A DNA stretch of 62,981 nt, the filler included, from Craspedostauros australis (Eukaryota): assembly GCA_030167865.1 (NCBI GenBank). It is 8 parts of 8 records of this genome, joined end to end, with 100 filler letters (N's around TTAATTAATTAA, not from the genome) between each part and the next. Parts side by side here need not be neighbours in the genome. Positions count along the whole stretch, not along the records: positions 22,889 to 52,831 come from JALAGF010006299.1; 7 more parts are not named here. One strand, 5' to 3'. Below are positions 1 to 62,981 of the stretch, in pieces. Position 1 is the first letter of the stretch. The number at the start of each line of letters is the position of its first letter. The notes below the pieces were generated by a model, which had not been told where the DNA came from, did no database searches, and worked only from the letters and a program-made list of their open reading frames with translations. Position numbers and translations under genes: made by a program.

Positions 1-1734
1 ATTGAAGATGATCTTCTTTCTGGATCCATTGATGATGTCCATCACAATGGCGTCGTTACCAATCTGGTAGCCGTTGTACAGCGCCTTGTTCGTAGAGAAA
101 TGGTTCACCCACATCTTGGGTGTGTACTTCACATCGTCAAGTCGGATGATGTGGCATGTGTTGTCTCATTGCTTGACCTTCAAGCAAATGGACCCAATCT
201 TGGGAGAGTCCAGCTTTGTGCTGTCTCCCACTTGTATGAAGGACTTGTTGTGCTGCATGTTGAAGAGGGCAGCGTCTGAATTCACGATGTGACACAAAGC
301 TCCGCTGTCAGCAAGCCAGGTGTCCTTGATGACCTTGTCCTTGTACTTGGTGCTCAGCTCATGGAGCTGTTTCATGGCAGCCGCTGCCATGTCGTCTTCA
401 TGGACTCCATCTTCGTTGTAGGGATTCCCGTCTTCATCATCCATGCCATAGTAGTTTGGCTCTGTGACCGCTGCTGGCCATGTGTCTTCTTGGTGGGTTC
501 CTGTCACCAGATTGTAGGGTGTGACTTGTGGTCGCTCGCGCAGGAGCACCTGCACGCACCCTCCAAGAATGTAGTGCAACTCCGTCTCTGGAATGGGCTC
601 CTCATTCACTCCTTCCAACAAACGGTTGATGATGACTGAGTTGGCAAGGATCTCCTCGATTGATTTGAAGTTCTTGGACAGTATGGTGCCCATCATGCTC
701 GTCCATACGTGTAGTAATCCTCCATTGGCGATCCCTGGGAATAGTTGCATCCCTGCTGCCATCACTGCATCATGGATGAGTTGTCATTGCACTTTCTCTG
801 CTGTCACTGTTGGGTATGGGATCGTGTCATGTCAATAGATGTTGTCCGATCTTCTGGGATCTGCGACTGGTGGGAATTGGATGTCCATTGGGTAGATGAC
901 CTGTTTGTTTGGATTGAACCGGTCTTCCTCTACCGATTTGTTGCTGCTGTCTTTGTCGACGATGCCTGTTCTATTGTTCCCCGCTGCTGGAGGAGGCGGC
1001 GCCTTGCCGCCGTTCGTCTTGTCGCCGGAGACGTCTTCGTTGTCACGATCCGCGCCGTTCTTGTTGGCGCCGGCATCGTCTGCGTTCGCGGCTGCTTCGA
1101 TCTTGATATCAATGGCCTCTGTTCCCATCTCGGCTCCGTCGCCGGGTGGATGAATGATATCGTTCACGCTGAGGCAGCACTCGTAGCTGACTTCACGGCA
1201 TGGATCCACCTTGTGGATGATTGGCTCCTCGCTGAGCCATTCTGGTATGACCTCGTTGTCGCATACTTCGTCGTCGTTCTTGAAGTGCTGGAAGTTGTCA
1301 AAGAATGAGTCTTCGATGTTGTCGGACACCTCCATGCAGAGCGGCGTGTCTCTTGCTGAGAGCACCATCTCGTGGCTGCTCTTGTCGTGTCTTTCCTTCG
1401 CTGTGTTGGTCTGCTCGTCGGCCTTCTTCTTCTCATTGAACTTCTTCTTTTGGCACTCCGCCTCACAATGCCCAAAGATGCCGCAGTAGTTGCATTTCCC
1501 ATTGAATCCATTTCCTGTGTCTTTGTTGTTTCGGTTTCCGTTCTTTTTGATGTTGCTATTGTTACCATTCTTCTTGTGATTCGTTTTCTTCCGTTCAGGA
1601 CAATCTGCAGATCGATGCCAATACACTCCACAGTTATGGCATGTTCCCTTGAAGTTGCTGGTGCTTGCAAACCTGGCATCATTGCTCTTTGAAGCACTGT
1701 CTTGGAAGTCGTCAACGTACGCCTTCCCTCCTTG
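1..1734 (-). mobile_element. Ty1/Copia LTR retrotransposon gag-protease fragment, degenerate
   Basis: One frame with two zinc knuckles (CHNCGVYWHRSADC, CNYCGIFGHCEAEC) and the protease motif TWLADSGALCHI. Three in-frame TGA stops at 832-834, 784-786 and 166-168. Same family as 58798-60501. Cut at 1734 by a solo-LTR-like repeat. Confidence 0.9.
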
Positions 1735-2629
1735 TGTCGAGATGTACATGTGAGTATATGTCGAGATGTACGTGTATATGTGCATCGTTCACCCGTTATT
1801 CTCTCATACGCACTTGNNNNNNNNNNNNNNNNNNNNNNNNNNNNNNNNNNNNNNNNNNNNNNNNNNCATCGTTCACCCGTTATTCTCTCATACGCACTTG
1901 GACGGTATAACTACATTCGTGTCAATAGTATGCTGTGATTCGTCAGAATTGCAGCAGAAATGGAACACACGAAAATGAGCAGAATTTCTGGAGGATATTT
2001 GCAATCGACGATTTCTGAGAGAATTGGAAATATCGTCCGTCCATCCATCAAGAGAAATGTATGGTAACAAGAGAATCTCGAGGTACTTCCCAACTAAACC
2101 TCAGATGACGATATCATCTGACAGACTGCTGCATCACCAATGGAACGTGACATCTGGAGAGCAGAAGGATGCCTACTGATGTCAACAGGATGTCATCATG
2201 TCACCACGTCGACATCTGTCTCCAAGTCAGAGCAGGAGGCAAAGATCCGATGACCAAAGGGCATCAAGATCATGGATACAGGAGACGAACCTCAAATGGT
2301 AAGTACTCATGGAGTAGGAGCCAGTACTGAATGAACAGAGTGTCAAATGCAGAGTACGCATCAAACACGGAGCATGGTGTAGCATGAAGTACATGATGCT
2401 GAGACAGAGAGAGAGAGAATACAAAGAGCAGCGAGAGAGCATCTTGCACACCAACTCATAGTTGGAGACCAAATCTACAAAACAGATTGAAGCGCCAAGA
2501 GCATTGGGCAAGAGAACAAACGGACACCAAGAGGATCGGAGTGCCAACGTAATGAAATAGCAAACGAACAACTATCAACCAATACCATCTTCCATGATCA
2601 TAGGCTTCCGTGAGCGGAACTTGCCAACA
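1735..2629 (+). mobile_element. Solo-LTR-like repeat, copy A
   Basis: Starts TGTCGAGATG and ends GCCAACA. Colinear with 16259-17108 and the reverse complement of 46058-46865 and 57211-58027. Contains an N gap. Confidence 0.8.
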
Positions 2630-4639
2630 TGCATACAACCGGCAATCTTGCTGTTGCCATCACCTCCAATGAAGCAGGTGGGGTCTGTATTGTTGGATGT
2701 GCGCCCTTGCATGTGTATCATTGAAATCTTGGTTAAATGTGTCCAGGACGTCGTCGTTCCAAGCACTATACAGTGCATGGGTTGATTCTATTCGATAGCA
2801 CAAGCCTGTGCACAGTTGGACTCAATAGCAGAGTTGATATCATTGTCTTTGTCAATGCCAATCCTAGTGTTGATGTTTGCATTGTTGATGGCGCTGCGTC
2901 ATGGTTCACATCAAAGGAACACTTCCGTCCTTGTTTCGTTGTTGGAATTTTGCAAAAACTATTATTGTCAATTTTCCACATGAATCGGAATTCTTTTGGA
3001 GGTATTTGTGATGAGCCACAACAACGCGAAACAGTTGATAGTCCCATCGCAATGATACCATAAACGTATTGGTCGGAAAGTNNNNNNNNNNNNNNNNNNN
3101 NNNNNNNNNNNNNNNNNNNNNNNNNNNNNNNCCCTTGCATGTGTATCATTGAAATCTTGGTTAAATGTGTCCAGGACGTCGTCGTTCCAAGCACTATACA
3201 GTGCATGGGTTGATTCTATTCGATAGCACAAGCCTGTGCACAGTTGGACTCAATAGCAGAGTTGATATCATTGTCTTTGTCAATGCCAATCCTAGTGTTG
3301 ATGTTTGCATTGTTGATGGCGCTGCGTCATGGTTCACATCAAAGGAACACTTCCGTCCTTGTTTCGTTGTTGGAATTTTGCAAAAACTATTNNNNNNNNN
3401 NNNNNNNNNNNNNNNNNNNNNNNNNGGAGGTATTTGTGATGAGCCACAACAACGCGAAACAGTTGATAGTCCCATCGCAATGATACCATAAACGTATTGG
3501 TCGGAAAGTCGTAGGAGATACGACAATGATATTTCTCTCTTCGAGGTACTCGTACGCAGATACCGCAAGGAAATAAGTACAGTTTATTTGTTCATGCTGT
3601 GGTTTCTGAGAAATTGTGGAAGTTACCCAAATCCTTGTGCGAAACCAGCCATGCAGTCCCACCACTGAATTGTTGCCTGTCTCAGCACCAGCAACGAGAA
3701 TCGTTCCAAGAAGGGAACAGATCGATTGCGTCACACGGTTCCAAATGAGAACGCCAAGGTAACAAAGCTCGGGATAATTCACCCAAACTCCCCTCAATTC
3801 GCCCTTCAATGGGACGGCTTGCTCGCGATGGCGAGATGTTTTAATCCCTTTGATTGGCTGGGGTCGCCAGCCGTCACGATGGAATAGCGAATCGAACCCC
3901 TCCATCAAGTTTGCTTGTTCGCATTCCTCGATTTTATTGCGAACGCTACACGAGTCGAACCAATCTAAGCAGGAATTTGTCACGGATGAGTCCTGTGCAG
4001 TTCTGGCCCAAATTGGCCCAAAATGTCAATGTGACACGTACTTGGGGTAAAATAATCCGAATGCGAGAATCCTCTATTCTGTGGCCTTGTTCTCTCCAAA
4101 CACGATCATTCACAAAGATCTTCCCAACCGTTCTCAGAACAACAGAACCCGTCCATCACTTCAGCCACACAGACTACGTAATACGAGGATTTGCGAAGCA
4201 GAAGATACGAGGACTGATGTTTGTGTCGTTGCTCTCCTTGAATCATAACACATCCAAATTGCCCCTCCTCTTGCAGCAGCGTAGCACCAACAGAAGCAAC
4301 ACGAACAGCAACCCAACCATTCCGACCTCAAGGCAGATCTCCGTTTCGAACGTGGTAGCGACTTGCTTGTTGCTCTGCTCATTGTTCGACTGCCACGTGT
4401 TGTCCAACCGCTCCTCACAATCAGCATTGCTGTCAACATCAGGCCACTTCTTTGCCGAAGCCGCATTCCTCTCTTCCGATCGCAATCGCTTCGTGGCACA
4501 TCATCGTCACAACAGCCATCAGCATCCACAGCCTCCACAGCATCAACAGCATCAACAGCATCAACAGCAACAGGGCCATTGGCACACATCTGGACTCTCC
4601 CCATCGCTCTCACCAATTCCGTTGATCTCCCCGCTCAAG

Positions 4640-6220
4640 ATGACCAGCAGCACCAAGCAGAAGGACGATGTCCTTGCGCTGCGCCCAGCCAATGAGGACA
4701 TCCACCTCGTCGTCGACAAGGAAAACCGCCCCGTGATGGTCAGTTCGGTCGTGGAATTCCTCATCACCTGCGCCATCGTCCCGGTCTGGGCAGTCGCCGT
4801 CCTCCCATTGGCCGTGGTGTGGCAAGCAGGCAGGTTCCTCATCACCCAGACCCCGCCAGGAGTGGGGCGCGCTCCTGCCGACAACCTGGACTCCGGCTAC
4901 GTCGTCAAGGATGCCGACATCATTCCTCGCCCAAAGCGCAAGTACGATATTGTCATGCTGGGGGCGACCGGATTCACGGGAAAACTGACGGTGCGCCACT
5001 TGGTCAAGACCTACGGATTTGATGGCAAGAAGGGAGAGCCTGTCCGATGGGCCATCGCCGGTCGATCGCAGTCCAAGCTCGACCAAGTCAAGCGCGATGT
5101 CATCGAGGAATTCGCATCCGCTGGCGATGACAAGCAGAAGCTCTTCGATGCCATCGACACCATCCTCGTTGACACCACCGTCCCGGCCATGTTGCCCAAC
5201 CTCGTTCGCGATGCCAAGGCCATCGTCACAACGGCAGGGCCGTTCCATTTGTACTCCGTCCACGTTGTGGAGTTCTGCGCCAAGTTCGGCACCCACTACG
5301 TCGACATCTCCGCCGAGCTCGACTGGTTCCGCAACATGATGGTGACGTGGGGACCGACCGCCAAGAAGACCGGCGCAAGGATCGTCACACTTTGCGGCTG
5401 CGATTCCGTCCCGTGGGATCTTTCCACGATGCGTATGCAAGATGAGATTAAGAAGGCATCCAACGGCCAGGAGGAGCTGGTTTCCATCCAATGTTTTAAT
5501 GAGGTCAACGGAGGAATCTCAGGCGGTACTCTGTACACCTGCTCCTTGCTCATCGATGGCAGTTGCCAGAAACCACCCAAGGTGGATCCGTTCCTCAAGA
5601 CGGCGAAAGGTACCCCCAGCATGGCCCAGACCACGCTCGATCCCCTCGCCTTTATCCCTTCGCCTATCGCATTCCCGTGGAAGCCCAACGCGCCCGCGTT
5701 GTCCATGTGGCGATCGCCCTTCCTCATGACAGCCGTCAACTGCGATGCTGTCAAATGGAGCCAGGCCTTGCGTGGTGCCACGCAGCCACTGGTGTACTCT
5801 GATTTCATGACCACCACCAGCATGCCGACGGCATTGACCGGCGGTATCGGCATCATGATGGCCGCCGTGGCACTCTTGAATCCCATCACCAAGTACCTGT
5901 TGGAGACCTTTGTCTTCCCCAAGCCAGGTGAAGGTCCAGATAAGAAGACTATGATCGAGAAATCGTTCCTGTCAGTCTACTCCAAGGGCGTTGGGTCCAA
6001 GGGCAGCGAGTACGAATCGGTGATCTTCTTCAAGGGTGATGCCGGGTACATCGAGACTGCACGCATGGTGTCGGAAGCCGGACTGTCCATGGCCCTGCAA
6101 GAAGATGAGTTGCCTGCACACGGCGGAGGTTTCTACACGCCAGCCATTGCCATGGGGGATGTGTACCTCAAGCGCTTGATGGCGACCGGGACGCACTATG
6201 CACTGAAGAAGACCAAATAA
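4640..6220 (+). CDS. Saccharopine dehydrogenase-like oxidoreductase / trans-acting enoyl reductase family
   Basis: YDIVMLGATGFTGKL Rossmann motif, WAIAGRS, TTAGPF, GTHYVDIS, CGCDSVPWD, GYIETARMVSEAG, GGFYTPA. Start uncertain, since the frame is open further upstream. Confidence 0.88.
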   Translation: MTSSTKQKDDVLALRPANEDIHLVVDKENRPVMVSSVVEFLITCAIVPVWAVAVLPLAVVWQAGRFLITQTPPGVGRAPADNLDSGYVVKDADIIPRPKRKYDIVMLGATGFTGKLTVRHLVKTYGFDGKKGEPVRWAIAGRSQSKLDQVKRDVIEEFASAGDDKQKLFDAIDTILVDTTVPAMLPNLVRDAKAIVTTAGPFHLYSVHVVEFCAKFGTHYVDISAELDWFRNMMVTWGPTAKKTGARIVTLCGCDSVPWDLSTMRMQDEIKKASNGQEELVSIQCFNEVNGGISGGTLYTCSLLIDGSCQKPPKVDPFLKTAKGTPSMAQTTLDPLAFIPSPIAFPWKPNAPALSMWRSPFLMTAVNCDAVKWSQALRGATQPLVYSDFMTTTSMPTALTGGIGIMMAAVALLNPITKYLLETFVFPKPGEGPDKKTMIEKSFLSVYSKGVGSKGSEYESVIFFKGDAGYIETARMVSEAGLSMALQEDELPAHGGGFYTPAIAMGDVYLKRLMATGTHYALKKTK

Positions 6221-6869
6221 GGAGAGTGATTGCCAGGAAGGTACTGTTGTGTTAAGTTTACTCTAGAGAGGAGATCATGTTGCCTTACGAGCCCGGTAAT
6301 CGAGTCGACCTGCACTTTATTATTGGCCTCCAGAAATTTATCTGGTACCTCCAAACCTGTTGAAACAGGTCTCAATCCTGTTAGCCATGTAGACTGGGTG
6401 GGGCTGCAATTGATTCACGAAGTTAGCTGTTCTGTTTTCCCGGGTTTGTAGGCCGGTCTTTCGCCTTCACGAGTTCGAGCTGTTTGTCACAAGTCAAACT
6501 CATGAATATCTCTTGTTGTCCTGCAAACCCGTAGTTCCGAATCCTATTAGAGGATTTTCGCATTCAGTTCCCCCAGTCCCGAGCAGTCCCACAAGGGAGT
6601 CATAACCTGATAGAGACACTTTTCGAGGGGTGGGATGCGAACTTCCCCCTCCACGAGCTGAATTGAATTCAGTTCCGACGCTCTGAACTGAAATGTTCTC
6701 AGCTCGTGGAGTCCTGGCAAAATTGTCACTTACACGTGGACATAAACTTGTAGCCAATCATGATGCCTTATTTCGTATTGATTTTGATCGTTCTTGTCGT
6801 CTCCATGGCTCTATTTGTGTGGCTGGGGTGCCTCGTCTGCGTTCGATCTGGAACAACGACATCAACGAG

Positions 6870-7540
6870 AGACACCACAGCACGTCGCATCACAGCACGT
6901 TGCATCACAGCACGTTGCAGCACAGCACGTCGCATCACAGCACGTCGCAGCACAGCACGTCGCACCACATCACAGCACATCACAGCACATCACAGCACAT
7001 CGTATCACAGCACATCGTATCACAGCACATCACATAAATCCTCTTTCCTCCGCAGCATCCCCATCCTCATCACCCCACCTCCACTTCACCTCCGTCCCTT
7101 TGTGTCATCAACATCCACTCGCAACAGCCAAGTCTTTCTCACCATCGCTTGCTGTGTGTGTTCATGCACAATCCGCAAGACATCAGCTGCTTCCATCATG
7201 GATCCATCTCATCTTTTTCATCATCCCTCCACCCCTCGCCTCGATGACAACAGCGACTGTCCAGCTGGGACTGGGGCACAACCTCCTCTGCCATCCACCT
7301 TCATCCTCCAACCTCGTTCCTACGCCAACGATGTGAAGCCGCNNNNNNNNNNNNNNNNNNNNNNNNNNNNNNNNNNNNNNNNNNNNNNNNNNCGCAGCAC
7401 AGCACATCGCAGCACAGCACATCGCAGCACAGCACATCGCAGCACAGCACATCGCAGCACAGCACATCGCAGCACATCACAGCACATCACATCACATCAC
7501 ATCACAGCACATCACATCACATCACATCACAGCACATCAC
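6870..7540 (+). repeat. Degenerate CACAG/CACAT pentamer microsatellite tracts
   Basis: cacagcacgtcgcat / cacatcacag arrays at about 6870-7035 and 7393-7540, on either side of a gap. Confidence 0.85.
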
Positions 7541-7704
7541 ATAAATCCTCTTTCCTCCGCAGCATCCCCATCCTCATCACCCCACCTCCACTTCACCTCC
7601 GTCCCTTTGTGTCATCAACATCCACTCGCAACAGCCAAGTCTTTCTCACCATCGCTTGCTGTGTGTGTTCATGCACAATCCGTGAGACATCAGCTGCTTC
7701 CATC

Positions 7705-9218
7705 ATGGATCCATCTCATCTTTTCCATCATTCCTCCACCCCTCGCCTTGATGACAACAGCAACCGTCCAGCTGGGACTGGGGCACAACCTCCTCTGCCA
7801 TCCACCTTCATCCTCCAACCTCGTTCCTACGCCAACGATGTGAAGCCGCCACCAGACTTCACGAGGTGCGCCAGAGTCTCCACTTTGGCGGAGCCTCCAC
7901 AGGACGCAGGCGCGACCTCCGCAGACCACCATGACAGCGAACTCCGCATGATGACCTTCACCAACGAGCGTCCCTCCACAGGACCGCCACACACCGTGCC
8001 AAGCAAGAAGAAGAGAGCCTACCGTCGCAAGAAGCCACCACCTTCTCGTGGCTCCACCTCCAAAACTGCGGCAGTCGACAGCAACAGAAGCAGAGCCAGT
8101 CATCAAATTCTCTCTCCACCACCGTCCAAAGAAGTTCATCACGCTTCTCTCCAATGTACTACGACCACAAGGGCAAGGTGGACTACTTCCCTTGGCTTGA
8201 ATCTCCACAACCCTGCAACCGAATCCTTGTGGCTGAGGTGACAGAGCTTCCACAGAAGCCATGGATACCACCATTTGGTATAGCATGGAAGATCATCTGC
8301 AACGCCGTCCACAAGCGGAACTCGTCAGTGTTTCCGACGGTGCCAAACGAGCCATCGTTGTCCAATCGGTTCACAAACCTGATGAATTTCACTGCAAAAT
8401 TCCTGAGAACTTCCCCGAGCCGCAGTGGCATGGCTGAGAACGTCAAGCAGTGGCTGGACGAGCTCACCTTCCTCCAGCAGCAGCAACAAGACTACATTGA
8501 GGATGCCATCACCTCTGCACGTCGAACATCAGGACGGAAGCGCATCTCGAGCAAACAAATGGCTTGCATGCTCGACCGGCGCCCACCCCAGACAAAAGAG
8601 GAGGCTGCCGAAACCGCACGCAAAAGGAAAGCAGCACTCATCAACACCAAAGCTGCATCTCTCCCTGTGTCCTCCAAGGAAACACAGTCTGCAAAAACTC
8701 CCCGCGCAAGCGCACAACAGCAGATGCAGCACACTGCCAGCCTGCTCGAGAAGCTGGACAGAACACACAACCATTTCGCAGCATGGATGCATCAGGCAAT
8801 GCCTCTGTCTCCTGCGCAATCTGGGCGACATCCCATCATGGCTGCATGGCCTGTCGCTTCCACTACGATACCACCTGTGGAGGCAATGGTATCCATCCAC
8901 AACCACAGCAACGACCACAGCAACAACAACGACAACAACAACAACGACAAATTCCTGCAGTTATTTCTGAATCAGCAAGAGCTGATGCGCGACATGAGCC
9001 GCCGCCAGGAGGAGGATCGCAACCATCTGCAGCACGAGACATCGCAGTTGCGATTCGCACAAGAGAGGATCTCGTCAGATATGAGGTCTCTTGTGGACCT
9101 CATCACCAAGAACAACACCAACAGCAGCATCAGCAACAGCAACGACCACCACGACGGCCACCCCTTCGACAGTCACTGCGATGGCGACGCCAACAGCAAC
9201 AGCAACCAACAAACCTGA
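7705..9218 (+). CDS. Harbinger accessory Myb/SANT-like DNA-binding protein (frameshift or intron near 8100-8150)
   Basis: ORF 8154-9218 has RILVAEV..KPW....AWKIICNAV....SLSNRFTNL....SGMAE, a Myb/SANT-like pattern, then a coiled/low-complexity tail. Convergent with the DDE transposase. Confidence 0.6.
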
Positions 9219-9299
9219 CCCTCGCCAACGCATTCCTTTCCATCGACTGCGCATTTCTCTTTTTGCTGTCCACGCTGCTGTACGTGTCATCATACACCA

Positions 9300-9745
9300 T
9301 CCCATCCATTCAGTTTCCCTCAACTGATCCATTCATCCCTCCACATCTCCGTCAGGCGTTTCATCCTTTCTTGCGCTCATCCACGCATTCATCCATCACT
9401 CCTCCACTTATCCATTGATCCATCGATCTATCCTCCCATCCATCCATCGGCCCGTCCATCTATTCACTCATCCATCCATCCATTTACTCATCCATCCATC
9501 CATTTACTCATCCATTCTCCCATCCATCCATCCACCTCTCCATCCACCCATCCATGCACTATTCCATCCATCCATGCAGCCAGCGATCCATTCATCCACC
9601 CATACATCCATGCATGCAAGGATCGATCTGTGCATAACATAGTGAATTTATCTATCCATGAACCCATCTGTCCATGCATCCATCTGTGCGACCGCCCCTC
9701 CATGCGCTCGTGCATCCATCCGTCCATGCACTCGTCCATCCGTTG
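9300..9745 (+). repeat. (ATCC)n degenerate microsatellite
   Basis: Long catccatccatc array between the two Harbinger ORFs. Confidence 0.85.
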
Positions 9746-10004
9746 CAAGGAGCATCCGCCTCAGCATGCAAATCAATGCGCAAAGTGGAGGTGGCGCAAC
9801 AAAGCGAATGTTGCTGGCAGCCAAAATTGGTGCGCATGCCGATGTGCGCATTCAAGCATCCTTGTGCGGAATCTTGGACGCCGACGAACTATTCGACGAC
9901 GACGCACACAACTGCACATGTAGGCATGGAAATAGTACATGCATAGTGCAATATCTAATTCATATTTTATGTACTAAACCGCCTCCGTCGACCTCTCTGT
10001 GCGT

Positions 10005-11264
10005 CTATGGGATGAGATTGATATACTCTTCAAATGTGAGCTTGTGAGAATGGTATCTTGCGGATTGCTGATTTCCATTCATGGTGCAATGAATGTTGGC
10101 AAGAAAGGCGACGATGTAGCGGATGAGAGTGAGAGGATTCTGCAGAGTCTTGTTGATGCTACGAATAGTCACCAAAGGGAAATTCTTGGTGATCTCCTTG
10201 AACTCCCACTCAACACAGATGCGTCCAGATGCCATGTCTGCATTGCACTGCGCCTCTGATGATCCAGGGACGGTGTGTTTGAATGCACTGAAAATGTATG
10301 GCGTATTGGGATATGCAGGGTCGCCATATAGACGGTAAGGCGGGTTGTTCTCGTCCATGGGCATCAATACTTCCAGGTCCTCCTCGATACGGCTTTTGGA
10401 GTACATGTATCCATCACCGCGAGCACCTGCAATTGGCCCGAAGTAGTGGATGAACAAACCATCTGGCACAACGATGGCCTGATAGTGCAAACCATGCCCA
10501 CGTTTGTAGCCGGAGTATAGGTCTTTTTGATTCTCCTTGGGACGACATGTTTCCCAGAAGGTACCATCGACATAACCGAACACATCATCTACCAAACCGT
10601 GGGTGAGACGATGGTTGTTCTGTGCATAATCAGGAAAACGAGGATGAAATAAACCGATGTTGCTCAGGTATGGCTTGGCGATGGCATAGAAGTAGGAGTA
10701 GAAAGTAGAGACGATGCTGGATATGCGGGTGCTGTCCATGCTGAATCTAGCTTCCATGTCCCACAGTCGTCCACGATGTGCAAGACGGTACAGCATGAGC
10801 AGCAATCCCATTTCGTATGATACGGTGTATCTGTTCTTCACTTGAATGCAAGCAGGGTCATTCTCACCGGACACTGCCTGATACTTTGGCCAGAGACGGT
10901 CGGCCAAGCGTTGGAGGTAGCACACTCGGAAGCGGAAGTGAGGAACAGCTCCGGTGTCCTCCAATTCTGCGATGGCGATGTTGTGATTAGTGTGTAGAGG
11001 AGGAGGACCCAATGGACCGAGATAAAGCTGCTGCATCTCCAGCACATGGCAGCCTAATGCGATGACGTTGCCATAGTGCTGCAGGAGTATGGCAGCGCCA
11101 GCGGGATCCAGACCCTGCCAATCAATCTGCGAAAGCTCGGTTACAGCCTCCACAAATCTGCGATTGGCTTCCTCCAAAGCCTGCCTCTCAGGGAGAGTGT
11201 TCCAAGTTCGTAGCACCATGGGGGTGATTCTGAGAATGGCTAGTGGGCGAGAACGAGTGTGCAT
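10005..11264 (-). mobile_element. PIF/Harbinger DDE transposase (DDE_Tnp_4/HARBI1-like)
   Basis: HFRFR, LLLMLYRLA, GYVDGT (D), YSGYKRGHGLHYQAIVVPDG, LYGDPAY (D), RICVEWEF (E). Uninterrupted 419-aa ORF at a contig end. Confidence 0.93.
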
Positions 11265-11271
11265 GCAATGG

Positions 11272-11371
11272 NNNNNNNNNNNNNNNNNNNNNNNNNNNNN
11301 NNNNNNNNNNNNNNNTTAATTAATTAANNNNNNNNNNNNNNNNNNNNNNNNNNNNNNNNNNNNNNNNNNNN
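11272..11371. other. Artificial contig spacer (N44-TTAATTAATTAA-N44)
   Basis: Identical 100-nt spacers at 11272, 17594, 22789, 52832, 54711, 58698 and 60502. The 12-mer gives stops in all six frames. Confidence 0.97.
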
Positions 11372-12463
11372 TCGAATGGACTGCTCCTTGAAGCCTTCTG
11401 TTGTCTGCGCAGGTTGGCCGGCAGAAAGGACTGTGCTTTCGTCACCGTCACCGTCGCCGTGGTTGTCTTGTGTGTTTGTGTATGATAGCGCCTCGTTTCC
11501 GACGACATCGACCAGGTTGGGAATGAGCTTGTTGAGCGATTGCAGCTCATCGATGTTGAGATCATCCGTGATGCGCTGCCTGATCACATCGAAGGTTCGG
11601 GCGTCCTCTTCTCCACGGTGCTTGGTGTCAACACGGCTTCTTGGAAGAGCGCAGATCTGTGAGCACAGATCGGCCATCGCGGTTCGGAAGCCAGAGTACG
11701 GTTCATCCATCTGCTTGAGATCGAACTTTCCGGACACGAAGAAGACGTCGTTGGCCTTGCACTTTGGTCGCAGTGTGTTGGCCAGGGCCGACTTTCCAGT
11801 GCCCGAGTATCCGGAGATGGACACGAGAGATCGGACCGTTCCCGTTTCCAAGTTTGAATGTTGCTCGATGGCATTTGCATTACCCCGCTTGCTTGTATTG
11901 CTGCCATCTTCATTCGGACCCGTTGACCTCTCTTCGTCTGATGAAGATGGAGATGGCAGTGAGACTGCGGACGTTGGCTTCTTGAGGATCTGCCGGAATA
12001 GACGGTCAAGGACGCGCTTCTCCTTTTCTCGTCCGATGAGACTGATGCGCGAGAAGTCGAGAGAGCTTTGGGAGAGTTCCGCTAGCTTTCTGGCTGTGCG
12101 CATGCGGTTGGTCTCTGTCGCAAGCACTAGTTGCCGTTCCGCGATTTCGTTCGGCCCTCCATCTCGGCTTGAAGAAAGCTTCCTGGTGGTGAATGTGTGG
12201 GGTTGTTCGTTACCAAAGTGGCGACTATCAGCGCTGCTCCCAATGCTGAAGTGTGTGGATGGCAAAACCGACGATCTGGAGAAGCCAAGCGTATCCACGA
12301 CGGACGAAGATCGCGCCTTGTATCCAATCGTTTTCAACTGCTCGTTGTCGTTCGCAGATCCAGAGTGATCACTGGAACTGTCGCCGTCAACGGTGCGAGA
12401 TGTCGAGGTCCCGTCATCGAGTTTGCTGCCATCGTGGTCGCGGGATGGAGTTGCGGTGATCAT
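11372..12463 (-). CDS. STAND-class AAA ATPase (COG3899/AAA_16-like), N-terminal part, truncated by contig end
   Basis: LIGREKEKRVL, P-loop ISGYSGTGKSALA, FFVSGKFDLKQMDEPYSGF, LNKLIPNL. Confidence 0.85.
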
Positions 12464-13401
12464 CTCCGGAGGTCGTTTGTGATTGCGGAAAGGATGAATG
12501 TAGTGGCTGTGGATGCTTGTGGATGGCAGATGCTAATTTTGTGGTCGTTGCGTGGGTCGGTATCATCGCTTGCGTGAAGTTGTTCTCCCCCAGAGTATCA
12601 GCGTTTGCGGCTCGTGGTCGGGATTGGCGGGATTGTCAGTGGTCTTGGGACGAGCATTGACACAGACTTTCGGTTCGTTTGGTCGGCAAAATCGTTTCTG
12701 GTCGTCGCCTTTGGCAACACGGTTGCGATGGTGGGCGAAGTAGAAGCGGCTAGGTTCGCGGATGAGAAATGGAAGGCTGCAAAAGTCATCCGCTCATGAC
12801 CTTTCCTTGTACATAAAGAGGACTTTGTCCAACGAACACAAAAAGCCCATGACTCAGTCGCTTGAGAACCAATCAAAAATGTCAACAAGACAAATTCTAA
12901 CGCCGAAAAGTGTCATGATATCGCAAACATGTTAATTTCACCTGTGGACGTGACACTTTCCTGTCGTATTATTCTGAATGACGTGTTGTTATTGGGCGTT
13001 TCTGCCACGTTGCACAGACTATAAGTACAATATGTTGAACGAACCTTCTTCGATTGAATAACCTTAATTGGTAGTACTCTGAAAGTGGTGTTGGTATTGC
13101 TAAGAAGTCGAAGAAGCTGGAAACTGTATGTCATATATTACGTCCGTACTCCATTCCGTCAAGAAATGAAACAAAGGAGAAGAGGGCGACCAGTTGGAGA
13201 TCACAAAATGATCTTCTCTTGTGCAAAACATCACGACACCGTATACAGTAACGACAGCATGGTTGCGCAGACTCATGGATCGTGGCAGACAAAATACATG
13301 CGCACTCTCGAAGGCATCCACACGCCCTTGTCGTCGGAAGTCGAGGGGATCTTGGACTGGATCATAAGATACCACAACGGAAGCGAAGAAGCACAGCAGA
13401 A

Positions 13402-15890
13402 ATGGACCCAATCACCGCCAACGGCAACGGCAACAATGCTGGCCTCGATCCAGGCAACGACACTGGCTGCACCACCGACAATCATGATGCGGACACAGCA
13501 CACGCCAATGTGGACGCAGTGCCAGACGCACCACCCGCGATGCTTACAGAGCCCATGATGAACGAAATAGCGATCGATGTAGAATCGGTCACCTCTCAAG
13601 AGCGTGATTCGCCAACGGTTACGACCAACGGCGCACCACCAGAAGACGCGCCTGATACTTCTGCTCCTGCTCCTGCTCCTCATCTTGCTACTGATTCATC
13701 CCAGCCACAAGAACTAACCTCTTCCGACACCTCGGATCGGCAATCGGCAACAGATGCCAAGCAGAAGATCCGTCGCAACCGTCGCGTAGTTCAGAGCGGG
13801 GCCGTGAGGGTCCCCTCTCCTGCTGTGGACAACGATGCTCTGTCAGCATCAACACCGTACGGCAGAAAGATGAAGGCTGACGCAAACGCAAACACAGCAG
13901 TCCCCTCGTCCTCTACAGCACCTAACGCGCACCATCGGCACGATGAAAATAAAGCCAAACTGGAAAGTGACGCCATGCCTCGCGAAATGAAGGAAACGGG
14001 GACTATGTTGGCACATACCGGCAGTGGCGGCGTCCTTGAAGCGGGAACAGCCGACACGAAGCGCGTGGACGGCGATCTTCAAGATCCATCACATTCGACA
14101 AACGATTCGAGAGCTGAAGACTCTGCAGAGACAGGAGACAACTGGATCAGCACCCTGACAGCTCCAAATCACGAAACCGACAGCGTCAATGCGAAAGAGG
14201 ACGAAAACGACGCGGAACGCAAGATGCCCGACGAATCGGGTCGCCGAGACCAATATCCTCAGTACGTTGAGGGCAGCAGCACCCATCTCGGTTCAGGCCC
14301 CCAATGTTGGGTCGGACAAGAAGATGGCCAACACCCCTGCGGCGACTCTTGGCGCCGTACATCAATCCGAAGAGAAGAATGAGTTGCACCCCGACAGCAA
14401 TGCCTCTCGCTCCGGCAACGGCAACATCAACACCTCCAACGGAATGGCGAGGTTCTCTGCGATAGATCGCACCGAGAGTGCATCGCAAAACGTCGATCCC
14501 ACAACCTCAGTTGCGTCCAATCGCAACAGTGCCACAACTGTGCCCAACGACGCCACAGCTGCCCAAAGCCAACCGGACTCCACTTCCGCGGGCGATCCTA
14601 TTTTTCACGCTGTTCTGGTGACCGCCGACCCAGTTGATGACGCTGACGCCATTCCAAGGAATGAATTCGATAGTCGGATGCAAGCTCATTGGGAGCAGCA
14701 GCGCCAAATCATGGCAGATGAGATTCGGAACCAAATCCAACATGAAATCACAGCGGCCGCTATCGTTGGTGAGGTTGTCCATGGCGGTGCAGCAGGTAGG
14801 CCCGATTCCGTCAGTGCAGGGCAAAGCACAGCCGCGGTCGCCGAAACAACCGCCGGTGCTCCAACCGAAGGCTTCGCAGACGAGTCGGGACAGGTAGAAT
14901 CAAGATCGACCGGCAATTCCTCCGCGTCACGGGGACGGAAGATTGGGGTGATTGTTGCCATTGCCGTTGCCTTGATCACTGTCGGAATTGTGGTCATCAC
15001 TCAGACCACGGGCGGCGGGAGCAAGAGTACCGATGGCAGCAGTGATACGGCATCGCCTTCAGCTTCACCTTCAGCACCTCCATCCGACAATGTTGTACTG
15101 TCTGGCACACCACAACCAAGTATCATGCCATCCTTTGCTCCCAGCTTCGACCCGCCGCTTCGCCCATCATCTCTGCTCAGGCCGAGTCAATTACCGTCAG
15201 CACAACCGGTCGTACAATCGACATCAGATCCAACGGCAAGACCATCCACCATTCCGACCGCGCAGCCGGTTGATGAAAGCTTCATCGTTCGGCTCCAGCG
15301 CATCGCAACCGATGTTTCCGGCGCGGCGGCACAACAGCCGTCCACACCACAATCAAGGGCATTGAATTGAATGATCTCAGAGGATCCCGGGCAAACGGAA
15401 GAATTGGATGACGTTGCATTGGCCGCAAGGTACATCCTCGCCGTGCTCTATTATTCCTTGGATGGCGATTCGTGGTCATTCCAAGTTGGATTCTTGAGTG
15501 CTGGTGGGGTTTGCAGCTGGAACAGGGACAACCATCCTTCCGGTGTGGATGTCTTCGGAGTTGGTTGCGGGAATGATGGGATCATCACTGAGCTTAGACT
15601 GAGGGAGAACAACATGATAGGACCACTACCATCCGAGATCGTGCGCCTTGTTGGGCTGCGTAGATTGGAAATGGGTGATAATGACATATCTGGTCCCATT
15701 CCTGACAACATTGATGAGATGGTCGATCTTGAATTTGTCACGATGCAAGGCAACCTCATTGATGGGACGATTCCAGCTGCACTGGGCAACTTGCCGAATC
15801 TTCGCAGCCTCAGCTTGTTCAACAATGTGTTGAGCGGTGTGGTACCAACCTTTGACGGGAACATCAATGCATTGGAGGAACTCGATTTGG
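13402..15890 (+). pseudogene. Type II membrane LRR protein (diatom LRR receptor-like family), disrupted
   Basis: Disordered N-terminus, TM IGVIVAIAVALITVGIVVI, S/P-rich stalk, PQSRALN*MISED, RYILAVLYYS, VCSW..GVGC, LRRs (GPLPSEI, GTIPAALGNL). Frame change near 14200-14380, TGA at 15368-15370, and a TE after the GT donor at 15891. Confidence 0.75.
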
Positions 15891-16009
15891 TAAGTTGGCG
15901 TCTCCGTCAGCAAGATGATTTTATGTTCACTTCATAGATGCGTGCATGGATCATACGGATCGAGCATTGTGCGTTGTGCGTTGTGCATTATGACATTGGC
16001 ATCGTGTGT

Positions 16010-17593
16010 TATATATATCACACGGATTCTAACTGTTAGGTCATGCGCCGGGGGCGCTTTGATTCCGCCTCGTTTATTCTACGTGTCAGCACGCAGCGGG
16101 AACGGATGCATATGTGTTGCTTCTGTGTGTCGTGGGCTATCATCGCTGAGAATGCGGTTCCCGCAGCGGCTGGTTGTTGGGAGTGCCTTCGTGTGGTCGG
16201 GTACGGGCGTTGCAGCTAGTGTTGCTCATCCAGTTCACCAGCACCTTGTCGATGGGCGTGTCGAGATGTACATGTGAGTATATGTCAAGATGTACGTGTA
16301 TATGTGCATCGTTCACCCGCTATTCTCTCATACGTACGTGGACGGTATAACTATACTCGTGTCGATAGTATGCTGTGATTCGTCAGAATTACAGAGGAAA
16401 TGGAACACACGAAAGGGGGNNNNNNNNNNNNNNNNNNNNNNNNNNNNNNNNNNNNNNNNNNNNNNNNNNNNNNNNNNNNNNNNNNNNNNNNNNNNNNNNN
16501 NNNNNNNNNNNNNNNNNNNNNNNNNNNNNNNNNNNNNNNNNNNNNNNNNNNNNNNNNNNNNNNNNNNNNNNNNNNNNNNNNNNNNNNNNNNNNNNNNNNN
16601 NNNNNNNNNNNNNNNNNNNNNNNNNNNNNNNNNNNNGAGAGCAGAAGGACGCCTACTGACGTCGACAGGATGTCAACATGTCACCACGTCGACAGATGTC
16701 TCCAAGTCAGAGCAGGAGGCAAAGATACGATGACCCATGAAGATCATGGATACTGAAGGTGAACTTCAAATGGTAAGTACTCATGGAGTAGAANNNNNNN
16801 NNNNNNNNNNNNNNNNNNNNNNNNNNNNNNNNNNNNNNNNNNNNNNNNNNNNNNNNNNNNNNNNNNNNNNNNNNNNNNNNNNNNNNNNNNNNNNNNNNNN
16901 NNNNNNNNNNNNNNNNNNNNNNNNNNNNNNNNNNNNNNNNNNNNNNNNNGAATCTACGAAACAGATTGAAGCGCCGAGAGCATCGGGCAAGAGAACGGGC
17001 GTACACCGAGAGCATTGGAGTAGCCAAGTAATGAAATAGCAAACAGATGACTATCAACCAACACCATCTTCCACGATCGTAGGTTACCGTGCGCGGAACT
17101 TGCCAACATGGGCGGAGCGGAGTCGCCGAGGCTCTGGCGCAAGGCCTGGACCCAGGGGATGACCTGGCTGGCCGCCTCTGTGCTGGGGGGGCGTTCCCAG
17201 AGCGGGCGCAGCACCGCTGGTATGGTGGACGGTGCCTGCGATTGCAACGCTTGGAAGTACTGGAGCAATACTGGTGTCATGTCGTCTTGCGTCATGGCTG
17301 CCTTAGTGTCGTTCCGATCCTGCCACTGGGCCAGCACTGCGTGCCACAGGGTGTTGGTGACGCTGGCCTGCCAGTCATGGAGCAATCGCGGGGCCCGTCT
17401 GCAGCGGTGAGGCGCCATGGGCGGCGCCTGTGATCTCCACTGAACGGCCCATCCTCCCCAAACCATTGCATTCCAACCCACCTTGCTCTGGTGCAGCTGT
17501 ATGTCCCTGGTGGGAGAGTCTCTGATGCCGGACGGTGGGAGGCCCCCTGTGGTGATGCGTTGTATGGCTGTGCACACTAGCTGGGCGACGGCC
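16010..17593 (-). mobile_element. Non-LTR retrotransposon ORF2 C-terminal fragment and 3' end, split by solo-LTR copy B
   Basis: QLHQSKVGWNAMVWGGWAVQW...LWHAVLAQWQDRN Trp pattern typical of algal LINE ORF2 C-termini. The frame resumes left of the insertion (SAPP|IDKVLVNW...SQR*). Confidence 0.65.
16259..17108 (+). mobile_element. Solo-LTR-like repeat, copy B, with 6-bp TSD TGGGCG
   Basis: TG...CA ends. TGGGCG at 16253-16258 and 17109-17114. Confidence 0.85.
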
Positions 17594-18047
17594 NNNNNNN
17601 NNNNNNNNNNNNNNNNNNNNNNNNNNNNNNNNNNNNNTTAATTAATTAANNNNNNNNNNNNNNNNNNNNNNNNNNNNNNNNNNNNNNNNNNNNTCCGTTG
17701 CAACAGCGTGCTCCCACGGAATCCCATGCCTACCTCACCCTTCATGATCGGAGTGCCCAGCATCTCTCCAAATAGAGATGGTGTGATCTTCAGATGCTTC
17801 ATCAACCTTTCCACCACAGTCCTCATCGCCATCCCCGCCGTTCAGAAACGGCGATTGCCACATCGGCATGTCGCAAGATTCAGTCGAACCCTGCACAATT
17901 CTCGCCTGCCTAAATCGCCAACTTTGGTCAGCAGCATCCCACAGAGCAGCTCCCAAATGATCATATATAGCCAACAAAGCTGCCGCTGCAGCAAAACACC
18001 GTACTCAATTTGCGCAGCATTTGCCTCCCAGGTTCAGCTTTGTGGTG

Positions 18048-19444
18048 TTAAGACCTTGCCAACACCCACTCCTTCACATGATTGCAAACAACGCCGGTGA
18101 CCTCCGAAATGTCCTGGAAGAGCTGGTGATGGCCACCCTTGACTTCTTTGAAGGTCTTGTCCTCGGATTGTGCCAGCTGCTGCACGCGTCGCACGGCATC
18201 TGTGTCGACACGGACTTCCTTCTCTCCCATGAACACTGCGATTGGTGCCTTGATGTCTCCCAGCGAGTCGTTCACGTAACCGAAACTCGTCAAGACTGAC
18301 GCGATCATCCCAAGCCGCGGTGGGATTGTTGCTGCTTCCTGGATGATGGGATCCGCGCGCCCGGCCCTCGCCCAGCGTTTGTCACCGAAGGCGAGATCGA
18401 ATGTACTGAAGAAGTCAGTTCCTGGCATCTCTAGCATCGGGAAGAATCGTGCAACGAACTTCAACAAGGCCACCACCGGCTTGGGCGGGAGCATCTCGGC
18501 TGTAATGTGATGCATGAGGATGGAATCAAATATACGTGTGTGTGTGTGTAATGGAGTGGTCGCAAATGAACAGCGGAGGTACAGGAGCAATCAATGTGGG
18601 AATGTGTCGAACTCAATTCCGATGTTCAAGGCATCGCAGCATGTCGACATTGCTTGCCGTCAAACGCAATCCACGCTCACGTTCATGTACGCTCCTACAT
18701 CAACGCCCGCAGTTACGAGGCTCCGGCATGACAACAACTGTTCCAGATGACCGACCGCCGACCGACTGAACAGTCGCGCAACAGCAGCACTAGCAGCAGA
18801 AGGAACTACAGCAAAATCCAAAACAGCCACTTACGCAAGAGTTGGATGACCGGACCCGTCAGGATGTACCCATCTGCCAATGATCCACTTTCGCCTTTCA
18901 TCTGTTCGACAAGCATTTGCTTCAGCACAATATGACCACCAAAGCTTTCCCCCATCGCGAAGATCTTCCTGCCTTCGAATTTGCTTCTCATGTCGTTCAA
19001 AATCTTGGTGAAATCGTTGGTGATGGTGTCGATCGAATCAAAGTACGCTCTCATCCCATTGGTGCTATCGCTGTATCCGCATCCAGCCTGGTCATACGAA
19101 ATGAATGCAATTCCAGCCTGCATCATGGCCTGCCCGAGGATATCGGAATACCCGGAATGGAATCCTGCGCCACCATGATGAAAGAGGATGACGCTTTGGA
19201 TGCCATCGTCAGGGACCCAACGCCACATCGCCAAACGGATCCCTGTGGCGGAGGTTGTGAACTCGTCGGGCTTCCCAAGAGGAGCGACTGTGTCCTCGCA
19301 GGAGCCCTCCTCGCTAGAAGTTCCTTGGCCCCCCTTTGCAGAACAGGATTACGCAGAAGCAAAGCTATCTGCTCCCTGCCAGAAGAATCCCACGATGAGC
19401 AGGAGAAGCGGCAGGGTGAATGTCGAATGGTGAATCGCTCTCAT
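18048..19444 (-). CDS. Alpha/beta hydrolase (Hydrolase_4, monoacylglycerol lipase/lysophospholipase-like), with an in-frame TAA after the signal peptide
   Basis: ILFHHGG, YDQAGCGYS, nucleophile GESFGG, GGHHQLF. Exons 19444-18835 and 18499-18048 (GTAAGT...CAG intron). TAA at 19351-19349. Confidence 0.82.
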
Positions 19445-20205
19445 GTTGTGATGATGGTCGGAGTTGTGGCTGCTGCTATTGGGCGAATTGTGAGAACTTC
19501 CGACCACGTTACGTTGCATCGTGTTGCGTCCTGTCGATCCGCGTCATGGTGCAAATGCGAGTACTTGCATGTGCATGGTTCTGTCATGGCTGCGTTGTCT
19601 CCGTTGCGTCAAGGCGTGGGTTGGTGCCTTGTGGTGGAAGTCACCAAAGACGCGGTTCTTCTCCGCGAATGATTCTGGAAGTTCGCGTTGACGCCAAACA
19701 TCTCTTCTGGCGTATCTTTTCGGATCACGGGCGTGTTTGAACAATTCGATCGTGTTCTTGGAATGCGTGGCGACTTGCGACGCCTCACAAATCAAACAGT
19801 GCTCTTGACATCCTGGTTCTGCAATACGAGTCGTCGTCTGTACCATTACTATTCTACTCTGTTCACAGCTGACCTTGGGAGATGAGACTGGCACAAACCA
19901 TCTCCGTAGTGGATTGATCTGTGCAGCGGTCACCACCACAACCAAAGAGAATCAACAACGTGACACCAGCGGTGTCAAAAATCGCTGCAATCGTCATCAA
20001 AATCAGCAGACGTTGTGGTGCGACCGGCGATTCTACATCTACATCTACATTTCTGGCGTGAAGGATTGCTACATTCACCCACTCATCCATGCCGATCAAC
20101 ACCGCGCTACATTGTTCCTTCTGTCAGATGTCCGCCACGTGCATCAATTGCGATGGTGTGCCGTTGCAATGGCGCTCTCATCTGATCATTCATAATCATT
20201 CATGA

Positions 20206-22788
20206 TCACTCATGGTCCGTCAAGATCGAGATGTTATCATCTTCGAACATTTCGTCAGCCTGACTGTTTTCATCACCACTGCCACTGTCACTACTCGGCA
20301 TCGAAGATGCTTGTGGCCACGTTGTCTTCGTCGCCACGCTTCCCACCATTACGCTCTGCCCACTTCCACCAAAGTTCAGCCGGATGCGATCGCTGCCTGC
20401 CTGGAGATGTGTCGGAAGCACCACGTGCCCTGGCTGTTGCTCGTGCTTCTTGAATAGCCGGCAGATCTGCTCGTCATCGATGTACTGCGAATAACGTTTG
20501 CGAAGATCGTCCACCTTGGTGAGGACTCCCCAACGATGATAGTATGAGCATGCTTGGGAGACGTGCTCGATGATGGCATCGGATTCCATCTTCATCATGA
20601 TCAGGTAGTCAGCGAACCGCTCGCATGCAAGTCCTGCTTCGTGGATGCGCCCNNNNNNNNNNNNNNNNNNNNNNNNNNNNNNNNNNNNNNNNNNNNNNNN
20701 NNCAAAGTTCAGCCGGATGCGATCGCTGCCTGCCTGGAGATGTGTCGGAAGCACCACGTGCCCTGGCTGTTGCTCGTGCTTCTTGAATAGCCGGCAGATC
20801 TGCTCGTCATCGATGTACTGCGAATAACGTTTGCGAAGATCGTCCACCTTGGTGAGGACTCCCCAACGATGATAGTATGAGCATGCTTGGGAGANGTGCT
20901 CGATGATGGCATCGGATTCNATCTTCATCATGATCAGGTAGTCAGCGAACCGCTCGCATGCAAGTCCTGCTTCGTGGATGCGCCCAACCGCATCCGAAGC
21001 GAAGATGGCATCGTAGAATGCTCCCTTGATGGCATCGATGCTCTTCTGCGTGCTCTTGCTCTTGTCCTTGTTGTCATCGCCATGCTTTGATGTTGCTGCA
21101 TTGTATTCGGCGCGGATGATGAGATGCCTGCTCGCGTGGCGATCACCCTTCGTGGCGCAAGCCGACCTGCTGCTCTTGTAGACCTGTTTGAGCTGTCGCT
21201 TGTATTTGGGGCGCTTGGTTTGACGGTAGAGAGAAGCAGCCATGAGAGCAATGTACAGCAACCGAGAGCTCTGAAAATTGTATATTGGGTCGTCTGAACA
21301 AGACTTCTCAAGGCGCTCGAACAGAATCTTCGCAACATCGAACCTTTGGAAGTAGGTCGTCAGCAGCTGTCGTGTCCAATAGCCAACCTTGAGGACGAAG
21401 GCAGTCTCCTTCGTCTTCACGATGCCTTCGCCAAAGTGGGCGATGTCATCCCAATTCATCTCCTCTTTTCCAATCAGAATGGCCGGCAACTTCGCGTGCT
21501 CCTTGAACCACTCGATGTTGGATGACACCTTGAACAGTGCCATCTGGTCAAGCATCAATTGATACGATCGATACATCTCTGGCATGGGATGTCCCTCCCA
21601 TTCAGCGACCATGTTGCCGCTCTGCCAGCAGAAGAAGCCAGTTTCGAAGTCTCCCCGCTGCATACAGGCAGAAAAACCTCGATGCAACTTCTCGATGATG
21701 ACCCCCGCAGGTTCATTCCATCCGTATATAAAAACGCCGCTGATCACGTCAACCCACGCCTGAATGTAAGGGTCAGGATCCCGACGGATGATCGCACTCG
21801 CCAAGTTGGCGAGGCGCGTGGCGACGGCCTGGTTGCCTAGCGCAGTTTGCACCATGCCGGCACTCACGAAACCCAACGCAGCCTCAGCACAGATACCATG
21901 ACGAATGGACATCCGGACGACCTTCATCGATGCCATCATCCATTCCACAAGGTTTGCTCCCAGGAATGATCGGATGATCAGTTGGAACATGAATTTGTTT
22001 GCCAGCACCCTGTTTGTATCGCGCAAAGCTGGAAGAGACAGGATCTGTTCATTGCTGTGGCGCTTCAAGTACGATGTCAGCCACAACAGATCTCGGGCTG
22101 CATGCAGCGCGTATGCTCGCCTCGGGTATCCAGCAAGCAGACGGATGGTCCTTCTGCTCAGCTGCACGCACAGATCCTGCTTGTCCTCTTTCGCGTACGC
22201 TGATACCATGCAGGAGTACACCGGGAGCTTCTGCTCGGTTGTATTGGCCTTCTCCAGCACCATGTGACCGAGCTCGTAGCCCAGCTGGTAATGCCCAAGC
22301 GTCAGCTCCACATCTGACCGCAGCTGGTGCAGGCGAAGCGAGAGATCGTATTGATCCTCCCATGGATTGCGAAGCTTGTGGAACGCATGGTGGGCCAGCT
22401 GCAGGTACATGGCCGCTGGTGCCATCGCTGCCATCTTCAACGCCTGCTGTCCGACTTCGAGGTTGAGCCGCAGCGAGAATGCATGATCCTTGGTCGGAAT
22501 GCAATTGAGATGGTCGGCAGCGACGAAGAGCAGGCTGGTATCGATGGTTGGTAGTGACCGGCTGTCGCTGTCGCTACTGTCATTGCTGCATGTAAATGTG
22601 GAGGTCGACGTTGTCGTAAGTGGCAGCTGGTTCTGTTGGCAGTACAGCCTCCAGATGTGCATCCCGATCCTTTGCTTGAGCTTGCTCCTCGTTTCACCGA
22701 ATGGGATCATGCTCAGCGCAGCTTGTTGAATGCGGTCATGTGCAAAACGGAATGTCTTGCTCCCCACCGTGTTGGAGAGGAGACCATC
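20206..22788 (-). CDS. STAND ATPase (COG3899-like) C-terminal winged-helix/TPR-like region, 5' truncated
   Basis: FRFAHDRIQQAALSMIP, VAADHLN, LNLEVGQQA...AAMYL, WEDQYDLSL, HEAGLACERFA, YHRWG..TKV. The internal repeat across the gap at 20653-20702 is an assembly duplication. Confidence 0.85.
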   Translation of the reverse strand, partial: DGLLSNTVGSKTFRFAHDRIQQAALSMIPFGETRSKLKQRIGMHIWRLYCQQNQLPLTTTSTSTFTCSNDSSDSDSRSLPTIDTSLLFVAADHLNCIPTKDHAFSLRLNLEVGQQALKMAAMAPAAMYLQLAHHAFHKLRNPWEDQYDLSLRLHQLRSDVELTLGHYQLGYELGHMVLEKANTTEQKLPVYSCMVSAYAKEDKQDLCVQLSRRTIRLLAGYPRRAYALHAARDLLWLTSYLKRHSNEQILSLPALRDTNRVLANKFMFQLIIRSFLGANLVEWMMASMKVVRMSIRHGICAEAALGFVSAGMVQTALGNQAVATRLANLASAIIRRDPDPYIQAWVDVISGVFIYGWNEPAGVIIEKLHRGFSACMQRGDFETGFFCWQSGNMVAEWEGHPMPEMYRSYQLMLDQMALFKVSSNIEWFKEHAKLPAILIGKEEMNWDDIAHFGEGIVKTKETAFVLKVGYWTRQLLTTYFQRFDVAKILFERLEKSCSDDPIYNFQSSRLLYIALMAASLYRQTKRPKYKRQLKQVYKSSRSACATKGDRHASRHLIIRAEYNAATSKHGDDNKDKSKSTQKSIDAIKGAFYDAIFASDAVGRIHEAGLACERFADYLIMMKXESDAIIEHXSQACSYYHRWGVLTKVDDLRKRYSQYIDDEQICRLFKKHEQQPGHVVLPTHLQAGSDRIRLNFXXXXXXXXXXXXXXXXXGRIHEAGLACERFADYLIMMKMESDAIIEHVSQACSYYHRWGVLTKVDDLRKRYSQYIDDEQICRLFKKHEQQPGHVVLPTHLQAGSDRIRLNFGGSGQSVMVGSVATKTTWPQASSMPSSDSGSGDENSQADEMFEDDNISILTDHE

Positions 22789-24708
22789 NNNNNNNNNNNN
22801 NNNNNNNNNNNNNNNNNNNNNNNNNNNNNNNNTTAATTAATTAANNNNNNNNNNNNNNNNNNNNNNNNNNNNNNNNNNNNNNNNNNNNCAAATACTCGCA
22901 TGGGACGTTACGCCAAGCGAGCTGCGATCATCGACCGCCTGACTAATCTGGGAAAGGCCAAAACAGACACTCGAACACCCAACGGATCTTCACCATGATG
23001 CAACGGGAAGTCCTTGGAATGGATAGTCATCGTGCCAACGAGGACGAGCATGAGTATGAGCACGACCACATGCTCACTCACAGGGATGAACAGTGACTGC
23101 AGAATCTCCAGTAGACTGCGCAGCGAGATTGATCATGATCGATGATGAGCAATAGATGATCGACGATAGACGATACAACGGGTGCAGTTCTCCTTGATAG
23201 CGATGTCCAACAACCAAAACCGCAACACTATTTGCAGCAGCAACAACGGAATGGAGGGACGGAAGGAGGCACTCGGATCAGTGGATTCCCATCATGTCTC
23301 ATTCACACCCGTCAGCGCGTTGATGAGAATGAGCCGTGGAACGTCGCGTCTTCCATGAATAGATAGCCATTGTGTGCTTCGTCGAGAGAGCTTCTTCAAC
23401 TGCTACTTTGGTCACGACATGCAGTTGGGCACTCCGCATCGAAGAGCATGCAACGACCACGGGCGAATTGATCGCGGCGGTACTCACTGTGAAGATCAGA
23501 TCCGTCCTTGGAGGGAAGGTGACCTGCTCATCGTGGAGTGGAGGAGAGTAGATGGATGAGGTAGCCGTGCCGGCGACGAGTGACTTCTTGTACTCTTCAC
23601 GATATCACTGATGTTGCTCCGTTGATTGTGGAGGTGGTGGCGACAATCAGGGCAGCCATGGAATGCCTTCATGGAATGCCTTTATGGAATTCATCCACAT
23701 GCCCTTGACATCGCTGCCGACGTTGCTCCTGCTGCTGTTGATGTTGATGCTGCTGATTGGGTTGTTGAGACAACGGCGAATGATGAGAACATCAAGTCAC
23801 ACATAATGCCTACATCAACCACATCCACTGGTGGCCATCCATCAATGGCGCAGAACTTCCTGATGATCGCGTGGATCAGCTGCGGCATGCTCCATTCGTT
23901 TCGCACTGTCGTTCCACATGTTGTTCCGTGATGCGTTCAACCTTGCTGCAGGTATCCTCTATTGTCCATTCTCCATTCCCAAGTCTCTGTTCTTGTGAAC
24001 AAGAAGTGCCGGTTGTGACTGCTTCCTCTTCGTCATCTATCCATCCACTATGAACGAGTACGAAAGTGCCTTCCGAGATCTCGCTACCAATCAGGCATGG
24101 TTTGTTGATCAATGCCATCGTGGGTGTTGTCGGGAATGCCCCATCATTCAGATGGTGGTTGATGACCGACGGTCGATGGTCGATGGTCAATGGGTGTGTT
24201 CCTGTCCGTCCTCTCTTGCACGTACTTGGCGTTCCTATCTCCATTTGTGTCTGTTTGTGTTCTTGTTGGTTGGACGGAAACTGATGGTCGCGAAATCTGT
24301 GTTGCTGATTGTGCACATCGAAAATCGACTCTGTTGGCCACTCCGTAGGTGACGCGGACAGACGGAGTCTCCCTTCACGACTGAGAGGCGAAACGCCCAA
24401 CAAGAGATGGAGGCTGCGTGAAAAAGTGCACAACACACAAAAGAACCCCTTCGCATCACATCAAGGAGAGTTGGATCCAACCAGCACACACGATGACATC
24501 GCGATCAACAGGAACGACGACAGCACCATTCATCCTCGTATCGAGATGATGTGAACAGTTCGTCCACAATATTATATTAGTATAGGTACGGGTATGATAC
24601 CAACACACGCACGCACACACACGCACACGCACTCACAATCACCAACTACACCATACAAGAGGAGAGGAGACTGAGGACAACCACGATAGCGAGAACGAAC
24701 ACAGCACC

Positions 24709-26099
24709 ATGATGTCCAATTCGATGCTCCAATCGATGAGCATAGCTGCGATCTTCCTTTTCTGCACAACAAGCATCTGCAGTCATGCTTCTGCATTCGG
24801 TGTTGCTCCTGCTCCAGTTATAGGCAGAGCGGTTGGAAGTGCGCACGGAACAACGAGCGCGAGTATGAGGAGGAGCAGAAGTTCATCGCAACCTCCATCA
24901 CCGATAGCCACGCTCTCCAACTTCAACCACAATTCAAACTCCGATGCCAACTCCCAAGAACGATCCACAATGCAAAGCACAATCTTCGGTCGCCAGTCCC
25001 CAACCACAACAACAACGACCCTGCGAATGCAACACAAAAGCTCCATCTTCACGCAGGTCATCTCCGACGTCGATGACACCTTGAAAAGCAGCGGCGGCGT
25101 CAATGTGGCCGGCGTCGCGCTCGGCGGCATCGACGTGCAGTACGAACGCGGCGACTTCTACCCCGGCGTGGCGGAATTCATGCTGGAGATGAGCCGCTTC
25201 GGCGTCCCCGACAACACGCGGACCATCCCCAAGGTCGCGATCCTCACGGCGCGCGCCGAAGAATTCAAGGTGGCGCTCGAGATCAAGGACTCCAGCTCGT
25301 TGGCCAAGGCCATGCGCAGCGCGGGTGAGACGGCGGGGATCGATGGATGGGGTGTGGGGCCGGTGCTGTATGGCAGCGTCGCGGAGTGGATCGTGCAGTA
25401 CCGCAAGGGGTTGCGCAAGTTCACCAACTTTGAGCGGCTGCTCCTGCAAGATCCGACGGGCATGATATTTCAGGTACGGTTGGCGGATGCGTTTGCAAAT
25501 CAGGTGGGACGCCATGGGATGAGATGAAGCATGCATCATGTAGCATGTCTCATGTATCATGTAGCATGGCGTATTGTACAATTTGGCCCATGCGGTTGCA
25601 TGAGCGATGGTACGACAGACTAGGAATGTAGTGCTCTGTCGCAACCTGCACAGAACAGAATCTCTCTCACGACTACGTACTATTTGTACCACACCCTCTA
25701 TCAAACGACGTTCCACAACCCATTTTGCCATGCTACTCTCCACAGTACGTGTACGTCGGCGACACCGGAGAACTGGACCAGGAAGCAGGCGAAGCGATGC
25801 TGAGAGAATATCCCGAAGTTGTAAAGGCCGTCTTCCTCCATGTCGTGTCCGACATCCGAGATCCGCCGCCCGATATCCCAGCACCCAAGATGATCAACGG
25901 ACGACCCTTGGTGTTCTTCAAGACGTATGTCGGCGCAGCCGTCGATGCCGTGCAGCTGGGATTCATGAGCGTCGACGGTCTGCAGTCCGTGATGGATGCC
26001 GCAGTGCTGAAGCTGCAGGATGTGCCCAAGACAAGCGATAAGTGGGACGACATCACCATCGACATGGCGCGAGCTGAAGTCATTCTGCAAGAGTCTTAA
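24709..26099 (+). CDS. Plastid-targeted HAD-fold protein, APP1 phosphatidate phosphatase catalytic-domain-like
   Basis: Signal peptide + ASAFGV, ISDVDDTL (DxDxT), ILTAR, YVGDTGELDQEAG. Intron 25474-25745. Confidence 0.7.
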
Positions 26100-26699
26100 C
26101 ATTATTCATGATACGCGAGTAACGTATGGTTGAGGTAACGCTACAGTTCTGGTTTGGTATGCTTGGAGCTCCTCTCATCAATCTCATTGTATCGTTGTGA
26201 AGTGGAGTACAATGCTCTACTCTCTATTCTACTCTGCTCAAAGGAATGTGTTCAACAACTGTGGTCTTCTCTAATCCATCTAGACTTCTCATTGAATCAT
26301 ACGGGATTGAAGTTGTCAGCTTCGTTTCGCCCACGTTTTGTGTCCACGATCTTTGTGGCGTCAACCACGGTGGTGTGATGGTGGTGGCATCAATGATGAT
26401 GACGCACAACCGAATCATCATGGGGCAATCTGCACATCGCAAACAACCATCACCGTTCGATTGCGAAGCATCTTGCGTTGGTCTCGTTACGATCCATCAC
26501 ATCACATCACACCACATCAGACTGCCCCCTGAATCCAATCCAACACAATACAGCACTGCGCTCCATTCTTCCTCTCCGCACTTCGCAACTAGCCGATCAC
26601 ACCGCCACATCTCCATCTCCAAGCAATATTCTCACATCGTAAGATACTGGTACTCGGACGACACTCGTACTCGCACTCGCGCTAATAGTACAAGACATC

Positions 26700-27670
26700 A
26701 TGCTCAGCAAACGAATCCTTCTCATTGCCTCCGTGGCTTCCTGCGTCCATGCATTCTCCTTCAATGTCAACAGCCAAACCCACAACGCCAACAATGCCGA
26801 CATCTCCAGAAGACAGGCCATCGCCACAACCTTCGGTCTGTCCGCCTTGATCGCGCAAAGCCAAACGGCCAACGCCATCGCCAAGCCACCTTCGGAGGAA
26901 GATCTGAAGCGCATCAAGGTCGGCTACGATCAGATCCAGTACCTGCTGCAGAACTTCGAACAGGAGACCACGACGTGCCGCGAGAATGGCGGAGAATGCA
27001 AGCGCGATGCCGAACCCATCCGTCGCGTTCTGGGATTGCGCAGCACCACGGATCCGCTCTTCCAGATCGACAAGGTCTTTGCCCGCGTCAAGTACATGGA
27101 CGTCGATCCGGATAAGCTCGATGATTTCTTTGCGGCGTCGGAGGATTGGACGTCCGCCATGACCATGTCCAATGTGCGTATCAATGCAGTGCACCATTGC
27201 CGCAGTGTATCACTCGGAGTGTTGTGTGATGGTCTGCTGCATCCATTGCTGTCAAGCGCATACATCTAGAAAGAGACATGGCGATGCTTGTTGTAGGTTG
27301 TGTAGACAATCTTTCGTTGGATAGATCTGCATCCAAATCCGCCGATCATTCAGGCCGTGTCACATTCATGAATTTCTTTCCAGAGGCCTTGAACTATTAT
27401 ACACGTTGTCTTGTGCTCCATCTTCTCACACGTTGCGTATCTTCCATACTCTCATTCACATCCAACCCTTTACTCCATTCATCCAACCATCACACGCACA
27501 TACACACATTTACACAGTCCATGGCATTCATTTCGCAATTCGGAGAATACAACCCAGGCGGTGGAAAGGACGAAGTGCTCAAGTACCTCAATGAAAGCAA
27601 GAAGCAGGTGGAGACGGCCGCACAGTGTCTTCGCGTCATCATGGACACTCTGGATATCAAGTATGATTAG
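26700..27670 (+). CDS. Thylakoid lumen protein (Tat-targeted, PsbQ-like helical bundle)
   Basis: Signal VHA-FSF, twin-Arg SRRQAI, lumen cleavage ANA, DAEPIRRVLGLRSTTDPLF, SQFGEYNPGGGKD. Intron 27174-27517. Confidence 0.7.
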
Positions 27671-27972
27671 AACAACAACACCCGCATCAGCAGAGCACGT
27701 ACAGTATAGGACAGTACGGTGCTCCACAGTGAACTACAGCGCTATTCCACGCATCTGCAATCATCCCCGGCACTGTTATTGCATGATACTCGCACACTCG
27801 CAGCAACAAGAGCCATACGAGTACTTGTGATAGCATAACAGTTTACCATAGCTACATCCTTCCTTCATTCGTCATCACCATTATCAACATGGTCCTCCTT
27901 TGTCTGAGTATGCTGACAGGGTTCAGTACGCATACTCGCACCATGCCCGTACGTGTCCACGAGCTTAGTCCA

Positions 27973-30900
27973 TCATTCGTATTGGGCTGTCGCGTACAAA
28001 GCAAACGCAACCTGACTTCCAAAACCGGCGGCGAATCGGAGCGCGTACCTGCATGCGTACGGTCCGCCCTTGGAGATGTTCAATTCACCAAGGTAATCAT
28101 CCTTCTCCGCATAGTTGGGAATCGGCGGCACCGTCTGTTGCATGAGAACTTCCACCGCAGTCACATCCTCGAACGAAACGCCCATTGGGTGTCCCGTGAA
28201 GCCCTTCGTGTTCAGGATCAGCAATTTGGAGAGCAAGTCATCCCCGAATGCGGTACGCAAGGCAGCCACCTCGTTGCCAGCGCAGCTGCTGGCGCTCGAG
28301 GCATGCGTGCAGGTTTCATGCGAGAAGTACACACCGTGCGTAGCGATCTCGGCCTTCGTGATGCCGTGGATAAGTTCGACCTCCTGAAGGAATCGCTTCA
28401 GTTCCGATCCGATGTGCTTTCTATCCAATGCCGCACCGTGGTAGGCCGAATTGGAGTACTGGGTGGCCAACAACCTCGCTTTCACCTCGAACGGGTGAAG
28501 CGCAAGCTTCTGGCGTTCCATCGTGCTGACCTCAGTCTCCAACACCATACCGATGCCACCGGCTCCCATCACCATGCCCGCCCTTCTCTTGTCGAAGGGG
28601 AGCGCCGCGTCTTCGACTGCGGCAGCCGTGGATGCCGCACCAAGGGCTCGGAAACCAGATCCCAGCCATGGCAGCAACGTCTCACCAGATGCGTTGTCTC
28701 CGGCGACAACCACGACTCGTTGGGCTCGGCCAGAGATGAGCATGTCTTGTGCCATGGCAATGGCCTGGAGTTTGCGTTCAAGCAAATGTTAATGCAAAAA
28801 AGAGAAGGTGAGCGTGGTCCATTGCACAGGGCGCTGATTTTTACTCAACACTTCAATCCCATCACCTCACGTTGCATGCTTCTTCACAGCTTGGACAGCA
28901 TGTCACGAAAAAAGCAGAGAGAGTATGGCAGTCCGCTGTCTCGTACTTACCTGTGTTGTACCTGCACATGCGGCGTTCGTTTGAGTGTTTGGTCCACGGC
29001 ATCCAGCCAACTGGGCCAGCTGAGAGTTGCCAAGCACCAGCACGCGGAATAGGAACTTCCTGTCGAATTCGTACTCCGCCACGGTCTCACCGTCACCGCC
29101 GTTGTCATGGGATGACAGCTCATTGGATCGGGCAAGCAAACGAGCAAACGCGGCCTCATCGTCGTCCGATAGCGCTCGATCTGGCGATGCACGCACGAGA
29201 CGGCTTCGCAGAGCGGAGACCAGCCTCATGGTGGGAGCAGCACCGACGGTCTTGGATTGCAGGAACTTCATCACTTCTCCAACTGCCGCGTCCATGGCTG
29301 GGAAGCTGGAAGCGTACACCACACCTGTGGAATCGCGGTACTGCTCGGGTAGCAGCCAGTCCTTCGGATCCGAAGTCTTACCGCTCACCAGTCCAGCATT
29401 CTTCAGTGCTTCCATACCAGCAGCCACGGCAACCTGCGCGGCCACATCCATAGTGCTTGCCAGGCCACGTGGCACACCGTACAGCGTTGTGAGGTCGAAC
29501 GATCCTAGCTGCGCCGCCAGCTTGACGATCTTCGTCTCGTCATCAACCTTCAACCTCTTCGAAGTGCCATCTGGGAACTTCTTCAGCTGCACCACGTTCT
29601 TTTCCAGCATCGCCATCTTGACGCTGCCGCTGATGGGTGTGATGCACGTCTCTCCCGCGATCAAACGCTTCATGTTGTCGCTGGCGAACACGTTGTCCTG
29701 GTTGCCTGGAAGACCAGCTGCTGTGCCCGTAATGACGCAGGCGACGCGCCTTCTGGCCTCGGTGGCCTTGTCCGCATTGCCCTCCTCCGTCGCAACCAAA
29801 ACTTCCAACTTGCCAGTCACAGGATGCGAAAGCTGATCACGTTTGGACAGGCGAAGAACGATGGGCGGTGCCAATGTCAAGGTCTCCTTGCCTGCCTCGG
29901 GCTTCGCCATCTTGGCATCGAGAGGAACTCTCGAGTATGTTCTTCGCCATTTGGAATCGATGCCGTTGAGGTAGTATGTGCCTGGGAAGAGGCGTCCGAC
30001 ATTTGGGTACACGGGGCTGTACGGTGCACCTGCCCTGTGCATGCGTGCTCTGGTTTCCAGCGCATGGTCCAATTCGCTGGGATCGACTTTCTCGCGTGTT
30101 TGCAGACGATCCATGAGCTTCATGGCAGCCGCCATCTTCTCGACGGAGAACTTGTCGCTCGTTGTTGGCTTGCGGCTGTTGATCATGACACGAGAGTTAT
30201 GTCGAGCAGAGTAGAGTGGAATGGCATATCGACAGTAATCGTTTAAAAAAATGAGGAAGAGTGGAGAGCGTGAGCAAAAAATAGGTTAACGCCAGACCAG
30301 ATGATGGTTGATGACATCAACACCGACATCAACATCATTGGCGATAGTAATTCCCACCAAAGCAAATGAGACACTTACACAGTGAGGCGGTACATGGTGG
30401 CGATTGCTCCGCTGCCGTAGGAGAACATAACGATGGTCTTGCCGGGCGTGAGGTCGCCACGTCCTCCGGCACGATCCACGAGCGACGCCAATCCCAAGAA
30501 GACGCTGGCCGTGTAGGTGTTACCAACCAACTTGCTGACGGCGTTGCTGTCCGTGAGCTTCTCCTTGTAAGTGGCGGCCGAGGCGGTCTTGAGAGCCTTC
30601 TCGAGGGCCTTGTCGGCGTATGTGTCCTCGATGGGTTTCGTGATCCACTCCTTGAGGCCGCTGTCGTCGGCATTGTCGTCCTCATCCTTCTTTTCCTCGT
30701 CGGACTCCTCCTTGCGTCGCGAATCCAAGAAGAATAGCCGACCGAAGGACTTCTGAACGAGCTTATTGTAGGGCGCGTGGAAGCAAAAGTAGTCTGGGGT
30801 GGTGGCATCGAAGGTCGGCGTCGATGCAGCGCTGTTGGTTTTGGATTTCTTCGGCGTGGACAGCGAGGATGAGGACGCCTGTGCCATCTGCACATTCATC

Positions 30901-31944
30901 TTGTCGCAGAACCTAGCGTAAACATCCTCCAACGCCTGGTAGTAGCAAACCTGCGACAGAGCGCCGTCGACGGTGGGATACTCGACCGTGTGATCGGGCT
31001 TGAAGAAATCCCACACGTGCGCGGCATGCGTGGCACGTTCCTTGGGGTTGAAGGCCAGCGGGGCATCGCGCCCGATGAGGACGGCCACGGCCCCCGCACC
31101 GCAAGTGGGACGCGCCGGTCCCCTGGCGTAGGCCGCAATATCGGCAGCCACGACGATGGCGTAACGACCATCCCAGCCGTCGCTCTCCACCCACATCATG
31201 GCGTTGAGCAGCGCGGCCGTGCCGCCGTAGCATGCGTTGACGATGGTGGCGCCTTCAATGTCCGTGTTGCCTGGGAAGAGATCCATGAGGACTGTTTTGG
31301 TGGATTTCGATTTGTCCACCAAGGTCTCCGTTCCAATCTCCAATCGTCCCACCTGCATCGGGTCGATCTCGTATCTGCGAAGAAAAGCATGAACATGGAC
31401 ATGAAAGAGTGGAGTGATTGAGAGTGGTAGTGTGCGAGGAGAGCACTCGGAGTGTGATGAGATCAATGTGATGGACGTATGAGATTGCAAGGAAGACGAT
31501 ATATTACAAGACAATAGGAAAGCACAGCCACCATTGAACACAGGACCAACACTCTTGGAACAACCAGGTAGCCAATCAAGTACTCCAATCATGTACTCAA
31601 CCAACCAACGGACGGAAGACTCACTTCTCGAGCAAGGAATGCACCACCGTCAATGCCAGACTGTTGACATCTTCGGCGTCGCCGCACACGGCCAATCCTT
31701 CCTGTCCCAACCCGATGGTGTAGCGACCTTGCGAGACGCCGGAATGCTTCTCGAGATCGGTCTGCGACACGTAGGTCGATGGTGTGTAGACCTCCATACC
31801 CAGGATTCCGACGTTCTTGTCGCTGTGGCTCGTGGCTGTGTCGCTTCCATGGAAGGAGTTGCTGCTGAGGCGTTGGACGGCACGAGAGGCCACGACGCCG
31901 ACGGCGGCCCCCATGGCCAATGCGCTGCTCACGTTGTCTTGCAT
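27973..31944 (-). CDS. HMGS: HMG-CoA synthase fused to a beta-ketoacyl synthase domain (1110 aa)
   Basis: Exons 31944-31625, 31374-30379, 30175-28951 and 28764-27973 total 3333 nt in frame. HMGS motifs GTETLVDKSKS, NACYGGT, FHAPY, GNTYTAS, SYGSG, GTYYL..ID..WRRTY. KS motifs NAACAGTT, SHETCT, TKGFTGHPMG, AAGFGSQ. Confidence 0.92.
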
Positions 31945-33951
31945 GGTGTGGCGTTGTTTCTTCTGTGGACAGAGTGCACGTGTTATATTATATTGTATTC
32001 CAGTGTATTGATATGGTATAATATTATGGAATATGATACGATATGTCGTCAGAGAGGTATTGTACTGCTACGAGCTTGACCTCCAGCTTGGGCTGCAGGT
32101 CTCCTTTGCAACAATCGCTTGCTGATGTTGTGAGCAGCAAGCAGAGCAGCTCGTACGGAAGGGGTGGGACTCAAGGTCGGTGATACTCCTTGTTGTGTTG
32201 TATTGTACTGTGTTGTATTGTACTGTGTTGTATCGTGTTGTATCGTGTTGCGTTGTGCCAAACCTCCTTCCGATTGGATCGGCTTCAGCTTGCGAGGATG
32301 CTGCAACTGTGAAGTCGTGTTCGCCCAGCTGATGGATGCTGTCAACGATGCTGTCACAACCTGCTGTTGCTGTGATGGTAATCACCTGCCAAAGAATGCG
32401 ATACAATGCAATGCAATGGATTCAACCGCAAGTATAATAGGTAGTAGCTTCTCGGAGTGTTGTGGTATGTGGTTTGGCTGACACGAGGAACGCAATGGAT
32501 CGGGTTGCGATACAAGAAGAGGAGATCATTGTTCCCCATCTCCAGTTTTTTGAAACCGTTCCAACCAAGAGAGAAAGAGCGCGAAGAAGAAAGGAAACGA
32601 ACAACAACAACACAAAAGTTTGCATTGGCGTGACACAACCATTGCCGTTGAATAACTGCAACTTAACGTTCATTGCGAGAGCCATTGCCGATTCAATGGA
32701 CCACACTCAGTTTGACCACTCATCCCAACACCCACAACATCTTTCACTCAGCACTCAACGAAACACACCACACAACACAATTCAGACAACACAATTCACG
32801 CAACAACCATGAAGATGACACACAGCACGAAGACAGCAGCAATGCAAACAGCAACCATGACGACAATGACAAGGAAGACGACGAAGACGACGATGACAAT
32901 GAGATGATGCGTTTCCAACAGTTGCAATGAATGACGACAGGTGCGTGAGCCAAGTCTTTGTCGGAACGACTCTCGCACTCATGGATGCAACACGCACAGG
33001 ATCCGACCACAGCTCGCAACGGATTGCCATTGACGAATTCAGATTCGGGTGAACTCGATGTAACATGTAGACTGTAAAAGTCTCGTGGAGCGTCGTGTGA
33101 TCATGAACCACTTCGAATTAGACCACAATTTTCTGAGGCGAATTCCGGCGTGGGCTTGGGTGGTGTGGGGGTCTTTGTCCTGCGCCGTGTGAACGTGTTT
33201 GCAACCATCATCATCAGTGGCATCAGCAGCAGCAGCAGTAGATGATGGAGCGTGAGCGATTTCGGGCCATCTTGCTCCAGCGACAGCTGCAAAACCACCA
33301 TCACTCTCGATCCTTTCGTTGATTCACTACGGCCGATGATGTCGATAAAAATTTAAAGTTTGAGATCACGATGGAAACGGCATCAAGGCTCCGGCCCTCT
33401 TGCACGCCCAATTGAGTGATACAATCCCATCCCATGAGGCCACAAGTCAATCAGTCAACCAATCGATCGATCGAAGGTATCAGCAGAGCGGAGCGTGTTG
33501 CGTTCCTCACTTCCACGATCATGTCTCCATTCCATTTTTCCAGTGTCCTTGAAAATTAAGCAGATTGGGACAGAAATGCTCACCACTTTTGGTCACAATA
33601 CGCTTCCAAATCTATCAATTCTCAATTTCCACACAAAAAACGACAGATTCCGCTGTCTGTCATACGTACGAACGCAGCCAACATCAACACGCCCAACCAT
33701 CACATCACCACAGAAACGCGTGATGGGCGTCATGACATTCGAGTATCTCGTGCTCTCCACAAGGACACATCAACACAAAAACGGTCTCCCAAACATCATC
33801 GAATCACCGATCCAACAGTCCTTGGACATCTCTCTTGATCTTTGCTTCCTGCAGACTGCTCATATTATCCTCATAAAACGCAAGGCAACAGCAGCAACAA
33901 GGACAACAACGCAGACGTCGACACAGACAAGGATCACACTGACAGCATTTC

Positions 33952-34833
33952 TTGATCATGCGCCGCCATAACTTCCTCGTGCTCATCCTTGAGCTATGCA
34001 TGACAGCAACCATCGTTGGTGGAACGACGGCATTCGCCACACTCCCCGAACTGCAGCTCTCTGCTGCGGCGTCCGGTCGCAGAGCCCTCTCGGCATCCAC
34101 GGTGCCCACAGCGCCGACGGCCAACGCACCGTGGAGAGAGTTGCGTGGAGGCGCCAAACAACGCGGCCAGAAGACACCCGACAACAAGAACCCGTCGGCC
34201 ACCGAGCCAGATGACGAGCTCATCGATCTGGATCTACCCGCCGGAGGAACCAACAAGCTGGGAGCGGCGCTGCTGGTGCCATTCGCATCCTTCGGACGCA
34301 TCTATTCATCAAGTCTGGAAGCACGCCCCATCTTGACCAAGAGCGCGACGGCGGGTTTCATCTTTGCCCTCTCGGATTTCCTGGCCCAGCGGATCGAGCG
34401 CAAGTCCTCGGAAACCAAGCTGGATTGGACGAGACTGATCTGCTCCGGCCTCGTGGGCCTGCTGTACTTCGGTCCCGCCGCGCATTACTGGTACGAGATG
34501 ATCTTCTGGCTGCTGCCCGGCACGTCGTTGGGCTCCACGCTCGCGAAGGCGTTCTGGGGACAGGTCATATTCGGGCCGTCCTTCACGTGCATCTTCTTCG
34601 CTGTCAGCCTGCTGCAGGGCGGCAACTTCACGCTGGGCTCCTGGTGGTCCAAGATCCGATCGGACCTGCCGGGGGCATGGCTGGCAGGCGTCGGTTTCTG
34701 GCCCCTCGTCGATCTCATCAGCTTCTCCATCGTGCCCATCAAGTGGATCCCGCTCTTCATCAACCTCTGCTCGTTGGTCTGGACCATCTACCTGTCTATC
34801 GTCGCCAATAAGTCGACCAGCAAAGCCAGCTAG
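33952..34833 (+). CDS. Mpv17/PMP22 family membrane protein with N-terminal presequence
   Basis: RPILTKSATAG, SDFLAQ, DWTR, GPAAHYWY, QVIFGP, FWPLVDLISF..VP, WTIYLS. Confidence 0.92.
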   Translation: MIMRRHNFLVLILELCMTATIVGGTTAFATLPELQLSAAASGRRALSASTVPTAPTANAPWRELRGGAKQRGQKTPDNKNPSATEPDDELIDLDLPAGGTNKLGAALLVPFASFGRIYSSSLEARPILTKSATAGFIFALSDFLAQRIERKSSETKLDWTRLICSGLVGLLYFGPAAHYWYEMIFWLLPGTSLGSTLAKAFWGQVIFGPSFTCIFFAVSLLQGGNFTLGSWWSKIRSDLPGAWLAGVGFWPLVDLISFSIVPIKWIPLFINLCSLVWTIYLSIVANKSTSKAS

Positions 34834-35647
34834 GGGCTCCTGCGAATCGGCGGAAACAAGGCATGTCAACCGCTGGCGGCTATTGGGATGATCGTGTTGC
34901 GAGTCCGAACAGGCTCATAATATAAGCGCGTATTACATACTCCACAGTATGATGTATTGCGAACAAGCATGGAGTAGAGTACCCCGCTTACTACTCTTAT
35001 TATTGCATGAATGAAGAGTGCGGAGTCCTTTTCATTCTCTCCATTGTCGCCGCCAGCGAACTGGCAAAGCCTACTCTCCAGCCGTAATCGTGTTTCTCGT
35101 AGCGTGTGTCGATCGGATCGATTCGTCAACAAACATGACGAAATCAATGTACGATTCGAACCAAACGATCACATGCGAGATTCAACACGACTCAAGCAAA
35201 CACACGACACGAAAGAAGGAAATCGCAACAGCTCTTTTCTCGTGACCCGGCGAAGGAAAATGATGCCAAAACCGCAACGGCATTCGTGCGCAGCTTCGCC
35301 GTGTTTGACTGTGCGAACAACGAAATCCAACGCCATTGAATCATAGTCGCACGAAACCAAACAGGATCACCTCAAGTCAAGAGCCAAAGCAAGCTGAGCA
35401 TTCAAAAGCGAAAGGCAATACAGGAAGCAGCGCTCTACTCTGTTGATACGCAGCATTGCATCAGGAGACAACACGAAGGCCCATTATCATCAAAGCAAGG
35501 AGAAGACGAAGAGGAAGATAGAGCAGAGCACTCAAGCGTAGAGCAATCAACAGTAGAGCAGAAGCATCCAACTCAAAGAGGCGAAGGACGACTCACGCTG
35601 CACACAGAGAAAGACAGAAAGACAGCAACGTATAATAGACAGAGACA

Positions 35648-37448
35648 ATGGATAACTCATTCATCCCACAAGCGATCGAGGTCGTGGCCAAAGCCATCGA
35701 CGCTGACAACGCCAAGGAGTACGAGAAGGCGCTGAGCCTGTACCGCGATGCCTTGGCGCGCTTCACCACGGGTCTCAAGTACGAGAAGAACGAGCCCCGC
35801 AAGAAGCTCATCCTGGATCGGGTGGAAGGCTACATGAAGCGCGCGGAGGAGCTGAGGGACTACATCGCCAAGCAGAACGAGCTGGAAAAGAACGGAGGCG
35901 GTGGATCTGCCACGCGAAAGGCCGGCGACGGCAAGGACGACGACGATGACAAGGAGCAGAAGAAGCTGCGCGGTGCGCTGGCCGGCGCCATCGTCTCGGA
36001 GAAGCCCAACATCAAGTGGGAGGATGTGGCTGGTTTGGACAATGCCAAGGAGAGTCTCAAGGAGGTGCGTTCATTCGGTCTCACAGTTCCTTGTTTCTTT
36101 GTGCAATTGTGCGTTTGTGCGTTAGTACACTTGATCAGGTTGCGTTCCATTGCTTCATCATCCTTTCGGGTTGGAGTTGGGTTGCAAACGCCAACCACCA
36201 TCCGCATTCTCAAGTCGTGCTTCAAGGAGATGAACGTTGAAGTCCGACTGAATTTCATTGCACAGACAACAAATGATGACAAATGATGCCAAATGATTAC
36301 TATATGATGAATGGCGATGGCGATGGCAAATGATGTGTAGAAACAACACACAGCCTGTGTTGATGACGAAATGGCAATGAATGACAAAGCCAGCATGGCA
36401 TCGTACGAGCGCTCACCTGCAAACTCTCTTGCCTTGCTTTTCCGTTCTTTCTTGGACTTGCAATTTTTCCCAATTGTGACGACAATCTCTCTGACGATGG
36501 GAACAACGACAACATCAGACGGTCATTCTGCCCACAAAATTCCCGCAGCTGTTCACAGGCAAGCGCCGTCCCTTCAAGGGAATTCTGCTGTACGGACCAC
36601 CGGGAACTGGTAAGTCGTACCTGGCCAAGGCAGTGGCGACGGAAGCCGACTCCACCTTCTTCTCCGTGAGCAGTGCCGACCTCATCTCCAAGTGGCAGGG
36701 AGAATCCGAAAAGCTCGTGCGCAACCTCTTCGAGATGGCCCGTGAGTCGGAGGGCGGTCGCGCCATCATCTTCATCGACGAGGTGGACTCCCTGTGCGGA
36801 AGCCGCAGCGAAGGTGAATCTGACAGCTCGCGACGCGTCAAGACCGAGTTCCTCGTGCAGATGGACGGCGTGGGCCAGGCGGAGGGCCAGGTGCTCGTGC
36901 TGGGCGCCACCAACGTGCCGTGGGAGCTCGATGCCGCCATTCGTCGGCGATTCGAAAAGCGTGTCTACATCCCGCTGCCTGAGTCGGAGGCCCGCACGTT
37001 CATGATCAAGCTCAATCTTGGCGACACGCCCAACGAACTGGAGGACGATGACTTCGATCGGCTCGGCGAGATGACGGACGGCGCGTCCGGCAGCGACATC
37101 AAGGTCCTCGTCAAGGAGGCCCTGATGGAACCGCTGCGACGATGCCAGCAGGCGAAGCAATTCACGATCGACGAGGAGGGCTTCTATGAACCCTGCGAGA
37201 CGTACCCCAACTGCCCCTCCTGCCCGCCCAAGCTGTCGAGCGACAAGAAGGGCAAGGATTACACGTGCTCCAGATGCGGAGCGAAGCGCATGCAGCTGTG
37301 GGATGTGCCATCCGACAAGCTACGTGCTCCGGTGGTGCGGGCTTCGGACTTTCAGAAAGTCATGAAGCATTCCCATTCGTCCGTATCCGACGACGAATTG
37401 CTGCAGTTTGTGGATTGGACGAAGCAGTTTGGACAGGATGGTGCCTAA
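35648..37448 (+). CDS. VPS4: Vacuolar protein sorting 4 (MIT + AAA ATPase)
   Basis: MIT domain, EKPNIKWEDVAGL, GILLYGPPGTGKSYLAKA, IIFIDEVD, RRRFEKRVYIPLP, C-terminal FGQDG. Intron 36065-36518. Confidence 0.96.
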
Positions 37449-37848
37449 GCATTTGGCAGGGCATTCAATTGTTACAAGCCCTGCTGCTGCGATGATGCGA
37501 CACCGCAAGGCGTGGCATGATGTTGATGCGATTGGACAATTGTTGGATTCTTGGAAGACAGAACGAACCGGATATCTGCAACGAAACCATCGGCGTCGCA
37601 AAGTGTGTGCGTTGCCGTGCAGAATGGAGAAGTGCCATCGCCATACCGATTCTATTATACTAAATTGTGTACAATAGAGTATTACTCGCAACACAACCAT
37701 GGTCGGAACATGTGCGTTCATAGATGTGAGTAGGTTCATGGATGCGAGTGCTTGAGTGATTGTATGTGCATGATGGTCGACGATCACCAAGTACGAGTCA
37801 GTGTCGTAGTCGTACATGCCTCCACTCTGCGTCCTCCTGCCCACACAA

Positions 37849-38770
37849 TCACCACCATCGTATATGGCAATCCTCTGGCAGAAGTCGATCCGTGGGCTTG
37901 ATCATGGTGATGCCATTGACGGCATCGGGACTCCCCATCAAGGCCTGCAGCTTGGGCGCCCTTCGATACCCCTGCCGCTCGTACCACTCGTTGAGCTTGC
38001 CCGATCCATCGTCATCGACGACGAGCACCGTGAAATCGCAATTCTGAATGGCATGCACGAGCGAGATGACCTGCAAGGCCAACGTGCCCACGTTGCGGCG
38101 GCGATGCTGCGGTTCCACGAACATGTATATGATGGCGGCGACGCCCACCATGACGGTCGGTGGCAGTTGGTACAGTTCCTGCACGGTCTCCTGAATCGGC
38201 GGCGCCGGCGGTCCGCGTTCGGTGCTAAAGCCGAAACGCGCGATCTTTTCGTAGCTGCCTGCCTGATTCTTGCAATGGGCCTCGAGGACGGCCTGGCCGC
38301 CTTTGGGACACAAGACGAGGGGTGGTTCCTCGCGCTTCAGCATGGCATCGAGGCGTATCGTGTTGGCCGCGAATCGCAACCACACGCGTCTGTACCATGG
38401 CGTTTCCGGCGGCGGACGGATCTTCCACAAAATGTCGGCGTGCGTCAATTCTGTCGCCGGTTGTGTTGTCGCGTCCTTGCTGCTGCTGTCGGTGTTGTCG
38501 TTGCTGTCGTTGCTGTCGTTGCTGTTGGTCGCCAAAAGGAAGGAGCTTTGAAGGGCCCCAGCTCGGTGAGGACTGCGTCGTGCATGATGCGGCTGAGGAG
38601 ATGGCAAGAACGCATCCAGATACAGGATGGAGATCGCCAGGATCACGATGCAGAGACCGACGCCTTTCATCATGACTGCGGCACCCAATGCTGTGGTTAG
38701 AGTCCTGGTTGCTGTCGCTGCTGTTGTCGTTGTTGCTATGGCAGTGATTGTCCAACCCCAGTTCATCACT
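37849..38770 (-). CDS. GNAT family N-acetyltransferase, probably plastid-targeted
   Basis: Hydrophobic signal + LDA-FLP, YMFVEPQHRRRNVGT acetyl-CoA motif, GSGKLNEWYERQGY. Start uncertain. Confidence 0.8.
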
Positions 38771-39172
38771 GCACAATGAATTGCAAAGAAGATGCTGCAC
38801 GTCCACAAGCCAAGGAAGGAACGAAGCACTCTCTTGTTTCCAACAAAAGTACGTTTGTTGTTGGCTTCTTCTTCAACCAGAAACATAATTGACAGTTTTC
38901 AAAATTCACCGCAACTTCCACAGGATCGTACGGTTCGGATGAGCCAATCACCACAACCAACCAAAACAGGCTTTGAGTTTGGGAGTGATGTCTTTGGAGA
39001 TCTTGACGCGATACCTCCACACGAACCACAAACCTCCAACCATGAACTCTGGACACTCCTGACATTACGAATGCACCCATCACATCACACTCCAAAAGCA
39101 ATCAAGCAATCAAACACCAAGGATCATCATTGTGACCACACCCACAATCAACGCAACGAGCAGATACGAAGA

Positions 39173-40462
39173 ATGGCCAAACAGAAAGGATCAAAGAGCA
39201 AGAAACGCAGCAGAAGCAGGAGCCAGCGGCGACGCGATGCGGCTGACAAGGCCGATGCTGCACGCGCGGCTGAGGAGTCAAGCCGCAGCATTCTGAAGCA
39301 ACAGAAGAAGGACGATGACAATGGTAATGACGACGACGACGACGCGACCTTGACGCACACGAACAAGAAGCAGCGATTCCGAAGCGACGACGACGATGAC
39401 GTAACGAACGATGCGGACAAGAACGGCGACGACGAGGCCATCCCCAGCGAAGCGCAGCTGCTGGAAGCCAAACGCAAGCGCCGCGAGCAGGGACATGGAG
39501 GCAGCGCCGTGGCGGCCGTCGCGAGCGGCACGACGCACATCAACGACATCACGTCGCTCGACACGGAAGGCGTCAAGATCGAGCCCTTCCACATGAACGA
39601 CGAGAAGAACGACGGCGAGGGCTTCTTCGATGGTGATACCTACGTCTTTCGCAAGAAGAGCGCCCGCGATATGGGCGAGGAACCCGATGCGTGGCTGGAG
39701 GATCTGGGCAGTGGTCAGAAGGACGAGGCAAAGGATGGCAAGCGCAGCACTGCAGCGGCGACGTCGTCCTTCGTTCTGTCGCAGTCCAAGGCAGCCGCGG
39801 CGGCGAAGAGGAAGTCGGATCAGGACAGCATGGACAACCTCACGACGCAGGAGCTGCACAAGAAGATCATTCCCTTGGTCAGCGATACGGAGACCATCTC
39901 CAAGGCCCTCAGCCGCTACGGAAATCTCATCAAGGCCTACCACAAGTCGATCAAGCGCTCCAACATGGCTTCCAAGCCCGGTTCGCCCAACAAGCGCGAG
40001 CTCGCAAACCAGAAAAAGGCGGCCGCCAAGGCCAAGGACGCGTTGGATGAACTCACCAGCGCCGCCAACGCCTTGCTCTTCAAGGGAGACGTCGATGTCT
40101 ACCAACGCACGCGCGCGCAGATCATGGCCAAGCTCAATGCGCCCAGCAATCCAGTTGCCGCGACCCACAAGCTGCCCACCGAAAAGCAACCGCCCTGCAA
40201 GTGGCAGTACCGAGGCAACGATGACAACCAGCTGCATGGACCCTACACGACGGAACAGATGATTTCATGGACGCAGGCCGGCTACTTCGTCGGCGCCCAA
40301 TCCGTGCAAATACGAACGGTGCGTCTCCAACCGAAGTCAACCGAGGAGGATCTCATGGCGGATCTCATGGACGATGATGACGACGATGATGATGATGGCG
40401 ACATGGAGCTTGGGCATTGGGTTTCTTCTGGCAACGTCAACTTTCAAGCATACATTCCATGA
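39173..40462 (+). CDS. CD2BP2/U5-52K (Lin1/Snu40)-like GYF-domain protein
   Basis: EGVKIEPFHMNDE..GEGFFD.DTYVF, DAWL, ETISKALSR, ELTSAANALL, WQY...HGPYTTEQMISWTQAGYF. Confidence 0.85.
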   Translation: MAKQKGSKSKKRSRSRSQRRRDAADKADAARAAEESSRSILKQQKKDDDNGNDDDDDATLTHTNKKQRFRSDDDDDVTNDADKNGDDEAIPSEAQLLEAKRKRREQGHGGSAVAAVASGTTHINDITSLDTEGVKIEPFHMNDEKNDGEGFFDGDTYVFRKKSARDMGEEPDAWLEDLGSGQKDEAKDGKRSTAAATSSFVLSQSKAAAAAKRKSDQDSMDNLTTQELHKKIIPLVSDTETISKALSRYGNLIKAYHKSIKRSNMASKPGSPNKRELANQKKAAAKAKDALDELTSAANALLFKGDVDVYQRTRAQIMAKLNAPSNPVAATHKLPTEKQPPCKWQYRGNDDNQLHGPYTTEQMISWTQAGYFVGAQSVQIRTVRLQPKSTEEDLMADLMDDDDDDDDDGDMELGHWVSSGNVNFQAYIP

Positions 40463-40761
40463 ACAGAGATAGAGAGACGATTGTGTTACTGGTGGTGATG
40501 GTGGCATGGCATGGCGGAAAGTATTCCCACTCATCCAAACCACTTTGCAGAGTTGCTACGGAATGAAGTTAAACAGTTGAGAAAGACGCTCACATGCAAT
40601 ACGAGTAGAAAGGAAGCGACATTCCCGTACTATTGGAGAGTTTGTATGGCACACTGGCTCTGGTGAATCCTCCGCAAGCAGTCCTCCATCTAGTCTCTCT
40701 CCAGGGAGGAAGAGAGCATCTTCGTCGACAAGACGACGCACGCCACATCGCACTGCTCTAT

Positions 40762-43185
40762 TTAAGCATACGATATAAACGCCTTCAGCTCGTTGTGTGC
40801 AACGTCATTGCCGCTCGTCTCGATCAGGGAGAGTCCATGGGCATCCACGCCCTTGATCTCCAACTTCGCATCATGGTGCGATAGCAACGTCGGTCGATGT
40901 CCCACGCTCACGTACGTCACGCGTTCCTCCTCTGCTGACCCCCTTCGGCGCGATCGCAAGTCCTTCAGCAACGCGTACATCTTGGTCTCGCGTTCGACAT
41001 CCATCGCGGAGGTCGATTCGTCAAGGATCACCAAGCGGGGACGGCTCACTAGCACGCGACCGAAGGCCAAGCGTTGCTGTTCTCCCAACGACAACGTGTT
41101 GCCCCAATCCACCTCGGCATCCAGGATGGCGTTATCCTTGCCGTTGCCAATCTGCCGTGCGACGTGGTACAGGTCAATGTCCTTCAGGATCTGCAGCAGG
41201 TCGTCGTCAGTGGGGATGGTGCGAGTTGGATCCACCGATCGCTGCAGCGTCGTCATTTCCACGTTGACTTTGTTGGATGCATTCTTCTCATTGCCCATGC
41301 TTGGTATTCCTGTTGCATTGGCTGCTGTGGCTGTGGTCATCGGCGCGTCCAAGTTGTCACCGCGCTCATCACTATCGTCCCATCCAAAGTGCGGATACAG
41401 AAGCTGCTCTCGCAACGTGCCCAGCGGACAGTACGGTTTTTGCGGCAGGAAGTAGATCTCGTCGCAGGATGGCCGGATGATCGTGCCACTGCCGGATGTC
41501 CATAGGCCAGCGATGGCACGCAGTAGACTGCTCTTGCCCACACCAGAGGGTCCCATGATCAGCAGCCGTCGTCCCCATGGCAGCTCTGCATTCAGGTTGC
41601 GAATCAGGGTGCGCGGGTTGCTGGAGGGTGTCAGCAACGTGAAGTTTCGTATCGACAATGCAATATTCGGTTGCAGTATTGATTGTGTCGTTGATTGCGT
41701 TGTTGATGATGGTCGCTTGCGTTCTAGAATGGACTGTATCCGTCGAATAGTGATCATTTGCTTCATTGGTTGGGACGACGATAGTGATTGGAATCCCATC
41801 TTGGCCGTCATCTCTTTGGACATGGACGACGTCTGTACCGACATGGCCGTAGCCGTAGGTGGCGTGCCCTTCATCATCAATGGACACCCTTCGTTGTCAC
41901 GATCAGCATCGGCATCGCGAATGGCGGCAAGGAATTGATTGAGCCGATCGATGGCAGCCGAGAATTCTGACAATGATTCGAATTCCGTAATGATGATCGA
42001 CAGATCCTCCAGCACATGCCCGAAAGCCGCTGCTGCCTGCTGAATCACGCCCATCTCAACCTCGCCTGCAAAGTAGTCGGGAGCGACCACGATGATCGGG
42101 AGGATCCACGTGAGGTAGGCGTAGAGCGTCGTGAAGAAGTCCAGATTGCGCTGCGTGCCGATGATCTCCTTTGCATTTTCAATCACTCGATCAAAACGGT
42201 GCTTGATCTGACGACCCTCGATGCGCTCGCCACCGAAGAAGGCGATCGACTCGGCGTGATCACGGATCCGGACCAAGGAGTATCGGAAGTCAGCCTCTCG
42301 CTGCAGACGCACGAAGTTCTGCCGGATCAGCCTGCCACCGATGATGATGGTGAGCAGGGTTCCCACGGTAGCAAAGGCGATGATGGAAAAGAAGAGGTTG
42401 GGTTCGATAGTGAAGAGGATGGTGGAGAATGCCACCAGATCGATCGTCGATACTGCGATGATGAGGAACAGAGATAGCGAGAATTGGGTGAAGTTCTTGA
42501 CATCCTCCGAGATGCGCTGATCGGGATTGTCGATCGCGTGCAGCTGAGAGCGGTCCCTGCCGTCGTCGTCTGCATCGATGTTGCTGGTGCCATTCATATT
42601 GCCACTGCCATTGGATGAAGCGGACGCCGTCTTTTTGGAGTAGCTGCGTTCCAGCGCGTAGTACACCTGGTTGGAATAGTACAGCTCCAGCACCCTGTCC
42701 GTCATCCACTCCCTCCACTGAATCGCCAATCGTTGACGTTGAAATCGGTAGAATACGTTGATAGGCGCCAACGCGACCAACGCGATGAGGAAGTTGCGGA
42801 TGATGCGGTAGAATTCTTCTTCGTTTTGATTGGCCAACGCACTCCAGAAGTCCCTGGCAAGGTAGGAGAAGATGACCCGCACGGTCGAGTTGAGGATCAT
42901 GAGGCAGACCAGAATGAAGAACAGCCATCGTCCCCTGGAGCTCTCTCGAAAGTACGGCATCGCCATGGCCCAAAAGGCGCGAGCTTGGCTGGGTGTTTCA
43001 CGAGTGCTGCCTTTGTTGACGACGCCACCTTGTTTGTTCCCCTTCCCATCATCTCCGATGTCTCCCCGCTCTGCATCGGCCCCCACATGCGACGGCTTGC
43101 CATTGTTGCTGGACCGTGCTGACGTGAGGCCAGCATGTTGGCCGTCCCCGAACGGAACATACGAGTCCCATGTGCCTGCTGACAT
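40762..43185 (-). CDS. ABC transporter subfamily D-like half transporter (ABC_membrane_2 + NBD)
   Basis: IDNPDQRISED, READFRYSLVRIRDHAESIAFF, GPSGVGKSS, FLPQKPY, LSLGEQQRLAF, ILDESTSA, SVGHRP. Confidence 0.93.
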   Translation of the reverse strand: MSAGTWDSYVPFGDGQHAGLTSARSSNNGKPSHVGADAERGDIGDDGKGNKQGGVVNKGSTRETPSQARAFWAMAMPYFRESSRGRWLFFILVCLMILNSTVRVIFSYLARDFWSALANQNEEEFYRIIRNFLIALVALAPINVFYRFQRQRLAIQWREWMTDRVLELYYSNQVYYALERSYSKKTASASSNGSGNMNGTSNIDADDDGRDRSQLHAIDNPDQRISEDVKNFTQFSLSLFLIIAVSTIDLVAFSTILFTIEPNLFFSIIAFATVGTLLTIIIGGRLIRQNFVRLQREADFRYSLVRIRDHAESIAFFGGERIEGRQIKHRFDRVIENAKEIIGTQRNLDFFTTLYAYLTWILPIIVVAPDYFAGEVEMGVIQQAAAAFGHVLEDLSIIITEFESLSEFSAAIDRLNQFLAAIRDADADRDNEGCPLMMKGTPPTATAMSVQTSSMSKEMTAKMGFQSLSSSQPMKQMITIRRIQSILERKRPSSTTQSTTQSILQPNIALSIRNFTLLTPSSNPRTLIRNLNAELPWGRRLLIMGPSGVGKSSLLRAIAGLWTSGSGTIIRPSCDEIYFLPQKPYCPLGTLREQLLYPHFGWDDSDERGDNLDAPMTTATAANATGIPSMGNEKNASNKVNVEMTTLQRSVDPTRTIPTDDDLLQILKDIDLYHVARQIGNGKDNAILDAEVDWGNTLSLGEQQRLAFGRVLVSRPRLVILDESTSAMDVERETKMYALLKDLRSRRRGSAEEERVTYVSVGHRPTLLSHHDAKLEIKGVDAHGLSLIETSGNDVAHNELKAFISYA

Positions 43186-43782
43186 TGCGCAGCAATCCTG
43201 CTGCGATGAATCGAAGAACCGAACGATGGATGGATGAATACGGCGTCCCTTTCAATGGCAAGGTGGTTGTGGTGATGGTGAGATTACGCACACGTATGCA
43301 CCCACATGCTTCCCAACAACAGTGAATCGGTAGCTTCACTTACAGTACCATGCATCAATACCCGTTGCGGCAGACGCACTCTCGTTGTCATTGTCGTCGC
43401 CATAGTCCGTTGTTGTTGCATTTGTCGTTCCTTCACATTTTCAAGTTCATCTCATCGTGTTTTCTGTTTCGAAATCGTGTTGGGTAACGGTCGAATCTTT
43501 GAAAACGGGATTGGATGTAATTCACGAATCGACTCCTCGGAGCATCTTCACGGATGATTTCCACGACCAACCATTTTGCACACAAAATCGGCAAAGGAAA
43601 GGAAAGATACGAAATCCATCACCGACCATGGCGCTCGTTGCGGCGGTGGCGATGATGTTGACGATGATGAGGGTGATACCGCACCACTTGACACACTCAA
43701 TGCCATCCGCTGAGAGCAACAGGAATTGCAACGGCAGCACCAGCTTCAGACAGCGAAACGCGAAGAAGACTTGGGAAGAAAG

Positions 43783-45411
43783 ATGAGACACTTTGCGTAT
43801 GAGGCAATCCGCGATGACACGGGGGTCAAGTCGCTGTCGGTCAACGAGCGCGATTTCCTGAGGGAATGCGCGTTGGCCTCCGTGCAGGATGGCAGAGATT
43901 CCCTGCGCCTGGATGGACGCACGCAGAATGACGTGCGCAAGGTCAAAGTGGCCCTGGGTCGATGGGACAACGGTGCGGAATGCACCATCCAGTGGGGCTC
44001 GGGGACGCGCGTGACGTCGTCCATCTGCGGTGAGCTGGTGCCGCCCAACCCCGATCGTCCCAGCGAGGGCATGGTGGAATTTTCCGTCGACATCTCCCCC
44101 ATGGCTGGCACGGGGTTCCGCTTGGCGCCGCCCGTGTCATCGGGATCCGGCAGTGCGGGTATCGGCAGCAGCGCCAGCTCCAAGCGCGGTGTGCGGAACT
44201 ACTCCGATCGCGATCAGCGGCTGCAATCCAATCGCATTCTGCGTTGCTTGGAACGCATCATTCTGACAGGCGGTGCGTTGGACAGGGAAGCGCTGGCGGT
44301 GTTGCCAGGCCAGTGGGTGTGGAGGCTGTCGATCAACGTGACCGTGCTGGATGATGCAGGCAACATTTTGGATGCATCGATCTTGGCAGCCGTCGCCAGC
44401 ATCCGGCATTATCGCCGACCCGAGGTGGATCTGACCAAGCAGGTGGATGATACCATGATGACGGGCGATCAAATATCGTCGAACGATCGCAACCAGCCCA
44501 GGGTGTTGCCACAGTTGGTTTCGTCCGCGGTGAAGGAGCCCACTCCGCTGCCGCTGCATCACACGCCGCTGTCTCTATCGTTTGCGTTGATACCCGAGCA
44601 AGATGCGGTTCACGCGGCCTCCACCACGTCCGTGGCGGCGCTGATCGATCCCACGGATCGGGAGGAGCTGGTGCAGGCAGGATCGCTGACGATCGCCATG
44701 AACATCCATTCGGAGGTATGTTTGTTGGACTATGGAGGCGGTTGCGAACTGACACCGGAGAAGCTGAAGGAATGCTGGAAGCTCGCAGAAGGTTCCATCA
44801 AGCAGCTGTGTCGGTTGTTGGAAGAGACGCTGAGCAAGTCCGACGGCACTGCACAGAGCTCGTTGTTAGAACGGCTGAAACAACAGCAGCAAAGCACGAA
44901 GGGCAGTGCCAATGCGGTTCCTGCCTTCCTGCAATCAGACGGCGCTGTCGTGGATGAAACTGACGGTGACGATGCCATGATGGGCGATGAAGATGGCGAT
45001 GCACAGCAAATTCAAAAAGCAGAGCTGCAGGCCGAGGCGGAGTACCGCCGCCAGGCGTTGGACTTTTCGACAGGCCATGTCGCGCAGAAAGTTCGGGAGG
45101 ATGATGATGTGGGTCCTGGAGGGAATCGATCCAGGACGAATGCGGGGTCGGCCGTGCAGGCGGGGTCTTTACTGGCGTCGTTACTGAAGAACGCAAAGTC
45201 CAGCAATGATACCAAAACAGCAACAGCTGATGGAGCGGCGCAAGCATCTGCAAAGGCGAGTACAGATGAGCAACGAGTAAAGAAGGATACCTCAGCAAAG
45301 AAAAGGAAAACGAATGCGAAAGCTGAAGAACCAGCAGGTACGCAACCAATGACACTGGACAGCGACGAGGACGAAGACACAACCACAATCCTCAAGAGTG
45401 AGTTCAATTAA
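43783..45411 (+). CDS. RRP45: Exosome complex component RRP45 (EXOSC9)
   Basis: LSVNERDF, RLDGR, PDRPSEG, ALDREAL..PGQWVW, DDAGNILDA, HYRRPEV, PLPLHHTP, IDPTDREE. Confidence 0.93.
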   Translation: MRHFAYEAIRDDTGVKSLSVNERDFLRECALASVQDGRDSLRLDGRTQNDVRKVKVALGRWDNGAECTIQWGSGTRVTSSICGELVPPNPDRPSEGMVEFSVDISPMAGTGFRLAPPVSSGSGSAGIGSSASSKRGVRNYSDRDQRLQSNRILRCLERIILTGGALDREALAVLPGQWVWRLSINVTVLDDAGNILDASILAAVASIRHYRRPEVDLTKQVDDTMMTGDQISSNDRNQPRVLPQLVSSAVKEPTPLPLHHTPLSLSFALIPEQDAVHAASTTSVAALIDPTDREELVQAGSLTIAMNIHSEVCLLDYGGGCELTPEKLKECWKLAEGSIKQLCRLLEETLSKSDGTAQSSLLERLKQQQQSTKGSANAVPAFLQSDGAVVDETDGDDAMMGDEDGDAQQIQKAELQAEAEYRRQALDFSTGHVAQKVREDDDVGPGGNRSRTNAGSAVQAGSLLASLLKNAKSSNDTKTATADGAAQASAKASTDEQRVKKDTSAKKRKTNAKAEEPAGTQPMTLDSDEDEDTTTILKSEFN

Positions 45412-46057
45412 CTATTGTACATACTGTGAGCCCCTCGAGGGAGTGGACCTGCACTTTGAAATGGATATTCCACTTTGAGATCTACGATATCCAAACCAGG
45501 CACATATTCGTAATCCATAGTAGTGCCTGTGCCGAAGAGACTGCGATAGTCGAGCGCTACAGGTCGGTGTGTTGTGTTGACTGTCAGTTCTTCCAGGAGA
45601 TTTGTGATCATAATGCAGGCTGGGAAGTCTTCTTCCAGCAGATGTTCTAGGTTGATGTGGTCTGGTGCGTTGTATGTCTTGGTTTCTGGGTTGTAGGCGA
45701 CCTCTGAGTTTGCGTGCCATGCGTCCACACTGAACTATCTCTGTCTTGGTTCTCAGCTTGATTCTTGCGATGGCAGGCAGGAGGCTCATGATCGCTGAGA
45801 CTTGTGTCATGTTCTCCTTGAATTTGTGGGTGATCAATTGGTTGTCATGCCTTCTTGCCATATCCAGGCATTGGAATATTGGGAGGCCTTTGGCGTTTTT
45901 CATGCCCAAAAGGTGTGATCTGAGTGTGATGTGCTTGCGGTTGTCACAGTGTGTGGGCATGTTGAGCTCTGTCACACCTGCCATGTTGATGTACTTGAGG
46001 TGGGAAACCACTGCTTGTTGCTCCTTGATCTTGTTGGCTCTGTGATACCTCTTTTTC
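45412..46057 (-). mobile_element. Degenerate retroelement fragment (possible non-LTR ORF1), frameshifted
   Basis: Overlapping ORFs 45412-46011 and 45408-45728 joined by a frameshift. CpG-poor, and abuts solo-LTR copy C. Family assignment is from recalled pattern only. Confidence 0.4.
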
Positions 46058-46865
46058 TGTTGGCAAGTTCCGTGATTGGAAGCCTACGATTGTGGAAGAC
46101 GGTGTTGGTTGATAGTCGTTTGTTTGCTATTTCATTACATTGGCACTCCGATCCTCTTGGTGTCTGTTCTCTTGCCCGATGCTCTTGGCACGTTTATCTG
46201 TTTTGTAGATTGGGTCTCCCAACTATGAGTCATCATGTGAGATGCTCTTTCGCTTTTTCTCGTATTCTCTCTTTCCCTCTCTCTCTCTCTCTCTTTTGCA
46301 TGTTCGTACTATGCGATATTCCATACTCAATACGTACTCTGTGTTCGATACAAATTCAGTTATCTCGTCCTCTTCTGGCCCACTACTCCACAAGGAATTG
46401 CCAATGCCGAATCCAAACTCCTCCACGATCTCAATGTCGCTCTGGTCATCGAATCTATGCCTTCCTGATCGAATCTGGAGACAGCTGCCAATGTGGTGAC
46501 ACAATGACATCTTGTTGACATCAGCTGTCATCTTCCATGGTCCTTCTGATTCCATGTTCAATCGATGATGCAGCGGTCTGGCAAGGGTATCATCATTTGA
46601 GGTTTGGTTGGGAAGTACATCGATTCTTCTTTGATGTCACATGTTTTCTATCGGTTGATGGATGGACTGGATTCTTGATGCTCTCAGAAATGATTGTTCA
46701 CAAATTTCCTTCCAAAATTCTGATTGCTTTTGTGTGTCTGAATTCGTGATGTAATATCGATCAATCACAGTTCACTATTGACACGAGTATAGATGCGCTG
46801 TGGGCACATAGGGTACAAGAGAACAATGGGTGAGTGATGCACATACACATATGCACATTCCAACA
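46058..46865 (-). mobile_element. Solo-LTR-like repeat, copy C (more diverged)
   Basis: TGTTGGCAAG...ATTCCAACA (TGTTGG/CCAACA inverted ends). Reverse-complement homology to copies A and B. Confidence 0.75.
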
Positions 46866-48572
46866 CCGGAGGACGTATCGGACGTGTTTTGGTTGAAGAT
46901 TGGGAAGAGGGACGTTTTCTTACATGGGGGCCGCGCCGTCTTCAATGTCGGAATGTGTGTACTCGGATGTGTATGCATCAGTCACACTTGCTTGCCGCCA
47001 TCTAGACTATTCGGTGGCGGAATCACGACACAAAACTATGACGTCACAGGGATACCATCGCTGTACCACGAGGATACCGCGATACTACGACAGCAGGATA
47101 CCGCGATACCAGCGGATACCACAGTATCCATCACACGTGACGTCACATCGAGACCTTAACTACCAGGTCTACAGGAATGAAATATGTTGTGAATATTCCA
47201 TCAGATTCGATCAATCATCAGGTTCAACAAAACCTGAACACGGAACAACGACGAGACAACAAGAGAGAAACGACAACGTTGACGATGAAGTCAACATCAA
47301 CGAGCAACATGAGAGCAATGTGCATGGAGGTGCAAGAGGATTGCACCAAGCAATGAGAGCAAGGAAGAGATGGATCAAGAGAGCATCTTGATCATCTCAT
47401 ACCCCACGCTCGCTCACCAACAATCAATAGCAACAACAGTAACAGTAACAGAAACACTTTCAACAAAGAGTGTGACTACTACCGATTCTCCGTGCGCGGA
47501 GCCTTCCAACACTTCAATGCCATCATTCGCGTGCTGATGTTGGAATCCTTTGTCAATCAGTGTCTCGATGGATGGGAAAGCGATCATGAGAACTTCGGCC
47601 TTTGTCTTGATTGGTTGCTGTTCGTCGCCCTGTCCACACAAGAAGATGGTGTCTGCCCTGTTCTCGGTTTGGAAGGATCTGAGCCGGTCTTCTTCAATGC
47701 TGATGTTGGTCCTCTTGTGACAACAGTGCTTGTGTTCATTTTCTTGCTTCTATCGCTTCAACTGCTGTCTTGACTGTTCTTGTGGTTGTTCATTCTCTTG
47801 CTCGTTTTATTGTTTGAGTTGCAATATACCATGACGTCACTGAGAAATTGCTGAGAATTGGTATTTCCCCCTCATGTGCCCATTGACCGGTGACCGTGTT
47901 GTCTGTCCTACCATCAGTACACATGATTGAGCAACAAATGGATGAGCACTATATCTCCAATGGAGCCTACATGTGAAGGCATCTGTCTGCAAGAATACAA
48001 GTGCATTGCCCATTCTGTATGCACAGTTGATGTTTCTCACTTGGCTCTTTGCCATCTGTTTCAAGATCACATATGTATGGAACTATCATTTGACAGGACA
48101 TCTTCCATGCAGGATGTGCTGGTCTTGGATGAAAAGCAAGACCATCCTGCAAATTGAAACAGGACTAAGACTTGGAACAGTTGTGCCTCCACTCCAACAA
48201 TTGAAGAATCAGGTCTCAAAGCTGCCAAGAGCAATGAAGCATCATGGTTTCATCACCTGAGATTGTGGAGCCATTTCAAATGTACAAGACCATGAACAGT
48301 GACAACCAACAGCAGAGCAGTGTGATGACCAGCCCATCTTGTCTTCCTCTTCACCCTTGAACCAAAATATTCTCATAATTCCAACAATCCTACAAAAACT
48401 CAAACTTAACAATCACCAAACCAACTCGAAACACATTCTCAATCATCTCATCTACGTTAGTGGTTACACTATGAATAATTGTGCTGACGTTGGCAGTCTC
48501 ACTTCTCCTTTTGAACTGCAAACATTCGACACTGGAAGGCAAAGTCGAACACAACCTTGCTTCTTTTGCCCT

Positions 48573-49943
48573 CTACTTTTGCTGTTTGCGTTGTTGCAGT
48601 TGTGGGTTGCGGTGGCTGGGACGCTTCATGATCAATCTCTTGAATTTGGTGTAATGTTTTGCATCAATCAAATCGAGGGGTGCTTTGTTGAATTTGTTTT
48701 GGATGTCAGCATTGGCATTGGTTGATTCGATGAGGTACTTCACACACTCCAGGTGGCCTTTGCGGCATGCCACATGAAGGGGAGTGTCACCATCATCGTC
48801 TTCGCAGTTGATGTTTGCCTCACATGATTCAATGAGATACTTTGCACACTCCAGGTGGCCTTTGCGGCATGCCGCATGAAGGGGAGTGGCATCATGGTTG
48901 TTTTGGCAGTTGATGTTCACTCCACATGATTCGATGAGGTACTCGATACACTCCAGGTGGCCTTTGCGGCATGCATCATGAAGGGGAGTGTCACCATCCT
49001 TGTCTTTGCAGTTGGCGGCGGCCTCACATGATTCGATGATGTACATCACACAGTCCAGGTGGCCTTTGCGGCATGCCCAATGAAGGGGAGTGGAATCATA
49101 GTTGTTTTGGCAGTTGACGTCGGCCCCACATGATTCGATGAGGTACTTTGCACACTCCAGGTGGCCTTTGCAGCATGCATCATGAAGGGGGGTGTCACCA
49201 CCGTTGTCTTTGCAGTTGATGTTCGCCCCACATGATTCGATGAGGTACTTGACCCACTTCAGGTGGCCTTTGCAGCATACACCATGAAGGGGAGTCCAAC
49301 CACGGTTGTCTTGGCAGTCGATGTTCACCTCACATGGTTTGATGAGGTACTTGATGCACTCCAGGTGGTCGTAGTGGCATGCCACATGAAGCGGAGTCCA
49401 ATCATGGTTGTTTTTGCAGTTGATGTTTGCCCCACGTGATTCAATGAGGTACTCCACACACTCCAGGAAGCCACCCCCGCATGCCCAATGCAGGGGAGTG
49501 GACCCGTGCTTGTCTTTGCAGTTGGCGTCGACCCCACATGATTTAAAGAGGTATTTCACACATTCTAGGTGGCCACACAAGCATGCCCAATGAAGGGGAG
49601 TGGAACCATCGTTGATTTTGCAGTTGATGTTCGCCCCACATGATTCGATGAAGTACTTCACACACTCCAGGTGGCCGTGCATGCATGCCACATGAAGGGG
49701 AGTGTCACCATCGTCGTCCCTGCGGTTGATGTTCGCCCCACATGATTCGATGAGGTACTTCACACACTCCAGGTGACGGTTGTGGCATGCCCAATGAAGG
49801 AAAGTGCAACCAATCCTGTATGTACCCTTGTTGACATCAACTCCTTTCTTCTGCATCTTGTTCTGCTCCTTCCATTCCTTCCACATCGACAAGTAACTTT
49901 CCTTGGCAGCATCACGGAGTGGATTCTTTGTAACTTTCGACAT
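48573..49943 (-). CDS. Ankyrin repeat protein, 11 tandem 34-aa repeats
   Basis: G.TPLH.AC..GHLECVKYLIESCGANINC.. repeated 11 times (102-bp unit, 48690-49811). Intronless. Confidence 0.9.
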   Translation of the reverse strand: MSKVTKNPLRDAAKESYLSMWKEWKEQNKMQKKGVDVNKGTYRIGCTFLHWACHNRHLECVKYLIESCGANINRRDDDGDTPLHVACMHGHLECVKYFIESCGANINCKINDGSTPLHWACLCGHLECVKYLFKSCGVDANCKDKHGSTPLHWACGGGFLECVEYLIESRGANINCKNNHDWTPLHVACHYDHLECIKYLIKPCEVNIDCQDNRGWTPLHGVCCKGHLKWVKYLIESCGANINCKDNGGDTPLHDACCKGHLECAKYLIESCGADVNCQNNYDSTPLHWACRKGHLDCVMYIIESCEAAANCKDKDGDTPLHDACRKGHLECIEYLIESCGVNINCQNNHDATPLHAACRKGHLECAKYLIESCEANINCEDDDGDTPLHVACRKGHLECVKYLIESTNANADIQNKFNKAPLDLIDAKHYTKFKRLIMKRPSHRNPQLQQRKQQK

Positions 49944-50693
49944 TCTGAGAGTATGGTCGATGGTTGCTGGACAATTGACGTTGAACGATTGGCGTTGGAC
50001 TGGCTGTTGAGCAAGTGTGCAGTTCGAGCTACCTATGACAGAGATATCGATGGTGGCGTCTTCAATAGCTTGTATTAGTATGAGTACTATACAACTACAC
50101 TATGTGATGAATAGTAGTATGAGTGGCAATTCGATGTCAGTTGTTGATGTGCTCGAGTGTGTGGTTGAGTGGAGCACGTCGTTGTCTTGTTCGCATGGTC
50201 TTATCTTTCTCTCTTTGTGCACCCGCATCTTTGTGTTTGCCTTGTTTGCCTCCTTGTCTTGATCGCACCCCTCAGGGAGTTGAGGGAAATATGCATCAAT
50301 GACATATCTCCACCCGTGATTTGGCATCTCGGAACTGGATCGAACAACCTCGAATGTTTTGCGTCACAACACAAATCAACCGTACCCATTTCACAATAAA
50401 CTTACTGTTGTCCAGAACTACTACTACTAATACTACTCTATTGTTATGGTTTGTGTTGATGTTGGTGCTAGATGTGGTGGTACACCATTTGCACTAGGAT
50501 CTGGCATCATTGGGATGGATGGACATGTCATCCTTGGCAATGTCCTTCTCCCTGTGCACCGCAGCACATCGGGCACATCGCACCTTTGTCTTGCCAATGG
50601 GCGTTGCCTTCACCTTTTTGGTGTTTCGGATGCCAAGAGTAAATGCATACATGACATAGAAAGATTGGCATGTCATCATCATCAGAATCATCC

Positions 50694-51803
50694 TCAAAAG
50701 ATCTTCCCAACATGGTCAGGGTCAGCTTGGAAATGAAGAAGCGTGATCGGATCGTCGTCCTTGCCAGCTTTGGTGTATCCATTTTCGGGATTCACAAAAT
50801 CCAGGTCGACCTTGCCTGGGAATGTGTCAGTCAGACTGACTGCATGCTTCTCTGTGTCATGCTCAGCCTTGAAGTGGTCCAAGAAGATATAAAAGTAGCT
50901 TTGAATCCGGGGGTCCAGATTCCCAACTGGCAGATGCTCTTCCATCACAATGTACTTCATGTTGTAGTTGCGCACATTCTTTGCAAAACTGACGCTGATG
51001 GTGCTCTCATCAACAATCTTGAATTCAACAGAATCCATTGTCACAACAAAAGGAACCTCAAAGTACACAATGTAGCCAGTTCGCATGCTTGCGTGGCTTG
51101 CAGAAGAGTTGGGATCTGGTACCTGAATTGGGATGAAGTGCAATCCAGGGATCTCAGTTGAGACCTTCCCACTGCAGCCCTGAACCTTCTGGGACACAGC
51201 AAGATCTGCGTTGCTGTTCTCAACAGGCTTCTTGATGGTGGCCTTTTGTGAAGATATCTTGCTGTCCTGTGTGTTTGTGCTGGGCTTGGATTGGACAGGG
51301 AGGTCATGGAAGAGGACACAAGGAGGTGGTGCCGATGTGCCAACAACCTTGACTTTGTTGCTTGATTCGACGGTCTCGAAGGTGTACTCGTCTTCGTCAC
51401 CGCTATCGATGGATTCGTTGGAAGCGCGTGGCAGACGGGCGACCGGACTGGCGTCTTGAGTGATGGGAGGGATGTTGTTGTTGCTTTTGATGGTGTCGTA
51501 CGACTCTGTTGTGATCACCAATTGATCGTCGTCGTTGCCAAGTTCAAAGTCTTTGTCTTCACTGCTTTCGTTGGTGTTAGCAGATGGTGCGCTGTTCTTC
51601 TGTTGACTTTTGGCCTTGTTGATGTTGTTTGCTTCGTTTCCACATGGAGGACTGCTGTTGCTTCCTGGCTGGAGAGAGAGCTGATTGAGTCTTGGAACGT
51701 CTTGATGCATTCGGGCGTACCAGGCAATCCCAAACATCCTCAAAATTCCTTCTTGAAGGCTGAGAAAGAGAAGCACAAGGAGGGATGTGAGTGGCTGCCA
51801 CAA
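50694..51803 (-). CDS. Hypothetical protein (low-complexity N-half, beta-rich C-half), probably transposon-associated
   Basis: 369-aa ORF with an acidic/Ser linker followed by GYIVYFEVPFVVTMDSVEFKIVDESTISVSF. No confident family. Confidence 0.4.
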   Translation of the reverse strand: MWQPLTSLLVLLFLSLQEGILRMFGIAWYARMHQDVPRLNQLSLQPGSNSSPPCGNEANNINKAKSQQKNSAPSANTNESSEDKDFELGNDDDQLVITTESYDTIKSNNNIPPITQDASPVARLPRASNESIDSGDEDEYTFETVESSNKVKVVGTSAPPPCVLFHDLPVQSKPSTNTQDSKISSQKATIKKPVENSNADLAVSQKVQGCSGKVSTEIPGLHFIPIQVPDPNSSASHASMRTGYIVYFEVPFVVTMDSVEFKIVDESTISVSFAKNVRNYNMKYIVMEEHLPVGNLDPRIQSYFYIFLDHFKAEHDTEKHAVSLTDTFPGKVDLDFVNPENGYTKAGKDDDPITLLHFQADPDHVGKIF

Positions 51804-51859
51804 AATTCACATCACTAGGCAAGAAATCACACCATCATGCCAACAATGCCATCTTCATC

Positions 51860-52156
51860 TCATTGTTGTTGGCACTTACGTTCTTGTTGAGACTGATGCT
51901 TTTGGGAGCGATCAACACAGCTTTTGAAGTTGTTGGCAAGGTTGCGGCGGAGGTAGTTCTTGCCCTTCGAATCCACCCAGGCAGTGTGCATCTTGATGAA
52001 CTGGCTGAAGGTCTGCGGGATGGAGTTGTCAATGAAGCCTTTGATGATGTACACAGCGTTGTCAGAATCTTGGTACCATTTGTGGAAACCGGATTTGTTA
52101 AAGATGGGATATGTTTTATGCCGAGTTGGCTTCTTTTTGTTGTGTTGTGAGACCAT
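51860..52156 (-). CDS. Small hypothetical protein, possible DNA-transposon accessory ORF
   Basis: 98 aa with WYQDSDNAVYII..F......RRNLANNFKSCVDR and a basic N-terminus. Confidence 0.3.
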   Translation of the reverse strand: MVSQHNKKKPTRHKTYPIFNKSGFHKWYQDSDNAVYIIKGFIDNSIPQTFSQFIKMHTAWVDSKGKNYLRRNLANNFKSCVDRSQKHQSQQERKCQQQ

Positions 52157-52931
52157 CCCTCACACCACAAACCAAGCATGAGAAAGCAGCGTATGAACGG
52201 GAAGAATCGCAACAAGTCAAGCAACTTGCATAATTTGCTGCAACATCATCGCAAATCTGCCGTTGTCATGGCACTTCAGAAGCAAACATTCCCACCAAGT
52301 TGAGCAAACCCAGGTGAGAACTGAGCAGGCATTGATTCACTAACATCAGAAGTGTAGCACTTTTCAGGGTGCAGGGCTCGGTTGGCAGGAAGCATTATTG
52401 CGAGGGAATTTCCAGCATCGCAGGGGAATTTGTCTAGGACCCCGTTCAGGGTTCTCATGTAGTCATTTGCGGATTTTTGAGATTAACACTTAGATCATCC
52501 TATTATGTTGTAGAGAGTATATGTGTGAAGTAACAAGCTCCTGGGCGCCGTAGTTAAAAAGTTTATATTTTTCGCACTAGTCTACGTCTAAAAACGCCAA
52601 GCATGCAGACGTCGAGGGACAAATGCGNTTCCGAATCGCCAGTCGTGCTTCGGCTTGCTGTCCAGTAGTGTCTATTATCGACGCTCCCACATTTCGCGTG
52701 GGTGAGGTGGTCCGTTTCGATGAATTGTTGAGGATTGCGTGGTAGCAGTAGGCATGATGAGGCTGCTACTTCGTCTGGACCGTGGATCAGTGGTCGAAAT
52801 CTAGAGTTTTGGGTTGGTGGGTAATCCAGATNNNNNNNNNNNNNNNNNNNNNNNNNNNNNNNNNNNNNNNNNNNNTTAATTAATTAANNNNNNNNNNNNN
52901 NNNNNNNNNNNNNNNNNNNNNNNNNNNNNNN

Positions 52932-54710
52932 TCTTTCTACGCGACCGTTCTGTTGGGGAGTGGAAGCGGCAGTGTATTCGAACGTTGGACCGAACCCTGC
53001 GTCGAGAAGCTGTTTTTCCGCGGCATAATTCTCTCCCGCGTTGTCACATCTGATATTTTTCACATGTGCCTGTTGGTTAGAGTGAAGCCATCGGAGGAGC
53101 GTGATCAGCTTTTCTCCGACTTCACTTTTCTCTTTCAAAAAGTAACTCCAGCAGTAATCACTGTAATCNNNNNNNNNNNNNNNNNNNNNNNNNNNNNNNN
53201 NNNNNNNNNNNNNNNNNNNNNNNNNNNNNNNNNNNNNNNNNNNNNNNNNNNNNNNNNNNNNNNNNNNNNNNNNNNNNNNNNNNNNNNNNNNNNNNNNNNN
53301 NNNNNNNNNNNNNNNNNNNNNNNNNNNNNNNNNNNNNNNNNNNNNNNNNNNNNNNNNNNNNNNNNNNNNNNNNNAGATCGTGTAAGTGTCAACATGGCCT
53401 AACATTTTATGAATTTGGTTGATGTCCACCGCGGACCTGGTGGACACGCCGACATTGGCTTGGTCTTCGTGGGGAGGAGCGCTGATCATGTTCACTCCAC
53501 TCACGAAACCGCTATGGGTTGCCATGAGTCTGTCGAACGTGATGCGTTGCCCGCGCTTCTCCNNNNNNNNNNNNNNNNNNNNNNNNNNNNNNNNNNNNNN
53601 NNNNNNNNNNNNTGTGCGAGAGATCGTGTAAGTGTCAACATGGCCTAACATTTTATGAATTTGGTTGATGTCCACCGCGGACCTGGTGGACATGCCAACA
53701 TTGGCTTGGTCTTCATGGGGAGGGGCGCTGATCATGTTCACTCCACTCACGAAACCGCTATGGGTTGCCATGAGTCTGTCGAACGTGATTCATTGCCCGC
53801 GCTTCTCCAAGCTCATCACAACACCTTGGCTGCTGATGTCGAAGCCGTTCTCGAGAGCTTTGTTGATGCTCAAGAGGTTCACCCACAGGTTGGGCACGAA
53901 CTTCACTTGCTTGAGCACNNNNNNNNNNNNNNNNNNNNNNNNNNNNNNNNNNNNNNNNNNNNNNNNNNNNNNNNNNGTTGCCTTGAGGTATCGGCCGCTG
54001 CCGATCTTGATGGAGTGGTTGGCCACTCGCACGTTAATCATTCCCTCTTCGCTATTGGTGAGGTGGCATGAGGCACCGGAATCACCCAGCCAAGTGTTTG
54101 CTTCGTGGTGGTCGGGGGCGATGGTGTGGCGGAGTGCGCTTGCATCGTCGAGGTCACCGATCACCATGGCCATGTCTGGTTGATTGTCTTGGTGGTCACC
54201 GATCATCATGGCCATGTCTGGTTGAGCATCGGCCGCTCGGTAGACGGGGAGCTGATTGAACTCCTCTGGGTCTCGGACTCCTTGGTCACTTGGATGATGC
54301 ATCCACATCAGCATCTCTGCGGCATGCTGAACCAGGCTGTCGATGAGCCCTCTGTGGATGGGTGGCAAGTTGAGCTCCTCAAGTCTTGCGTTGATGTGTT
54401 GCACGGCTTGCACCAGTTGCATTGGCGTGAACACGTCGATGCGGTGCATCATGTAGTAGAGCGTGCGAGGGTTCAGGCTTTCTCCTCCTCCTTCAGTGTA
54501 CGCGTGCGCCGCGTCGCAGCACAGTAGGGCGAGCTCAGAGCGCACTTCGTCAGCAACCATCATGTTGCTGAGAGAGTATCTCATTGCGACATGCAAAGGT
54601 CCTGCAGTCCAGAGCTTCTGGCGGCACGTCATGATGTCTTGGATCGTTGTTGGCGCCGCCCTTGCAGGGGGGTTTGCCAGTTGGATGAGGAACGGCGAGT
54701 TACGGCAGGT
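52932..54710 (-). mobile_element. Ty1/Copia pol fragment: protease, GAG-pre-integrase, integrase core
   Basis: TWLGDSGASCHLT, VKFVPNLWVNLLS, HKMLGH, DYSDYCWSYFLKEKSE, IRCDNAGEN, TAASTPQQNGRVER. Confidence 0.93.
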
Positions 54711-54810
54711 NNNNNNNNNNNNNNNNNNNNNNNNNNNNNNNNNNNNNNNNNNNNTTAATTAATTAANNNNNNNNNNNNNNNNNNNNNNNNNNNNNNNNNN
54801 NNNNNNNNNN

Positions 54811-55694
54811 TCGAGGATGAGGGGATTAGGGCCCATATCCTTGCATGCGCTATCACCGGTGCATGCCGTGATCGCAACAGTCATGAATGGAGGAGAGTTG
54901 GAGGCGGAACCGGTGACCGAAGTGCACCCAGACGATCCTTGGCAGCATGGGTCTGCGACGGCAGGCGATTGCATCGCAGCGATGGCCGCGCATGCTTCGT
55001 TCATGGCATCCGGACGTTCAGTGACGAGGGTCGCGCTAGTGGAGGCGATCATCGTGAGTTGCTCAGCGAGCACAGTGTCTGTTGCGTACTTGTTGAAGAG
55101 CTTGCGCGCGGCTCCTTCGCTGAGGTCTCCAGCACAAGCGAAGAAGTTCTGCAGCTCTGCGGATTCCTTCACGGCAGTCACGGCCTCGCGGCACGATGGC
55201 TTGGTGGCATCGCAGATGATGGTCTTGGCGCTGGCTTCGGCAAGGGTGAGGGCGAGGGCGGTGGCACCGTCTGGGTTGCAAGCGACTTCGATGGCGGCAT
55301 CGAAGGGAGCTGGGTCAGATGGTGCTTGAGTGGTAGGCGGCATTGAGGGCATCTCAGCTGGAGGGCCCGTCGGCGGGCCGGTCGGTTCATGCGTCGGCGA
55401 GGCAGTCGGAGGGCCCGTGGGTCCAGCAGTCGGCGATCCAGTCGGCAACGCGGTTGGCGCAGAGGTCTCGGGAGTACTCGGGTTGTCTGTGGCAGGCTCT
55501 CGCTCGGCCTTGTTTTGTTTTGCCGCCTTCGCGTTGCCATCAACGCCGACCTTGAGGGCGCGGATCTTGTTCATCGCCGTGCGGAGTTCCTTGCTTGGAT
55601 CCACAGGAGTCCTGTTGCCGCGGAGCACGGCGTGGACCGTTGCCGTGTTGGCGAGAGCGAGAAAGGTAACGAAGGCTGCCTTGGCATGGATCAT
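54811..55694 (-). CDS. Secreted PT-repeat, Cys-rich cell-surface/wall protein, 3' truncated
   Basis: Signal peptide MIHAKAAFVTFLALANTATVHA, LRG and RAL propeptide-like motifs, (PT..)n stalk, Cys-rich domain. Confidence 0.75.
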
Positions 55695-56227
55695 GGTTGC
55701 TCGATACTTGGTGGTTGGTGATTGATCATTCAGGGTTGATCGTTGTTTGTTTGGTGTTATCGGTTGATAACTTGGATGAATTTATGAGATGAAGAGTTTG
55801 ATTTGTTGGTTGTTCGGACCATTTTGCTTGCATGTTCGACGTGTGCGTGAGGCAACATGGCGCGAGAATGGCATGATACCCAGGAGGCCAAAGCTCCTCC
55901 GCGGCTGGAACCTTCGCAAACTGGGACCTCCACAACTGGTGACATCACCATTGGATAGAAAGACTCCGTGGATCGATGCTGATGCCCAGCATTTATGGTG
56001 CAGGATGACCTTCCCTGATGTACATCATCCATTGGGCCTGAACTATAATTCGTTCGAGCAAAGCGCATGCGAGTATGGTGGGACAAGCAGACACGGAACA
56101 TGCCACCCTTGCTCATCTCCACATGACATCGTCTGTCGTTCTTCTTTATCTGCAATTCTCGTCTGTGCCAGGAGAGGACTTTGTCGTGGTCTGATTTCCA
56201 CAACGATGCGCTTCGTGTGGTTTGGCA

Positions 56228-56290
56228 CACAACTCGCAACACACAACACACAACACACAACACACAACACACAACACACAACCACCACAA
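56228..56290 (+). repeat. (ACACACA/CAACACA)n microsatellite
   Basis: acaacacacaacacacaacacac array. Confidence 0.85.
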
Positions 56291-57210
56291 CTCATTCGGG
56301 AACAGAACACTCTCGGAGTAGAGCGCTGGAAAATGCACGGGAATCTTGATCACGTCAACGGAAGAACACAAACGATGAATCGGTACCTGGGCTTGTGGTT
56401 GGAACACAATCAGGTCATTGAAACTGGTAGGGAACGAGAGCTGAATGCGCTTTGCAGGATCAACCATCTTTTCGAATTTTGATTGGGCGTGCGTGAGTAC
56501 GAGAGTGGTCTAGTCCTGAAATTTGTACGCCGGAGTAGAGTATCACTTCTTCCTTGCGACTTGTCATGCTATGATAGGTGAATTGGCCTGCGCCTATGTG
56601 AGCGTCACCCTGGCATCAACACTCCAAGACTGATGCGTTTTACTGTGCAGCTACGCCACGCAACAATCGCGAACGTGGTGCCCTGTGTCTGGGGCTGCAG
56701 GTCTGGGGTTCTTGTTCTTCAGATGAGGAGAAATCTCACTGGGAATCTCCTGAGTGAGACTTTGGGCCCCTCATGTGACAAATTTGTCATTCAACAATGA
56801 CTTGACACAGTTGTAGGGATGTGACGATTCTCTTCTTTTCGAAGTTTCGAACAACACTTCGAAAAGGTACCATGCCTTCGTGGTATCGACCGTAGTTGCA
56901 ACATCAAGCATAGTATCTCATGAAGAACCAATCGTTGTTGTGCGTCGGTTCGTGGCGTGTATCCGCACACCGTGAAGTGTTCAGTATCGTGGACTGCTCA
57001 GCATCGCGGAGCGTGGTGCCGTCTTCGGTGGAGTTCTCTCAGAGTCTCCGTGTTGATGAGCGTGGACGAAGGGTGTCAGGAATCGGGTGTTGTAAAACAC
57101 CAAATTGCCGCACCTCCCACAAGGGTGGAGTTGAGCATTGTAAAATGGTATATTACCGCAGATCCCACCTTTGGATCTTTGTGACAGGAAATGTGAGCTA
57201 CACGCTCCTT

Positions 57211-58027
57211 TGTTGGCAAGTTCCGTGATTGGAAGCCTACGATCGTGGAAGATGGTATTGGTTGATAGTTGTTCTGTTTGATTTTTCATTACGTTGGCAC
57301 TCCGATCCTCTCGGTGTCCGTTCGTTCTCTTGCCCGATGCTCTCGGTGCTTCAATCTGTTTCGTAGATTCAGTCTCCGACTATGAGTCGGTACGCGAGAT
57401 GCTCTCTCGCTGCTCTTCGTATTCTCTCTCTCTCTGTCTCTCTCAATATCGCGTGTTCATGTTACACGATACTCCGTGTTCGATGCGTACTCCGCATTCA
57501 ACACTTCGTTCATTCACTATTGGCTCGCCACTCCATGAGTGCTTGCCACTTGAATTCCCTTTTGTATATCCATGATCTCGATGTCCTTCGGTCATCAGAT
57601 CTTCACCTTCTGCTTCTGACATGGAGACAGATGTCGACATGGTGAAATGATGACATTCTGTCGACGTCAGTAGGCGTCCTTCTGCTCTCCAGATGTCACG
57701 TTCCATCGATGATGCAATGGTCTGTCAGATGATATCGTCATCTGAGGTTTAGTTGGGAGGTACATCGAGCTTCGCTCGATACCATACGTTTCCATTGATG
57801 AATGGACGGACAATGTTCCTGATTCTCTCAGAAATCGTTGACTGCAAATGTCCTCCAGAAATTCTGCTCATTTTTGTGTGTTCCATTTCCACTGTAAATC
57901 TGACAAATCACAGCATACTATCGATACGAGTATAGTTATACCGTCCAAGTGTGTATGAGAGAATAACGGGTGAGCGATGCACATATACACGTACGTCTTG
58001 ACATATACATGCATGTACATCTTGACA
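57211..58027 (-). mobile_element. Solo-LTR-like repeat, copy D (gap-free, 817 bp)
   Basis: TGTTGGCAAG...CTTGACA. Reverse complement of copies A and B over its full length. Confidence 0.85.
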
Positions 58028-58198
58028 TGACACGGCCATGTACTCGGATTCACCGCGCCCACATGTGAATGGAGTCGAGACGAACAGCATCGACGTACAG
58101 GTGTGCATTGCAACGATTTGAAATCTTCTGCTTCAGTTCAAATATCAAAGCCGTAGCAGCCTCAGCTGAGCAATGCAGGTGAACAAGCATTATATGAC

Positions 58199-58240
58199 AC
58201 CATACCATACCATACCATACCATACCATACCATACCATAC
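58199..58240 (+). repeat. (CATAC)n perfect pentamer microsatellite
   Basis: Eight perfect CATAC units. Confidence 0.9.
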
Positions 58241-58797
58241 TAGAACACGAACACAAGTGATAGAACACAGATGAAAATAGGTACTAACCTCAAAATTGGG
58301 AGTGATCAGGTCCGTCAAATGAATAGAGTGAAGATGTTGGTAGTTGTCAGTGTGCTCTGAGTGGTTAATTGATGTTAGATGGTATGTAAGCTGGCCCAAT
58401 TCAGAACTGTTGGAGTCTGAATTGTGAGCAGATGAAGATAAAATGATGAAACATGATGCTGAGGCAACATGTGTTGCAACACACAGCAGAGCATGAAGTG
58501 CAGTGCATGAATTGCGGTGCATGAAGTGCAGAGCATGAAGACGTTGTCAAGTTTGCAAGACTGAGGAGGTTCATGGTGCCTCCAATATTGATCTTGCTTC
58601 TTGGAACAACAAAGATGCATGCAACAAATCCAATCATTGCAGAAATGCGATCTTGCCAAATTTGATGAGATTGATGAGCTTGTATCTGAGTCCAGATNNN
58701 NNNNNNNNNNNNNNNNNNNNNNNNNNNNNNNNNNNNNNNNNTTAATTAATTAANNNNNNNNNNNNNNNNNNNNNNNNNNNNNNNNNNNNNNNNNNNN

Positions 58798-60501
58798 CAT
58801 ACGCTCGTGCACAGAAGACGAGAGACGTGATGTTGGGCAAGACCAAGGTGCCAACAGTGAGTGAGATCGCGGCAGCCACCGCTGAAGCCAAGGAAGCGAT
58901 GGAAGAGATCTACGAGCTGGGATGCGACTGCTTCAGCGATCTGATCCTCATGATGGATGCAGAGAAAGGAAAAGGTAAGCAGGCCATCCAGTACATCAAC
59001 CAATGCATCTCCGACGACGACCCCGAAGGAGACGCACACGGAGCGTGGAACGTTCTCGCGGAGAAGTTCCGACCATCCGACGCGGTGACGAAGATCAAAC
59101 TCAANCGNCAATTCAACAACGAAAAGATGAAGAGAGACACGGACCCCNACATCTACATCACGCAACTCGAGAGTCTACGATCGCGTCTCCACGATGTCAA
59201 GTATGAGATCACGGACGAGGAAATGATCATGCAAATCCTCAGCACGGTGAGCAACGAATACATAACTCACATCGTGAACTTCCAACACCAACTCACGTTC
59301 AATCCGGAGCTGGTTACCATCAACACGATCAGAGGGGTACTCCGCACTGCATACGCCACGCACAGAGGAGGCAAAGCATACGTCGACGACTTCCAAGACA
59401 GCAACACGAAGAGCAACGACACNNNNTTCACAAGCACCGGTAACTTCAAGGGTACTTGTCACAACTGTGGCGTGTATGGCCATAGATCCGCCGATTGCCC
59501 AGAACGCAAGAAATCAAACAACAAGAAAAACAACAACAACAACAAGATGAACGGAAAGCGCAACAAGGGAAGCGGCTTCAAGGGGAAGTGCAACTACTGC
59601 GGCATCTTCGGACACCGCGAGGCGGAGTGCCGAAAGAAGAAGTTCAACGAGAAGAAGAAGGCCGACGAACAGGCCAACACAGCAACACAAGGACACGACA
59701 AGAGCGGACACGAGATGGTACTCTCTGCGAAAGACATGCCGCTCTGCATGTTGGTGTCCAACGACTACATCGAAGACTCCTTCTTCGATAACTTCGAGTA
59801 CGTCGGGAGTGACGACGAAGTGCAGGACGATGAGATCGTCCTGGAGTGGCTCAGTGAGGAGCCAATCATCCACGAGGTGGATCCAAGACGCGAAGTGAGC
59901 TACAAATGCTGCTTCAACGCGCATGACCTGATCGGTTCATACGGCGACGAAGCTGAGATGGACGACGAGGCCAACGATAGCGACATCGNNNNNNNNNNNN
60001 NNNNNNNNNNNNNNNNNNNNNNNNNNNNNNNNNNNNNNGATCGGTTCATACGGCGACGAAGCTGAGATGGACGACGAGGCCAACGATAGCGACATCGAAG
60101 AGGCCATGAGCGATGACGATGACGACGCCAACGAGGACGGCGCAGATGAAGACGATGAGGCGGACCGCGGCGCGGCGCCGCCTCCTCCAGCGGCGGGGAT
60201 CAACAGATCGGGCATCTTCGACGAGGATGACAGCGACGAATCCGAGGACGGCAATCATCCAGACGACAGCTTCAATCCAAACGAGCGNGTCGTCTACCCA
60301 GGGAANATCGACTTCCCACCAATCGAGGATCCCAACAGGTCCAACTACCTCCATCGTCATGACACCGTCCCGTATGCAACAGAGACAGCATTGGTGATCC
60401 AGAAGCAACTCATCTTTGATGCAGTGATGGAAGCAGGAGTGAGCCTGTTCCCAGGAGTCGCACAAGGAGTGCTGAGACCAATATGGGTGAACATGATGGG
60501 A
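58798..60501 (+). mobile_element. Ty1/Copia gag (UBN2-type capsid + two CCHC knuckles + acidic insert)
   Basis: GDAHGAWNVLAEKF, DP..YITQLESLR, ITDEEMIMQIL, CHNCGVYGHRSADC, CNYCGIFGHREAEC. No stops seen. Same family as 1-1734. Confidence 0.93.
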
Positions 60502-60601
60502 NNNNNNNNNNNNNNNNNNNNNNNNNNNNNNNNNNNNNNNNNNNNTTAATTAATTAANNNNNNNNNNNNNNNNNNNNNNNNNNNNNNNNNNNNNNNNNNN
60601 N

Positions 60602-62981
60602 CCATCATCACAACGGAGTGGCCGAGCGGAGCATCCGTACCATCATCTCCATGGCACGCACAATGATGATGCATCAGAGCATTCATTGGCCGACGATGTT
60701 TGACGCACAGCATTGGCCCATGGCGGTCGTGCATGCAGCGTACATTCACAATCGGGTCCCCAACGCAGCCACCGGATTAACACCAATGGACATCCTGTCG
60801 CGAACTCGCATCCCGCTGAAGCAACTCCACAACCTTCATGTGTGGGGCAGCCCAGTGTACGTGTTAAACAAAGCTCTTGGCGATGGCCGCAAGATTCCAC
60901 GATGGGAACCACGCGGAGAACGGTACGTCAACATGGGCCTCTCCACCCGTCACGCATCAACAGTCCCCCTTGTGTTGTCACCACGGACAGGATCGATCAC
61001 CCCGCAATTTCACGTCGTTTTTGACGATTGGTTCGCAACCATCACAACCAACCCAAGCGACCTTCCCGACTACAACACCAGCGAATGGACCCACATGTTC
61101 GGCGATACAACCTACCAGATTCCTTTCAACGACGAAGACATCATCGCCATGGAAGAAAGAGATATCGAACGTGAAGACGCAAACGATCACCGACGATTTC
61201 ACTCCATCGACGATGCGCCGATACCACCGTCATCATCGGGCACACAACCGGCACCCACGCGAACTCCGACCAACACAGACTCACCAGCTCACATTTTGGA
61301 GCAGCCGTCGGAACCGGAAATGAACANNNNNNNNNNNNNNNNNNNNNNNNNNNNNNNNNNNNNNNNNNNNNNNNNNCCATCATCACAACGGAGTGGCCGA
61401 GCGGAGCATCCGTACCATCATCTCCATGGCACGCACAATGATGATGCATCAGAGCATTCATTGGCCGACGATGTTTGACGCACAGCATTGGCCCATGGCG
61501 GTCGTGCATGCAGCGTACATTCACAATCGGGTCCCCAACGCAGCCACCGGATTAACACCAATGGACATCCTGTCGCGAACTCGCATCCCGCTGAAGCAAC
61601 TCCACAACCTTCATGTGTGGGGCAGCCCAGTGTACGTGTTAAACAAAGCTCTTGGCGATGGCCGCAAGATTCCACGATGGGAACCACGCGGAGAACGGTA
61701 CGTCAACATGGGCCTCTCCACCCGTCACGCATCAACAGTCCCCCTTGTGTTGTCACCACGGACAGGATCGATCACCCCACAATTTCACGTCGTTTTTGAC
61801 GATTGGTTCGCAACCATCGCAACCAACCCAAGCGACCTTCCCGACTACAACACCAGCGAATGGACCCACATGTTCGGCGATACAACCTACCAGATTCCTT
61901 TCGACGACGAAGACATCATCGCCATGGAAGAAAGAGATATCGAACGTGAAGACGCAAACGATCACCGACGGTTTCACTCCATCAACGATGCGCCGATACC
62001 ACCAACATCATTGGGCGCACAACCGGCACCCACGCGAACTCCGACCAACACAGACTCACCAGCTCACATTTTGGAGCAGCCGTCGGAACCGGAAATGAAC
62101 AACGACGCAACACCGGTCGATCAAGTGCAACCACCTCAACCAACCCTTCAGTCATCAGATACCGTTCACGACGACACACCCAAGTCACCAGTGCCACAAA
62201 CAGAGGGAGCTGAGGAGCTACCGGAACGCATCACCACGACCTCNCCAAACCTGTTGCCACCAACAGAGGGAGCGACAAACGACGACGAAAGTGGTGTCAT
62301 GCCGATCGCAAGTGATTCCCCTCCAGCTTCGCCACTTCGTGAACCCATCCACGCGTCAACGAAAAGAGACAAGGCCAAACCAACCAGGCCGCCTCCGCTC
62401 CGCCGCTCGGAGCGTATCAACAAACGAGAGCCAAGAGAACGCAAAACCGTCGAGCGGCTCACCTACGACAAGTTAGGGGGCAAAGTCGTGTGGGCAGATG
62501 AAGACACGCTACCCATCGAAGCTAGCGCCAACGTGACAACTCAACACACAGGCAACTCCAGCAGGACCCAAGCAGTGCAGAGCATGAAGAAGGTTTTACA
62601 GGAGTGCCGCCAGTCACTGATGGAGTTCACAGAGCACCCTGACGACCAGGTGACACAAAAAGCCAAGGTCCTGGTCCGTAACGCGGAATCCATGCTCCGA
62701 AATTTGAAAACCATCGATACCGAAGAGCTANAAAAGGACGAACGGCGTTGGGCGCAGGGCGACCTCGANATGGAACGGATGCTACGTGCAAGACAGCTCG
62801 AGATCCGGGCCGAGATGCGCAGGGAACAAGAGGAGGCAGCGGCCGATGAAGCAACATCCCGGCATGAACACCACATCCTCATGATGAGCAACCAATCCGA
62901 CTCGTCCTCAGAGGACGACGACTCATCCCCCGGCTACACCATGGACCCCATCGACATCGGTCACCTGTGGCCACACCACGT
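60602..62981 (+). mobile_element. Diatom CoDi-type Copia integrase C-terminus and IN-RT linker
   Basis: NGVAERSIRTI, WPMAVVHAAYIHN, LHVWGSPVYVL, KIPRWEPR, HASTVPLVL, ITPQFHVVFDDWF, LRRSER. Frame from 61381 is open to the window end. 60602-61326 is duplicated across a gap. Confidence 0.92.

Follow-up and report, generated by a model that had tools for sequence, protein, structure and literature searches.

One question raised by this locus is why an HMG-CoA synthase (HMGS) should run on into a ketosynthase (KS), and what the second enzyme might do for the first. HMGS uses only acetyl-CoA and acetoacetyl-CoA as substrates, and characterised eukaryotic HMGS enzymes are not known to occur otherwise than on their own, at a length of about 450-520 aa. 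The gene analysed here lies on the minus strand at positions 27973..31944 of a 62,981-nucleotide stretch of Craspedostauros australis DNA (the window). Its exon translations give a 1110-aa protein from four exons (31944-31625, 31374-30379, 30175-28951 and 28764-27973, the last with the stop included), separated by three introns of 250, 203 and 186 nt, each bounded by GT..AG. The coding sequence of 3333 nt begins with an ATG at 31944 and ends with a stop at 27973-27975, and the motif strings GTYYLNGIDSKWRRTYSR, NAACAGTT, SHETCT, KGFTGH, FDRKFLFRVL and GNSQLAQ are all present in the translation. A preliminary description of this DNA had proposed the same four-exon, GT-AG, 1110-aa model, and both its coordinates and its translation were reproduced. 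It had also argued that the fusion is no artefact of splicing, a claim that holds: the HMGS/KS junction falls within exon 3, where the HMGS C-terminus and the N-terminal half of the KS share an uninterrupted 460-aa open frame (28903-30285), so the fusion is independent of the splice model. The locus is one genuine gene for a bifunctional protein. A contig from one read run, the type of which is a guess, spans 27700-28767 and stops 3 nt beyond the exon-4 acceptor, short of the junction.

On sequence grounds, the N-terminal half is a eukaryote-type HMGS of the mevalonate pathway. The domain (residues 43-520, exons 1-3; 29932..31818, minus strand) matches PF01154 (HMG_CoA_synt_N) and PF08540 (HMG_CoA_synt_C), both above the Pfam cut-off, as well as the NCBIfam model TIGR01833, whose cut-off of 286.2 bits is exceeded by exon 2 by itself, at 373.5 bits; exons 1 and 3 contribute 87 and 42 further bits, at model positions 2-66 and 386-456. 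The Pfam scan, and the NCBIfam scan likewise, also recovered a divergent ketoacyl-synt/FabF-like domain. The HMGS half scores 298 bits against plant HMGS (2F82) and 268 bits against the human cytosolic enzyme (2P8U). Glu123 (31326-31328), Cys155 (31230-31232) and His306 (30777-30779), all encoded on the minus strand, lie in the GTE, NACYGG and FHAPY motifs, which hold the HMGS catalytic residues, and align with the same motifs of 2F82. They are kept in 110, 115 and 117 of the 121 aligned sequences, respectively, the remainder being mostly gaps. The protein thus resembles eukaryotic cytosolic HMGS (ERG13, HMGCS1 and plant HMGS; TIGR01833) in that its N-terminal 520 aa pass the curated threshold, match each of the two Pfam halves and hold the motifs with Glu, Cys and His, but differs in the 590 aa of linker and KS appended to them; diatoms also add an N-terminal hydrophobic segment.

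That segment, an Ala/Gly/Val-rich, moderately hydrophobic stretch (residues 7-24; 31873..31926, minus strand) followed by basic and Ser-rich residues, is a putative membrane tether or targeting element, with a Kyte-Doolittle 19-residue mean of 1.57. A 'LAVGAVAGAIAS..RR'-like N-terminal segment is found in many diatom homologues and is missing from many other fused proteins (alignment occupancy 0.41-0.45), so that the anchor-like N-terminus of the preliminary description stands as a moderately hydrophobic feature of many diatoms but does not hold for the fusion at large. Between the two domains lies a linker of about 60 aa (residues 521-580; 29752..29931, minus strand) that is specific to fused proteins and moderately conserved, with identity of 0.37-0.53 in their alignment. 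The KS alignments of relatives begin at about residue 585, marking the linker boundary, and pLDDT falls at the equivalent place in the full-length AlphaFold model P0070. That model has a pLDDT of 90.0 but a pTM of 0.59 and no confident packing of the two domains against each other; as modelled, their relative orientation is not fixed.

Both HMGS and KS are present in 119 of the best 120 long relatives listed, which places the fusion far beyond chance and bears out an early guess that similar fusions were already deposited for other stramenopiles. The fused relatives named include diatoms, Triparma, the brown algae Ectocarpus, Scytosiphon and Ascophyllum, and Phaeothamnion; several of them (P0011, P0014, P0024, P0042 and P0094) are MMETSP transcript ORFs marked 'type:complete'. 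Across 121 aligned fused sequences, mostly from diatoms, identity to the window protein is 0.7-0.88 in the KS blocks, comparable to that in the HMGS blocks. As judged from these alignments, the architecture is shown to be conserved across ochrophyte algae, with comparable constraint on the two halves.

The KS domain, here termed KS' (residues 581-1110, exons 3-4, about 535 aa; 27976..29751, minus strand), was delimited by profile matches, alignment and model. Its AlphaFold model (P0157) has a pLDDT of 85.3 and a pTM of 0.86, and its top Foldseek matches are FabF chains (E about 1e-27; TM of 0.82-0.88 when normalised to the target). The key codons, on the minus strand, are those for Phe730 (29302-29304), Cys842 (28966-28968), His996 (28318-28320), Lys1034 (28204-28206) and His1039 (28189-28191). 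By two alignment methods, C842, H996, K1034, H1039 and F1095 align with C163, H303, K335, H340 and F400 of E. coli FabF. The Cys is kept in all 121 aligned fused sequences and the His, Lys, His and Phe wherever the sequence is untruncated, while all five catalytic residues occur in 102/102 fused and 175/175 megasynthase KS' domains, so that the Cys-His-His triad, as claimed at the outset, is intact.

KS' has the fold and residues of FabF but, judging from the FabF equivalog TIGR03150, is no FabF ortholog, since exon 4 reaches only 73.7 bits and exon 3 only 17.2 bits with that model, the cut-off of which is 493.75. The comparison with FabF/KAS II (E. coli FabF, PDB 1KAS/2GFW) is one of shared fold and a shared Cys-His-His-Lys-Phe set, but the identity is only 16-19%, KS' carries two insertions (one of about 26 aa, the other of about 90-100 aa), and Phe stands in the place of Ile108. 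A clade-specific insertion in the N-terminal half of the KS (about residues 737-812; 29056..29283, minus strand) is common to the prokaryotic megasynthase KS' domains and a gap in FabF; in the P0157 model the insertion consists of long helices at 162-218, after which pLDDT drops below 50 at 219-248. The column of FabF Ile108, assigned with modest profile support (hhalign probability 64%), holds Phe, Tyr or Trp in 312/312 KS' domains. In FabF the I108F change blocks long acyl chains, and the B. subtilis FabF I108F structure is among the listed Foldseek matches of the KS' model. The aromatic residue hints at a short-chain, or initiation, pocket. A FabY-like kinship was rejected, no such structure having appeared in 44 and 59 sequence matches or among the listed Foldseek matches.

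The closest relatives of KS' lie outside the algae. Among 1.84 billion representative proteins, a KS' search gave only 1397 matches at E<=0.001, and elsewhere members of the clade are intact KS domains that stand second within PfaA-like type I synthases of 2000-3900 aa with the domain order [ER]-KS-AT-KS'-ACPn-KR-DH-[PPTase]. Such synthases are found in Asgard archaea, Thermoplasmatota, Bathyarchaeia, Chloroflexota, Zixibacteria and others, and our literature search turned up nothing published on what KS' does within them. The fused KS, as a 535-aa query, aligns with synthase KS' over about positions 10-530 at ~400 bits (340-430) and 45-50% identity, and exon 4 alone is 44-51% identical. A resemblance to bacterial PKS-like KS domains, noted earlier as unverified, is thereby confirmed end to end and sharpened to one particular domain, the internal second KS of PfaA-like synthases. 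By these comparisons, KS' is a distinct clade, new here, that is neither ordinary FabF nor NphT7-like.

The likeness to synthase KS' extends from the end-to-end match to both clade-specific insertions, the catalytic residues and the aromatic at the Ile108 column. What differs is the setting: there KS' is embedded beside AT and ACP, directly upstream of the ACP domains, whereas here it follows HMGS with no carrier and no domain downstream. The order KS-AT-KS'-ACP-KR-DH does not occur in the window protein, and what is shared is a domain and not an architecture. In a KS' tree rooted with FabF alone, on a very long branch, the fused KS' clade is monophyletic and falls outside the named prokaryotic groups. 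Only 14 clade-specific differences, mostly conservative, separate fused from megasynthase KS', and no re-tooling from ACP to CoA is visible at these positions. A sister clade of the fused KS' joins the same domain to a different N-terminal region with a weak methyltransferase match; a homologue search for it yielded three proteins, with weak atlas leads at 0.82. An atlas search with the megasynthase KS' part returned mixed taxa.

The reading that we favour, though we would put it at somewhat short of an even chance, is that a decarboxylative condensation by KS' yields an acetoacetyl thioester, which is handed to the fused HMGS. KS' would then be an initiation-type condensing enzyme, in which Cys842 would be acetylated and His996, His1039 and Lys1034 would remove CO2 from a malonyl thioester; as the fusion lacks an ACP, this thioester would most likely be malonyl-CoA. 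The acetoacetyl thioester would serve as the second substrate of HMGS, for a net reaction of acetyl-CoA + malonyl-CoA + acetyl-CoA -> HMG-CoA + CO2 + 2 CoA. The mevalonate pathway would thus open with an irreversible step linked to acetyl-CoA carboxylase, with no reliance on the unfavourable thiolase equilibrium; the fusion would confine a labile intermediate locally, and in diatoms the hydrophobic N-terminus may tether the enzyme to a membrane. The module probably arose as the second KS in PfaA-like synthases of prokaryotes, where KS' may carry out the same C2-to-C4 priming on ACP. This reading draws support from the substrate needs of HMGS, from the rule that fused enzymes usually catalyse neighbouring steps, and from NphT7, a natural example of the malonyl-CoA route. 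Malonyl-CoA-dependent acetoacetyl-CoA synthesis, thiolase independence and channelling would be the most economical account of the fusion.

The effect would be akin to that of NphT7 plus HMGS, but achieved with a KAS I/II-type domain. The Streptomyces acetoacetyl-CoA synthase NphT7 converts acetyl-CoA and malonyl-CoA to acetoacetyl-CoA and CO2, feeding HMGS, as KS' would by analogy; it is a stand-alone KAS III (FabH-like) enzyme with a Cys-His-Asn triad, whereas KS' is KAS I/II-like, Cys-His-His and fused. FabH-family scores were marginal and came from sister-clade proteins, the best families of KS' are FabF-type, and ACP_syn_III matches around the KS' Cys were sub-threshold (18-20 bits, cut-off 24); an NphT7-type KAS III was accordingly rejected. 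Physical coupling of the first, unfavourable condensation to a later mevalonate-pathway enzyme is also seen in the archaeal thiolase/HMGS/DUF35 complex and in enterococcal MvaE, a thiolase-HMGR fusion, but both employ a true, non-decarboxylative thiolase. Pfam found no match to Thiolase_N/C or DUF35 in the four exon translations, and a complex of the archaeal type was rejected for the fusion.

Several observations count against malonyl-CoA-dependent priming. KAS I/II enzymes normally use malonyl-ACP, and the fusion has no ACP in cis, yet the relatives of KS' adjoin one. The few, mostly conservative differences from megasynthase KS', with no sign of re-tooling, weigh against malonyl-CoA as the substrate. 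The low confidence in domain packing and the modest profile support for the Ile108 alignment also tell against this reading. A Heimdallarchaeota genome with a stand-alone KS' also encodes an ordinary, adjacent thiolase-HMGS pair, which argues against KS' replacing thiolase; in that one genome, the stand-alone archaeal KS' was rejected as a thiolase substitute. Against a thiolase-free reading for diatoms, the thiolase (AACT) step is still drawn in the pathway figure, at least, of one review (PMC12942017).

The same observations lend themselves to a different account, unlikely in our estimation, in which KS' serves another pathway, such as a condensation in lipid or polyketide synthesis in the cytosol or at the ER, perhaps with an ACP acting in trans, and is fused to HMGS for co-expression, co-localisation or a shared acetyl-/malonyl-CoA pool. 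Its nearest relatives belong to PfaA-like synthases that depend on ACP, the full-length model predicts no fixed packing between the two domains, and the sister clade, by pairing KS' with another N-terminal region, indicates that KS' is not bound to HMGS as such. That said, wherever the fusion was observed, across distant ochrophyte classes, it and both catalytic sets are kept, which is unusual for unrelated partners, and no ACP, AT, KR or DH lies beside KS' in the best 120 long relatives (for ACP, no PP-binding domain by Pfam in the window protein or by precomputed Pfam in those relatives).

Polyketide beta-branching offers another precedent for a KS-family protein working with an HMGS-family protein. 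In these cassettes a KS-like decarboxylase without an active-site Cys makes acetyl-ACP and acts with an ACP and an HMGS homologue. KS' might likewise be mainly a malonyl-thioester decarboxylase supplying the acetyl donor to HMGS, and its His-His-Lys decarboxylation set is intact. We consider this improbable: the cassette KS is Cys-less and everything there is ACP-bound, whereas here the nucleophilic Cys is present in 121/121 fused sequences, which led us to reject a cassette-type identity, there is no ACP, and the HMGS half is an orthodox, CoA-type enzyme of primary metabolism. The benefit is also unclear, since malonyl-CoA is itself made from acetyl-CoA. Less probable again is the option, raised in the preliminary description, that KS' makes longer 3-oxoacyl thioesters to which the HMGS half adds a beta-branch, yielding branched lipids and no HMG-CoA. 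It has a purely formal analogy to beta-branching and the occurrence of KS' relatives in long-chain synthases in its favour, but is disfavoured by an HMGS half that passes the curated eukaryotic equivalog threshold, by the aromatic at the Ile108 column in every KS' domain, which argues for a short pocket, and by the use of the gene as 'the' HMGS of Phaeodactylum in the accessible parts of the literature. Least probable of all is a catalytically silent KS' acting as a dimerisation or scaffolding module like DUF35 of the archaeal complex; KS folds are obligate dimers and scaffolded HMGS has that archaeal precedent, but a pure scaffold would have no need of catalytic residues that are invariant in 102/102 fused domains.

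Our literature search found no description of an HMGS-KS fusion, though papers behind a subscription, such as the first accounts of the pathway in Phaeodactylum and in Haslea, or supplements may mention it. In the accessible parts of five papers (PMC7766473, PMC6330534, PMC13412983, PMC9004409 and PMC12168105), the Phaeodactylum gene is treated as a plain HMGS and the fusion goes undescribed.

The conserved fusion suggests a putative alternative feed into the sterol and isoprenoid pathways of diatoms and brown algae, which are major primary producers and whose sterols and isoprenoids serve as biomarkers and engineering targets. In its broadest form, the proposal is that ochrophytes (diatoms, bolidophytes, brown algae and their relatives) begin the mevalonate pathway with a hitherto unrecognised HMGS-fused, KAS I/II-type, malonyl-CoA-dependent acetoacetyl-CoA synthase, acquired from the KS that primes PfaA-like megasynthases in prokaryotes, possibly archaea, and that the same KS' clade is the long-sought initiation module of the archaeal and bacterial megasynthases; we offer this more tentatively, as rather less likely than not. 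If true, the thermodynamically unfavourable first step of the pathway would have been solved differently across an algal phylum: CO2 release would drive the flux to sterols and isoprenoids, and acetyl-CoA carboxylase, in place of thiolase, would gate it. Flux models and engineering strategies built on over-expression of thiolase or HMGR would need revising, and flux would be sensitive to KS inhibitors, which could then serve as probes of algal sterol synthesis. Whatever its function, the KS' clade ties an enzyme of algal primary metabolism to a large and so far undescribed family of megasynthases with two KS domains from Asgard and other archaea and Chloroflexota, a link relevant to the transfer of genes into ochrophytes as well as to fatty-acyl or polyketide synthesis in archaea.

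The fused gene lies on the minus strand in four exons, with its ATG at 31944 and its stop codon at 27973-27975: exon 1 at 31944-31625, exon 2 at 31374-30379, exon 3 at 30175-28951 (translation P0001) and exon 4, stop codon included, at 28764-27973. The three introns (250, 203 and 186 nt) all show GT..AG boundaries, and the 3333-nt coding sequence yields a protein of 1110 aa, in which every peptide string quoted in the preliminary description was found. A single open frame of 460 codons (28903-30285) contains both the C-terminal end of the HMG-CoA synthase (HMGS; ..GTYYLNGIDSKWRRTYSR) and the N-terminal half of the ketosynthase (KS) as far as its active-site Cys. The fusion is therefore independent of splice prediction, and the earlier contention that it is no artefact of the splicing model stands, the junction falling inside this frame of exon 3. 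The public sequencing run X1, whose kind was guessed as RNA, gave one perfectly matching contig (27700-28767) ending 3 nt past the exon-4 acceptor (28764/28765); that end could be an assembly break at the splice junction and shows nothing alone.

Pfam and NCBIfam scans of the four exon translations found HMG_CoA_synt_N and HMG_CoA_synt_C (Pfam), and exon 2 alone scored 373.5 bits against the eukaryotic equivalog TIGR01833 (NCBIfam), whose cut-off is 286.2. The HMGS part also matched plant HMGS (2F82) at 298 bits and human cytosolic HMGS (2P8U) at 268 bits. Judged by these comparisons of sequence, the HMGS half belongs to the eukaryotic HMGS family. Its Glu/Cys/His/Asn motif residues are intact, as had been claimed, and are retained in 110-118 of 121 aligned fused sequences, the others being mostly gaps in truncated models.

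The anchor-like hydrophobic N-terminus first described is better regarded as a feature of diatoms. Residues 7-24 (SALAMGAAVGVVASRAVQ; 31873-31926, minus strand) are moderately hydrophobic, and many diatom homologues carry a like segment, 'LAVGAVAGAIAS..RR', that is rich in Ala, Gly and Val, has a small-xxx-small pattern and is followed after the Arg by a Ser-rich tract. In diatoms it is possibly a membrane tether or targeting signal. In its place, a few homologues from outside the diatoms (P0083, P0085, P0088, P0084 and P0087) carry N-terminal extensions that are longer and strongly hydrophobic (Kyte-Doolittle means of 2.1-2.6). Many other fused homologues begin directly at the HMGS core, and the segment is not general to the fusion.

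The joint conservation of the two halves is extensive. A search of long proteins with exon 3 returned 140 matches, and among the best 120 of these, HMGS and KS parts were both present in 119 (phmmer); the lone exception, P0073, has only a KS and resembles a truncated model. The closest match listed was P0005, a Staurosira-like MMETSP peptide with 87% identity over 1093 aligned positions, which assigns the window to a pennate diatom. The matches listed include fusions from the diatoms Nitzschia, Pseudo-nitzschia, Fragilaria crotonensis, Cylindrotheca, Mayamaea, Thalassiosira, Cyclotella, Stephanocyclus, Skeletonema, Leptocylindrus and Dactyliosolen, the bolidophyte Triparma, the brown algae Ectocarpus, Scytosiphon and Ascophyllum, and Phaeothamnion, bearing out the suggestion that similar fusions were already deposited for other stramenopiles. 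Five fused transcriptome ORFs (P0011, P0014, P0024, P0042 and P0094) are flagged 'type:complete', and thus HMGS and KS occupy a single transcript in relatives. Block-wise identity to the window protein across the 121 aligned fused sequences is 0.7-0.88 for KS and 0.64-0.92 for HMGS, with the linker and N-terminus less conserved. One polypeptide thus unites an HMGS of the orthodox mevalonate type with all the catalytic residues of a decarboxylating KS, and the two are jointly conserved across ochrophyte classes. One fused homologue of 1521 aa, P0081, has a 467-aa N-terminal extension ending in an HMGS C-terminal-like motif (..RLFPGTYYLERI..), which could come from a tandem duplication or from merged gene models.

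The KS half falls into a distinct clade, here called KS', together with the second KS of PfaA-like megasynthases. Conventional models recognize it poorly: ketoacyl-synt gave a weak Pfam match (27 bits) in the C-terminal half of the window protein, exon 4 reached 73.7 bits against a cut-off of 493.75 for the FabF-type TIGR03150, and E. coli FabF matched the KS at just 46 bits. When exon 4 was searched exhaustively with phmmer against 1.84 billion representatives, no more than 1397 proteins matched at E<=0.001, 369 of them at E<=1e-30. The KS Cys is present in all 121 aligned fused sequences, and the His, Lys, His and Phe in 97-112 of them, gaps explaining nearly all the others. Where KS' domains were compared, these residues (the Phe being that of the GFG motif) were complete in 102/102 fused, 175/175 megasynthase and 35/35 shorter sequences, in agreement with the Cys-His-His set originally reported.

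An AlphaFold model of the KS'-only relative P0157 (80-row alignment; pLDDT 85.3, pTM 0.86) found its best structural matches among FabF/KAS II chains, with E ~1e-27, target-normalised TM of 0.82-0.88 and 16-19% identity. With E. coli FabF taken from the K-12 record and numbered as usual, a profile alignment and a 130-sequence MAFFT alignment agree in equating C842 with C163, H996 with H303, K1034 with K335, H1039 with H340 and F1095 with F400. Relative to FabF, KS' has an additional hairpin of ~26 aa and an insertion of ~90-100 aa, modelled in P0157 as long helices and then a segment of low confidence. The KS half is thus like FabF in fold and chemistry, yet far below the FabF family threshold. 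Both alignments place Phe730 at the position of FabF Ile108, with modest profile support there (probability 64%), and this column is aromatic (Phe, Tyr or Trp) in all 312 KS' domains. In FabF, Ile108 lies at the entrance of the acyl pocket, and an I108F change stops longer chains; a B. subtilis FabF I108F structure occurs among the structural matches to the P0157 model. The aromatic residue hints that KS' takes very short primers.

After the fused proteins, the next-best exon 4 matches are domains within proteins of 2000-3900 aa (44-51% identity, 205-250 bits). Against these, the window protein's KS region of 535 aa can be aligned end to end (query ~10-530) at 340-430 bits, the insertion relative to FabF included, which substantiates the suspected resemblance to PKS-like KS domains. 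Pfam and NCBIfam give the megasynthase architecture as [FabK/NMO-type enoyl reductase]-KS-AT-KS'-ACP(1-3)-KR-DH-[HetI-like PPTase], with both KS domains intact and flanks like those of PfaA from polyunsaturated-fatty-acid synthases (TIGR02813, 820-1126 bits). The AT resembles a malonyl-specific FabD (TIGR00128, 237-253 bits). For the KS' of these enzymes, the aromatic residue in the Ile108 column suggests a C2-to-C4 priming role on ACP. Where sources are named, they are archaeal (the Asgard groups Heimdallarchaeota, Kariarchaeaceae and Thorarchaeota; Thermoplasmatota; Bathyarchaeia) or bacterial (the Chloroflexota Anaerolineae and Roseiflexus; Zixibacteria; Thermoanaerobaculia; Leptospiraceae). 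Two-KS PfaA-like synthases form a large family among the database relatives P0143-P0376 (e.g. P0161, P0168, P0149, P0155). The window KS half is a member of the KS' clade, but the usual domain context of that clade is absent.

A FastTree phylogeny built on 312 KS' domains gathers the fused sequences and 7 short, probably truncated proteins into a single clade (support 1.0). Its sister comprises 10 proteins of 549-1205 aa (P0160, P0152, P0162, P0146, P0153, P0166, P0172, P0148, P0144 and P0150; support for the pair 1.0), several of which have a weak class-I methyltransferase match (PF08241, ~22 bits) N-terminal to KS', while others bear extensions of no assigned family. The pair lies among deep megasynthase lineages and outside every named prokaryotic group, in a tree whose sole outgroup, FabF, has a very long branch. 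Acquisition of KS' by transfer from some prokaryote is plausible. A Heimdallarchaeota MAG contig also carries a stand-alone KS' gene of 552 aa (L002:10001-11659, plus strand), and no gene for PKS, FAS or ACP lies within 10 kb of it. This genome also has a 3524-aa megasynthase-type open frame (L005) and a normal thiolase (L004) adjoining HMGS (L006); because of this thiolase-HMGS pair, the stand-alone KS' was ruled out as a thiolase substitute there.

HMGS uses acetyl-CoA and acetoacetyl-CoA and nothing further, and a Cys-His-His KS joins an acyl primer to a malonyl thioester, giving a 3-oxoacyl thioester. The simplest coupling, and the leading though tentative proposal here, is that KS' makes the acetoacetyl thioester for the fused HMGS. 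It would condense acetyl and malonyl groups, both as CoA esters because no PP-binding domain was found among the 120 fused proteins listed (best 120 of 140; precomputed Pfam), and the adjoining HMGS would consume the acetoacetyl product. The thiolase step, which is thermodynamically unfavourable, would thereby be replaced or by-passed, as happens with NphT7 of Streptomyces, although KS' is a different scaffold and is fused to its consumer. With its Cys-His-His set and FabF-type matches, the KS is not a member of the NphT7/KAS III family; nor, having neither thiolase nor DUF35 domains, does the window protein belong with the archaeal thiolase/HMGS/DUF35 system.

An aromatic side chain in place of Ile108 suits a C2-to-C4 priming enzyme, in keeping with acetoacetyl supply. 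That said, the relatives of KS' are ACP-dependent by context, and fused and megasynthase KS' differ at only 14 mostly conservative positions, and therefore show no sign of a carrier change. A rather unlikely alternative is that KS' serves another pathway with a carrier in trans. Also against acetoacetyl supply, the monomer model of the full-length fused protein P0070 (pLDDT 90.0) has a pTM of 0.59, so the arrangement of its two domains is not fixed, and diatom pathway figures, in the portions of those sources available, still draw thiolase. Action of KS' as a malonyl decarboxylase providing the acetyl donor is improbable, and beta-branching of longer chains highly so; the decarboxylases of beta-branching cassettes are Cys-less, and the window KS is not one of them. 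That a domain with this catalytic set is a silent scaffold is scarcely to be expected.

Elsewhere in the window are frames for an ABCD-type half transporter (ABC_membrane_2 + ABC_tran; 40765-43251, minus strand) and an Mpv17/PMP22-family membrane protein (33943-34830, plus strand). Both families are typically peroxisomal in other eukaryotes, and their nearness to the HMGS-KS' gene is probably coincidental. Further frames are a DDE_Tnp_4 transposase-like one (10008-11315, minus strand), a copia-type gag with zinc knuckle (58746-60062, plus strand) and a long ankyrin-repeat frame (48576-50099, minus strand). Numerous short N runs (scaffold gaps) occur, with 1652 N in total.

Fused proteins appear in public databases as 'hydroxymethylglutaryl-CoA synthase', 'hypothetical protein' or 'KS3 domain-containing protein'. 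Phaeodactylum Phatr3_J16649 is handled simply as HMGS in the accessible part of one paper (PMC6330534), and as plain HMGS in that of another (PMC12168105). No description of the HMGS-KS' fusion or of the KS-AT-KS'-ACP synthases was found in the full-text literature, subscription journals and supplements being beyond reach. What appears to be new is the phylum-wide combination of known enzyme families, with an unexpected prokaryotic affinity. The first interpretation survives in its architecture, conservation and PKS-like affinity, its functional part being held as tentatively as stated. The HMGS-KS' fusion is surprising to those who work on isoprenoid and algal metabolism, and standard assays could test it directly.
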